From positions 1 through 44,255 of IMG/VR virus record IMGVR_UViG_3300044491_000309: 44,255 bases of DNA. One strand, written 5' to 3'. Both the position numbers and the translations under genes were made by a program. The notes beneath the pieces are model-generated. The model ran no database searches, was not told the DNA's origin, and worked only from the letters and a program-made list of their open reading frames with translations. This stretch comes from a virus. Lineage: Duplodnaviria; Caudoviricetes. The first letter of the stretch is position 1. Every line of letters begins with the position of its first letter. This document shows, piece after piece, positions 1-44,255 of the stretch.

Positions 1-2355
1 GATCTAAAAGCTTATGCTCAAGAAGCTAATAAGATACTTAAACAAAGACTTAGTCGTATAAATAAAACATATGAAGAAGGTGATTTAAAAGAAAAACTTA
101 TATTAGAAGAACAACGTAAGTGGGATGTAAATAGACGTGACTTTAATGGTTGGAATAACTACGTAATTAAAAGACATCCACAAGAGAAATGGCAGAGTAA
201 AGAATATGTAGATCTTAAAAAAGATCCTGAACTCTTTGAGTTATACAACTGGATCTCTAAGATGAATGATAAAGCTACAGAGATTGGATATATAGACAAT
301 GCTGTACGTTCTACATTCTTACCATTTGTTAGAAAGAGTATGGCAGAGAGTATTGCTTGGGATGGTTCTTTAGGATCTATATCAAATACATTTGGTAACC
401 TAAAAGCTAGAGCTGATGATGTAGGATATGGATCTATAAACGAACTTACAAACGAGCTAGAAAACTCTATACCTAAATACTACACTAGAGACTTTAGTGA
501 AACAAAAGAAGATGGTACTAATGACTACTCTGATGTTAGCTTAGATTTATTTAAGAATCTTATACTGTATACTAATCACATGAATAAGTATAAGTATCTA
601 ACTGAAGTGGAAGACCAACTTCTTCTTGCTAAAACTGTACAGCAGTTTAAGAAAAACATCAAGACAGGTAGATTTGGTAATGCTGTGATATCAAATGGTA
701 GAGTGCAACTTGAGGCAGGTAACGAGAAGAACATAAAAATCATTGATGACTACTTTAGAAATGTTTTATATGGTCAAAGATATGCTGTAGATGATACAGA
801 CTTTGCTTTAGGAAAAGTTATCAATAGTGCAGCTGGTAGAGATGTTGTTGGTGCAGATAATAAAGTAGTGTCTTTACAAAAAACTATGGACTTCATGAAT
901 AGATACACTCAGATGAAGTCATTAGGTTTTGAATTCATATCTGGTGCTGTAAACATCTTTGGTGGTAACATACAAATAGCTGCACAGGCAGGTAAGTATT
1001 TTAAAGCTAGAGAAGTGGCAAAGTATGAAGCTAAGTTGCTTGGAAATAAGTTTAAGAATGATGATGAAAGAAAAATGTTCTTACAGCTTATTGATACATT
1101 CATGCCTCTGAAAGATGACCCCACTTATGATAAGTTAGTAAAGTCTGGTATGTCAACTCTTACAGATAAGAATTTCTCTGACTTGTTGTTTGTATTCTTT
1201 AGACAACCTGAACAGCATTTAGAGAAGTCTATATTTATGGCCTTGTTAGATAACATGATGGTGGAAGATGGTAAGCTTGTAAACATCAGAGACTTTGTAA
1301 AGAACAAATATAAAGCAAGATATAATAGCGCTGAAGAATATAGAACACTCAATCCTAAAATTAATGAAGAGATTGCAGAGCTGCAGAAAACAAGATCTAT
1401 CAATGCTATAAAGAAGCTAGAAGATGGCAAGCTTGTTGTACCAGGACTAGATTTAAACAATAGACAAGAACTACAACGTCTTACTAATATAACTAGAACA
1501 ATTGCTAGAACTGCCACTGGTGGTCAAACAGAATTTGACAACCTAAGAATAAACATGAATGTGTGGACTCGTTCTTTAATGGTGTTTAAAGGATGGATTC
1601 CTAAACTTGTTGATACACGTTTTGGTGAGTTCAGAAAGGTGGCTGATGACTTTAATGTAGAGATAGGTGAAGATGGAATGACTACTGGAGAACGTTATGA
1701 TGTAGGTAGAGTTAGACTATGGGCTGGACTTGTATTAGAAAGTATTAGAGATAGAAGTTTAAATATAACAAACATTCTACAAGGTAATGAACAAGGATTG
1801 AAGAAGCTTGATGAGTTGTATGAAAAATACACAGATCAATACTTTCAAAAGAATGGTGTTCAAGCAAACCTTACAAAAGAAGAGTTTGCTGACATGATAC
1901 AAACTAACTTGCGTAACCAGGTTAAAGAACTTGTTATACTACTTAACATGCTTGCTATATCATTTATCGTTGGTGCTATTGCTCCAGATGATGATGATGA
2001 CAAAGCTAGAAAGAACTCTCTAAGATATTTCCAAAGAGTTACAGATAAGTTTATTAGTGAGCTTATGTTCTTCTACAACCCATCAGAAATGGCAAACACA
2101 CTTGATGCTGGTATGCCTCTTCTTGGACTACTAAAAGACATAAATAGATTTGCTGGTCACAGTGCTAAAGAAATTACAGGATTTGATATTAGTAATCCAG
2201 GTAAAACAGCTGATGAGGTTAGAAAAAGTGCACAACCAACAAAGAATTTAATGAAGATGTTCCCACTTGCTAAATCATTTGTGAACTACCTTGCAATGTT
2301 TGATGAAGACTTTGCTAAGGAATTTGATGTATCAATTCCAAAAAGGGTTAGGTAA
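1..2355 (+). CDS. C-terminal part of a giant virion-associated (cargo/ejection-type) protein, 5'-truncated by the window
   Basis: Frame +1 is open from base 1 (DLKAYAQEANK...) through the 262..2355 ORF. It looks largely helical with a hydrophobic segment near the C-terminus and lies upstream of tail genes. Function is inferred from crAss-like genome organisation. Confidence 0.55.
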   Translation, partial: DLKAYAQEANKILKQRLSRINKTYEEGDLKEKLILEEQRKWDVNRRDFNGWNNYVIKRHPQEKWQSKEYVDLKKDPELFELYNWISKMNDKATEIGYIDNAVRSTFLPFVRKSMAESIAWDGSLGSISNTFGNLKARADDVGYGSINELTNELENSIPKYYTRDFSETKEDGTNDYSDVSLDLFKNLILYTNHMNKYKYLTEVEDQLLLAKTVQQFKKNIKTGRFGNAVISNGRVQLEAGNEKNIKIIDDYFRNVLYGQRYAVDDTDFALGKVINSAAGRDVVGADNKVVSLQKTMDFMNRYTQMKSLGFEFISGAVNIFGGNIQIAAQAGKYFKAREVAKYEAKLLGNKFKNDDERKMFLQLIDTFMPLKDDPTYDKLVKSGMSTLTDKNFSDLLFVFFRQPEQHLEKSIFMALLDNMMVEDGKLVNIRDFVKNKYKARYNSAEEYRTLNPKINEEIAELQKTRSINAIKKLEDGKLVVPGLDLNNRQELQRLTNITRTIARTATGGQTEFDNLRINMNVWTRSLMVFKGWIPKLVDTRFGEFRKVADDFNVEIGEDGMTTGERYDVGRVRLWAGLVLESIRDRSLNITNILQGNEQGLKKLDELYEKYTDQYFQKNGVQANLTKEEFADMIQTNLRNQVKELVILLNMLAISFIVGAIAPDDDDDKARKNSLRYFQRVTDKFISELMFFYNPSEMANTLDAGMPLLGLLKDINRFAGHSAKEITGFDISNPGKTADEVRKSAQPTKNLMKMFPLAKSFVNYLAMFDEDFAKEFDVSIPKRVR

Positions 2356-2389
2356 TGCTATATTATAGCCCTATATTTTTTATAACAAT

Positions 2390-2420
2390 TTTGAAAACAC
2401 ATATATAAAACATATCTTTG
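2390..2420 (+). promoter_or_regulatory. Bacteroidota-type housekeeping promoter (-33 TTTG / -7 TATCTTTG)
   Basis: TTTG at 2390-2393, 19-nt spacer, TATCTTTG at 2413-2420; ATG follows at 2426. Confidence 0.7.
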
Positions 2421-2425
2421 TAATT

Positions 2426-2821
2426 ATGAGAACCGCTGAAATTTGCCCAACATGCGCTGTGTATCAAAATGCTGAATGCATTATATATAATGGCCCCTAC
2501 CTTACAAATATTGTTGTGAATCCACTAGATGATTTACAAACAATTCTACGTAATATTAATGATAATCTTGTTCCTAGAATAGGAACAACCCCTGCTCCTG
2601 TAAGTGGACCTGCAACATATGTAGGTCAGCTTTATGTTAACAGTAGTACAGGTATGGTGTACTATGCATCCAATGCTGGTACAGCCAATGATTTTGATCA
2701 ACTGTTAACAGCACCAATTGATGGAGTTCCTGAACATTCTAATAATGCTGCAGCATTGTTTGCTGGACTAGTTGTTGGACAACTATACAGAACAGGAGAC
2801 TTCCTTAAGATAGTACATTAA
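2426..2821 (+). CDS. Short virion fibre/decoration protein with Cys-containing N-terminal module
   Basis: The N-terminus (C..C....A.C..Y.GP.L...VN...L...L.NIND.L) is paralogous to that of the next gene. The C-terminal NNAAA..AGL..GQLYRT...LKIV motif resembles phage/flavobacterial fibre ends. Confidence 0.55.
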   Translation: MRTAEICPTCAVYQNAECIIYNGPYLTNIVVNPLDDLQTILRNINDNLVPRIGTTPAPVSGPATYVGQLYVNSSTGMVYYASNAGTANDFDQLLTAPIDGVPEHSNNAAALFAGLVVGQLYRTGDFLKIVH

Positions 2822-2840
2822 AAATAAAATAACTTTCAAG

Positions 2841-5204
2841 ATGAGTAAATTAATTTGTGCAGCAGATCCCTGCAAGACAAGACTAAGTAGTGCATGTGTC
2901 TTCTATAAAGGCCCTAACTTAGTATGCGCTAAAGTCAATACCAACCAAACCTTAGAACAAGCATTACAAAACATCAATGATGCATTATGTTCTGGTAAAG
3001 GAATTGATGGAACCAGTGGGACCTCTGGCACCTCAGGAACTTCAGGCTCTGCTGGTACATCAGGTACATCAGGGACAACTGGAACTTCTGGAACGTCTGG
3101 TTCTAGTGGTACATCTGGTACAAGTGGAACAGCAGGTACTACAGGAACTTCAGGTACTACAGGAACAAGTGGGTCTTCTGGAACAAGTGGTACATCTGGA
3201 AGCAGTGGATCTTCAGGAACATCTGGTGTTGATGGTAACTTTGGTGGTGCATGTTTTGATTACACATTCTCAACTAGTACATCTACCAGTCCAGGAACAG
3301 GCATAGTAAGACTAAATAACACAACACAGAATACAGCCACACTTTCTTATATTAATGAGACAGACGATAACTCAAACTCTATTCAGTCTTTCTTACAGAC
3401 AATAGATAGTGTAACTTCTGCAGTGAAAGGATTCATGAGAATATCTAATAAAACAGATGCTTCTCAGTTCCTCCTCTTTGCAATTAGTGATCTCACTGAT
3501 AATGGAACTTGGTGGACATTAAATATAATCAACTCAGCATCTTCAGCAACATCACCATTTAGTGATAACGAAGATGTAATTGTATGTTTTGTAACTACAG
3601 GTGACAAAGGTGATCCAGGTACTTCAGGAAGTTCTGGAACTTCAGGTACTTCTGGAATTGATGGTAGTGGAACAGTTATTGGAATAGGCACAACAAATGT
3701 TTTACCTATATGGACTGATGGTCCAAACGGTGAATTAGGTGATTCTCAAGTAACACAAACCAAAATAGACGGTGGTACTGTATTTGATTTAAACGCAATT
3801 ACAACTGGGACTTATACACCTGCTATTAATACTAAACTTTTAGATTTAAACTCTGGAGGTACTCAAAAGTTTTCTATAACACAAGATGGCGGTGGTGGTG
3901 TTGTGTTACCTTCTGGCGATATATTAAACAGCGGCCCATCATTTAATATGGGTGGTAATGCATATTCAAACGGAGAAAATGCTTTGTCAGTTGGAGCTGC
4001 AACCACAGCTTTTGGAAATGGATCATTCGCTGCTAACTTTATAACATTAGCATCAGGAGGAGGATCTTCTGCCTTTGGTTTATTAACTGAAGCAGGTGGG
4101 TTAGCCTCTGCTTCGTTTGGAAATAAAACTAAAGCAACTGGTCCTTATAGTATAGCATCAGGCCAAGATTCAATTGCATCAGGTCAATCATCGGTAGCTA
4201 TTGGTGAAAAAGGCGATGCACAGGGTCCAAACACTTTTGTTTCTGGGTTTGGTGGTACAGCTATTGGAAACAATGCGGTTAAGTTTGGATATGAAGGATC
4301 TGCTGACGGAAACAACTCAGCTAAGTTTGGTTTTGAATCAGTAGCTGGTGGACCAAACTCTTTCGCAATAGGAGATGGCACAACAGCAAATGGCTTTCAA
4401 TCTGTAGCTACTGGCGATAGCAATATTGTTTCAGGTAATAATAGTTTTATAGGTGGTAAAAACAGCACTGTAACAGGATCAGAGTCTATTGCTTATGGGA
4501 TTAGCAACACCATATCAGCAAACTTTTGTGCTATTTTTGGCACTGGCAATACTATACCATCAGGTGGTTTTCTGTCTTTTATAGCTGGAGATGAAAATAA
4601 CGCTGGAATACTTGGAAAGCAAAAGTTAATAGGCACAGGTTTAATAGGTACAGGGCAAAATGGTGTGTTTTTAGGAACATATAACGACAACGCAGACTTT
4701 TTTAATAGATTTCAAATAGGCAACGGAATAGATAATGGTAGTAGATCAAACTCTTTAAGTATAAACAGCGCTGGTAATATTAAAATACCTACATACGGTT
4801 CAGGCACAGTAACTGGAACAGCAACCTACAATTTATCCGTTGATGCAAATGGTCAAATAATAGAAACAGAGAATCCATACAAGCCAGACTATTTAAGTTT
4901 TGTTTGCTTGCTTAGTCAATCAGGAACTGCAAACCCGCAGCCTGATTTAGTTTTAGAAAACTCGTTAGGGATTTTAGGACCATATACTGCTTTTACAAGG
5001 GTGTCGGCAGGGGTATATAACTTAAATGCAACTGGTAAATTTAAATCATTAAAAACAATAATGTTAGCAGCTTCTGGAGCTGGTCCAGGTGGTACAAGTG
5101 GCAACGTTGGTTTTCAATTTGTTGACGCAGATAATTTACGCATAACAACTTCTGGATCAGATAATTTTACTAAAATAGGAATAGAAATAAGAACTTATAA
5201 TTAA
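2841..5204 (+). CDS. Tail fibre/adhesin with Gly-Thr-Ser collagen-like repeats and YadA-head-like beta-roll repeats
   Basis: 24 consecutive G-X-Y triplets (mostly GTS), plus ~14-residue repeats such as ASGQDSIASGQSSVAIG and AQGPNTFVSG that are typical of Hep/Hag beta-rolls. Confidence 0.75.
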   Translation: MSKLICAADPCKTRLSSACVFYKGPNLVCAKVNTNQTLEQALQNINDALCSGKGIDGTSGTSGTSGTSGSAGTSGTSGTTGTSGTSGSSGTSGTSGTAGTTGTSGTTGTSGSSGTSGTSGSSGSSGTSGVDGNFGGACFDYTFSTSTSTSPGTGIVRLNNTTQNTATLSYINETDDNSNSIQSFLQTIDSVTSAVKGFMRISNKTDASQFLLFAISDLTDNGTWWTLNIINSASSATSPFSDNEDVIVCFVTTGDKGDPGTSGSSGTSGTSGIDGSGTVIGIGTTNVLPIWTDGPNGELGDSQVTQTKIDGGTVFDLNAITTGTYTPAINTKLLDLNSGGTQKFSITQDGGGGVVLPSGDILNSGPSFNMGGNAYSNGENALSVGAATTAFGNGSFAANFITLASGGGSSAFGLLTEAGGLASASFGNKTKATGPYSIASGQDSIASGQSSVAIGEKGDAQGPNTFVSGFGGTAIGNNAVKFGYEGSADGNNSAKFGFESVAGGPNSFAIGDGTTANGFQSVATGDSNIVSGNNSFIGGKNSTVTGSESIAYGISNTISANFCAIFGTGNTIPSGGFLSFIAGDENNAGILGKQKLIGTGLIGTGQNGVFLGTYNDNADFFNRFQIGNGIDNGSRSNSLSINSAGNIKIPTYGSGTVTGTATYNLSVDANGQIIETENPYKPDYLSFVCLLSQSGTANPQPDLVLENSLGILGPYTAFTRVSAGVYNLNATGKFKSLKTIMLAASGAGPGGTSGNVGFQFVDADNLRITTSGSDNFTKIGIEIRTYN
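3009..3227 (+). repeat. Degenerate 9-bp tandem repeat encoding (G-T/S-S/T/A)x24
   Basis: Units such as ggaacttct, ggtacatca and ggaacaagt with synonymous variation; a second shorter block lies near 3600-3665. Confidence 0.9.
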
Positions 5205-5214
5205 AAATAACACT

Positions 5215-5535
5215 ATGGCAACTTGGACAATTTTATCAATGGAATATGAAAACAACGCTGGCGAGGATAAGCTAGTGGTAATATCTGCAGCGCAAGGGCA
5301 GGACGGTGTTGGTTATGCTAGAAAAGTATTTACTAATACTTTATCTGGTGTAGTAGGGCCAGCTCCACTAACACCTTATGATCAACTAACCGAATCTCAG
5401 GTTATTGGTTTAGTACAAACAGACCTGGGGTCAACAGCTGTAACAGATGCTGAAACCTACGTAGATGCGCAGGCAACTATTAAAAAAGAACAAATAGAAG
5501 ACCTACCAACAAACGCAGGTCTTCCTTGGAGTTAG
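5215..5535 (+). CDS. Putative tail-fibre-associated/assembly protein
   Basis: PYDQLTESQVIGLV..LG and terminal GLPW motifs are typical of small proteins that follow phage fibre genes. Confidence 0.5.
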   Translation: MATWTILSMEYENNAGEDKLVVISAAQGQDGVGYARKVFTNTLSGVVGPAPLTPYDQLTESQVIGLVQTDLGSTAVTDAETYVDAQATIKKEQIEDLPTNAGLPWS

Positions 5536-5543
5536 GAAAGAAT

Positions 5544-8528
5544 CTAACTCATTTGTAATACTGTAGATACTACATCAATCACTTTACTAGCTGGTATACC
5601 TCTATGACATTCAAAATGTCTAGGGGTATTTTTATGTTCAGGACACCAGTCCCAATCTCCCTTATCAAACTTATGGTTTGGATTGTTCCAACATCCATGA
5701 CATAAAGACTCATCAGTCACTCTATAGCAACTGAATTCATGATCAGCTTCTGTGAAGTTGGATATCATTACAACAGGCACACCAATAGCCCAAGCTAACC
5801 AACTAAGCCCACTAGACAGTCCTATAAAGAACTCGCTCTGTCTTATACAGTCAATAGTGTATTCTAAACTGGTATCAACTATCTTCTCACAATTGTCAAA
5901 AGGATTGTCTTCTATAGATGTATTAATTACCATGTAACCTTCACCATGTAGATAGTTTATAACCTCTTGCCACCCCTCTCTAGTCCAGAACTTACAACCA
6001 GCTGTAGAGTTGGTAGCTATAGTTACATACTTACCTGGAACATTATAGTTATCTTTCATACCACACTCATTGCCCCAATCACTTTTAATTCTAGGTACTA
6101 TCTCTTCATATGGTAATCCTAAGATGTTTGTAGCAGCTTTCTGTAGAGGTATTGTGTTAGGTAGTACAGGCTCTTTGTCACTGTTATAGAACCATCCTAT
6201 TTTATACATTGCATAGATATTATTCACTTCTGTTCCAGGCTTTACAAACTCAAGCTCAGGATATACATCTTCAAACAAGAAGTTCTTAAATGTACTTACA
6301 ATCACTTGACATCCGTGCTTCTTCTTAAACTCTAACACATAAGGTATCCAGGCTATTGTATCTCCTAGTGATGCGCTATCAAATGCTATGTATACACGTT
6401 TGTTATATAGACTTAATGTTTCATCATATACCACTTCACCATTGCTTTCTCTTTTTATAATAGTTTTCCATTCAGTATAATATTCTCTATTAAGTCTTAC
6501 CCAATTATTAGCTCCTATGGTGCTATTATACACCAATTTTGCACCATCATACATATATACATTAAATCTATCTTTAGAACTACCTTTAATTTCTAAATAT
6601 GGTTGACCTACAAAGTGTTGTATAATATGATAGTCTTTACTTGTTTCATTTTGTATAACATCCATGTCTAACACTTTGTTATACAACTCTTTATGACGCT
6701 TACCAAATACATGCATAGTGTTATTAGATGGTACATCATAACGTGGCGCAGCTGTGAGAAGTTTGTTCAGCTGATTCTTCATCTTCATAGGATGTAAATC
6801 TTCTATGTATGCTGTAAACATATCTTTATACTGTGGAAGATTACGTGCTAGTATAGGTAGGCCATATGATATAGCCTCTCTTAATACTAATGGATTACAT
6901 TCCCATGTAGAATTAAACATGAATACATCTGCAGCTAACAAGAACTTATCTGTATCACTACGCTCACCCCATACAGTTACATTAGGTGGTAAGTCTTTCA
7001 TCAATGGTTCCCAGTAGTCTTTAAAATTAACTGCTTGGTTACCTACAAAGTGAAACTCTACATTTGGAAACTTCTTAGCTAATGCTACACCTTCTCCCTG
7101 ATTCTTACCTTTAGTCCATAGTCCTATGTTTACAACATGTTTCTTGCTTAGGTCTAGTTCTAAATCATATTTAGCATTTAATTTGCTCTGCCAATCATGT
7201 ACTACAGGCTCTATAGGAAACTCTAGAACTTCTCTGAGAGACGGCATGTTTTTAAATGTCTCTAAATGATAAGGTGTACAGAATGCGTATGCGTCTGGGT
7301 GATACCTCTTATCTCTATCAGGTCTGAAGGAGATGTTATGACAAGTTTCTATTATCTTCCATGACCTGTCTTTATTATATAATAGAGGTAGCACATTATC
7401 TGCACCATCTCCTAAACACTCAGCCATCTCATCTATATGTACAATATCTATATTATTGTCTTTGATGATGTCTATGAGCTTTGTCTTATCTTCTCCTAGT
7501 GTATAGAAGTTGGATACAAGTTTCTTAATCTGATTCTTCTGAACAACATATTCATCACTATAGTTGGCCCATTCTACAACATAGATGTTAAACCCACTAA
7601 GTGCTTTGATTCTTTTGAGAAGGAACTCAGGCATACCACCTGTAGATAGATGAGGTGCTAAGAATAATACTTTTTTACTCATCTGATATAAAACACTTTG
7701 CATCACTGTTACATCTTTCTCACCATGTAATGCTAACAGTTCTTCTTTATTTGCAGGAAGAGTTACCCACTCTGAAAGAGGATTTGTATATCCAGTGAAT
7801 GGTAGATTTTCTAGATTTAACTCTCCTTTATAGTTCATATATATTAGGGGTAAGCCTTCATGTATATTATACTTCCACAATAGTACGTTTGCTATTGTTT
7901 CTTCGTGATACGGTGCATATAACCTGTGATTAGTTATAACTTTTGGGTGGTTACACATCCATGACCACTCACTTATAAAATCTTTTGATTGTTGCCCTGC
8001 TACAAAGTATCCTGTTTGTCTGTACTTGTTTCTAACTGATTGATCTACGTTAAATAGATCACATGCTGGATATTCTAAACTAAGATGAAGTTCATCTCTA
8101 GTTTCTACACCACCTCGCCCATTTATAAACAAGTAGTCATATATACCTTCTACAAAATATGGATGTGTACAACCATCAGGATAGTAATCAAATATCTTAG
8201 TTATATTCTTAGTCACCACTGTATCAGAGTCTATATATGCTACAGTCTCTGCATAATTTTCTAAAGCGTCTAGTATAATAGCTGGCCTTTGGATAAGAAG
8301 TTTATATATATTGGGATCATTCCTATCAATATAATCCTTCTTTGAAGGGTTTACACCATTTAGTGTCCAAGGTATTGTTCTAGATGCTCCGTGTACAGAC
8401 TTGTCACAATTCATCATATAAACAATAACAGGAATATCAGTGACACTGTTTATACTTTTTACTGCCATTGATATGACATCATAGTATGCTTCATTTGCAT
8501 AAAGTACAAAGGCTTTATCTGCTTTCAT
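5544..8528 (-). CDS. Tri-domain glycosyltransferase: GT-A (DxD) + GT4-like GT-B + TibC/Aah-type O-heptosyltransferase domain
   Basis: N-terminal YIDSD; middle PHLSTGGMP...ECNPLVLREA; C-terminal SLGDTIAW...FIGLSSGLSWLAWA...CHGCWN..FDKGDWDWCPEH...FEC (four-Cys iron-finger pattern). Confidence 0.8.
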   Translation of the reverse strand: MKADKAFVLYANEAYYDVISMAVKSINSVTDIPVIVYMMNCDKSVHGASRTIPWTLNGVNPSKKDYIDRNDPNIYKLLIQRPAIILDALENYAETVAYIDSDTVVTKNITKIFDYYPDGCTHPYFVEGIYDYLFINGRGGVETRDELHLSLEYPACDLFNVDQSVRNKYRQTGYFVAGQQSKDFISEWSWMCNHPKVITNHRLYAPYHEETIANVLLWKYNIHEGLPLIYMNYKGELNLENLPFTGYTNPLSEWVTLPANKEELLALHGEKDVTVMQSVLYQMSKKVLFLAPHLSTGGMPEFLLKRIKALSGFNIYVVEWANYSDEYVVQKNQIKKLVSNFYTLGEDKTKLIDIIKDNNIDIVHIDEMAECLGDGADNVLPLLYNKDRSWKIIETCHNISFRPDRDKRYHPDAYAFCTPYHLETFKNMPSLREVLEFPIEPVVHDWQSKLNAKYDLELDLSKKHVVNIGLWTKGKNQGEGVALAKKFPNVEFHFVGNQAVNFKDYWEPLMKDLPPNVTVWGERSDTDKFLLAADVFMFNSTWECNPLVLREAISYGLPILARNLPQYKDMFTAYIEDLHPMKMKNQLNKLLTAAPRYDVPSNNTMHVFGKRHKELYNKVLDMDVIQNETSKDYHIIQHFVGQPYLEIKGSSKDRFNVYMYDGAKLVYNSTIGANNWVRLNREYYTEWKTIIKRESNGEVVYDETLSLYNKRVYIAFDSASLGDTIAWIPYVLEFKKKHGCQVIVSTFKNFLFEDVYPELEFVKPGTEVNNIYAMYKIGWFYNSDKEPVLPNTIPLQKAATNILGLPYEEIVPRIKSDWGNECGMKDNYNVPGKYVTIATNSTAGCKFWTREGWQEVINYLHGEGYMVINTSIEDNPFDNCEKIVDTSLEYTIDCIRQSEFFIGLSSGLSWLAWAIGVPVVMISNFTEADHEFSCYRVTDESLCHGCWNNPNHKFDKGDWDWCPEHKNTPRHFECHRGIPASKVIDVVSTVLQMS

Positions 8529-8547
8529 AAGGTTTTGTGTTTGTAAA

Positions 8548-8555
8548 CAAAGTTA
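8548..8555 (-). promoter_or_regulatory. -7 promoter element (TAACTTTG) for the glycosyltransferase gene
   Basis: caaagtta on the + strand, 20 nt upstream of the ATG at 8528; divergent from the lysis promoter. No clear -33 element. Confidence 0.5.
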
Positions 8556-8608
8556 GTAAAATAAATGAAAAGTTTATGCTATATTATGCAAATAATTTGG
8601 AAAACACC

Positions 8609-8639
8609 TTTGGTGGTTTAAAAACTTTAGTTATATTTG
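8609..8639 (+). promoter_or_regulatory. Bacteroidota-type promoter for the lysis cassette
   Basis: TTTG at 8609-8612, 19-nt spacer, TATATTTG at 8632-8639. Confidence 0.7.
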
Positions 8640-8752
8640 TTCATTACATCGTGTAACTTCTACACAAGCACACCTACATCTACATATTTAAAACCTTTTC
8701 GCCCTTCCCAGAAGTGGTGTGCACCTCATCTATTATATATAACGAATGAATC

Positions 8753-9076
8753 ATGGCTAATCCCACACAGTTTCAGCAACAAGTAAAACAAGAATTAAAA
8801 AATATGGACCAGCGATTGTACGAGTTGGAGGAAAAAATGACCTCCATCGATACAAAATTAACACAAGTAGTTGATGCCATATTAGGAAACTCCCTGACAA
8901 AAACAGGTGGGTTTGTTAATGACATTGATGAACTTAAGAAAAAAATAGAAGAGCTTGAAACAAAGCTTGAAAAGCAAGAGGAATTCAAAAAGAAATTCTC
9001 TTGGACTATTGGTCTAATCACTGCTGGGGCACTGATTATTCAATGGATTACTAACATATACCCTAAACTTAAATAA
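8753..9076 (+). CDS. Coiled-coil protein with C-terminal TM helix (XhlA-like/holin-associated)
   Basis: Heptad-rich N-terminus, hydrophobic FSWTIGLITAGALIIQWI, first gene of the lysis cluster. Confidence 0.5.
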   Translation: MANPTQFQQQVKQELKNMDQRLYELEEKMTSIDTKLTQVVDAILGNSLTKTGGFVNDIDELKKKIEELETKLEKQEEFKKKFSWTIGLITAGALIIQWITNIYPKLK

Positions 9077-9077
9077 T

Positions 9078-9269
9078 ATGAACAAGATAAAGAATCTATA
9101 CCATGTAGTTAAAGCATGGATTGTATCAAACGGAATAGAAGGAGCTTTAGGACTCCTACTTGGAATCATCTTGTGGATAGCAGGATATAAGATCTGGGCA
9201 GGTGTATCTTTTGGTGTATTTGCACATAAAAATTGGGACATTGTAAAAACTTGGCTCAATAAGAAATGA
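9078..9269 (+). CDS. Small two-TM membrane protein (holin/antiholin candidate)
   Basis: Two hydrophobic segments, basic termini, lysis context. Confidence 0.5.
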   Translation: MNKIKNLYHVVKAWIVSNGIEGALGLLLGIILWIAGYKIWAGVSFGVFAHKNWDIVKTWLNKK

Positions 9270-9508
9270 AAAAAATAATTGATTGGGTAGGAGGACTTCT
9301 AAGAGATGAGAGGGGTACTCCCTCATCTAAACGATTTATTGGTATTATAGCAGGGCTTACATTGTGTAGTGCTCTGCTTATTAATTTGTTTACAAATATG
9401 CCAGTAGAACCAACTTTAGTTAATGCAGTGGCAGCGATTTGCATTGGTGGATTAGGTCTTGCATCAATTGATAAAATATGGGGAAAACAACAACTTAATA
9501 AGGAATAA
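9266..9508 (+). CDS. Holin (two TM helices)
   Basis: SSKRF followed by two TM helices, immediately before the endolysin. Confidence 0.6.
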   Translation: MKKIIDWVGGLLRDERGTPSSKRFIGIIAGLTLCSALLINLFTNMPVEPTLVNAVAAICIGGLGLASIDKIWGKQQLNKE

Positions 9509-9511
9509 GTT

Positions 9512-9964
9512 ATGAGAAAAATCGATAAAATTATCTTACATTGTAGTGCTACTCCTGCTGGAAAACATTTTACTGTTGATGAGATTAGAAAATGGCATGT
9601 TGAAGGTAGAGGATGGAAAGACATAGGATATCATTATATAGTTTATTTAGATGGAAGTATACATAACGGAAGACCTGTTGAAGTCCCAGGGGCTCACGTT
9701 AGAGGACACAATAAACATAGCATCGGTGTATGTTATATTGGCGGAGTTTCTAACGTAAAAGATAAAAAAGGTAACTGGCCTGCTGAAGATACAAGAACTC
9801 CAGAACAGAAAGAAGGGTTATGGAAATTACTTATGGAACTAATGGCTTGCTATGATGGTGCTACATTACATGGACATAATGAATTTTCAAGTAAAGCATG
9901 TCCTAGTTTTTCAGTGGCTAAAGAATATAAAGACGTAATTGATTTTTATGCTGATGATAAATAA
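9512..9964 (+). CDS. Endolysin, N-acetylmuramoyl-L-alanine amidase (Amidase_2, T7 lysozyme-like)
   Basis: IILHCSAT, GWKDIGYH, GAHVRGHN, GHNEF..KACP zinc-amidase motifs. Confidence 0.93.
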   Translation: MRKIDKIILHCSATPAGKHFTVDEIRKWHVEGRGWKDIGYHYIVYLDGSIHNGRPVEVPGAHVRGHNKHSIGVCYIGGVSNVKDKKGNWPAEDTRTPEQKEGLWKLLMELMACYDGATLHGHNEFSSKACPSFSVAKEYKDVIDFYADDK

Positions 9965-9965
9965 T

Positions 9966-10298
9966 ATGAAAGAGTTATCTGAAGATACACGTTTAAATGT
10001 AAATGTAAAAACTATTGTTGCTATTTGTTTTGGTTTATTATCAATTGCTGGTGTTTATTTTACATTGGTGGCACAGATTCAACAATTAGAAATAAGCTTA
10101 ATGCGCATGGAATCTGAACTTGATATGAATTCTGAGTTTAGAGTAAAGTGGCCAAGGGGAGAGTTAGGATCTTTACCAGATGATGCTGAACAAAATATGC
10201 GTTTAATATATTTAGAAAAGTATCAATCCAAAGCTGTAAGCGATATTGATGAACTAAAATTAAAAGTAAAAGAATTAGAAGGGTGTATTGATAATTAA
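9966..10298 (+). CDS. Membrane-anchored coiled-coil protein in the lysis cassette
   Basis: ATG at 9966 follows the endolysin stop; one TM helix, then coiled coil. Confidence 0.5.
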   Translation: MKELSEDTRLNVNVKTIVAICFGLLSIAGVYFTLVAQIQQLEISLMRMESELDMNSEFRVKWPRGELGSLPDDAEQNMRLIYLEKYQSKAVSDIDELKLKVKELEGCIDN

Positions 10299-10336
10299 TC
10301 ACAAGATTTATCAATCTAATCAAGAAGTAACTTTAA

Positions 10337-10678
10337 ATGCAGACGATAAATAAGATTTGGAAATTCTTAAAAGAACAGTGGTTAACTTGTGTAATAATCA
10401 TTGTGCTTGTATTTATGCAAGTACAAGCTGACGCAGAAGTTGCTATATATAAAGAGGCACTTAAGCAGCTAGAAGTAAAGATAGAACAGTATAAAAAGTC
10501 AGATAAGAAACTGAGACATAAAATTGACAGTTTATCTTCTCTAGAGAAAGAGGTTATTAGGGAAATAGAAACTATCAAAGAAAAGGAATATGTACAAATT
10601 AAAGTGGTTGACTCTCTTTCTATTAGTGGGCTTCAGCAGTTTTTCACAGACAGATACCCCAGTGGTAATACTAACTGA
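10337..10678 (+). CDS. Inner-membrane spanin (Rz-like) candidate
   Basis: N-terminal TM helix plus coiled coil; 3' end overlaps the next gene in another frame. Confidence 0.55.
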   Translation: MQTINKIWKFLKEQWLTCVIIIVLVFMQVQADAEVAIYKEALKQLEVKIEQYKKSDKKLRHKIDSLSSLEKEVIREIETIKEKEYVQIKVVDSLSISGLQQFFTDRYPSGNTN

Positions 10679-11054
10679 GAATCAAGCTAGACAGGTTGCT
10701 AAAGATTTGGTAAGGTATGATAATCTAAAAGAGCTTTATGCTAAGTTAGGCCAAAGGGTTGGTATACTAATTAGTAAACAAGATCTACTAGAGAAAAGAA
10801 TAGTTACTAAAGACTCTATAATAGAGACACAACAAGAATACATTGATGTACAAGATAAAATCATTAATGCAAAGAAACCAATAACCTTTAATGGTTTTGT
10901 AGGCGTACAGACAAATCAACTGTCTCTCACTGAACCAACTCTCTATATTCAAACAGAAGTGGAGATTAGTAAGTTCACAGTGGGTGCTAGAGTGTTTGCT
11001 CAACCTAACAACCCTGGAGGATATGGTTTTATAGTTGAATATAAAATATTTTAA
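10590..11054 (+). CDS. Outer-membrane spanin candidate (signal peptide, coiled coil, C-terminal beta strands ending in Phe)
   Basis: Signal peptide ...FSSFS|Q, no Cys anywhere, C-terminus YGFIVEYKIF; overlaps the Rz-like gene. Confidence 0.5.
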   Translation: MYKLKWLTLFLLVGFSSFSQTDTPVVILTENQARQVAKDLVRYDNLKELYAKLGQRVGILISKQDLLEKRIVTKDSIIETQQEYIDVQDKIINAKKPITFNGFVGVQTNQLSLTEPTLYIQTEVEISKFTVGARVFAQPNNPGGYGFIVEYKIF

Positions 11055-11057
11055 ACC

Positions 11058-11183
11058 ATGGCAAAACACCAGCTGATATCATTTATTTCAAGAACTAGAA
11101 CTAAAAGACCAGGAGTTCATAGTAAAAATGCCTCACAAGGTCAAGTGGGGTATAAAAAAAGGTATAGAGGACAAGGTAGATAA
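11058..11183 (+). CDS. Small basic peptide (41 aa) ending KKRYRGQGR; not in the ORF track
   Basis: Reads MAKHQLISFISRTRTKRPGVHSKNASQGQVGYKKRYRGQGR*, with TAATG coupling to the next gene. Confidence 0.7.
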   Translation: MAKHQLISFISRTRTKRPGVHSKNASQGQVGYKKRYRGQGR

Positions 11184-11719
11184 TGAGTAAACATTCTAAC
11201 CTTCCATATCATTTCTATGTTAATGTAGATAATACATTTCTAGGACCTAACATGCCAAAAGGTGTTACACCAGCAATATGGCATGCAGTTTATGGAAGAC
11301 CTTATCAACTACTTTTATGTCATGTAATGCTTGAATCAGGAGCTCATTGGAGTGGGTTACCACTACATGCTATATCAACTACAGAAGACTTCTCAATAGA
11401 ACATAACAAACTGATGCCCTGGAAAACAATGGGGGATGATATGGACGTTATACAATTAGACTATTTAGAAGGACTTAAAGTTGAAACAAAGGTGGGACCA
11501 GGAAGACACACTGGAATAGTTATTGATTGGAAAGATGGTTATTCTAGATATCAACAAGAACATAAACCACTTAATTTGGTACAACTACACTCAGGTCAAT
11601 TTGCTCTTCAACCTAACAATTATTGTAAATTTACAGATGATCACTTTACTTCTGAAGAGTATAAGGATCAACTAAAGTTTTACAGAAGAGGTGAAGATCT
11701 TTATTGGGAGGGTGATTAA
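11183..11719 (+). CDS. Phage protein of unknown function
   Basis: 178-aa ORF with GAHW..LPLHA and SGQFALQPNN motifs. Confidence 0.7.
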   Translation: MSKHSNLPYHFYVNVDNTFLGPNMPKGVTPAIWHAVYGRPYQLLLCHVMLESGAHWSGLPLHAISTTEDFSIEHNKLMPWKTMGDDMDVIQLDYLEGLKVETKVGPGRHTGIVIDWKDGYSRYQQEHKPLNLVQLHSGQFALQPNNYCKFTDDHFTSEEYKDQLKFYRRGEDLYWEGD

Positions 11720-11728
11720 ATAATATTT

Positions 11729-11890
11729 ATGAGAGATTATGATGTAGACGATTGGGTGCTGGAGATAGGATTTCACTGGCCTCACCAAAGACTGGCTTTA
11801 GGTTGGGATATAATGAACCCAGACGACAAGCATAACTATACAACTATTAGGTTGTATTTATTTGTAATGACAATAACACTAGACTTCTAA
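11729..11890 (+). CDS. Hypothetical 53-aa protein; not in the ORF track
   Basis: Reads MRDYDVDDWVLEIGFHWPHQRLALGWDIMNPDDKHNYTTIRLYLFVMTITLDF* and fills the intergenic gap. Confidence 0.6.
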   Translation: MRDYDVDDWVLEIGFHWPHQRLALGWDIMNPDDKHNYTTIRLYLFVMTITLDF

Positions 11891-11909
11891 CTAATTTGAT
11901 TAGAAGTCT
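11881..11909 (+). terminator. Perfect 10-bp inverted repeat (terminator or operator)
   Basis: agacttctaa-N9-ttagaagtct at the end of the small ORF. Confidence 0.45.
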
Positions 11910-11967
11910 TTAACATGTTTAATTATTTTAATTTATACCTAGATTATAATAAGTCTAGGATTATTCA

Positions 11968-11975
11968 TAACTTTG
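11968..11975 (+). promoter_or_regulatory. -7 element TAACTTTG, 4 nt before the ATG at 11980
   Basis: Matches TAnnTTTG and is preceded by an imperfect hairpin at 11938-11959. Confidence 0.55.
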
Positions 11976-11979
11976 TATT

Positions 11980-12624
11980 ATGGCAACTTTTATAAAAGCA
12001 GGCTTTTGGCAGAAACTTTGTGACCCTTGTGAGGGCTATAAGAACTGGTTGAACTTAGACAAGTTTGTTAGCAATATTGTTAACAGTATTCTGAGAAGCA
12101 CACCTAATGGCTTATATTCTCAAACTGCAGATGGAACAGAAATTGTAAATACTGATGTAGAATCAGATTTAATTGGACCAGGTGTAGGCTCTTTAAGTGT
12201 TCCTGCAAATGGATTTAGAGTGGGCGATAGCTTTGTTGCTAGAATGGGTGGTGTAATCTCTACATCTGGAGGTAGTGACTTTATTACAATAAGAATTGAG
12301 TCATTGAATGGTGTAACAGTTGAATTAGCAAACAGTGGATCACAGTCTCTTCCAGGACTAAGTGATGAATCATTTACACTAGAGCTTAACTTTACAATTA
12401 GAAGCATTGGAGAAGCAGGCACTGCAGAAATACTAACTGTTGGAATCATGGCATTTCAAAAGTCTTCTTCAGGAAGTATGGAAGGGTTTGAATTTAGATC
12501 GCTTAACAATACGACCTTTGATACAACCAAAAGTGCAACATTAGACATCACTGCTCAGTGGGCTTCTGCAAATCCTGGAAGCAGTATTAAAAGTCAATAC
12601 TTTACATTACATAAACTTTATTAA
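11980..12624 (+). CDS. Putative virion structural/decoration protein (beta-rich)
   Basis: Gly/Ser/Thr-rich beta-sandwich-like sequence with a short N-terminal CxxC segment. Confidence 0.45.
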   Translation: MATFIKAGFWQKLCDPCEGYKNWLNLDKFVSNIVNSILRSTPNGLYSQTADGTEIVNTDVESDLIGPGVGSLSVPANGFRVGDSFVARMGGVISTSGGSDFITIRIESLNGVTVELANSGSQSLPGLSDESFTLELNFTIRSIGEAGTAEILTVGIMAFQKSSSGSMEGFEFRSLNNTTFDTTKSATLDITAQWASANPGSSIKSQYFTLHKLY

Positions 12625-12635
12625 AACATAACACG

Positions 12636-12773
12636 ATGGGAATACCAAATAAACAAATCGGATGGGGAGCAACAGAAAACTTGTTGTGGAACATCTCTAA
12701 GCAATTAGAGCGATTGATTCAAGTGACTGGTGCACAAAACACCACTACTACCACCACAACAGCTGCTCCGTAA
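12636..12773 (+). CDS. 45-aa peptide with poly-Thr C-terminal tail; not in the ORF track
   Basis: Reads MGIPNKQIGWGATENLLWNISKQLERLIQVTGAQNTTTTTTTAAP*. Confidence 0.7.
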   Translation: MGIPNKQIGWGATENLLWNISKQLERLIQVTGAQNTTTTTTTAAP

Positions 12774-12800
12774 GTATAATTAAGAAACCAACAACTACAT

Positions 12801-13820
12801 ATGAAAGACTTAAGATTTATCTGTGCACAGCCAGATGATACTTACTACACATGGCAAGTACATCTATGGTTGGAAAGTTTAAAAGAGATAGGTGAAATAG
12901 ATAAAGCAATTGTTTTAATCTTCACACCTGCTAGTAGAGAGTTTAATGATAAGTGGCAGAAGATAGTAGATCTATATCCTGAAGCTGAATTTAACTTCTA
13001 CAAAGATGAAGAGAATGATGTTAGTAAGTTACTAGGAATATATATACCTGTACTACGTCCATGGTTACTCTGGAAGTATTTTAAAGAACATCCAGAAATG
13101 TCTGAGAAAGCTATATTCTATTGTGACTCTGACATACTATTTACAGATAAGTTCGATATAAAGAAGTTCTTAGAAGATGATGTAAATTATCTATCTGACA
13201 CAAATAGCTACATAAACGCTAAATACTTCGATAGTAAAGTGAATCAAGTGCTACCTGAAAAGCTTGAAGAATACAAGAACAGAGATATCCTTTCTGAGAT
13301 TGCAAGTGTAATAGGTATAGACAGAGAGATTGCTGAGGCAAACAACGAACACTCTGGTGGAGCACAATACTTACTAAAGAACATAGATTATAACTTCTGG
13401 AGTAAGGTGATGAATGATTGTATACTCATCAGAACCTATCTGCAGAAGATAAACAGAGAGTTCTTTAAAAGTGAAGCGGAAGGTTTTCAATCATGGTGTG
13501 CAGACATGTGGGCTGTGCTTTGGAATCTTTGGCTTAGAGACCAAGAAACAAAAGTGGTTCCTGAGCTTGAATTTGCATGGGGCCCAGACCCTATATCTAA
13601 ATTAGATCGATGCTCAATATATCACAATGCTGGTATTGTAGCAGCAGAACAAGGAGGAATGCCTTGTTTCTATAAAGGAAAATATCACTCTGGTGCAGAT
13701 CCTATGAAGGATCCTCACTTAGACGTTGTGCTAAACAACGAAAAGAGTAAACAACATTGCACATGGTATTATGCTAGTGCGGTAAATAACATAAAACAAA
13801 AGTATAACCTAAACTATTAA
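12801..13820 (+). CDS. GT-A glycosyltransferase resembling peptidyl-serine galactosyltransferase / hydroxyproline arabinosyltransferase (GT96/GT95-like)
   Basis: YYTWQ..LW..S, RPWLL..Y, FYCDSDILF (DxD) and SWCADMWA parallel the recalled Y..WQ, NKP, DxD and GW..EMY motifs of SERGT1/HPAT. Confidence 0.65.
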   Translation: MKDLRFICAQPDDTYYTWQVHLWLESLKEIGEIDKAIVLIFTPASREFNDKWQKIVDLYPEAEFNFYKDEENDVSKLLGIYIPVLRPWLLWKYFKEHPEMSEKAIFYCDSDILFTDKFDIKKFLEDDVNYLSDTNSYINAKYFDSKVNQVLPEKLEEYKNRDILSEIASVIGIDREIAEANNEHSGGAQYLLKNIDYNFWSKVMNDCILIRTYLQKINREFFKSEAEGFQSWCADMWAVLWNLWLRDQETKVVPELEFAWGPDPISKLDRCSIYHNAGIVAAEQGGMPCFYKGKYHSGADPMKDPHLDVVLNNEKSKQHCTWYYASAVNNIKQKYNLNY

Positions 13821-13838
13821 CATTTAAAACTTATTAAA

Positions 13839-14042
13839 ATGGGAAGCAATAGACGTGATTTAAAAGCTTATGTAAGATTCGATGGATCTGGCAGAGTAGT
13901 TCCAGGTAGCTTAGTACTTAGACGTAAAATGCCTAAGGTTGGTAAATGGCAAGAGATTGTTGGCTATGAGTGCTGCAATCCTACCACTACCACAACTACT
14001 ACAGCAACCCCAACCACAACTAGCACAACTACAGTTGTATAA
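13839..14042 (+). CDS. 67-aa protein with CC motif and Thr-rich mucin-like tail
   Basis: Ends ECCNPTTTTTTTATPTTTSTTTVV. Confidence 0.75.
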   Translation: MGSNRRDLKAYVRFDGSGRVVPGSLVLRRKMPKVGKWQEIVGYECCNPTTTTTTTATPTTTSTTTVV

Positions 14043-14053
14043 AACTATAAACA

Positions 14054-14470
14054 ATGGCAATGAAATCTTTATTTCCTGAAGATATGATGGCAGGATCAGC
14101 ATCTGAATCCCTTACAGTGGACACAATAGCTGGTAAGCTAACATATTTTCATGAACAATTACATTTGTTGCATTGGCAAACAACTTCTTACGCAGAACAT
14201 CAAGCACTAGGAGGACTGTACGATTTTGTACATGACTTCAAAGATGGTGTAGTTGAAAAGATTATGGGATACACTGGAAAGCGTCCTGGAGTTTTTAAAA
14301 TTCCAGCGCTTTCTAATTGTACACCAGAATCATGCGTAGCTGATTTAATGTCATTTGCAACACAATTGAAACGTTATGGAGACATAAATGGTTTCCATGA
14401 CATAGGTAACCTTGCAGACACACTATCTGGTGAAGCTGCTAAAACAAAATACCTATTAACTCTATCATAA
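14054..14470 (+). CDS. Ferritin/Dps-like four-helix protein (DUF5856-like)
   Basis: HLLHWQT.SYAEH.ALG.LYD...D..VE ferroxidase-like motif and terminal KYLLTL. Confidence 0.7.
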   Translation: MAMKSLFPEDMMAGSASESLTVDTIAGKLTYFHEQLHLLHWQTTSYAEHQALGGLYDFVHDFKDGVVEKIMGYTGKRPGVFKIPALSNCTPESCVADLMSFATQLKRYGDINGFHDIGNLADTLSGEAAKTKYLLTLS

Positions 14471-14761
14471 ATGGAGATAAGCAAGAAATTCTTTTCTGAA
14501 GTCTTGCTAGAAAATGAAAAAGCATACTTTGCACATCTAGAAGGTGTAATAAGTTCTGTTGATGAGTATTCTAGCTTACAGATTACACGGACCAACAACT
14601 CATATATATTTAGATTGGCACCTAGTATGCCTAAGTATAACGATATGTTGTTAGAAGAAATTCTTAGACTCCATAATATGTTCAAAATAAAGTTAGACAT
14701 CTCTAAAAGTATAAAGTCCACAGGAACAATAGTGTTCAAGATAGAGGACTTGCAAACCTAG
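14471..14761 (+). CDS. Hypothetical protein
   Basis: 96-aa ORF abutting the upstream stop. Confidence 0.65.
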   Translation: MEISKKFFSEVLLENEKAYFAHLEGVISSVDEYSSLQITRTNNSYIFRLAPSMPKYNDMLLEEILRLHNMFKIKLDISKSIKSTGTIVFKIEDLQT

Positions 14762-14780
14762 CAAATATTTTGTATATTTG
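14749..14780 (+). promoter_or_regulatory. Bacteroidota-type promoter
   Basis: CTTG at 14749-14752, 20-nt spacer, TATATTTG at 14773-14780. Confidence 0.6.
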
Positions 14781-14813
14781 TTAAAATTATTATAAACCAA
14801 TAAATTAAAAATT

Positions 14814-15077
14814 ATGGCACAGTACGATCCAAACAAACGTTACACATGGGCTCCAGAAGACAAATTTGAACTATCTGGACAAGAATTCGGACTATTCTTA
14901 AACACTGTAAGAACCTTCTTAGCAACTGAAGAAGCTGGTAAATACCAACTTATGATGAGAGCTAATGACGTTATTGAACAAATAATGGCTAAAGGAGTTG
15001 AAACAGGCACTGTTAAAGAAGCACCTGAACCACCACAAGTTAGCGTGGAGGAACCAGCTATGGAAGTATTAAAATAG
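14814..15077 (+). CDS. Hypothetical acidic protein
   Basis: 87-aa ORF after a promoter and an A-rich leader. Confidence 0.7.
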   Translation: MAQYDPNKRYTWAPEDKFELSGQEFGLFLNTVRTFLATEEAGKYQLMMRANDVIEQIMAKGVETGTVKEAPEPPQVSVEEPAMEVLK

Positions 15078-15086
15078 AAACATAAT

Positions 15087-15266
15087 ATGGCTACAAAAAA
15101 GAAAATGATTAAGCGTAAGGATGGGTCCTACAGTCAAAGAGGATTGTGGGACAACATTCGTGCTAATAAAGGGTCTGGTAGAAAACCCACTAAAGCTATG
15201 TTGAAGCAAGAGAAAAAGATCAAAGCAAAAACAAAAAAGAAGAGGGCTACTAAAAAGAAAAAGTAA
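15087..15266 (+). CDS. Lys-rich basic protein (59 aa); not in the ORF track
   Basis: Reads MATKKKMIKRKDGSYSQRGLWDNIRANKGSGRKPTKAMLKQEKKIKAKTKKKRATKKKK*. Confidence 0.75.
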   Translation: MATKKKMIKRKDGSYSQRGLWDNIRANKGSGRKPTKAMLKQEKKIKAKTKKKRATKKKK

Positions 15267-15269
15267 CCC

Positions 15270-15569
15270 ATGGCTAAGAGAAAAGAAAAAGCTATCAGAA
15301 AGACCACTAAGGGTAAGAGTGCTAATTATAGACCTACCAAGAAAGGTGCTGGTATGACTAAAAAAGGTGTAAAAGCCTATAGAAAAGCTAATCCTGGAAG
15401 TAAGCTAAAAACTGCTGTAACAGGAAAGGTGAAGAAGGGATCTAAAGCTGCTAAAAGACGTAAGTCTTATTGCGCTAGAAGTTTGGGACAGTTAAAACGT
15501 AGCTCTGCTAAGACTAGAAATAATCCTAATTCTAGAATCAGACAGGCTAGAAGAAGATGGAAATGTTAA
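15270..15569 (+). CDS. Basic phage protein (DUF6321-like)
   Basis: RRKSYCARS.G and NPNSRIRQARRRWKC motifs. Confidence 0.65.
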   Translation: MAKRKEKAIRKTTKGKSANYRPTKKGAGMTKKGVKAYRKANPGSKLKTAVTGKVKKGSKAAKRRKSYCARSLGQLKRSSAKTRNNPNSRIRQARRRWKC

Positions 15570-15587
15570 CACTCAAACTATACAATT

Positions 15588-15848
15588 ATGATGCGTAAAA
15601 AAGCAGGATATGGCAAAACTATGAAGAAAGCCAAATCAGGAACAAAAGTAAAGAAAGCTGGTTATGGCAAATCTATGAAAGCCAAAGCTGGTAAATCACT
15701 AAAGAAACCTAAACCTAGCCAAGTAGGACTTAAGAAATTACCTACAGCTGTCCGTAACAAAATGGGATATGCTAAGAAAGGTAAAACAGTAGCTAAGAAA
15801 GCTAAGTCTGGTGGACGTATGAAGAAATGTAAATACGGATGTAAATAA
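15588..15848 (+). CDS. Histone-H1-like Lys-rich protein
   Basis: Repeated KKAGYGK.MK and KKAKSG units; no acidic residues. Confidence 0.65.
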   Translation: MMRKKAGYGKTMKKAKSGTKVKKAGYGKSMKAKAGKSLKKPKPSQVGLKKLPTAVRNKMGYAKKGKTVAKKAKSGGRMKKCKYGCK

Positions 15849-15851
15849 TAT

Positions 15852-15877
15852 AAGCCCCTTAATTGGGGCTTTTTTTT
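15852..15877 (+). terminator. Intrinsic terminator at the convergence of the two arms
   Basis: aagcccc-ttaatt-ggggctt followed by a T run. Confidence 0.85.
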
Positions 15878-16509
15878 ATTCTAGTTCCCCAAGTAGATAT
15901 AGCGTTAGCGTGATCTAAATAGTACTGCCACTCTTCAGGTATATCTTCTACGTTTAAATACCAAGGTGCATGTTTTATTGTGTAAGGTCTATCTAATCTT
16001 ATTGCATCATAAGAGAAGGGTGAATGACCTTTATATAATGCAAATGTAGTATCTATAGCAGCATCCCACCCATAAGGTGTTTTCTTTTCCCAATACCTAC
16101 TCTCTATTGCGTGTGCTTCTCTACCAAGCTCAGTGTTAGGTAAGTCTTCTATCTCAAGAGAGAATCCCACCTTGAATGCTCCTGAACGCATTAGAGCATT
16201 AAGCATGACATCTAACCAGTCATCAGGAACTTTATCGTATATACAGTCACTATCTGCTACAATAAAATAATTCTTTCTAAAGTTTTCGTATTTTGGATTC
16301 CAACATGAATAAGGTCCTTCATTATTGCAATAGATAATATCTTCTGGTATAGTTTTGTACCATTCTAATAAAGGAGGATATGTAGATCCTTGATCAAGTA
16401 TGTGTATCTTGACTCTTTCTTCTCTACGTAAAAATTCTACAGCGTTTTTAGTTGTCTCTAGAAGATTTCTATTAACTAGAAGTAAATGTATTTGGCTAGT
16501 TGTGTACAA
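15859..16509 (-). CDS. GT2-like glycosyltransferase (start codon uncertain, TTG)
   Basis: ILDQGSTYPPLLEWY, ADSD, and IDTTFALY motifs. Confidence 0.7.
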   Translation of the reverse strand: MYTTSQIHLLLVNRNLLETTKNAVEFLRREERVKIHILDQGSTYPPLLEWYKTIPEDIIYCNNEGPYSCWNPKYENFRKNYFIVADSDCIYDKVPDDWLDVMLNALMRSGAFKVGFSLEIEDLPNTELGREAHAIESRYWEKKTPYGWDAAIDTTFALYKGHSPFSYDAIRLDRPYTIKHAPWYLNVEDIPEEWQYYLDHANAISTWGTRIKKSPN

Positions 16510-17062
16510 ATAAAACTTTGTTTATTTTAAACATTTCTTCTTCTGTAAACTTCTTTTTAAACTGTTCTACAAACCAACCATCAGCATCATATTTTACTCC
16601 AAGATATATTTGCTGAGCTAAGTCTCTTCTAGTAGCAAAAGCTCCCATGTCTATTTGATTAGTAGATGGAGTACATTTAAAGTACGTATAATCATAGTGA
16701 GAATGTACCATATCCCAATAAATAAATCCAGGAGAGTTAGCTGCTGCTATTCGTAATTCAGCAACAAAGTTTGGTGTGTAATAGTTGTCATCTCCAGTCA
16801 TTACTATATATTGAGCATCTGACATTTGTTTACCATGCTCTCTTAATGTATGTCCCCAATCATTATACCGCTTATCCATAAAGGTGCAATATATTCTAGA
16901 ATCATTAAAACTTTTTACTATATCAGATATTCTTTTACTTTCTGTATCATCTACAATTACATGAGCACTCCAATTAGTATCTGTTTGAGCTGTAAGAGAA
17001 GCTAACATACAAATTAAAGGTTCATGCCTATTATATGTAGGAATAATAAACTCAACTAACAT
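16496..17062 (-). CDS. GT2 glycosyltransferase
   Basis: FIIPTYNR, IVDD, GDDNYY, ADG motifs. Confidence 0.85.
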   Translation of the reverse strand: MLVEFIIPTYNRHEPLICMLASLTAQTDTNWSAHVIVDDTESKRISDIVKSFNDSRIYCTFMDKRYNDWGHTLREHGKQMSDAQYIVMTGDDNYYTPNFVAELRIAAANSPGFIYWDMVHSHYDYTYFKCTPSTNQIDMGAFATRRDLAQQIYLGVKYDADGWFVEQFKKKFTEEEMFKINKVLFVHN

Positions 17063-17804
17063 TAACAAAATCTCTTAACATTTTAGCATAGTCTTTTTTC
17101 CATGCAGGTTTTAAATGTACATCACCTGTAGGTATCTTTCCTTCTTTTCTAAGCTGTTCTATATGTGCTGAGTGTCTTTGTATAATATTAGGTCTGGTTT
17201 CATCATCTGTACCCTGACCTGATTGGTGATATCCTCTACCACCCCACATATAAAACCAAGAAGCTTCATTATCTGGCATCTTTACATTCACTACACCACC
17301 AAGAGCATGAATTCTATTTGTAAGTGTCATATCCCCACCAGCATTCTCTAGTGGGCTTCTGCCTATTCTTTCCCACACATCTTTACTATACACTATTCCT
17401 GAGTTACCTATACCATTTATAGCAGTGATAGATGGTTCATTATAGAACACACCTGTTTCCCAGTGTATGATGTTAGTGTCTGGCTGCCAATGCTTAGCTA
17501 TGTTCTGAAGATGATTAGACATAGCTACATCATCATCGTCCCAAACAGCAATAAGCTCCCCTTTACATCGCTCAATAGCATAGTTCTCCTTCTCTCCTAT
17601 TAAAGGAAAGGTACTATCTAGATTGTAAATAGTCACCTGAGGATGATCAAAGATCAACTTTTGCTCAGGGTAATCATTCACTATAACTAATTCACACTTA
17701 TCTTTAGGATAGTCCTGTATGAGAAAGCTATACAATGCTTCTTCTAGTGTATCAACTCGTCCATACGTTATACACTTGCACGATATAAAGGGAAGATTGC
17801 TCAT
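17052..17804 (-). CDS. GT2 glycosyltransferase
   Basis: CITYGR..LEEA..SFL.QDYP, IVND, WDDDD, GGD motifs. Confidence 0.85.
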   Translation of the reverse strand: MSNLPFISCKCITYGRVDTLEEALYSFLIQDYPKDKCELVIVNDYPEQKLIFDHPQVTIYNLDSTFPLIGEKENYAIERCKGELIAVWDDDDVAMSNHLQNIAKHWQPDTNIIHWETGVFYNEPSITAINGIGNSGIVYSKDVWERIGRSPLENAGGDMTLTNRIHALGGVVNVKMPDNEASWFYMWGGRGYHQSGQGTDDETRPNIIQRHSAHIEQLRKEGKIPTGDVHLKPAWKKDYAKMLRDFVNVS

Positions 17805-18100
17805 TACCAAACGTGCATTACGTCAAAGGGAGACACAAGTAAAACGTCCTTATCTTCTGATAAAGGAATTACCATAGCATCTTTTAACTTACCTGGATCT
17901 ACAAGTATAACGTCTCCCACTTTGATGTTTGTTACTAAGTCTCCTACATCAAATACAGTGAGCTTAGACATTCTCTTTAACATCTCACGCTGAAGAGCTT
18001 CTTTAGTGTTCTCATCAACGATCAATTTACTTTCTTCCTTCTTTGGAATCTCTACATAGATGCGGTTTCCAAGAAGTTTTTTGTATGGTTTTTTAGCCAT
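17804..18100 (-). CDS. groES: GroES-like co-chaperonin
   Basis: KLLGNRIYVE, VGD.V..IKVGDVILV and terminal LLV...DV patterns of Cpn10. Confidence 0.65.
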   Translation of the reverse strand: MAKKPYKKLLGNRIYVEIPKKEESKLIVDENTKEALQREMLKRMSKLTVFDVGDLVTNIKVGDVILVDPGKLKDAMVIPLSEDKDVLLVSPFDVMHVW

Positions 18101-18401
18101 TGTTTTCAATATTTGTTAGGTTTCTAAATCTTTCAATGTCCTCTCCATATAAATAGGCTTCTGTTTGATAAACTTCCACCTTCTTTTTAGTACCAATCAC
18201 CTTGTTGTTTTTAACGTTGATATTAGGCACCTCTGTAGTACGCTCATGCATGTCATCTAACAACACAACAATTGTGTCATCATTCATCTGAACGCTACGA
18301 ATCACCTTATTAAGATTGATACTGTCCTTGTACTCTTTGTACTCTACAGGATCTGTGTCCTGTATGGCCTCTTTACGTGTGTAAAAGAATTGGTTTTTCA
18401 T
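18093..18401 (-). CDS. Hypothetical phage protein
   Basis: 102-aa ORF in a tight operon. Confidence 0.7.
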   Translation of the reverse strand: MKNQFFYTRKEAIQDTDPVEYKEYKDSINLNKVIRSVQMNDDTIVVLLDDMHERTTEVPNINVKNNKVIGTKKKVEVYQTEAYLYGEDIERFRNLTNIENNG

Positions 18402-18413
18402 AATGTAATGGTT

Positions 18414-18689
18414 TTAATCTTCCCACAACTCTTTAGAGTTATGGATTTCTGTTATTAAGTTTAAGTATTCATCTTTAGATAGAAGTCCTACATGTCTGTG
18501 CACTTCTTTTCCATTCACTTTAAAAAGAAGTAGTGGAACACTTCTAACGCCATGTTCTCTTGCAATCTCTGGTTGAGAGTCAATATCTATAGCAGTTATG
18601 TTTTCTACACCTTCTAGTATCTGAGCTAGTGTTCTGCATGGAGAGCACCAAGTTGCGCTAAACTTTAGCACTTCAAGACCTTCTGTCAT
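18414..18689 (-). CDS. trxA: Thioredoxin
   Basis: FSATWCSPC active site and GVRSVP cis-Pro motif. Confidence 0.9.
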   Translation of the reverse strand: MTEGLEVLKFSATWCSPCRTLAQILEGVENITAIDIDSQPEIAREHGVRSVPLLLFKVNGKEVHRHVGLLSKDEYLNLITEIHNSKELWED

Positions 18690-19089
18690 AGTATTTGTTT
18701 AAAAGGTAATCACGTATTTTATTAATCTCATCGTAACGATATATATCAGCCTCTACATTAGCATGCTCATCAGCTGTCAAAAGTATAATATTTTCTTCTA
18801 AATTCCTAAACTCTGGATATTTACTTTTAGGAAGTATGTGATGAAAATATACACTCAATGCTTCTCTGCCTAGATAGGTTCCACTCACTTCAGACCTGTG
18901 TGGTCTTTTGTTCCATATCTGTTTGAACAATATGTGGTCTTTGTTTGGTTGGGATTTACCAACACTAACTGTAGGTTTAGTAGCTAGTGTTGGCTTTTTA
19001 AATCCTCTGTTGCCAGACAGTTGTTTTCTAGGCTTATGTTTGAAGCAGTGTTCAGACTCTGAATTTGCTCCACACACTATACATTTCAT
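18673..19089 (-). CDS. HNH/NinG-like nuclease
   Basis: N-terminal CxxC..C..H, and HHILPKS.YP..R...ENI.LL...EH. Confidence 0.55.
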   Translation of the reverse strand: MKCIVCGANSESEHCFKHKPRKQLSGNRGFKKPTLATKPTVSVGKSQPNKDHILFKQIWNKRPHRSEVSGTYLGREALSVYFHHILPKSKYPEFRNLEENIILLTADEHANVEADIYRYDEINKIRDYLLNKYYDRRS

Positions 19090-20198
19090 ATGTCAAATAG
19101 ATCAGGTGTAAGTTGTTCTGGTTCTACCACTTCAATGCTTTTAGCTTTGTCATAGTTTATCACCTCAATGCTGGCTTCAGTTTTTTTTTCAGCCTCAGGT
19201 TGTTCTTCGACACCCTTTATAGCATTTACAATCTTGTTCTTGAGTTTGTCAAAGAAATCAACATCCTCTAACACCATCTCTTTAAACTCTTCTAGATCAT
19301 ACTTAACATCATCAAATGTATATGTCTTACCATATTTACGACCTAGATTGAATTCATGTAAGAGTTGTAATGTTTCTCCCACTCGATCAATACCTACACC
19401 ATATATTATCTCAAAGTCAGACTTTCGATATGGAGGACTCATTTTATTCTTGGTAGCTTTCACCTTTGTAAGGTTACCATAAATATCTTGTCCATCTTTT
19501 GCAAGTGATCTGCTCACCTCTATTCTACAATCTGAGTAGAACTTAAGTGCATGACCACCTTGTGTAGTTGTTGGGTTACCAAACATAACACCAATCTTCT
19601 CACGATACTGAGAGATTACAATAACACATGTGTTTGTACCATGAGCAATGCTTTTAATCTTTGGGTAGGCACCACTATTAAGTCTTGCCTTCTTACCAAT
19701 TGCATGATCTCCAACATCACCATCTAACACAGCTTTAGGAATAAGTGAACTATCTGAATCAATGATTACTAAATCTACTTCTCCTGACTGCATCATCTCT
19801 ACAGCAATGTTAAAACCTTCTTCACCTGATGAGGGTTGAGCAATTAACATCTCTGATGTATTTACACCTAGTGCTTCAAAATAGTTTTTATCAACAGCAT
19901 GTTCGCCATCAATATAAACTACCTTTCCTCCTTTAGCCTGGCAGCTAGCTACAGCATGTCCACATATTGTAGATTTACCTGTGCCCTCCCAGCCCATGAG
20001 TTCATACATTTTACCTTTTACAAAACCTCCAACACCTAATGTAATCCAGTCAAATCCAATTGATCCTGTACTGATTACATCATAGTTACCTTCTGTTTTG
20101 CTGTTTAATGCTAGTACGGTTCCCTTACCATACTGTTTGTTTAATTTCTCCAGTGCTTCCTGGAATTTGTCTACGGTTGCTTCTTGTTTTTTTACCAT
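19086..20198 (-). CDS. recA: RecA recombinase
   Basis: ISTGS, GWEGTGKST Walker A, YIDGEHA, QYREKIGVMFGNP.T..GG.ALKFY. Confidence 0.95.
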   Translation of the reverse strand: MVKKQEATVDKFQEALEKLNKQYGKGTVLALNSKTEGNYDVISTGSIGFDWITLGVGGFVKGKMYELMGWEGTGKSTICGHAVASCQAKGGKVVYIDGEHAVDKNYFEALGVNTSEMLIAQPSSGEEGFNIAVEMMQSGEVDLVIIDSDSSLIPKAVLDGDVGDHAIGKKARLNSGAYPKIKSIAHGTNTCVIVISQYREKIGVMFGNPTTTQGGHALKFYSDCRIEVSRSLAKDGQDIYGNLTKVKATKNKMSPPYRKSDFEIIYGVGIDRVGETLQLLHEFNLGRKYGKTYTFDDVKYDLEEFKEMVLEDVDFFDKLKNKIVNAIKGVEEQPEAEKKTEASIEVINYDKAKSIEVVEPEQLTPDLFDI

Positions 20199-20222
20199 TC
20201 TTAATTATTTAATTGTTACTTA

Positions 20223-20230
20223 CAAATATA
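20223..20230 (-). promoter_or_regulatory. -7 element TATATTTG upstream of recA
   Basis: caaatata on the + strand, 25 nt above the ATG. Confidence 0.6.
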
Positions 20231-20265
20231 GTAAATTTTGTGGATATCTCATAGTGTTTTAAAGC

Positions 20266-20293
20266 AAAAAAAAGCCTTAGATTTCTCCAAGGC
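20266..20293 (-). terminator. Intrinsic terminator
   Basis: Minus strand GCCTTGGA-GAAA-TCTAAGGC followed by T8. Confidence 0.85.
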
Positions 20294-20350
20294 CTTTTTT
20301 CACAATTAAAAACAGAACAGAAATATTTAATTCAAATCTTGTATCCCCAC
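20266..20350 (-). ncRNA. Candidate ~85-nt small RNA
   Basis: Has its own promoter (20355-20386) and terminator (20266-20293) with no meaningful ORF between; internal stem AATTAAA/TTTAATT. Confidence 0.45.
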
Positions 20351-20354
20351 ACAC

Positions 20355-20386
20355 CAAATGTAAAAAATGTATTTCAAACCACCAAA
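20355..20386 (-). promoter_or_regulatory. Bacteroidota-type promoter with no downstream CDS before a terminator
   Basis: Minus strand TTTG-N20-TACATTTG. Confidence 0.6.
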
Positions 20387-20427
20387 CTAAATTTAGTGGT
20401 GTTTGTACATTTTTTTACATAAGTTGA

Positions 20428-22053
20428 TTAGCCTTCACAGCTTGCACACTCAAGGATGTTCCTTGCAAATGCTTGTGCAGAGCTCTGGCTAAATTGATAG
20501 TAGAGAGTTTTAACACCCTCTTCGTGAGCATACAAATATAGTTGATTGATATCCTTAGCTGGTACGCTAGGATCTATCATAAGGTTTAAGCTTTGAGACT
20601 GATCAATGAACTTCTGTCTTTGTGCAGCCTGCAGAACTATCTCCTTAGGACTAATCTCTATAAATGATTTGAAAACTTCCTTTGTAGGGAAGTTTAGATG
20701 TTGTACGGATCCATCCTTCTTAAGAATAGAGTCCCATGTTTCATCAGTGTTTAACTCATACTTCTCAAGCTCAGCTTCTAAGAAAGGATTCTTATATACT
20801 GTCTTGCTCTTAGCTAAGTCTTTGATGAAATAGTTAGATTTTATAGGTTCAATACCCATACTGACCTGACCATGAATGAACGAACTAGATTTAGTTGGTG
20901 CTATGGCCATAAGTGTAGTGTTAGCATACCCCTCTCTAATAGATGTATATCCTTTAGCGTCATGTAACCACTTAGATGCATTATCAGCTCTTTCTCTTAT
21001 AGTGCTGAAGATCTCGTGGTTAAGTTGTTTAGCTCTTAAAGACTCAAACTCTATAAGCTTAGACTGGAATAGTGAGTGATATCCCAATACACCAAGTCCA
21101 ATAGCTCTGTGATCTTTTGCAAATCTATAAGCTCTTCTCATACCAGGAAGATGTTCTGCTTTCTGAATAAACTCATTCATTACAGCATTTAAGAACAGTA
21201 CGTATGTTTCCACAGCATCTGTTTCTTTTATATCATCCCAGTGTAACAAGTTGATAGATCCTAAACAACATACAAAACTGTTGAAGCTGTCTGTTGGCAG
21301 CTGTATTTCACTACACAAATTAGAAGCTGTGATTTTATATCCAAGCTCCTGATATGGTGTATTCTTGTTTGAGTTGTCAGAGAACATAATGTATGGGAAT
21401 CCAAATTCATTACGTCTTTGAATAATCTTAGCCCATATCTTACGCTTCTCTTTGCTACCAGCTTTCATACTCTTCAACCAGGCATCACTAACTGTAACAC
21501 CATATTGTAGATTCTGAATAGGATTCCCCTCTGTACCAATATCTAGAAACTCTTCTATGTCTGCATGTTCTACTGGTAAATATACAGCACATGCACCACG
21601 TCTAGCAGCAGATTGTTTACATACATCTACTACAGTGTCATACATTCTAGCATAGTGAATAGGTCCATCAGCTTGTCCACCAGTACTGATAGCAGTTCCT
21701 CTTGGTCTAATGTTACCTAGGTAGGCACTTGTACCACCACCATACTTAGACATCATACCTATCTCACGGCCTGCATTTAATATGCTATCTAGTGTATCAT
21801 CTACATTAGATCCATAACAACTGATAGGAAGTCCCTTTGCTTTACCAAAGTTAATCCATACAGGTGTAGATAGTGAATAATATCCCTTTGCCATATAGTC
21901 TTCAAACTTACATGCAAAGTCTTTTATTGCTAAATACTTCTCAGCAATGTTTGCTATATCTCTTATTCGTTGTTCAGGAGATTCATCTATGTATCCCCTG
22001 GACAAGAATGTTCTACTGTCTTCGTTAAGCCAGTAATATCTCTTATATTCCAT
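20428..22053 (-). CDS. nrdA: Ribonucleotide reductase class I alpha subunit (short, no ATP-cone)
   Basis: PISC, SNLCSEI, CCLGSINL, AIAPTKSSS, KTLYY, C-terminal CASC. Confidence 0.95.
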   Translation of the reverse strand: MEYKRYYWLNEDSRTFLSRGYIDESPEQRIRDIANIAEKYLAIKDFACKFEDYMAKGYYSLSTPVWINFGKAKGLPISCYGSNVDDTLDSILNAGREIGMMSKYGGGTSAYLGNIRPRGTAISTGGQADGPIHYARMYDTVVDVCKQSAARRGACAVYLPVEHADIEEFLDIGTEGNPIQNLQYGVTVSDAWLKSMKAGSKEKRKIWAKIIQRRNEFGFPYIMFSDNSNKNTPYQELGYKITASNLCSEIQLPTDSFNSFVCCLGSINLLHWDDIKETDAVETYVLFLNAVMNEFIQKAEHLPGMRRAYRFAKDHRAIGLGVLGYHSLFQSKLIEFESLRAKQLNHEIFSTIRERADNASKWLHDAKGYTSIREGYANTTLMAIAPTKSSSFIHGQVSMGIEPIKSNYFIKDLAKSKTVYKNPFLEAELEKYELNTDETWDSILKKDGSVQHLNFPTKEVFKSFIEISPKEIVLQAAQRQKFIDQSQSLNLMIDPSVPAKDINQLYLYAHEEGVKTLYYQFSQSSAQAFARNILECASCEG

Positions 22054-22054
22054 C

Positions 22055-23035
22055 TTAAAATAAATCGTCTACAGTTATACTCTTACTCTTTTTATTATAA
22101 TCCACTTGCTTTTTGTAAAAGAAGTCTCCCTCTTTTGTAGCTGTGATTTCTATATCAAACCATTTTGTTGATGTTAATAGTTCAGTGTTAACATCAAACA
22201 ATGGATCCATACCAATTCTCTTAAGAGAGTTATTGAAACGGTTCATAATGAAGTGTTCAATTGTTTCTTTAGGTAGAAAATCAAGTTCTCCCTTCTCAAA
22301 GATCCAATCTAATATACCACATTCAGCGCTATAAGCTTTCTTACATGCTGAGTAGATAAGATTGTTAAACTCTTCATCAAACCATTCTGGATTCTCCTTC
22401 TTAATGATGTTGATAAGTTCTGCTCCAAAGTTTCCATGAATCTCTTCTTCCTTACTTGTAGCCTCAACAACATTAGATATCCCCTTCAGGACATTCTTTT
22501 CTTTGTTGAAGCTCATCATAATCAAGAATTGACTAAACAAACTTACGTGCTCTATAAACAATGAGAACAACAGCACAGACTTAGTATACATTTTATCATC
22601 TCGTGATCTTGTACCATCTAAGTACTTTTTCAAATACTTAATTCTACCTTCTATGGCAGGCACTTCAACCACGTTCTGGAACTCTTTTTCAAGTCCTAGT
22701 ATTCTTAATAGTCTGGCATATGCATCTTTATGTCGTACTTCTGATTCAGCAAATGTAAATCCCACATCACCTATCTCTGTAATAGGCATACGTTTGTACA
22801 AATCACCCCAGAAGGTTTTTACATTCACCTCAATTTGTGCTATTGCAAGCATAGTTTTCTTGATAACATCACGCTCCTGGTTACTAAGTGTCACCTTGAA
22901 GTCTTGTATATCTTCAGTGAAGTTAAACTCTGTATCAATCCAATACGAGTGTCTGATAGCATCTTTGTACTCTAGTAATTGTGGATATTCATATGGGAGA
23001 ATATTTACCCTTGGCATAAAAATGTTGTTGTTCAT
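22055..23035 (-). CDS. nrdB: Ribonucleotide reductase beta subunit, class Id-like
   Basis: AIAQIE69VNVK73, ESEVRHKDAY, IEHVSLFSQF, EEEIH, DFF.K..DY. Confidence 0.92.
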   Translation of the reverse strand: MNNNIFMPRVNILPYEYPQLLEYKDAIRHSYWIDTEFNFTEDIQDFKVTLSNQERDVIKKTMLAIAQIEVNVKTFWGDLYKRMPITEIGDVGFTFAESEVRHKDAYARLLRILGLEKEFQNVVEVPAIEGRIKYLKKYLDGTRSRDDKMYTKSVLLFSLFIEHVSLFSQFLIMMSFNKEKNVLKGISNVVEATSKEEEIHGNFGAELINIIKKENPEWFDEEFNNLIYSACKKAYSAECGILDWIFEKGELDFLPKETIEHFIMNRFNNSLKRIGMDPLFDVNTELLTSTKWFDIEITATKEGDFFYKKQVDYNKKSKSITVDDLF

Positions 23036-23361
23036 GTTGTTATAGGTTTACCGTGTTTATCTAAATTTATAGACAAGAGTCTCTGTTCCACCTCAAACTC
23101 TACTTTGAGCATAAGGCTGATCTTTTCTTCTAACTCTTGATGAATGATTCTACCAACAAATGGTAAGATGTCCGTGAGGTTTGTGTCCACTCTAGGTATA
23201 CCACGAATAGTTGATATCTCTGTATACCTAAATCCCTCTATCTTTAGCAAATCATTAAACACTTGATTTAAAAACTGAACAACTGAAGGAACATCAATCT
23301 GCAGTCCTTCTCCGTCTAACACTAACTCGTGTGTTTCATTAAATTGTTTAGCAGTTCTCAT
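23032..23361 (-). CDS. Hypothetical protein
   Basis: 109-aa ORF coupled to nrdB. Confidence 0.7.
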   Translation of the reverse strand: MRTAKQFNETHELVLDGEGLQIDVPSVVQFLNQVFNDLLKIEGFRYTEISTIRGIPRVDTNLTDILPFVGRIIHQELEEKISLMLKVEFEVEQRLLSINLDKHGKPITT

Positions 23362-23530
23362 AGTCCATAGTTGTTGTCCTTACCCAATAGGAATTATCAG
23401 TCCGCTTGGGCTGAAAACCTAAGGATTTTGGTGTTGTTTCTGAAAGCTTGGTGATAAGTAATTCAGCTTCGTCAGCTGAGATGTGATTATCGGCAAGCAA
23501 ATCTAGTATAATTTTTCCAATTGATCTCAT
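23348..23530 (-). CDS. Small hypothetical protein
   Basis: IL.LL....ISADEAELLI (SHOCT-like helix pair). Confidence 0.6.
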   Translation of the reverse strand: MRSIGKIILDLLADNHISADEAELLITKLSETTPKSLGFQPKRTDNSYWVRTTTMDYENC

Positions 23531-23545
23531 AATTATTTGTAAAAT

Positions 23546-23932
23546 TTAGAAGATTTCTTCAAGTTGTTTCTCCATCTGAATGATTTTATTCTTCATACGT
23601 TTAACTTGTCTTCTTAAGCTTCTTGTATTTTCTGCAGTGTTAACTTCCATTTCTTGTTCTAGCTCGTTAAGAAATGGGTTTACCATCTCTCTAAAACGTT
23701 TATCAAACTCGTATAAATCTTTATACTGTTTAATACCATACAACACTGTAGCATGATCAAAACCACCTAAGGTTTTACCAATTGCATCTAAGCTATATCC
23801 ATCAGATGCATGATTGTATGCTAAATGATAGTATAGAAACCTAAAGTTCACTACGTGTCTTCTTCTAGTTTTCTCTGATAAGTTTACATTATAATAGTCT
23901 TCTACAAGTTCTTTAATCTTCTGGGTTGTCAT
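23546..23932 (-). CDS. Stand-alone DnaA domain IV-like helix-turn-helix protein
   Basis: YSLDAIGKTLGGFDHATVLYG matches the DnaA C-terminal SL..IG..FGGRDHTTV signature; coiled-coil tail. Confidence 0.75.
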   Translation of the reverse strand: MTTQKIKELVEDYYNVNLSEKTRRRHVVNFRFLYYHLAYNHASDGYSLDAIGKTLGGFDHATVLYGIKQYKDLYEFDKRFREMVNPFLNELEQEMEVNTAENTRSLRRQVKRMKNKIIQMEKQLEEIF

Positions 23933-24323
23933 TTGTCTCCTCGTTTTGAGTTAATTCCTCAGTTAACTTCTCCTCAAGCATTTTAACAGCTTGAGATAGT
24001 GCGCTAGCTTCTGCTTCTTTTCTTGTGCTGTAGCTGCCACTTTCTTTCTCATCATTTATATAATAAGAAAACTTCTTAGTCTTCCAATTGTGTTTTACAT
24101 TGATGACTATTTCTTTCTCATCAAACATATCTAAGGCAGCTCTACCACCCTCTTTAAACACTGTTACTATCTGGTCATCTGTTATACCTGACTTTATCAT
24201 AAATTCTTTGAAGGCATCATCCCTATCAAAGTCTTCTACAGATTCCATCAGCTTGTTTAGAAACCATTCTTTTAGCTGCTCCTTTGTTAAAGGGTTATCA
24301 GCTATCAATTTTTCTGCATCCAT
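23913..24323 (-). CDS. Hypothetical protein
   Basis: 136-aa ORF in an operon. Confidence 0.7.
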   Translation of the reverse strand: MDAEKLIADNPLTKEQLKEWFLNKLMESVEDFDRDDAFKEFMIKSGITDDQIVTVFKEGGRAALDMFDEKEIVINVKHNWKTKKFSYYINDEKESGSYSTRKEAEASALSQAVKMLEEKLTEELTQNEETNDNPED

Positions 24324-24325
24324 AA

Positions 24326-24892
24326 TTATTGTTTTACTAGTTTAGCATTTTCTTTTATATCGTTAATATGAAGTATTTCTTTATCCTTGTCATATCCATC
24401 CCACACTTCAAAATCATCATCCCAATCAATTCCTATCTTATTTTCCCAATACTCCACCATGTCTTCTGTCTTATTAAAGATTCTATATTGAAGAGATATC
24501 TCATCTCTGTGTAATCCATTCTTCTTTATCTTTATAACCTTCGGAAATAGTTTCTGAAAGCTACTAGAAGTTTTGGAATAACTACCTTGTCTTACAAGAC
24601 TGAAGTCTTTATTCCATTTAGGATCTAATTTATATACAACAACGACAAAACCACCTTCATAATCATAATCCTCGATGATTTGTTCTGTACGTTCATACTC
24701 TTCATCAAGAAACTCTCTAAATTTAATTATGTCTTCTGGCAGAAACAAGAGATAGACAGCACCTGGGTACTGAAAATCTCTTTCTGCATCTTCGACATAA
24801 CCATTTATAAACCCATTTTCTTTCAATGCGTTCTTTGGAACCTTTAGAGAAGGCACCATAAATATACTGGTTATTGTCTTTTTTATTGTCAT
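24326..24892 (-). CDS. Hypothetical phage protein
   Basis: 188-aa ORF directly after the exonuclease. Confidence 0.7.
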   Translation of the reverse strand: MTIKKTITSIFMVPSLKVPKNALKENGFINGYVEDAERDFQYPGAVYLLFLPEDIIKFREFLDEEYERTEQIIEDYDYEGGFVVVVYKLDPKWNKDFSLVRQGSYSKTSSSFQKLFPKVIKIKKNGLHRDEISLQYRIFNKTEDMVEYWENKIGIDWDDDFEVWDGYDKDKEILHINDIKENAKLVKQ

Positions 24893-24894
24893 TA

Positions 24895-25950
24895 TTATCT
24901 ATTACGCAAGTTAACGATTCCATTAGTCTCAAAGTTCTCTTGACTAACATCCCATAAGTTATTTTCCACTGCCCATTTAAGACCACTGATTAGGTTCTTC
25001 ACACCAGGGTAATTTCTACCCTTGTAGTCAAAACCAAGGTAAGCATCACGCATGTCTTCATCAGACAATGTATACACTAGTGGACTATAATAGTTTGCAC
25101 TATCACAGACAATGAATTTAGGATTGAGCACTTCATATTGATAGAACTCATGATCTTCATCACTGGCTATATGTTGTGCAGCTTTCTTATAAAGGTACGC
25201 CTGGATGTACGCTCTTCTGTACAAATAGTATTCCTCAAAGAAGTTCTCTACATTCCATGTGCACTTCAAATCATACACTTGTACAGTTTGTGCATCATGA
25301 TCTACCACTACCCAGTCCATCATAGATTTAAAAGCATGACCATCCACTATATAGTTTTCAACTTGTAGCTGATCATACGTAGTGTATCTACTACTGTTCA
25401 CTAGATTAACTATAGAAGATGTAACAGAGCTGCTCTTAAGTGTTTCAACTATCTTTTCAGCCATAGTGATTTCTAAACTATTCACTACAGTGAGGTTGTT
25501 AGTTCTCACTTTTCTAATCTCATGATAGTAGAGCTCTGCATCAGTGCCTACAAACTTCTTGATAACAGCCTCATACTTTATCTTGAAAGAAGATATATCA
25601 TATGCTTCTCTAGATAGGCTTTCGAAGTCTCTGGATACATTACCATCTTCATCTGTAGCATCTCTAGTGACACGATATAATGCTTCTACAAACTCAAGCA
25701 TAAGTCCTGTTGGTGTACATGCACAACTTGACATCATAAATTTATCTTCAAATAGGTGTGGTTCCCATAAGAGAGTTTCTACTAGTCTGCCCATATTAGC
25801 AGCTGCAGTTTCCTTTTCATTAATAGGTTCATTAAGTACATATTTTCTATAATACTTCTTTCTATCAAGTGAAAAGTCTTTTAAAGAACTAGAGCTGTCT
25901 AACATGACAGCCCTATAGTTCGCTTCTGTGTTTGTCTGTCCTTGAATCAT
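24895..25950 (-). CDS. PD-(D/E)xK exonuclease (RecE/Cas4-like)
   Basis: SSSSLK, G.LVETLL, KSMMD..VVDH, YDLK, Y..QAYLY motifs. Confidence 0.75.
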   Translation of the reverse strand: MIQGQTNTEANYRAVMLDSSSSLKDFSLDRKKYYRKYVLNEPINEKETAAANMGRLVETLLWEPHLFEDKFMMSSCACTPTGLMLEFVEALYRVTRDATDEDGNVSRDFESLSREAYDISSFKIKYEAVIKKFVGTDAELYYHEIRKVRTNNLTVVNSLEITMAEKIVETLKSSSVTSSIVNLVNSSRYTTYDQLQVENYIVDGHAFKSMMDWVVVDHDAQTVQVYDLKCTWNVENFFEEYYLYRRAYIQAYLYKKAAQHIASDEDHEFYQYEVLNPKFIVCDSANYYSPLVYTLSDEDMRDAYLGFDYKGRNYPGVKNLISGLKWAVENNLWDVSQENFETNGIVNLRNR

Positions 25951-26174
25951 TCTGTGTGGTTTTTAATAAATTGTATTTCTCTTTGTAAATAGTCTAGAGC
26001 TTTGTATAAATCTTTCAACTCATCATTCTTCTTACCTGCTCTGATAACATACTTCAATATGTTACCACGAGAAAATGATATATCATACATGTGACATATG
26101 TCTATAACATCTATGTTTGTTGAAGAGTCGTAGTGCTCTGGTTGAGTAAGTCTCCTCAATAATTCTCTTTCCAT
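25947..26174 (-). CDS. DUF3310 family protein
   Basis: PEHY, IDVIDI, GNILKY..RAGKK, DL.KA..YL. Confidence 0.8.
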   Translation of the reverse strand: MERELLRRLTQPEHYDSSTNIDVIDICHMYDISFSRGNILKYVIRAGKKNDELKDLYKALDYLQREIQFIKNHTE

Positions 26175-26575
26175 TATTTCTTGAATTGTTTTAGTTTTCG
26201 TTCTAAATCTGTTTTCTCATCATGACATGTCTTACACAACACTTGTAGATTATCCACTTCACAAAACAAAGTTTCTACAAATGCAGGAAGATCTTGTGCA
26301 CAATTTAAGCTACCAGCTGGTTCTATGTGATCAACGTTAACCTGATCACTCTTAAACCATCCTTTACATTTGTTACATTGATATTCCCATCTTTGTCTTT
26401 TGTTGTTTCCTTTGTATGCTCTCTTTGCAAGCTCTTTACATTTAGAAACTGGTTTCCACCATCTACTCTTTTGCCTAAGTGCACTTCTTATCATAGACCA
26501 GAAAGCTGATTCTGTCATTGTTCCAGCATTTCTAGTCCTAGCCACTCTAGGTTTTCTTGTTGATTTTTTTGCCAT
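26174..26575 (-). CDS. HNH endonuclease
   Basis: CNKC, VDHIEP, NLQVLCKTCH.EKT. Confidence 0.85.
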   Translation of the reverse strand: MAKKSTRKPRVARTRNAGTMTESAFWSMIRSALRQKSRWWKPVSKCKELAKRAYKGNNKRQRWEYQCNKCKGWFKSDQVNVDHIEPAGSLNCAQDLPAFVETLFCEVDNLQVLCKTCHDEKTDLERKLKQFKK

Positions 26576-26591
26576 ATAAGTTTAAATTAAA

Positions 26592-26630
26592 GGGGAATAG
26601 CAAATATACGAAATAAATGCTATCCCCCAA
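26592..26630 (-). promoter_or_regulatory. Promoter (TTG-N19-TATATTTG) embedded in an inverted repeat
   Basis: caaatata at 26601-26608, flanked by ggggaatagca / tgctatcccc. Confidence 0.6.
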
Positions 26631-26634
26631 TTAA

Positions 26635-28149
26635 TTAATCTAAAGATACAACTCTATCTCGTATCTCAGCCTTCATGTCTTCTAAGCTTCCTACAATATT
26701 ACGTATGTCAGAACTGCTAACATTTGGTAAATTGAATTCATATTTAGAAGTTTCTGATACAAACCCTTCTTGCACCTTAATCTCAAGGTTTTCAAGCTCA
26801 CGGATTGCATACTCCTCATCAAGTTGTAGTGTATCAAACTGATTATCATGAAGAATACTTGTAGCTTCTTCTCTTGGTACAGTCATAATTGGTAAATATT
26901 CATAACATCTACCTTTATGTGTACCAATACCAACTACCTTCATTGGATTGATAAGAACAAGTACAGACTGATCACCACATCCTACATAGTGTATCTGGTC
27001 AGAAGTAAAATGTAAACCAGCTGCAGCACAATCTTGTGTTGACCAGTTACAACTTTCCTTAGGCATGTTAACCACCTTACCTACACGTATGTCAAATGTT
27101 TTAGTCCAATCATCTGTGAAGCGATTCTCATGTCTGTTAGGTAGGTCTAGATATAGAGCTGTAAGTTTACCTATCTCTTCTCCATGATCTACCTTAACAC
27201 TTGTTGTATACTCATACTCTTCCACTTCACCTGATCCATCACATGTTTCACAATCTATCCAATCTCCTTCATTCCACTCATCTTCATCCTCATAATAATC
27301 ACCATCATCATAATATCCACCTTCACCATAACAGTCTTTACAAGTTGTACTGGTGTGTGTTTCCTCACGGAACAGACTATCATTGTGTACAAGTTTGTAC
27401 TCACCATTCTCTAGGAACACAGTGTAGTCATCTGGACTCTTCTTCCAAACAGCTTTCACCTTGTTGTACGTATTAGAGATGAAGTGTACAAGCTCTGGAC
27501 TTCCATGTAGTGTAACAACATTACGTAGTGCTACAAAGAATCCTTGCTTAGTGATACGGAAGCTGTTCTCTTTCAAGAATCTGTATAGCTCATGTGCCAC
27601 CTCAGCTCTTGGATTAAGTGCACACCACATAAAGAAACGTTTAAGAGATGTATACTCTTCATGCTCATTTAGTGGAATATTCAAAGACTTAGCATCTGCT
27701 ACAGCATCAATAAGTTCTTCAACTAGTAATTGTGGTAGAGATCTAGATATACCTTTGAAGTATACACTATCTCCATCAATTGTAAACTCACCACTCTCTT
27801 TCAGAACAGATATTCCCTCACGAAGAGCTTTAAGTCTTGCAAGTTTCTTCTCTTCTTCAATCTTCTCACTAACAACACTAGGGTCACTAACAATAGAATA
27901 CAAGTCTGCTACATTCTTTGCTACCTGTACAGCCGCATAGTGATCTTCTGTAGCATCCATCTTGGTAATTACAGAACCATCGTTCATTACAATAGTTAGC
28001 ACATCGTTAACTAACTTAGCGCTTTGATAAGGCTGTTCAGCAGCTTCATCTTGTTCATTCATTAAGGCATCAAGTTTCTTCTCAATTACCTTCTCTACTG
28101 AATGGTCCACTTTGTTTTTAAACCATTCTAAACTTAAAAATTTACTCAT
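26635..28149 (-). CDS. rIIB: rIIB-like protein with inserted zinc finger
   Basis: NP.......LY.FL......IT..G.FVA, VNMP, CAAAGLH, INPMKVV, KGRCYEY; follows rIIA. Confidence 0.8.
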   Translation of the reverse strand: MSKFLSLEWFKNKVDHSVEKVIEKKLDALMNEQDEAAEQPYQSAKLVNDVLTIVMNDGSVITKMDATEDHYAAVQVAKNVADLYSIVSDPSVVSEKIEEEKKLARLKALREGISVLKESGEFTIDGDSVYFKGISRSLPQLLVEELIDAVADAKSLNIPLNEHEEYTSLKRFFMWCALNPRAEVAHELYRFLKENSFRITKQGFFVALRNVVTLHGSPELVHFISNTYNKVKAVWKKSPDDYTVFLENGEYKLVHNDSLFREETHTSTTCKDCYGEGGYYDDGDYYEDEDEWNEGDWIDCETCDGSGEVEEYEYTTSVKVDHGEEIGKLTALYLDLPNRHENRFTDDWTKTFDIRVGKVVNMPKESCNWSTQDCAAAGLHFTSDQIHYVGCGDQSVLVLINPMKVVGIGTHKGRCYEYLPIMTVPREEATSILHDNQFDTLQLDEEYAIRELENLEIKVQEGFVSETSKYEFNLPNVSSSDIRNIVGSLEDMKAEIRDRVVSLD

Positions 28150-28187
28150 GTTTTTGATTGTTTTTATTTATTAATATACGAAAAATA

Positions 28188-28212
28188 TGGGAGACTGTCA
28201 AACAATCTCCCA
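28188..28212 (-). terminator. Hairpin after rIIA overlapping a variant promoter (TTTG-N20-TATATTAA)
   Basis: Minus strand TGGGAGATTGT-TTG-ACAGTCTCCCA-TATTTTT. Confidence 0.6.
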
Positions 28213-28220
28213 CATATAAT

Positions 28221-30506
28221 CTACTCTGTTTCAGCATCTTTTAATGCTTTTTTTAAATAATTATACTTATAATCTGTATTTACAGTTAATCCATTACAAG
28301 TCATTAGTTGTGCCATGCAATCTAGAAGTTCACCAGAGTGATGAGCATAAGTCATCACCTTTGCAATGCTATTGAAATAATAGTGAGTCTTTAATAGTTG
28401 GTGCACCTTCTCTTGTAGTTGATAATATGTATCATCAAACAAGTTGTTCTCTTCAGCTATCTTCATCAAATCATCAAGATCTCCAAAACTACTATACTTA
28501 GTAGGATATAGGTAGAGTGCTCGATAATCTTTGAGATTCTTTAGATCAGTTGCAAGTTCAGAATACACTGTATTAATGTAGCTTAGCTTATCAAACACAT
28601 CACTATACTTATTAACGAATCTGTGGATGCGTACAGATGTAACTATCTGAACAAACTTCTCATGACCTTTTACAAAATCATCATAAGATACTAGATTGTC
28701 CACTGTCTCTCCTGAATCTTCTATAACATCAAGCTCACGTTGAGATAGTGTAATATATTCAATACCCATCTTTTTGGTATCCTCATACATCTTATCAAGC
28801 TTCACAAAGTCATCGTGATGTGTATAAACATAAAGAGTGTTACCCTCTTCTATTGTTTGAACATTAAGACGACCAGCAACAAACTTACAGTTTCTACCAT
28901 TGTTATATCTAAGAAGACTTTCAGCTTTCTTACAATTGAAATCACCTTCAAGCTTTGCACCTTTAGCAGCTTTAGTTGCTTTCATCTTAGCCACCTTGCT
29001 ATTCTTTCTAGCATCTAACCAGTCTTGAGGCACTTCAATAACATCAGCATCAACAAGATCAGCAAGTAGAAGACTTTCAATGTGCTTCCACTCTTTGATT
29101 ACAGTTCTCCATTGGTCCTTAGGATAGTTGTTAAGCTTTAGAATCTCTTTGTATCCTTGAGATCCATTTAACGTCATTTGCTTATGCTTAGCTTTCTCCT
29201 TAATAAAATATACACATCTATCTGTATGATTTTCTGCGAGCTCTCTTAGATAGGCTTTCTTATTGCCTCGCATATCACCATTAAGTAAATAATGTCTCTT
29301 TTTAGGATCATCCCAATCAACACGTGATGACCAACTATGTGTATCATATTTTATCTCATACATTCTACCATTCTCATACTTGTAAGAACGTCTGTAGTTC
29401 TTAAGTAATGCACCAAATGCATATCCTTGTAACGTATGTAATTCCAATGTATCTACACCAGGTATCTTAGGTGTAGCAATTCTAGCTGTAGCAAATGCAG
29501 CAAGTTGATTGTAGTCAAACTGCTTACCAAACATATTGATATATCTACTGTTGCTTGTGTAATACTTCAGTACAGCATACACATCACTATTTACAGTGAC
29601 TGATTGATTATACCGTTGTGTCATTACATTAGCAAAGCGATGTATCTTTTCTAGAATAGCTTTCTTTGCTTCAGGTGTATATCTAAGAGCCTCACGGTTT
29701 GGTGTAGGAAACACACCATCTGTCAAACTAAGTCTCAGACCTACAGGTATTTGTATCTTATCTATATCAAGCTTCTTGAAGTCTAGTGGATAGTATACAT
29801 CATCAAGACATACATGTAGATAGCTATCAGAAGATAGTTCAGAGAACTGAAACAGATTAGATCTGTGAATCACAAAGTTATTATCTATGTCATCCACATT
29901 GAAATACACATGCTCAAAATAAGCAAGCTGTTCTCTTATCTTATTTACAAAGTCCCAACGGTCGCCCCACTTGATAGGTATGATCACCTTAACACCATTG
30001 TCTTCCATTGTTGGTTTTTCATATATCAAGTCAATAGTATTAGTTTCTTCACCCTCATACATCATGTACTTACGCTCAACACCATCTTTTCTACATGTAA
30101 AATAGAAGCTGCTAGCATAAGCTAGAGGGGCCTTGAAACCAAGACCCATCATACCAAGCTCTGTATCACTATCACGTTTAGTAGACTTACCATACTTACT
30201 GATGATTTTCTCTACATCATCTGCGTCTAAACCAATACCAAAATCCTCAACAGAGAATTCATAATTGTTACTGTCATTTCTCACAAGAGACACCACAATA
30301 GGTTTATTAACTCCTGCTCTTCTATGACTGTCCAGTGCATTACTGGCACACTCTCTAACTGCAGAGCCTATTGCATCTGAATACAGATTTTTACTTAACA
30401 TCTGCATCAATACCTGTGCAGAATCTAAGTCTAGGGACATTCCTATGCTCTTGTTAGCTGGTCCTGTTGCTAGGACGTTTGATTGTTTTTGATTTTCTAA
30501 TCTCAT
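28221..30506 (-). CDS. rIIA: rIIA-like protein with N-terminal GHKL (HSP90-like) ATPase
   Basis: LYSD....VRE..SNA.DSH, DFGIGL, YGKSTK, GMMGLGFK, PNREAL. Confidence 0.88.
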   Translation of the reverse strand: MRLENQKQSNVLATGPANKSIGMSLDLDSAQVLMQMLSKNLYSDAIGSAVRECASNALDSHRRAGVNKPIVVSLVRNDSNNYEFSVEDFGIGLDADDVEKIISKYGKSTKRDSDTELGMMGLGFKAPLAYASSFYFTCRKDGVERKYMMYEGEETNTIDLIYEKPTMEDNGVKVIIPIKWGDRWDFVNKIREQLAYFEHVYFNVDDIDNNFVIHRSNLFQFSELSSDSYLHVCLDDVYYPLDFKKLDIDKIQIPVGLRLSLTDGVFPTPNREALRYTPEAKKAILEKIHRFANVMTQRYNQSVTVNSDVYAVLKYYTSNSRYINMFGKQFDYNQLAAFATARIATPKIPGVDTLELHTLQGYAFGALLKNYRRSYKYENGRMYEIKYDTHSWSSRVDWDDPKKRHYLLNGDMRGNKKAYLRELAENHTDRCVYFIKEKAKHKQMTLNGSQGYKEILKLNNYPKDQWRTVIKEWKHIESLLLADLVDADVIEVPQDWLDARKNSKVAKMKATKAAKGAKLEGDFNCKKAESLLRYNNGRNCKFVAGRLNVQTIEEGNTLYVYTHHDDFVKLDKMYEDTKKMGIEYITLSQRELDVIEDSGETVDNLVSYDDFVKGHEKFVQIVTSVRIHRFVNKYSDVFDKLSYINTVYSELATDLKNLKDYRALYLYPTKYSSFGDLDDLMKIAEENNLFDDTYYQLQEKVHQLLKTHYYFNSIAKVMTYAHHSGELLDCMAQLMTCNGLTVNTDYKYNYLKKALKDAETE

Positions 30507-30526
30507 TTCTGTTTTGTTTTTATTTA

Positions 30527-30733
30527 TTATAGTGAATTTATTAAATGTTCTTTTGTTTCATATAGATGATGCTCATTAACCTCTAAATTGTCTGTAACAC
30601 CAAACTTGTAATAAATATTAATGGTATCATATCCTACCTTTACACGTATGTATGATACTTCTTTTTCTGTTGGTCTATTATTCTGCATAATCCAAACCTT
30701 ATCTTTCATGTTAAATTTTGTTTTAATTGTCAT
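30527..30733 (-). CDS. Small SH3-like hypothetical protein
   Basis: IKTKFN..DKVW...LYETKE.LI.SL pattern. Confidence 0.65.
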   Translation of the reverse strand: MTIKTKFNMKDKVWIMQNNRPTEKEVSYIRVKVGYDTINIYYKFGVTDNLEVNEHHLYETKEHLINSL

Positions 30734-30740
30734 AATGTTC

Positions 30741-31028
30741 CTATTTATTTATTCCTATTCGTTTTACTAGCCAGATTGACTTATATTCAAAGTCAAATCT
30801 TACATTATCCTTATCATCTGTATCCCATTTCTTATCAAACTTACTGTTGATTCTATTACATACAGCTGCTGTCCATCCTGTATAAGGATTTCCTTGATAA
30901 TCTTTGTATTGTTTTTGTTTTGGAGGTCTTACAATTTGCATGTAGTTGAGGTCTACACCTCGTACAATCACTTCATCTCCCACTTGGAGATCTTCTTGTT
31001 TAATCGGTCTGTTTACTGTGTTATCCAT
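30741..31028 (-). CDS. Hypothetical protein
   Basis: LQVGDEVIV...VRFDFEYK.IWL; resembles the neighbouring gene. Confidence 0.7.
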   Translation of the reverse strand: MDNTVNRPIKQEDLQVGDEVIVRGVDLNYMQIVRPPKQKQYKDYQGNPYTGWTAAVCNRINSKFDKKWDTDDKDNVRFDFEYKSIWLVKRIGINK

Positions 31029-31362
31029 TGTTAAATTTATTAATTATATATATTTGTTTAAAATTTAGATCCACTTTCACTATTGGATCATCTTGATTAG
31101 GCACTCTGAACTCATACGTTTTATAAGTATTAGTCCAGGGTTTATTAGTCCAAGTGTTTACACCTGAAACTGTCTTTTCTGTTATAGCAGCTCTACACTT
31201 TACAGCTATGTATCTTGTTGTACCATTGTACCACTTTGCCTTTTTACTAACTCGTGGAATTTCTTCCACCACATAACATCTCATCTCTGAGCCTGCGTTA
31301 GTAATGATTTCATCTCCTGGTTCTAATATACCAGGATCTTGTGTTAATGTTCCTCTTATCAT
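31021..31362 (-). CDS. Hypothetical protein
   Basis: LEPGDEII...VKVDLNFKQIYI. Confidence 0.7.
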   Translation of the reverse strand: MIRGTLTQDPGILEPGDEIITNAGSEMRCYVVEEIPRVSKKAKWYNGTTRYIAVKCRAAITEKTVSGVNTWTNKPWTNTYKTYEFRVPNQDDPIVKVDLNFKQIYIINKFNNG

Positions 31363-31373
31363 TGTTTCTGTTT

Positions 31374-32096
31374 TTAAAATGGATCTTCTGCATCTTTTAA
31401 CCAGTTGATGCTAAATCCGTTGTTTTCATAAATTAATGTATCCACTTTTGTAAACACACCTTCTGAGTCCCAGTCTATACCCTTATATGAAGCACTAGCT
31501 GGATGGCTAACAATAAATGTGTGAGCAAAGATGCCTGTATACTTCTTATAACTACCTGCGTCCTTACCAAGAAAGACATATGGTACACCTAGTGGATTAA
31601 GAACCTCTTCAAACAAATACTTTGTAAAAGGTTCCCATACATCTATGTGACTACCAGCCTTGTTCTTCTCAGTGGTGAGTGCTACGTTAAGCATAAGTAT
31701 TCCCTGTTGTGCTAAGTAAGACACGTCAGGTGATGCATCATAACTTAAATTGAGTCCTCTGTGAAACTCATTCTCAAGAGCTCCATAGAAGTTCTTAAGT
31801 GATGGTTGTGTATATCCTGTTACAGAACAACCCATAAGCAAACCATCTGCTACAGGTAATCCATTCTTAAATGTGTGATAGGGACACATGCCCACAATCA
31901 CTGCCTTCACTTCATCCAGTGGTGTCTCTTTGAAACATCTATAGACATGAGATGACAGAGGAGCAATTTCTTTGCCCCTCTTACTCTCTTTCTTCAAGAA
32001 TGCATATATATCATCACATTCATTGCTTTCTATAAATGGTTTCATTTTATCATGCCACGATGGGTGGAAGTGTTCTTTAAAATTATTCCAGTTCAT
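31374..32096 (-). CDS. ung: Uracil-DNA glycosylase family 1-like, atypical active site
   Basis: VKAVIVGMCPYH, ADGL, PSLKN, QGILMLN.ALT, GSH...W, SHPA. Confidence 0.85.
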   Translation of the reverse strand: MNWNNFKEHFHPSWHDKMKPFIESNECDDIYAFLKKESKRGKEIAPLSSHVYRCFKETPLDEVKAVIVGMCPYHTFKNGLPVADGLLMGCSVTGYTQPSLKNFYGALENEFHRGLNLSYDASPDVSYLAQQGILMLNVALTTEKNKAGSHIDVWEPFTKYLFEEVLNPLGVPYVFLGKDAGSYKKYTGIFAHTFIVSHPASASYKGIDWDSEGVFTKVDTLIYENNGFSINWLKDAEDPF

Positions 32097-32099
32097 AAA

Positions 32100-32240
32100 C
32101 TATTCTTTTTCTTCCCATTGTGTAATTGCTGTGTTCTTTATGTTAGATGACAGACACTGCGTACACAATGTCTCTTTCTTTTCACTAACAAAGTCATCAC
32201 CACAATCATTACAATAGTATTCATATTTAAACTTTCTCAT
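32100..32240 (-). CDS. 46-aa zinc-ribbon protein; not in the ORF track
   Basis: Reads MRKFKYEYYCNDCGDDFVSEKKETLCTQCLSSNIKNTAITQWEEKE*. Confidence 0.7.
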   Translation of the reverse strand: MRKFKYEYYCNDCGDDFVSEKKETLCTQCLSSNIKNTAITQWEEKE

Positions 32241-32241
32241 A

Positions 32242-32475
32242 TTAGTTAATACATAATGCTGTTGTTTCTTTGTCTATCTTATCTTGATCAATCTGTATCT
32301 CTACATCAATGTACTGATTCTTCAGTCCTTTTGTTTTTAAAAGACACGCATGAAAATTTACCTTCTGGTAAGAGTTACCTTCGTCATCCTGAGAATAGAT
32401 TACTTCTAATTCACCTATTTGAGGATCTTTTTTCAACATCTCTACAAGATTGTTTACATAATCTTTTGCTTTCAT
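32242..32475 (-). CDS. Hypothetical protein
   Basis: 77 aa with SQDDEGNSY motif. Confidence 0.7.
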   Translation of the reverse strand: MKAKDYVNNLVEMLKKDPQIGELEVIYSQDDEGNSYQKVNFHACLLKTKGLKNQYIDVEIQIDQDKIDKETTALCIN

Positions 32476-32477
32476 GA

Positions 32478-33266
32478 TTAAAACATACTTAATTGATTAC
32501 TAAGTAGAGCTGCAAACATATCTGCATCTGCTTTCACATTCTCGTTTAAAGAACCAACATGTCCTGTAAAGAAGTTATGAGTGTCTATGTGATCTTGCAT
32601 CCAGTCTGATGGATGTGCCTCTTTCAATGCAAATGTAACGTGATTATACAGTTCCCACATGCTTCCCTGTGCACCATAGTCATGAGTTGGATTTCTAAGT
32701 TCTCTCTTAACTATGTTTAGCTGTTTAGATGTAATGATTTCTTCCTGAAGAAACAATCTACCTAACAGTTCTGCTTGAGTTTGTTCTGTAGCTTCGTATT
32801 GCTTTAATGCATCACGATCTTTCTGCAGGTCTTGAAAAGCATCACCACCACCTTTAATGTATTCTGATATAGCTGCTGGTGTAAAGGTTTGTATATCTCC
32901 TTGATGCTTCTTTCTAAAAGCTCCGTGATCACCTTTCACCATACCATTAGAACAAATGATGATTGATGTACCAAGAGCAAACTTAAGAGCTAACCTCTTA
33001 TCATAGCTGTTCTGCCAACCTATTTGTAATTTCATTTCACTATCAGCAACATTGGCTATTGTATATCTACCATTAGCTACATTACCATCTCTTGCTGTAG
33101 AATAACTTTGACTCTCTAATGTATATCCTGACTGGTATATACTCTCAAGAGTTAAGTCTATAAGCTCTCTATGGCTTACAGGTTTGTAGGTTGTTGTTTC
33201 CTTGGGTACTGGTGCACTTAACAATAGATTTTTAGCTTGTGCACTGTTTTTGATTCTTGCTTCCAT
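32478..33266 (-). CDS. DUF932/DUF945-like protein
   Basis: YKPVSH, NSYD, CSNGM, W.LYN.VT motifs. Confidence 0.75.
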   Translation of the reverse strand: MEARIKNSAQAKNLLLSAPVPKETTTYKPVSHRELIDLTLESIYQSGYTLESQSYSTARDGNVANGRYTIANVADSEMKLQIGWQNSYDKRLALKFALGTSIIICSNGMVKGDHGAFRKKHQGDIQTFTPAAISEYIKGGGDAFQDLQKDRDALKQYEATEQTQAELLGRLFLQEEIITSKQLNIVKRELRNPTHDYGAQGSMWELYNHVTFALKEAHPSDWMQDHIDTHNFFTGHVGSLNENVKADADMFAALLSNQLSMF

Positions 33267-33271
33267 TTTTA

Positions 33272-34276
33272 TTATATTATGTTTTTATTTATTAAATATT
33301 CTTCAATCACTTTGAGTCCGTGAATCTTTGCAAGGTCTGCCCAATCTTTGATTCCTTCTTTAAGGAACTTTCTGGGAACATTACAATAGTCAAAACCAAA
33401 CATCTCAGTTATCTTTTTACTGTTTGATACCCCTGTATCATCACTATCAAATGATAGTATCTGTCTTCTAGAGTTGTCCAGTAGATATTGCACGTTCTCA
33501 TCAGAGAAACAGCCCATACCCTCATTCTGGACAGCACAGCAACACGGATAGAGTTTCTTCATCACCATATAATCTTTCTTACTCTTGTTGATGAATGCTA
33601 CATCACAATCTGTGATGTCATCTTTTCCATCCATAGCTGTAATGGGTACATTGTTAGGCATCCATTTCCATCTTCTATCAGAGAATGGTCTATAAATCTT
33701 CCAATGTCCATCATAGAGATAACCAAATCTAAGTTCGTTATCAGGTAGTATAATTCGCTTCTTGTTTAGATACACCTCAGCAACAGAGAATACATTATTA
33801 GCTTTTAGATCCTCTATGTCTTGATAGTATGTATTCCAATATGCAAGCTCCTCGTGTGTAAAGTTTCTAGTCTTCACCTGAATGAAAGAATAATCTTTAG
33901 CAACTACTTCTGGCTGCTTGTATTTCTTAGTTATCTTCTTATATTCATTAGTATTACTACCAGATCCTATACCTAAATTGAAATCAGCATCTATTTTCTC
34001 TAGCACCTCTCTGAACGTAGGTATGTTATAGAGTAGTTTTACAAACTCAAAACAGTTACCACTATTACTAGTGTCACCAAAGTCAATAAACCTGATTGTG
34101 TCACCTCTAACACCTATTAAGAACGAAGGATTTCTCTCATTCCTAAATGGTGAATATGTTGCTTGTCCTAGTTTCCAATCATCACTGGGCATATAAAACC
34201 TGAATATGTCATACTCTGAAATCTTTGACAGAATAGCTTCTGCCGATATATTTATTTTCTTTACTCCTCCTATCAT
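33272..34276 (-). CDS. DNA primase (crAss-like TOPRIM type)
   Basis: SPFR.E..PSF, F.DFG, KIYRP, KSKKD, FDSDDTG, KDWAD; start placed at ATG 34276. Confidence 0.8.
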   Translation of the reverse strand: MIGGVKKINISAEAILSKISEYDIFRFYMPSDDWKLGQATYSPFRNERNPSFLIGVRGDTIRFIDFGDTSNSGNCFEFVKLLYNIPTFREVLEKIDADFNLGIGSGSNTNEYKKITKKYKQPEVVAKDYSFIQVKTRNFTHEELAYWNTYYQDIEDLKANNVFSVAEVYLNKKRIILPDNELRFGYLYDGHWKIYRPFSDRRWKWMPNNVPITAMDGKDDITDCDVAFINKSKKDYMVMKKLYPCCCAVQNEGMGCFSDENVQYLLDNSRRQILSFDSDDTGVSNSKKITEMFGFDYCNVPRKFLKEGIKDWADLAKIHGLKVIEEYLINKNII

Positions 34277-34290
34277 AGTTTTATAAATAA

Positions 34291-34324
34291 TAAAGGCCCT
34301 CAATGTATACAAAGAGGACCTTTA
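34291..34324 (-). terminator. Hairpin between the SSB-like and primase genes
   Basis: taaaggccctc ... gaggaccttta imperfect inverted repeat. Confidence 0.5.
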
Positions 34325-34351
34325 GATTATGAAAAAAACAAACTAACAATC

Positions 34352-35230
34352 CTAATAATCTGAACCATCATCTGATATATAACTATCAGAGGCTACTAGA
34401 TTATCTCCAGGATTGTATTCTTCAATTTCTTTTAGTATGTAATAGTCTTTACATCCATACTCACCAGTAACTTGCACTACAAATTTCTCATGTGGCTTAA
34501 GTTCACGTGGTTTTCTAGATCTAAGGCTACTTAGTGTACGTTGGTCTGTATAGTCTACCAATCTGAATTGCTTCATAGCATATCCAGACAAGAAACCTTT
34601 GTTATAGATGCCTTGGTACTCTTTGGTCTCACCATCTTTCTCTTTAACAACAACAGTTGCAAGAGCTACAACAGTGGATCCCCATTCACCACCAACCTCA
34701 TTCTTAAGGTCACTGATATTACCACGCATTAGTTTCTTCCAGTCCAGCTGTAACACTGTATCTGAATGACGATAGTCTAACTTAGACAACCAAGTACGAA
34801 TGAAGTCATATAAGTCTTCTTCACCAATGTATGCAACACGATAGTCACGTCCATTAGTAAACCAATCCCATAGGTCATTCTCATCAGCAGCCCATGCTGT
34901 CATACCTACACTATTAATATATTGTTTTTTAGTTCCATCACGGTTTTCTCTTTCTCTGTCTTCCAAGAAGAAACTCACCTTGAAGTTATCTTGACTCTTG
35001 ATGTCCTGCAACCATACATCTACACGAAGATATGTATTGCCATCTTTTGTTGTTCCAAGATACTCTGTAACTTTACTGTCTGGATTAAGCTCCATACCAA
35101 GCACTGTGTTGTATTCTTCTATTGTTGGGTTAATGGCTACAATATTAGCCTCAAATAAACCAACTTTCTTTGGGTAGTTGGTGTTTTCATTGTTAGTGGA
35201 TTCTCTTTTTACTCCTCCAATTGTACTCAT
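34352..35230 (-). CDS. Putative single-stranded DNA-binding protein
   Basis: Lies between the AAA ATPase and primase; acidic, aromatic-ended tail (SDDGSDY). Confidence 0.5.
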   Translation of the reverse strand: MSTIGGVKRESTNNENTNYPKKVGLFEANIVAINPTIEEYNTVLGMELNPDSKVTEYLGTTKDGNTYLRVDVWLQDIKSQDNFKVSFFLEDRERENRDGTKKQYINSVGMTAWAADENDLWDWFTNGRDYRVAYIGEEDLYDFIRTWLSKLDYRHSDTVLQLDWKKLMRGNISDLKNEVGGEWGSTVVALATVVVKEKDGETKEYQGIYNKGFLSGYAMKQFRLVDYTDQRTLSSLRSRKPRELKPHEKFVVQVTGEYGCKDYYILKEIEEYNPGDNLVASDSYISDDGSDY

Positions 35231-35248
35231 AGATTTAAAATTTAATTA

Positions 35249-35917
35249 TTAATTATAGTATTCTATTACTTTGTCTTTTACTAGCTGTAGGTCATTAGGT
35301 ATTTTAGTTTCCTCAAACATCCCAGCTGGACTTTTAGCAGGTTTCTTTCTAAAACGATTAGTTAAGAAATAATACTGTGCTCCATCCTTTGTTTCTTCTA
35401 CATGTGTATATAAACACACTGTTAGTAGTCCTTCTAATAACACTTGATTATCAATAAGCTTACCTGCAGTTTTAATCTTGTATCCAATTATCTCACCAGC
35501 ATCTTCTATAGTTTCTGGATGAGAGAAGTAGAATATACACAAATCATCACGTAGTGCTCTTGCTGTTCTAAACATGTCTACCATGTCTTTAGCCATTACA
35601 CTAAACTTCATAAAGCCTGTCTCTGTAGCTTTCTCTACCATACGGAATCCCATAAGATAGTTACTGTCTTCAATTACCACATTCTTAATGTGTGGTGCTT
35701 TTTCAGAGAGTGTTTTAAGAAGTCTTGTAATCTCTGTAGGATCATCTACCTCTTTGTAGTTTTTATTATCTGCGTTGTAAAGTTTACCTGACCCTTTAAA
35801 AGGTAGCTCTTTCTTTGCAACGTTGATAATGTACGTTTCTTTTGGATCTAAATGTTTAATTGCTGTTGATTTACCTGTCCCAGTTTCACCAACAACTCCA
35901 ATCAATTTTGAACTCAT
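35249..35917 (-). CDS. AAA/P-loop ATPase (Sak4-like)
   Basis: GETGTGKST, VVIED, K.KT.GK.ID, AKSP.GMF. Confidence 0.8.
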   Translation of the reverse strand: MSSKLIGVVGETGTGKSTAIKHLDPKETYIINVAKKELPFKGSGKLYNADNKNYKEVDDPTEITRLLKTLSEKAPHIKNVVIEDSNYLMGFRMVEKATETGFMKFSVMAKDMVDMFRTARALRDDLCIFYFSHPETIEDAGEIIGYKIKTAGKLIDNQVLLEGLLTVCLYTHVEETKDGAQYYFLTNRFRKKPAKSPAGMFEETKIPNDLQLVKDKVIEYYN

Positions 35918-35961
35918 TCGTTTTCTTTTTTATTTATTATGTAGTTATTATTATAGTCTTA

Positions 35962-35974
35962 CAAATATACGAAA
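35962..35974 (-). promoter_or_regulatory. -7 element TTTCG-TATATTTG
   Basis: The same 13-mer also occurs at 26601-26613. Confidence 0.6.
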
Positions 35975-37060
35975 TTATATGAATATAATCTTCTTTTTGT
36001 CAAAGAATTCTAATGCTTTGTTAAGCCATTTTTCTTCAACTTGTTCATTAGAAGATATGATATATATGTCTGCTTTCTTGTTAGGAGTGTTGTATTCCAT
36101 AGCCATACATCTATTAATCTTCTGTGCAAGGTTTTCTGCATTACTATCAAAGTAGTTTATAATCACCTTGTTTAGTGGTTTGTATGTGATTCCTGTATTA
36201 CCAATCTTCACAACAGCCATATGTGTACCCTCTCCTTCAGCAAATCTTTTAAACGCTTCTTTGTCTTTAGATTTACTGTGATGTGATGGTATACCTAAGC
36301 TATCAGATATCTTTGTAGTTCCACAAAATACAAGAACACGCTCATCCTTATAGTGCTGTAGCAGCTGTTTGGTTTTATTTAGCTTAGCTAAACTACTTTG
36401 GATGAGACGCATTCTTGCTAGCCTCATGAACATAGTGTTTCCACCACTGTACATCATTTTGTTTATAGTGGCACTTAGATATCTAAACTGTTGCAACTCT
36501 GTCTTCTTAATTTTCTTCTTTCCATATTCATTGCGAACAGTGTTATCTAGTGGCACCTTAATCACGGTTATCTGGTAGTCAACTATGACACCTTCTTCAA
36601 TAGCTTTCTCTATAGGATACTCAGCAACCACTTGAAGTCCTAGGTCTTCACTAAGTGTACGCTTTGTCCATTTAGATAGTGTACCTGTTAATCCAAGTAT
36701 GTTATCATTGATAGAGAATAAGTCTACACATGCACCTATTTGTGCTTCACTCAGTAGATGTATCTCATCAATTACCACTATGTCAAACTCTGTTCCTGTA
36801 TGTTTATGTATAGATAGATGTGTTGTATATGTGATGTTATCATTTTCATAGTTCATCTCCTCAAAGTCCTCTATCCAAGACTGTTTAATCTTGTTATCAG
36901 GATAGGCAATAAGAACACTACAATCAGATTTCATCTTCTTCAAGATGTTTATTGTAGTTCTTATCTTACCAAACCTGGGACATAGATTGAGGATACCAAA
37001 CTTTCCATGATTCCACCATACATTAGCAAATTCTGCTTGTCGTTTATCTCTTAATGTCAT
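35975..37060 (-). CDS. Superfamily 2 helicase
   Basis: PRFGK, DEIH, LTGT, Q.I.R motifs. Confidence 0.85.
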   Translation of the reverse strand: MTLRDKRQAEFANVWWNHGKFGILNLCPRFGKIRTTINILKKMKSDCSVLIAYPDNKIKQSWIEDFEEMNYENDNITYTTHLSIHKHTGTEFDIVVIDEIHLLSEAQIGACVDLFSINDNILGLTGTLSKWTKRTLSEDLGLQVVAEYPIEKAIEEGVIVDYQITVIKVPLDNTVRNEYGKKKIKKTELQQFRYLSATINKMMYSGGNTMFMRLARMRLIQSSLAKLNKTKQLLQHYKDERVLVFCGTTKISDSLGIPSHHSKSKDKEAFKRFAEGEGTHMAVVKIGNTGITYKPLNKVIINYFDSNAENLAQKINRCMAMEYNTPNKKADIYIISSNEQVEEKWLNKALEFFDKKKIIFI

Positions 37061-38121
37061 GATATAAAGAATGATTTGTTAACAACTGATTCATAGTCAC
37101 TATCTTTGATGTTCTTACGTCTAGGTAGTTCCTTGAACATACCAATCTGACCAAGAAATGCAAGACCAATTCTGATATCATCCTCACCATAAGAGTTCTT
37201 GATAAGGCGTAAGCTTCTAAAATACTTACCACCATACTCATCTCTTAGTTTGTTGAGGTTGTATCCTGATGGGTCTTCTACATTGTATCTCATAGGATCA
37301 AATAGAGCCATAACAATATCACTATCGTTCTGTGTGCTTGAGCTGTCTGCAAAATCCTCTAGCTGTGGTTCAACATCACCATTCTTTATCCTGATGGGAT
37401 TAGATATAGATCTGTTAAACTGACTAACTACAACAGGACTATGACCATAAAAGTCACGTGCATACCTGAGCTCATCACTCATCTTATCAATAGCTGCCTT
37501 CTTGTTTGGTTGGTCTCTAGTTGTCTTAAGCAAACCAATATGATCCAACACTACAAGAGTTATCTCATTAGGGTTGTTTGGAACATATCTCTTGTTATAT
37601 TCATCTTCCTGAACAATCTCACCACGCTCTAATGCATATGCTTTGAGCTCTTTAGCAATACCTACAGGGTTCTCAGGACCATCAATGATAGTTACAAGCT
37701 CTGATAACTCATTCATGTAGTCTTCATACATCAAGAATAAGTCATGTTCATCTTTGTTCATTCTGTCTGTCCAGCCCAATAGTTTGTTAACAGGTATTAT
37801 TATACCCTGATCTAAAAATATCTTACGTGCTGTCCATTTAGCAAACTTGTATGTTCTACTACGCTCCATAGATCTATACCATACTCTCACCTTAATACCT
37901 GAGGCCCTACCCTCTTCAGATAGAGCCCAATCTACAGGATTAAGAACAAATGCATCATCAATAAAGCTAGTCTTACCTGAGCCTGTTAGACCACCAACAA
38001 GATAGTACATAGACTTTCTAATGCCTATATATCTGTTGAGTCTATCAAAACCCATAGGTATACCACCACTGCGTCCTTCAATACCTTTCTGTACCTCTTC
38101 TTTTAATAGTTTAAATCCCAT
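37057..38121 (-). CDS. dnaB: Replicative DNA helicase (DnaB-like)
   Basis: GLTGSGKTS, SME, LDHIGL, SQFNR, KNSYG. Confidence 0.85.
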   Translation of the reverse strand: MGFKLLKEEVQKGIEGRSGGIPMGFDRLNRYIGIRKSMYYLVGGLTGSGKTSFIDDAFVLNPVDWALSEEGRASGIKVRVWYRSMERSRTYKFAKWTARKIFLDQGIIIPVNKLLGWTDRMNKDEHDLFLMYEDYMNELSELVTIIDGPENPVGIAKELKAYALERGEIVQEDEYNKRYVPNNPNEITLVVLDHIGLLKTTRDQPNKKAAIDKMSDELRYARDFYGHSPVVVSQFNRSISNPIRIKNGDVEPQLEDFADSSSTQNDSDIVMALFDPMRYNVEDPSGYNLNKLRDEYGGKYFRSLRLIKNSYGEDDIRIGLAFLGQIGMFKELPRRKNIKDSDYESVVNKSFFIS

Positions 38122-38416
38122 CTTTTATTTTATATAGATTATAAGTTGTGAAGATCTCTTCTCCTTTTTGTATAAAACGTTTAGTCGTCAAAAGTAAATT
38201 ATTATTTACTTTTAATAGCTTTGCGTTAGCGTTATCACTATGATTTATAAAGCCTCCAAGTGGTGTCCTTATGTAATTATTTTCAAAGTCTTCATTATAC
38301 ACATGTGATATTCCTAAGGTTATACCCTTAACTATATCTTGTTTAGCAAACAGACCTAATCCGTGTACTTTAGATTCTTTGATAGTTAAAGACTCAGGTA
38401 GTGGTTTATAACTCAT
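38111..38416 (-). CDS. Minimal SET-domain protein (putative lysine methyltransferase)
   Basis: S.VHGLGLFA...I.KG, FINHS..AN, I.KGEEI...Y. Confidence 0.85.
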   Translation of the reverse strand: MSYKPLPESLTIKESKVHGLGLFAKQDIVKGITLGISHVYNEDFENNYIRTPLGGFINHSDNANAKLLKVNNNLLLTTKRFIQKGEEIFTTYNLYKIKDGI

Positions 38417-38417
38417 A

Positions 38418-38537
38418 TTAATATCTTAAGTTGTGAAAGTCATCATCACCGTTATCTTCTGGCCAGATAAACTCACCTAACCATAACATCAATCTTGCTA
38501 CTACTATCCATAGTATTATGCTAAATATTATCTTCAT
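38418..38537 (-). CDS. 39-aa membrane peptide; not in the ORF track
   Basis: Reads MKIIFSIILWIVVARLMLWLGEFIWPEDNGDDDFHNLRY*. Confidence 0.55.
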   Translation of the reverse strand: MKIIFSIILWIVVARLMLWLGEFIWPEDNGDDDFHNLRY

Positions 38538-38664
38538 GTCTATAATTTTTATCGTTTGCTATTCTTTTTAGTTTTTCAAAAGCATCATTCATCTGTCTAT
38601 TATCTGAGTAATATTGATTCTTGATCTTTCTCATCCAATTATTAAATTCTATTGTATTTTCCAT
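38521..38664 (-). CDS. 47-aa hypothetical protein; not in the ORF track
   Basis: Reads MENTIEFNNWMRKIKNQYYSDNRQMNDAFEKLKRIANDKNYRHEDNI*. Confidence 0.55.
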   Translation of the reverse strand: MENTIEFNNWMRKIKNQYYSDNRQMNDAFEKLKRIANDKNYRHEDNI

Positions 38665-38667
38665 AAT

Positions 38668-39300
38668 TTATATGTCTACAGGACCTCCAGATGGTGAAGT
38701 GTCTTGTACATTATTGTCTTTATTCTGCTCTAAGAGCTCTATAAAGCTTTCAAATGTACGTTGATTCAAATAGGGAATAGAACCTTGCATAAAGCTCATT
38801 ATATTCTTTCTCTCTCGCATTGAGCGTTCCACCTTTTGGTTAACCTCATACTTAAGAGCATCTATTAGCTGTTGTGCAGTGTATTCTCCCTCCTCTATTA
38901 TTGCCTTAAACTTCCTTCTACATTCTTCTTTACCTCTACGTAATGATCTAGTTCCTTTGAACGTCTTACCATTGTTAGTAAAAGAATCTGTAGGTGGATA
39001 GTTCTTCCACCACTCCTCAAAGTCTGTTGTTACTGGTTTTCGTTTTATTATTTTAGTGCTACTCTTGTCATCTACAAACTTAAGTAAATCCTTACCTACA
39101 GTTGTTAGTTTCTCTTCATCTTTGGTTATAAGTCCTTTTCTAATTAAGCCGTCATAAAGAGCACCAATCTTCATACTCTCCTGATACAGAGGTTGTATGT
39201 CATAGCGCTCTTCGACTAGCTTTAGTAAATATATTAGATCGAGGTTATAACCCTTTTTGATGAGTTCTTTGAACACTTGAGGAGTTATGTGCATTCTCAT
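38668..39300 (-). CDS. Putative replication initiator/helicase-loader-like protein
   Basis: N-terminal winged-helix-like part, FEEWWKNYP and YLNQRTFE motifs, upstream of the helicase. Confidence 0.5.
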   Translation of the reverse strand: MRMHITPQVFKELIKKGYNLDLIYLLKLVEERYDIQPLYQESMKIGALYDGLIRKGLITKDEEKLTTVGKDLLKFVDDKSSTKIIKRKPVTTDFEEWWKNYPPTDSFTNNGKTFKGTRSLRRGKEECRRKFKAIIEEGEYTAQQLIDALKYEVNQKVERSMRERKNIMSFMQGSIPYLNQRTFESFIELLEQNKDNNVQDTSPSGGPVDI

Positions 39301-39469
39301 CTTTTATTGGTTTTTCTACGATTATAACTGCTGGTTGCTTACTTTTCTTCTGCTGTTCATGTTCCCACTCTTGCCATTCGAGCTCCATTCTATAATTTCG
39401 CTCTCCTTCATACATCTTATCATTAGCATAAGCTGCGTGCTCCCAGTCTTCATTGATTAACTTGCTCAT
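39245..39469 (-). CDS. Hypothetical protein
   Basis: 74-aa ORF coupled by TAATG. Confidence 0.6.
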   Translation of the reverse strand: MSKLINEDWEHAAYANDKMYEGERNYRMELEWQEWEHEQQKKSKQPAVIIVEKPIKDENAHNSSSVQRTHQKGL

Positions 39470-39720
39470 TACTTCTTGGTTTTAGGTTTGTTTTTGCTCC
39501 CTTTTGGTCTACCTCTCTTACGTTTAGGTGCTACTCCACCTTCCCATGCTTCATTTACATTAGGTGTAGATGGGTCATCAGCAACAAACTTACCTTTTTT
39601 GCGTGCTCTTTTTGGTGGTTCTTCTGGCAGTTCTTCACTATCAAAGAAGACAGCATATACTGTGTAACATAATCCTAGTAGCAAAGCTACAATTGTAAAT
39701 AATAATACTTCGTTGTTCAT
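39469..39720 (-). CDS. Membrane-anchored protein with AT-hook
   Basis: N-terminal TM helix, ADDPSTPNVNEAW, KRKRGRPKGSKNK. Confidence 0.65.
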   Translation of the reverse strand: MNNEVLLFTIVALLLGLCYTVYAVFFDSEELPEEPPKRARKKGKFVADDPSTPNVNEAWEGGVAPKRKRGRPKGSKNKPKTKK

Positions 39721-39737
39721 AATTTAAAATTTAATTG

Positions 39738-40001
39738 TTAATTTTTAATTCTTAGTCCAAAGTGTTCATGGAACCATTGGAACGTTTCTTTTGCTTTATT
39801 GGTGTTAAACTTAAACACCTTCTTTAATGTTCTTATAGCATATCTCTTGAATTCTTCATGCTGTTCTGATGTCATAGTCCAGTTGAAATACCACTTATCA
39901 TCATCAAGTGTATCTACCAGTCTCTTGTTCACTATGTCAAGCTGATATTCAATAAGATGCCTCATTATATTACCTCTATTTACTTTTGCTCTTCTTTTCA
40001 T
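39738..40001 (-). CDS. Hypothetical protein
   Basis: 87-aa ORF after polB. Confidence 0.7.
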   Translation of the reverse strand: MKRRAKVNRGNIMRHLIEYQLDIVNKRLVDTLDDDKWYFNWTMTSEQHEEFKRYAIRTLKKVFKFNTNKAKETFQWFHEHFGLRIKN

Positions 40002-40003
40002 AT

Positions 40004-41965
40004 TTATCCAAATAGATTTAACTGATTAGGTATTACAATTGTTCTCTTACGTTTACCATTAGTCAGTATTTTGGCTATCATGCTCTCAGCTTTATCAATA
40101 TAATAGTTGTAATTTACATTATCAACAGGTGAATTAGGTGGTAGAGTGTTACATACATAACACTTCCACTCACCAGCTTCCACTTGACTTCTCTTAGCAG
40201 CTTTACTTTGAGAGTCTTTGTTCTTCACTTTGTAAACCTTCTCACCATTGTTACCTACGTAATATCTGATGAGCTTGTTATACTTTGTAATTACATTGTC
40301 CTTATCTACACCCTCATAGTGAAAGTCTTTAGAAGCTTTCTTTCTGATACAGAAGTCATAGAGGTTCTTATGATTTATAATAGTATCCTTGACAGGTGTA
40401 CCATTTACATAGTATTGCTCTAAAGCTATAGGCACCACTCTTGCAGACTTGTTCTTATGTAGTTCAAAGTCTGTTAGAAAGTCACCCTTCTTCTTCACAT
40501 AACCATCAGGCATAATGGCAATATAATCATTAACTGTTGAAAAGATAATTTTCTTATAGTCCGTTCTTTCCAAAATGTATTGTGTTAGCTCGGACCACCA
40601 CTCATTTATCTCATGCATCTTAGGAATCAAGTCTTTTCTCACCTTAATCGTTACACCATCTGTATTAGCAGAGATCACATGTATACCATTCAATTCATAT
40701 TTCTCAATAAGCATCATCAAACTAAGCTCACCAGTTATAGTGGTGAACATAGTTAGTTGCCTATCGTATATCCATGAAAGCATATCAGATGATTTACCGT
40801 ATACAGAATTAACTGCAAGTTTAAGGGCCCCTACGATTCCTTTGATCTTTCTGTCTGTTTTTGCTTGTGGTTTAAGCTCTAGTCTTTTCTCAAACATTTG
40901 CTTATACCCCTGTAAAAACTCTTTACCTAAATGAGCAGGAAACCTACCATTAGTAATAATAATAGCAGGATAATAGCTAGCCACATCCCAGTCAATAATT
41001 TCATACTCTTCGTCTTCTTCAAACACTTCAGGTTTATTTTCAGTGTGGAGACCACCCTTCATGAATGAATAGACATTATCGTAAAAATGTATATGTTCTT
41101 TGAAATCATCTTGCAACCCTAGTTTGCGTCTCTTGATATTTTGGAGGAACTGTTGCAGCTGTTCAGTTTCAAATTGGACATAGTCTGCTATACAATTTTT
41201 GAGTAGTATAGTTTTTCTGAAATAACCTTTTCTTGGAAGCTCACGCACATCTATCCCCTTCTCCTGGCAATAATACTTCTTGATTATCTCATCCCCTATT
41301 TTACTATCTGAATAGTTAAGACAAGGTATACCAAACTCCTCTTCAATATCTCTCCTCAATTGAATTTGGTCGTTACCCTTGTACAATGGGTGATCTGTGT
41401 CACCTAGGGTTATTTTATAAAACTCATACGTTGCATCAACATCGTTAAAACAATACTGCAATGAAAGGAACACCTCATCCTTAGTCATATCTGTTTTAGT
41501 GTGATGTATAGGCATCTCTTCGATGTTCTCTAAGTCCATCTCAAACTCCAGTCTCTTAAGACTCACTCTACGATTCTTGTTATCATAATGGTGTATTTTG
41601 AACAAATCTATTTGCTTTAAGGAAAGTTCCCACTCTCTATACTCAGGAAACACTTCGTAATTCGCATCATGAATTACATCAGCTGCTTTCTGTGCAATCT
41701 TAGCACAGATTTCTAATCCAGAGAGATGATGCCAGTGCTCATAGTTTCTAAGTATCCACTCAACCACTTGAGCATCAAAGCGTAAGTTATTATAACCTAC
41801 CCAATATGCATCCTTATGTGTGTCTGTATACTTAACAAAGGCATCCAACTGATTCTGCCATTTACTTACAGTGAAGCTTCTAGGTGTCTTCTCAGGTTCC
41901 ATACATACTACAATGAAGCATTCCTGCATTGTTTCTATGTCATATATAATTACATTATCAGTCAT
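40004..41965 (-). CDS. polB: DNA polymerase family B with 3'-5' exonuclease
   Basis: YDIET, YNN..FD, YC.ND, DVASYYP, KLAVNSVYGK, NTDG. Confidence 0.92.
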   Translation of the reverse strand: MTDNVIIYDIETMQECFIVVCMEPEKTPRSFTVSKWQNQLDAFVKYTDTHKDAYWVGYNNLRFDAQVVEWILRNYEHWHHLSGLEICAKIAQKAADVIHDANYEVFPEYREWELSLKQIDLFKIHHYDNKNRRVSLKRLEFEMDLENIEEMPIHHTKTDMTKDEVFLSLQYCFNDVDATYEFYKITLGDTDHPLYKGNDQIQLRRDIEEEFGIPCLNYSDSKIGDEIIKKYYCQEKGIDVRELPRKGYFRKTILLKNCIADYVQFETEQLQQFLQNIKRRKLGLQDDFKEHIHFYDNVYSFMKGGLHTENKPEVFEEDEEYEIIDWDVASYYPAIIITNGRFPAHLGKEFLQGYKQMFEKRLELKPQAKTDRKIKGIVGALKLAVNSVYGKSSDMLSWIYDRQLTMFTTITGELSLMMLIEKYELNGIHVISANTDGVTIKVRKDLIPKMHEINEWWSELTQYILERTDYKKIIFSTVNDYIAIMPDGYVKKKGDFLTDFELHKNKSARVVPIALEQYYVNGTPVKDTIINHKNLYDFCIRKKASKDFHYEGVDKDNVITKYNKLIRYYVGNNGEKVYKVKNKDSQSKAAKRSQVEAGEWKCYVCNTLPPNSPVDNVNYNYYIDKAESMIAKILTNGKRKRTIVIPNQLNLFG

Positions 41966-41967
41966 AT

Positions 41968-42159
41968 TTATTCTTCTTTATGTTCTTTCCAATCTAGCCA
42001 TAAGGCTATTAATACAATAATATTCATCCCAAAAGATGCTATAAGTTCATGCAAATCTTTATAGACGTTAGTTGATAGGTGAATGTGCCCAACCATCCAG
42101 AATGGTACCGCAAGGTTGGACCCTATCCATCTAATTAGAAATGTTATAAACTTACCCAT
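41968..42159 (-). CDS. Small membrane protein
   Basis: Two hydrophobic segments. Confidence 0.6.
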   Translation of the reverse strand: MGKFITFLIRWIGSNLAVPFWMVGHIHLSTNVYKDLHELIASFGMNIIVLIALWLDWKEHKEE

Positions 42160-42178
42160 AAAATAACAAGAGAGATTA

Positions 42179-42216
42179 CAAAGATAGTTAATCCTTTATA
42201 TTTTTACAAGGATTAA
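42179..42216 (-). promoter_or_regulatory. Promoter (CTTG-N20-TATCTTTG) overlapped by a 9-bp inverted repeat
   Basis: caaagata at 42179-42186; ttaatcctt (42188-42196) / aaggattaa (42208-42216). Confidence 0.6.
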
Positions 42217-42563
42217 TTATAGTAATATCTCACGTGGTCATTATACATAACCACTTTAGTTGGTTGTTTCAACATATCTAACACGTTAACCATGTCACCT
42301 GTGAGTGTTACTCCTTCATTTGTCTTTGTAACATTAGCTAAGGTGGTAGTTTTGGGACTACGCTTAGTATACTTACGCTTTGTTTTAGCTACGTTATTAA
42401 GCTTTTGGTAAATATTACGAGTTGGTATACCCCATTCATTAGAAAAGCGCTTAGCAATCACTAAACGAGGTTCTTCTGTCTTTAGAGCATTACGTAACTC
42501 ATTCACTTGCTTTTTTGTATAACGTGTATACTTTCTTGTTTTTGATTCAGTTAAATTTTCCAT
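42213..42563 (-). CDS. Basic, possibly HTH DNA-binding protein
   Basis: Likely start MENLTESK at 42563; helical IAKRFSNEWGIP.RNIYQKL, duplicated RKYT. Confidence 0.55.
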   Translation of the reverse strand: MENLTESKTRKYTRYTKKQVNELRNALKTEEPRLVIAKRFSNEWGIPTRNIYQKLNNVAKTKRKYTKRSPKTTTLANVTKTNEGVTLTGDMVNVLDMLKQPTKVVMYNDHVRYYYN

Positions 42564-42586
42564 GTTTAAAATTAAATTATTAGTTA

Positions 42587-43156
42587 TTAATGTATCTCGA
42601 AGCCTCCACACTCCTTTAGGAAGTTAATCCAATTATTTATAAGCCAAACTGGTGATGAATGTGATGGTTTATATATTTTACCATCCTCTCCAACCACTTG
42701 TGTGAACTTTACAGCTCCAAGAGGCCAGTCTTTGTTTAGAGATTCTTGTATGTCTTCATCAACAAACTGACCATCTCTAGTAGACCAAGAACCAAGATTA
42801 ATGTAGATTACATCATCTTCATGTTCTAAGTCTGCATCTTGTGCTATAAGGTGTTCCAATGCGTTAGCAAGCTGAAGACACTCAAAACCATCTTCTAACC
42901 CACCACCACTGTTTTCATGCCACAAGTCTGTGTTATAATCTAGTCCTGCATTCTGCATTGCTACCTCTGATAGGTAAACAATAGGCCTCCATCCCCACCA
43001 GTTGCTTCTGAAATAGTATCCAGGATTATCATCCTCAAACTTTTCTAGTTCATCAAAATACTCTCTCTTCTCTTCTTCTGTTTCCAGCTCAGCCCATTCT
43101 TTTTCAGGCTTTGCATATCTGAGCTTAGGCGCTCTACCATAAATGTCTACTCCCAT
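42587..43156 (-). CDS. Hypothetical acidic phage protein
   Basis: MGVDIY..., YFRSNWWGWRP, FL.ECGGFEI. Confidence 0.75.
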   Translation of the reverse strand: MGVDIYGRAPKLRYAKPEKEWAELETEEEKREYFDELEKFEDDNPGYYFRSNWWGWRPIVYLSEVAMQNAGLDYNTDLWHENSGGGLEDGFECLQLANALEHLIAQDADLEHEDDVIYINLGSWSTRDGQFVDEDIQESLNKDWPLGAVKFTQVVGEDGKIYKPSHSSPVWLINNWINFLKECGGFEIH

Positions 43157-43159
43157 AAT

Positions 43160-43261
43160 TTATTCTTCTTCGTTATAAAAATCTGCATGCTCTTTACAAT
43201 CTGAGCATATGTCTGTTTCACCCCACCTTGAAGCTCCACAGCAATTACTGAATTCCTCCAT
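43160..43261 (-). CDS. 33-aa Cys-rich peptide; not in the ORF track
   Basis: Reads MEEFSNCCGASRWGETDICSDCKEHADFYNEEE*. Confidence 0.6.
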   Translation of the reverse strand: MEEFSNCCGASRWGETDICSDCKEHADFYNEEE

Positions 43262-43311
43262 AATGTTTATTTAATTATACAAATTGTACGTATTTTGTAC
43301 AATATATGACA

Positions 43312-43824
43312 CTATTCTTCTTCTAAATCATCTGGGTCATCGATAGTTGTATTATCGAAACCTTCTTCTAAATATAGTTCTTCTGCATCCTCATCATCAG
43401 TTAAGAATCTAAGAATCACTAAGTTATCTTCGTATACAGGATCTACAATCCCTCTCTCTAGTTCATCTTCGTTAACAAAGATTTCTAGTAGTCCATCAAA
43501 CTCTTGCATGATGAAGTTCATTTCAGTTATTGTGAATGGTATTAGTTCTTCTGAACGTTTACCTGGATCAAACCAACCTATTTCATCTGGTATAGCAGCT
43601 ATTCTGCCATCATCTGTAATAAGCCATGGTTGAACAGGAAACCCACATTCAAACACCATCATATCATAACTTACTTGTTTATGTATACCCTCTTCTTTGA
43701 GAGCCCACACTTCTACTTGTTCCTTCTCTTCATTCCCAGGATTTAGCTCGTTCATAAATAACATTCCCTCTTCTAACTCCTTAGGATTGTAGTGACGGAA
43801 TACTAATTCACAAGCTATCCACAT
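43312..43824 (-). CDS. Hypothetical acidic protein
   Basis: Likely start MWIACELV at 43824. Confidence 0.7.
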   Translation of the reverse strand: MWIACELVFRHYNPKELEEGMLFMNELNPGNEEKEQVEVWALKEEGIHKQVSYDMMVFECGFPVQPWLITDDGRIAAIPDEIGWFDPGKRSEELIPFTITEMNFIMQEFDGLLEIFVNEDELERGIVDPVYEDNLVILRFLTDDEDAEELYLEEGFDNTTIDDPDDLEEE

Positions 43825-43825
43825 A

Positions 43826-43999
43826 TCACACAAATATTATACTGCTACCACGTTTATTGAATCCTGTACCACAATGGTCACATGATCCTTCATTAGTAGA
43901 GTAGTTAAACTTAATTCCACCTTTCATACAAGATGGACATAATACAAATGGCTGACTGTTGCTAGCCATCTCTTCTGGTAATTCTTTTATTCCTTCCAT
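43826..43999 (-). CDS. 57-aa zinc-ribbon protein; not in the ORF track
   Basis: MEGIKEL...CPSC...CDHCG...IIFV*. Confidence 0.65.
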   Translation of the reverse strand: MEGIKELPEEMASNSQPFVLCPSCMKGGIKFNYSTNEGSCDHCGTGFNKRGSSIIFV

Positions 44000-44011
44000 T
44001 TTCTTTTTTAT

Positions 44012-44245
44012 TTATAATAAATTTACTTCCACCCAACCTTTCTCAGAGTGATTTGCATCTGCAATATAACCATCATCTTTTAGTTGTTGTTCTAGTTCTA
44101 GAGCTGCTTCCCACAATCCTGGTTCAGGAATCTCATCATGTTCATCATCATAATAAACATCACCACGACACTGATAGAATCTATCATCTGGTCCTTGGTC
44201 TACAAACTCAAACTCATAACCTTTTACTCTTCTGTAACTTTCCAT
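44012..44245 (-). CDS. Hypothetical acidic protein
   Basis: 77-aa ORF. Confidence 0.65.
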   Translation of the reverse strand: MESYRRVKGYEFEFVDQGPDDRFYQCRGDVYYDDEHDEIPEPGLWEAALELEQQLKDDGYIADANHSEKGWVEVNLL

Positions 44246-44255
44246 GATATTATTT

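Follow-up and report, generated by a model that had tools for sequence, protein, structure and literature searches.

A predicted phage glycosyltransferase family and the threonine tracts that accompany it

The window, by which we mean the whole 44,255-nucleotide stretch of phage DNA that was analysed, is a 44-kb fragment (39% complete) that is without the structural block seen in a complete relative (G002, described below). It carries genes for PolB, RecA, ribonucleotide reductase, rIIA/rIIB, an amidase and several glycosyltransferases, and its DNA was detected in estuary, marine and sediment runs. The cassette considered here and its context consist of the following features:

11980..12624, + strand: 214-aa protein whose head (head C) forms a third conserved type, with no Thr tract; cassette context
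12636..12773, + strand: 45-aa mini-protein ORF of the head A family, with a conserved LLWxISKQLE head and a Thr tract, ending NTTTTTTTAAP
12741..12761, + strand: the seven Thr codons of the 45-aa ORF, a likely glycosylation tag
12801..13820, + strand: 339-aa soluble protein with a predicted GT-A glycosyltransferase fold (D109-x-D111, GGAQ, QxWxADMW, H275; PHROG 4417)
13839..14042, + strand: 67-aa mini-protein ORF of the head B family, with a small predicted three-strand head ending ECC and a double Thr tract, ending CCNPTTTTTTTATPTTTSTTTVV
13983..14033, + strand: Thr tract of the 67-aa ORF (T7-ATP-TTTSTTT)
14054..14470, + strand: DUF5856 / Dps-like protein (PHROG 858), directly 3' of the cassette

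The gaps within the cassette are 27 nt between the 45-aa and 339-aa ORFs and 18 nt between the 339-aa and 67-aa ORFs. On reading of the ORFs and their translations, the three co-oriented ORFs, their Thr tails and the four motifs of the 339-aa protein (YYTWQ, RPW at residues 86-88, DSD at 109-111 and WCADMW at 232-237) are exactly as an earlier note on this DNA had described them. Over all six frames of the window, T7 runs occur only in the two mini-ORFs, and 0 of 200 triplet shuffles of the window gave any such run. The Thr tract is not a simple DNA microsatellite, because its codons are mixed, both in the window (ACC ACT ACT ACC ACC ACA ACA) and over the runs of 146 loci (ACA 1249, ACT 1090, ACC 544, ACG 197). 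Further downstream, at 15087..15848 (+), lie the genes of three small, very Lys/Arg-rich and possibly DNA-condensing proteins, which end at a terminator-like hairpin (15852..15871).

The fold predicted for 12801..13820 is that of a GT-A sugar transferase, in agreement with the earlier reading of this ORF as a glycosyltransferase; it begins at residue 4 and takes in the full length of the protein. A strand at residues 104-107 precedes the DxD, D109 and D111 are conserved in 104 of 104 and 14 of 14 alignment rows, and the DxD and His are invariant in the family. This combination of a predicted GT-A fold and a conserved DxD after a beta strand is that of the GT-A superfamily. The likeness to CAZy GT8-type folds (glycogenin 3u2t, LgtC 1g9r and Gat1 6mw8; 8-11% identity, rmsd 3.7) is a kinship of fold only, and the Pfam GT8 model matched 0 of 104 family members at E 0.05. 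As for the further suggestion that the enzyme is of the plant GT95/GT96 type, the Pfam HPAT model (PF23452) weakly matched 3 of 104 relatives (E 0.012-0.045), in register across the RP...DxD segment, with the best relatives at 13.6-15.4 bits and thus below the cut-off of 23.9 bits, whereas the window protein had no PF23452 match; a plant type is therefore weakly indicated. HPAT is found in 10% of the members of an Atlas cluster at 0.97. Among structure matches of the 339-aa protein, drawn from a library without predicted cellular structures, there was no HPAT chain, and none of the 26 matches listed in a search among longer proteins was named as a plant enzyme. According to the portions of PMC8012813 available, plant GT95 (HPAT1-3) and GT96 (SGT1/SERGT1) prime hydroxy-amino acids in unstructured peptides, as the 339-aa protein likely does too; the latter differs in being soluble and in its putative acceptor, Thr runs rather than Hyp or extensin Ser. 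The same portions describe a Golgi type II membrane anchor in HPAT (GT95) enzymes, of which the 339-aa protein gives no sign, because its predicted fold begins so close to the N-terminus and a reading of its sequence finds no hydrophobic N-terminal segment. The enzyme family has no name and, if the predicted activity is true, would be a new glycosyltransferase family.

Both mini-ORFs belong to conserved protein families. Across 80 related viral loci, head A was found in 70 (with the tract in 63) and head B in 75 (with the tract in 69), and 79 of these close loci contained a Thr-tract ORF; both immediate neighbours of the enzyme carried tracts in 39 loci, one in 29 and neither in 12. The longest Thr run was exactly seven residues in 108 of 232 head A/B ORFs. 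Heads A and B often extend into LamG, BspA LRR, Fib_succ_major, Lcl_C, collagen or adhesin repeats, with exterior-type domains in 9 of the 20 long forms scanned, in addition to one weak beta-roll match. Head C was represented by 37 ORFs in the 80 loci, with a Thr tract in 0 of 37 and often followed by collagen, and in one relative the C-terminal domain of the 214-aa protein recurs on a head-A protein. The arrangement resembles a family of anchoring heads whose exterior tips can be exchanged, with the minimal forms in the window. A search with heads A and B matched no cultured phage, and a structure search matched head B to no solved fold. In five relatives (L021-L023, L025 and L074) an ORF that reads as homing-endonuclease-like lies between the enzyme and the head-B gene.

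The phage, which is uncultured, is likely crAss-like. In G002, a complete relative of 113.5 kb whose enzyme is 72% identical to that of the window, profile searches matched Crass_capsid (E 4e-31), crAss_MUZ (E 2e-33), Ring_1 and Ring_2, and the portal matches 7qog (E 4e-30), so that crAss-type capsid, portal, ring and muzzle proteins are all present. Thr tracts were found in 11 G002 ORFs, including the muzzle, a collagen fibre and a 379-aa protein that is encoded three genes after the capsid gene and is tailed in 79 of 80 relatives. The G002 major capsid protein has no Thr tract, and the cassette locus lies away from the main structural block. The usual hosts of crAss-like phages are Bacteroidota; the only cultured capsid match is recorded from a cyanobacterium. 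Leptolyngbya phage Lbo-JY46 (L440, PP438436.1) has a crAss-type capsid and the structural gene order of G002, with no Thr tracts in the 36 kb read.

By tblastn, the enzyme matches 77 phage records, almost all from phages of Gram-positive hosts, together with Chryseobacterium MA9V-3. In the 13 phage regions read, the enzyme lies in or beside structural genes; poly-Thr tracts are present in 11 of them (phiFL1A and 1706, for instance, have them on their major head and tail proteins, and phiCTP1 has one on its tail tube), and the remaining two (SAC12B and LP65) have Thr-rich repeats on the upstream gene. Same-strand Thr tracts, nearly all C-terminal, were found in 50 of 53 bacterial or archaeal genome-assembly loci, where the tailed ORFs form 22 BLAST clusters, some of them probably distant homologs of one another. 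The Thr-rich neighbours that the earlier note had expected beside homologues are found in both the close and the genome-assembly loci, and the system extends beyond the small-ORF cassette of that note, with tags on major capsid and tail-tube proteins in other phages.

Several details of these tags were also observed. In bIL285 an in-frame poly-Thr peptide lies past the capsid stop codon, and in VPE25 and 9183 one overlaps the capsid end in another frame (L083, 4947..4985; L087, 7725..7883; L093, 6770..6892), an arrangement that suggests readthrough or frameshift tagging of only some subunits. The capsid and tail-tube tails of one phage often share their last residues (for example HHD, SHV, SHA, SA or GA; L082, L084, L086 and L100-L136), hinting at a tag copied between genes or at a shared terminal signal. 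One enzyme homolog (L145) comes from a 5-kb contig assigned to a Woesearchaeota bin, where the Thr-tract ORFs run opposite to the enzyme; this contig may be a misbinned virus.

In other phages, structural proteins gain and lose their Thr tracts along with the enzyme. Within the window's own family, 79 of 80 relatives are tailed and most records are fragments, which leaves no room for a with/without comparison; the control searched with structural genes minus their tails, using anchors chosen from enzyme-bearing loci, and then scored whether the enzyme was nearby. Given as enzyme and tail/enzyme only/tail only/neither, the counts were 16/0/0/57 for the Bacillaceae tail tube, 69/0/0/5 for the Enterococcus capsid (a near-clonal set), 32/1/0/1 for the Lacticaseibacillus capsid, 6/2/0/28 for the Lactococcus tube, 5/0/0/7 for the Clostridium tube and 0/0/0/2 for Latilactobacillus. 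Pooled over 231 of 255 loci, they were 128/3/0/100, with the anchor tail in 0 of 100 enzyme-less loci; the other 24 loci were dropped as truncated, and in two of these a tail is present and its stop codon is where the contig ends. The tube tail is missing from two enzyme-bearing Lactococcus loci, and of the three enzyme-only exceptions one has a tail in a shifted frame and two keep one tract elsewhere. The non-adjacent capsid gene in Bacillaceae gave 15/1/0/44 (n=60), a co-occurrence that is not explained by simple hitch-hiking of neighbouring DNA. On the best tree, a quick one and the only one built, the enzyme label changes 10 times, with only 2 independent contrasts on well-supported branches, for which a sign test gives p 0.5 and cannot reach significance. 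The head-tail connector of one enzyme-less locus (L230) carries a Thr tail, and one enzyme-bearing locus (L111) has a weak tail only. Together with the predicted fold, these presence/absence tests anchored on structural genes strongly support the earlier pairing of the enzyme with a Thr substrate.

From the predicted fold, the conserved residues and tags, and the joint gain and loss, we infer that the enzyme family O-glycosylates Thr residues of virion proteins, with a probability of roughly three in four. The 339-aa enzyme would attach the first sugar to Thr runs in the infected cytoplasm, using a host nucleotide-sugar donor and a divalent metal and probably retaining the anomeric configuration, as in the nearest folds (GT8), and its recognition signal would be about seven exposed Thr in a row, whatever the protein. 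One enzyme would tag the capsid, tail tube and head-tail connector in phages of Gram-positive hosts, and in the crAss-like group the tags would be on decoration, fibre and muzzle proteins. Both mini-proteins of the window are likely Thr-tract acceptors and would be small virion decorations with Thr runs as their only cargo; that these two themselves sit on the particle is somewhat favoured. The sugar chain may be lengthened by further phage glycosyltransferases of the window, and three consecutive GT2-like genes at 15859..17810 (-) are possible chain extenders. The likely outcome would be a mucin-like bristle coat, with stability, anti-adhesion and shielding as candidate purposes. A broader proposal, which we hold tentatively at a little short of an even chance, is that phages of several bacterial phyla use a portable, genetically encoded glyco-tag of about seven Thr, which could be placed on any particle protein and would be primed by a single soluble enzyme from an unnamed family distantly related to plant GT95/GT96. 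To this, crAss-like phages would add dedicated anchor-and-tag micro-proteins with the sole function of displaying glycan bristles as a mucin-like coat.

There are several potential alternatives to this reading. The enzyme could glycosylate Thr tracts while the window mini-proteins are not virion parts, being instead eroded remnants of longer fibre genes, decoy or priming substrates, or intracellular proteins. The long domains that the same heads carry in many relatives, the failure of the heads to match cultured phages and of head B to match a structure, and the position of the G002 locus all fit this alternative, yet short forms are frequent and show conservation through synonymous changes, the heads swap exterior-type domains, and the run length is so often exactly seven; we regard it as unlikely, though to be taken seriously. 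It is distinctly improbable that what the enzyme adds to the Thr tags is no simple sugar but, for instance, a sugar-phosphate or another nucleotide-activated group, or that it extends a sugar first attached by a host enzyme. Less probable again is an enzyme that acts on phage DNA or on the host surface, with the Thr tails as unmodified flexible linkers hitch-hiking with it. VPE25 carries the enzyme, and glycosylated DNA is reported for this phage in the available portions of PMC4999554, where the DNA behaves as such; in addition, adjacent genes can move as one block. However, the enzyme gene is embedded in head-tail modules, capsid genes that do not adjoin it acquire the tail along with it, enzyme-less loci lack the anchor tail, and the tails are C-terminal and link to nothing.

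The window also holds a likely second enzyme-substrate pair, judged from its sequence:

2841..5204, + strand: fibre with Gly-Thr-Ser collagen-like repeats and YadA head repeats, close to the gene of the 994-aa protein
5544..8528, - strand: 994-aa protein that joins a DxD domain to a GT4-type domain and to a TibC/Aah-type protein O-heptosyltransferase domain, with four late cysteines

Aah/TibC autotransporter heptosyltransferases are GT9-type enzymes acting on beta-helix repeats. They resemble the system proposed here in that proteins are O-glycosylated in the cytoplasm by an enzyme whose gene neighbours that of its substrate, and the window has such a member 4 kb from the cassette; however, Aah/TibC is unrelated to the 339-aa family and was not found in the fetched flanks of prophage loci with tails. 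That the Thr tags here are served by this TibC-like domain or by the three GT2 enzymes has the slimmest chance of all, for although the 994-aa protein scores above the NCBIfam Aah/TibC O-heptosyltransferase cut-off (263.9 bits against 200; TibC 4rap, E 3e-50) and is present in the three relatives read, a TibC-like match occurs in none of 53 genome loci, 13 annotated regions and 80 Bacillaceae loci (146 in total, within the fetched flanks), many of them tailed, and the domain adjoins a different likely substrate, the YadA-repeat fibre.

Virion glycosylation is known from mycobacteriophages Che8, Corndog, Myrna and Rita (Freeman et al. 2023, as cited in the available portions of PMC11256854 and PMC12363180), which resemble the case proposed here in having phage-encoded glycosyltransferases and capsid and tail-tube acceptors. 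In contrast, the putative glycosylation system described here combines one small enzyme with a dedicated poly-Thr tag and occurs in Bacillota phages, a Chryseobacterium phage and crAss-like phages; no mycobacteriophage was among the 77 and 79 records matched by the enzyme in tblastn. Poly-Thr tags are not described in the available portions of PMC6821194, PMC4999554 and PMC11328733, and a literature search found no description of the arrangement of enzyme and poly-Thr tag. The enzyme/tag pattern is real, conserved and strongly patterned, and is best read as a form of phage virion glycosylation in which the enzyme family is new and the tag portable. If this is true, virion glycosylation would be no mycobacteriophage oddity but a widespread trait of dairy, gut, soil and aquatic phages, some of them culturable, and the proposal is directly testable in cultured dairy phages. 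It would also give a glycosyltransferase family to name, explain the poly-Thr ends of well-studied capsid and tail proteins, offer a one-enzyme, short-tag way to O-glycosylate proteins in the bacterial cytoplasm, and bear on the encounters of phage particles with mucus, antibodies and grazers.
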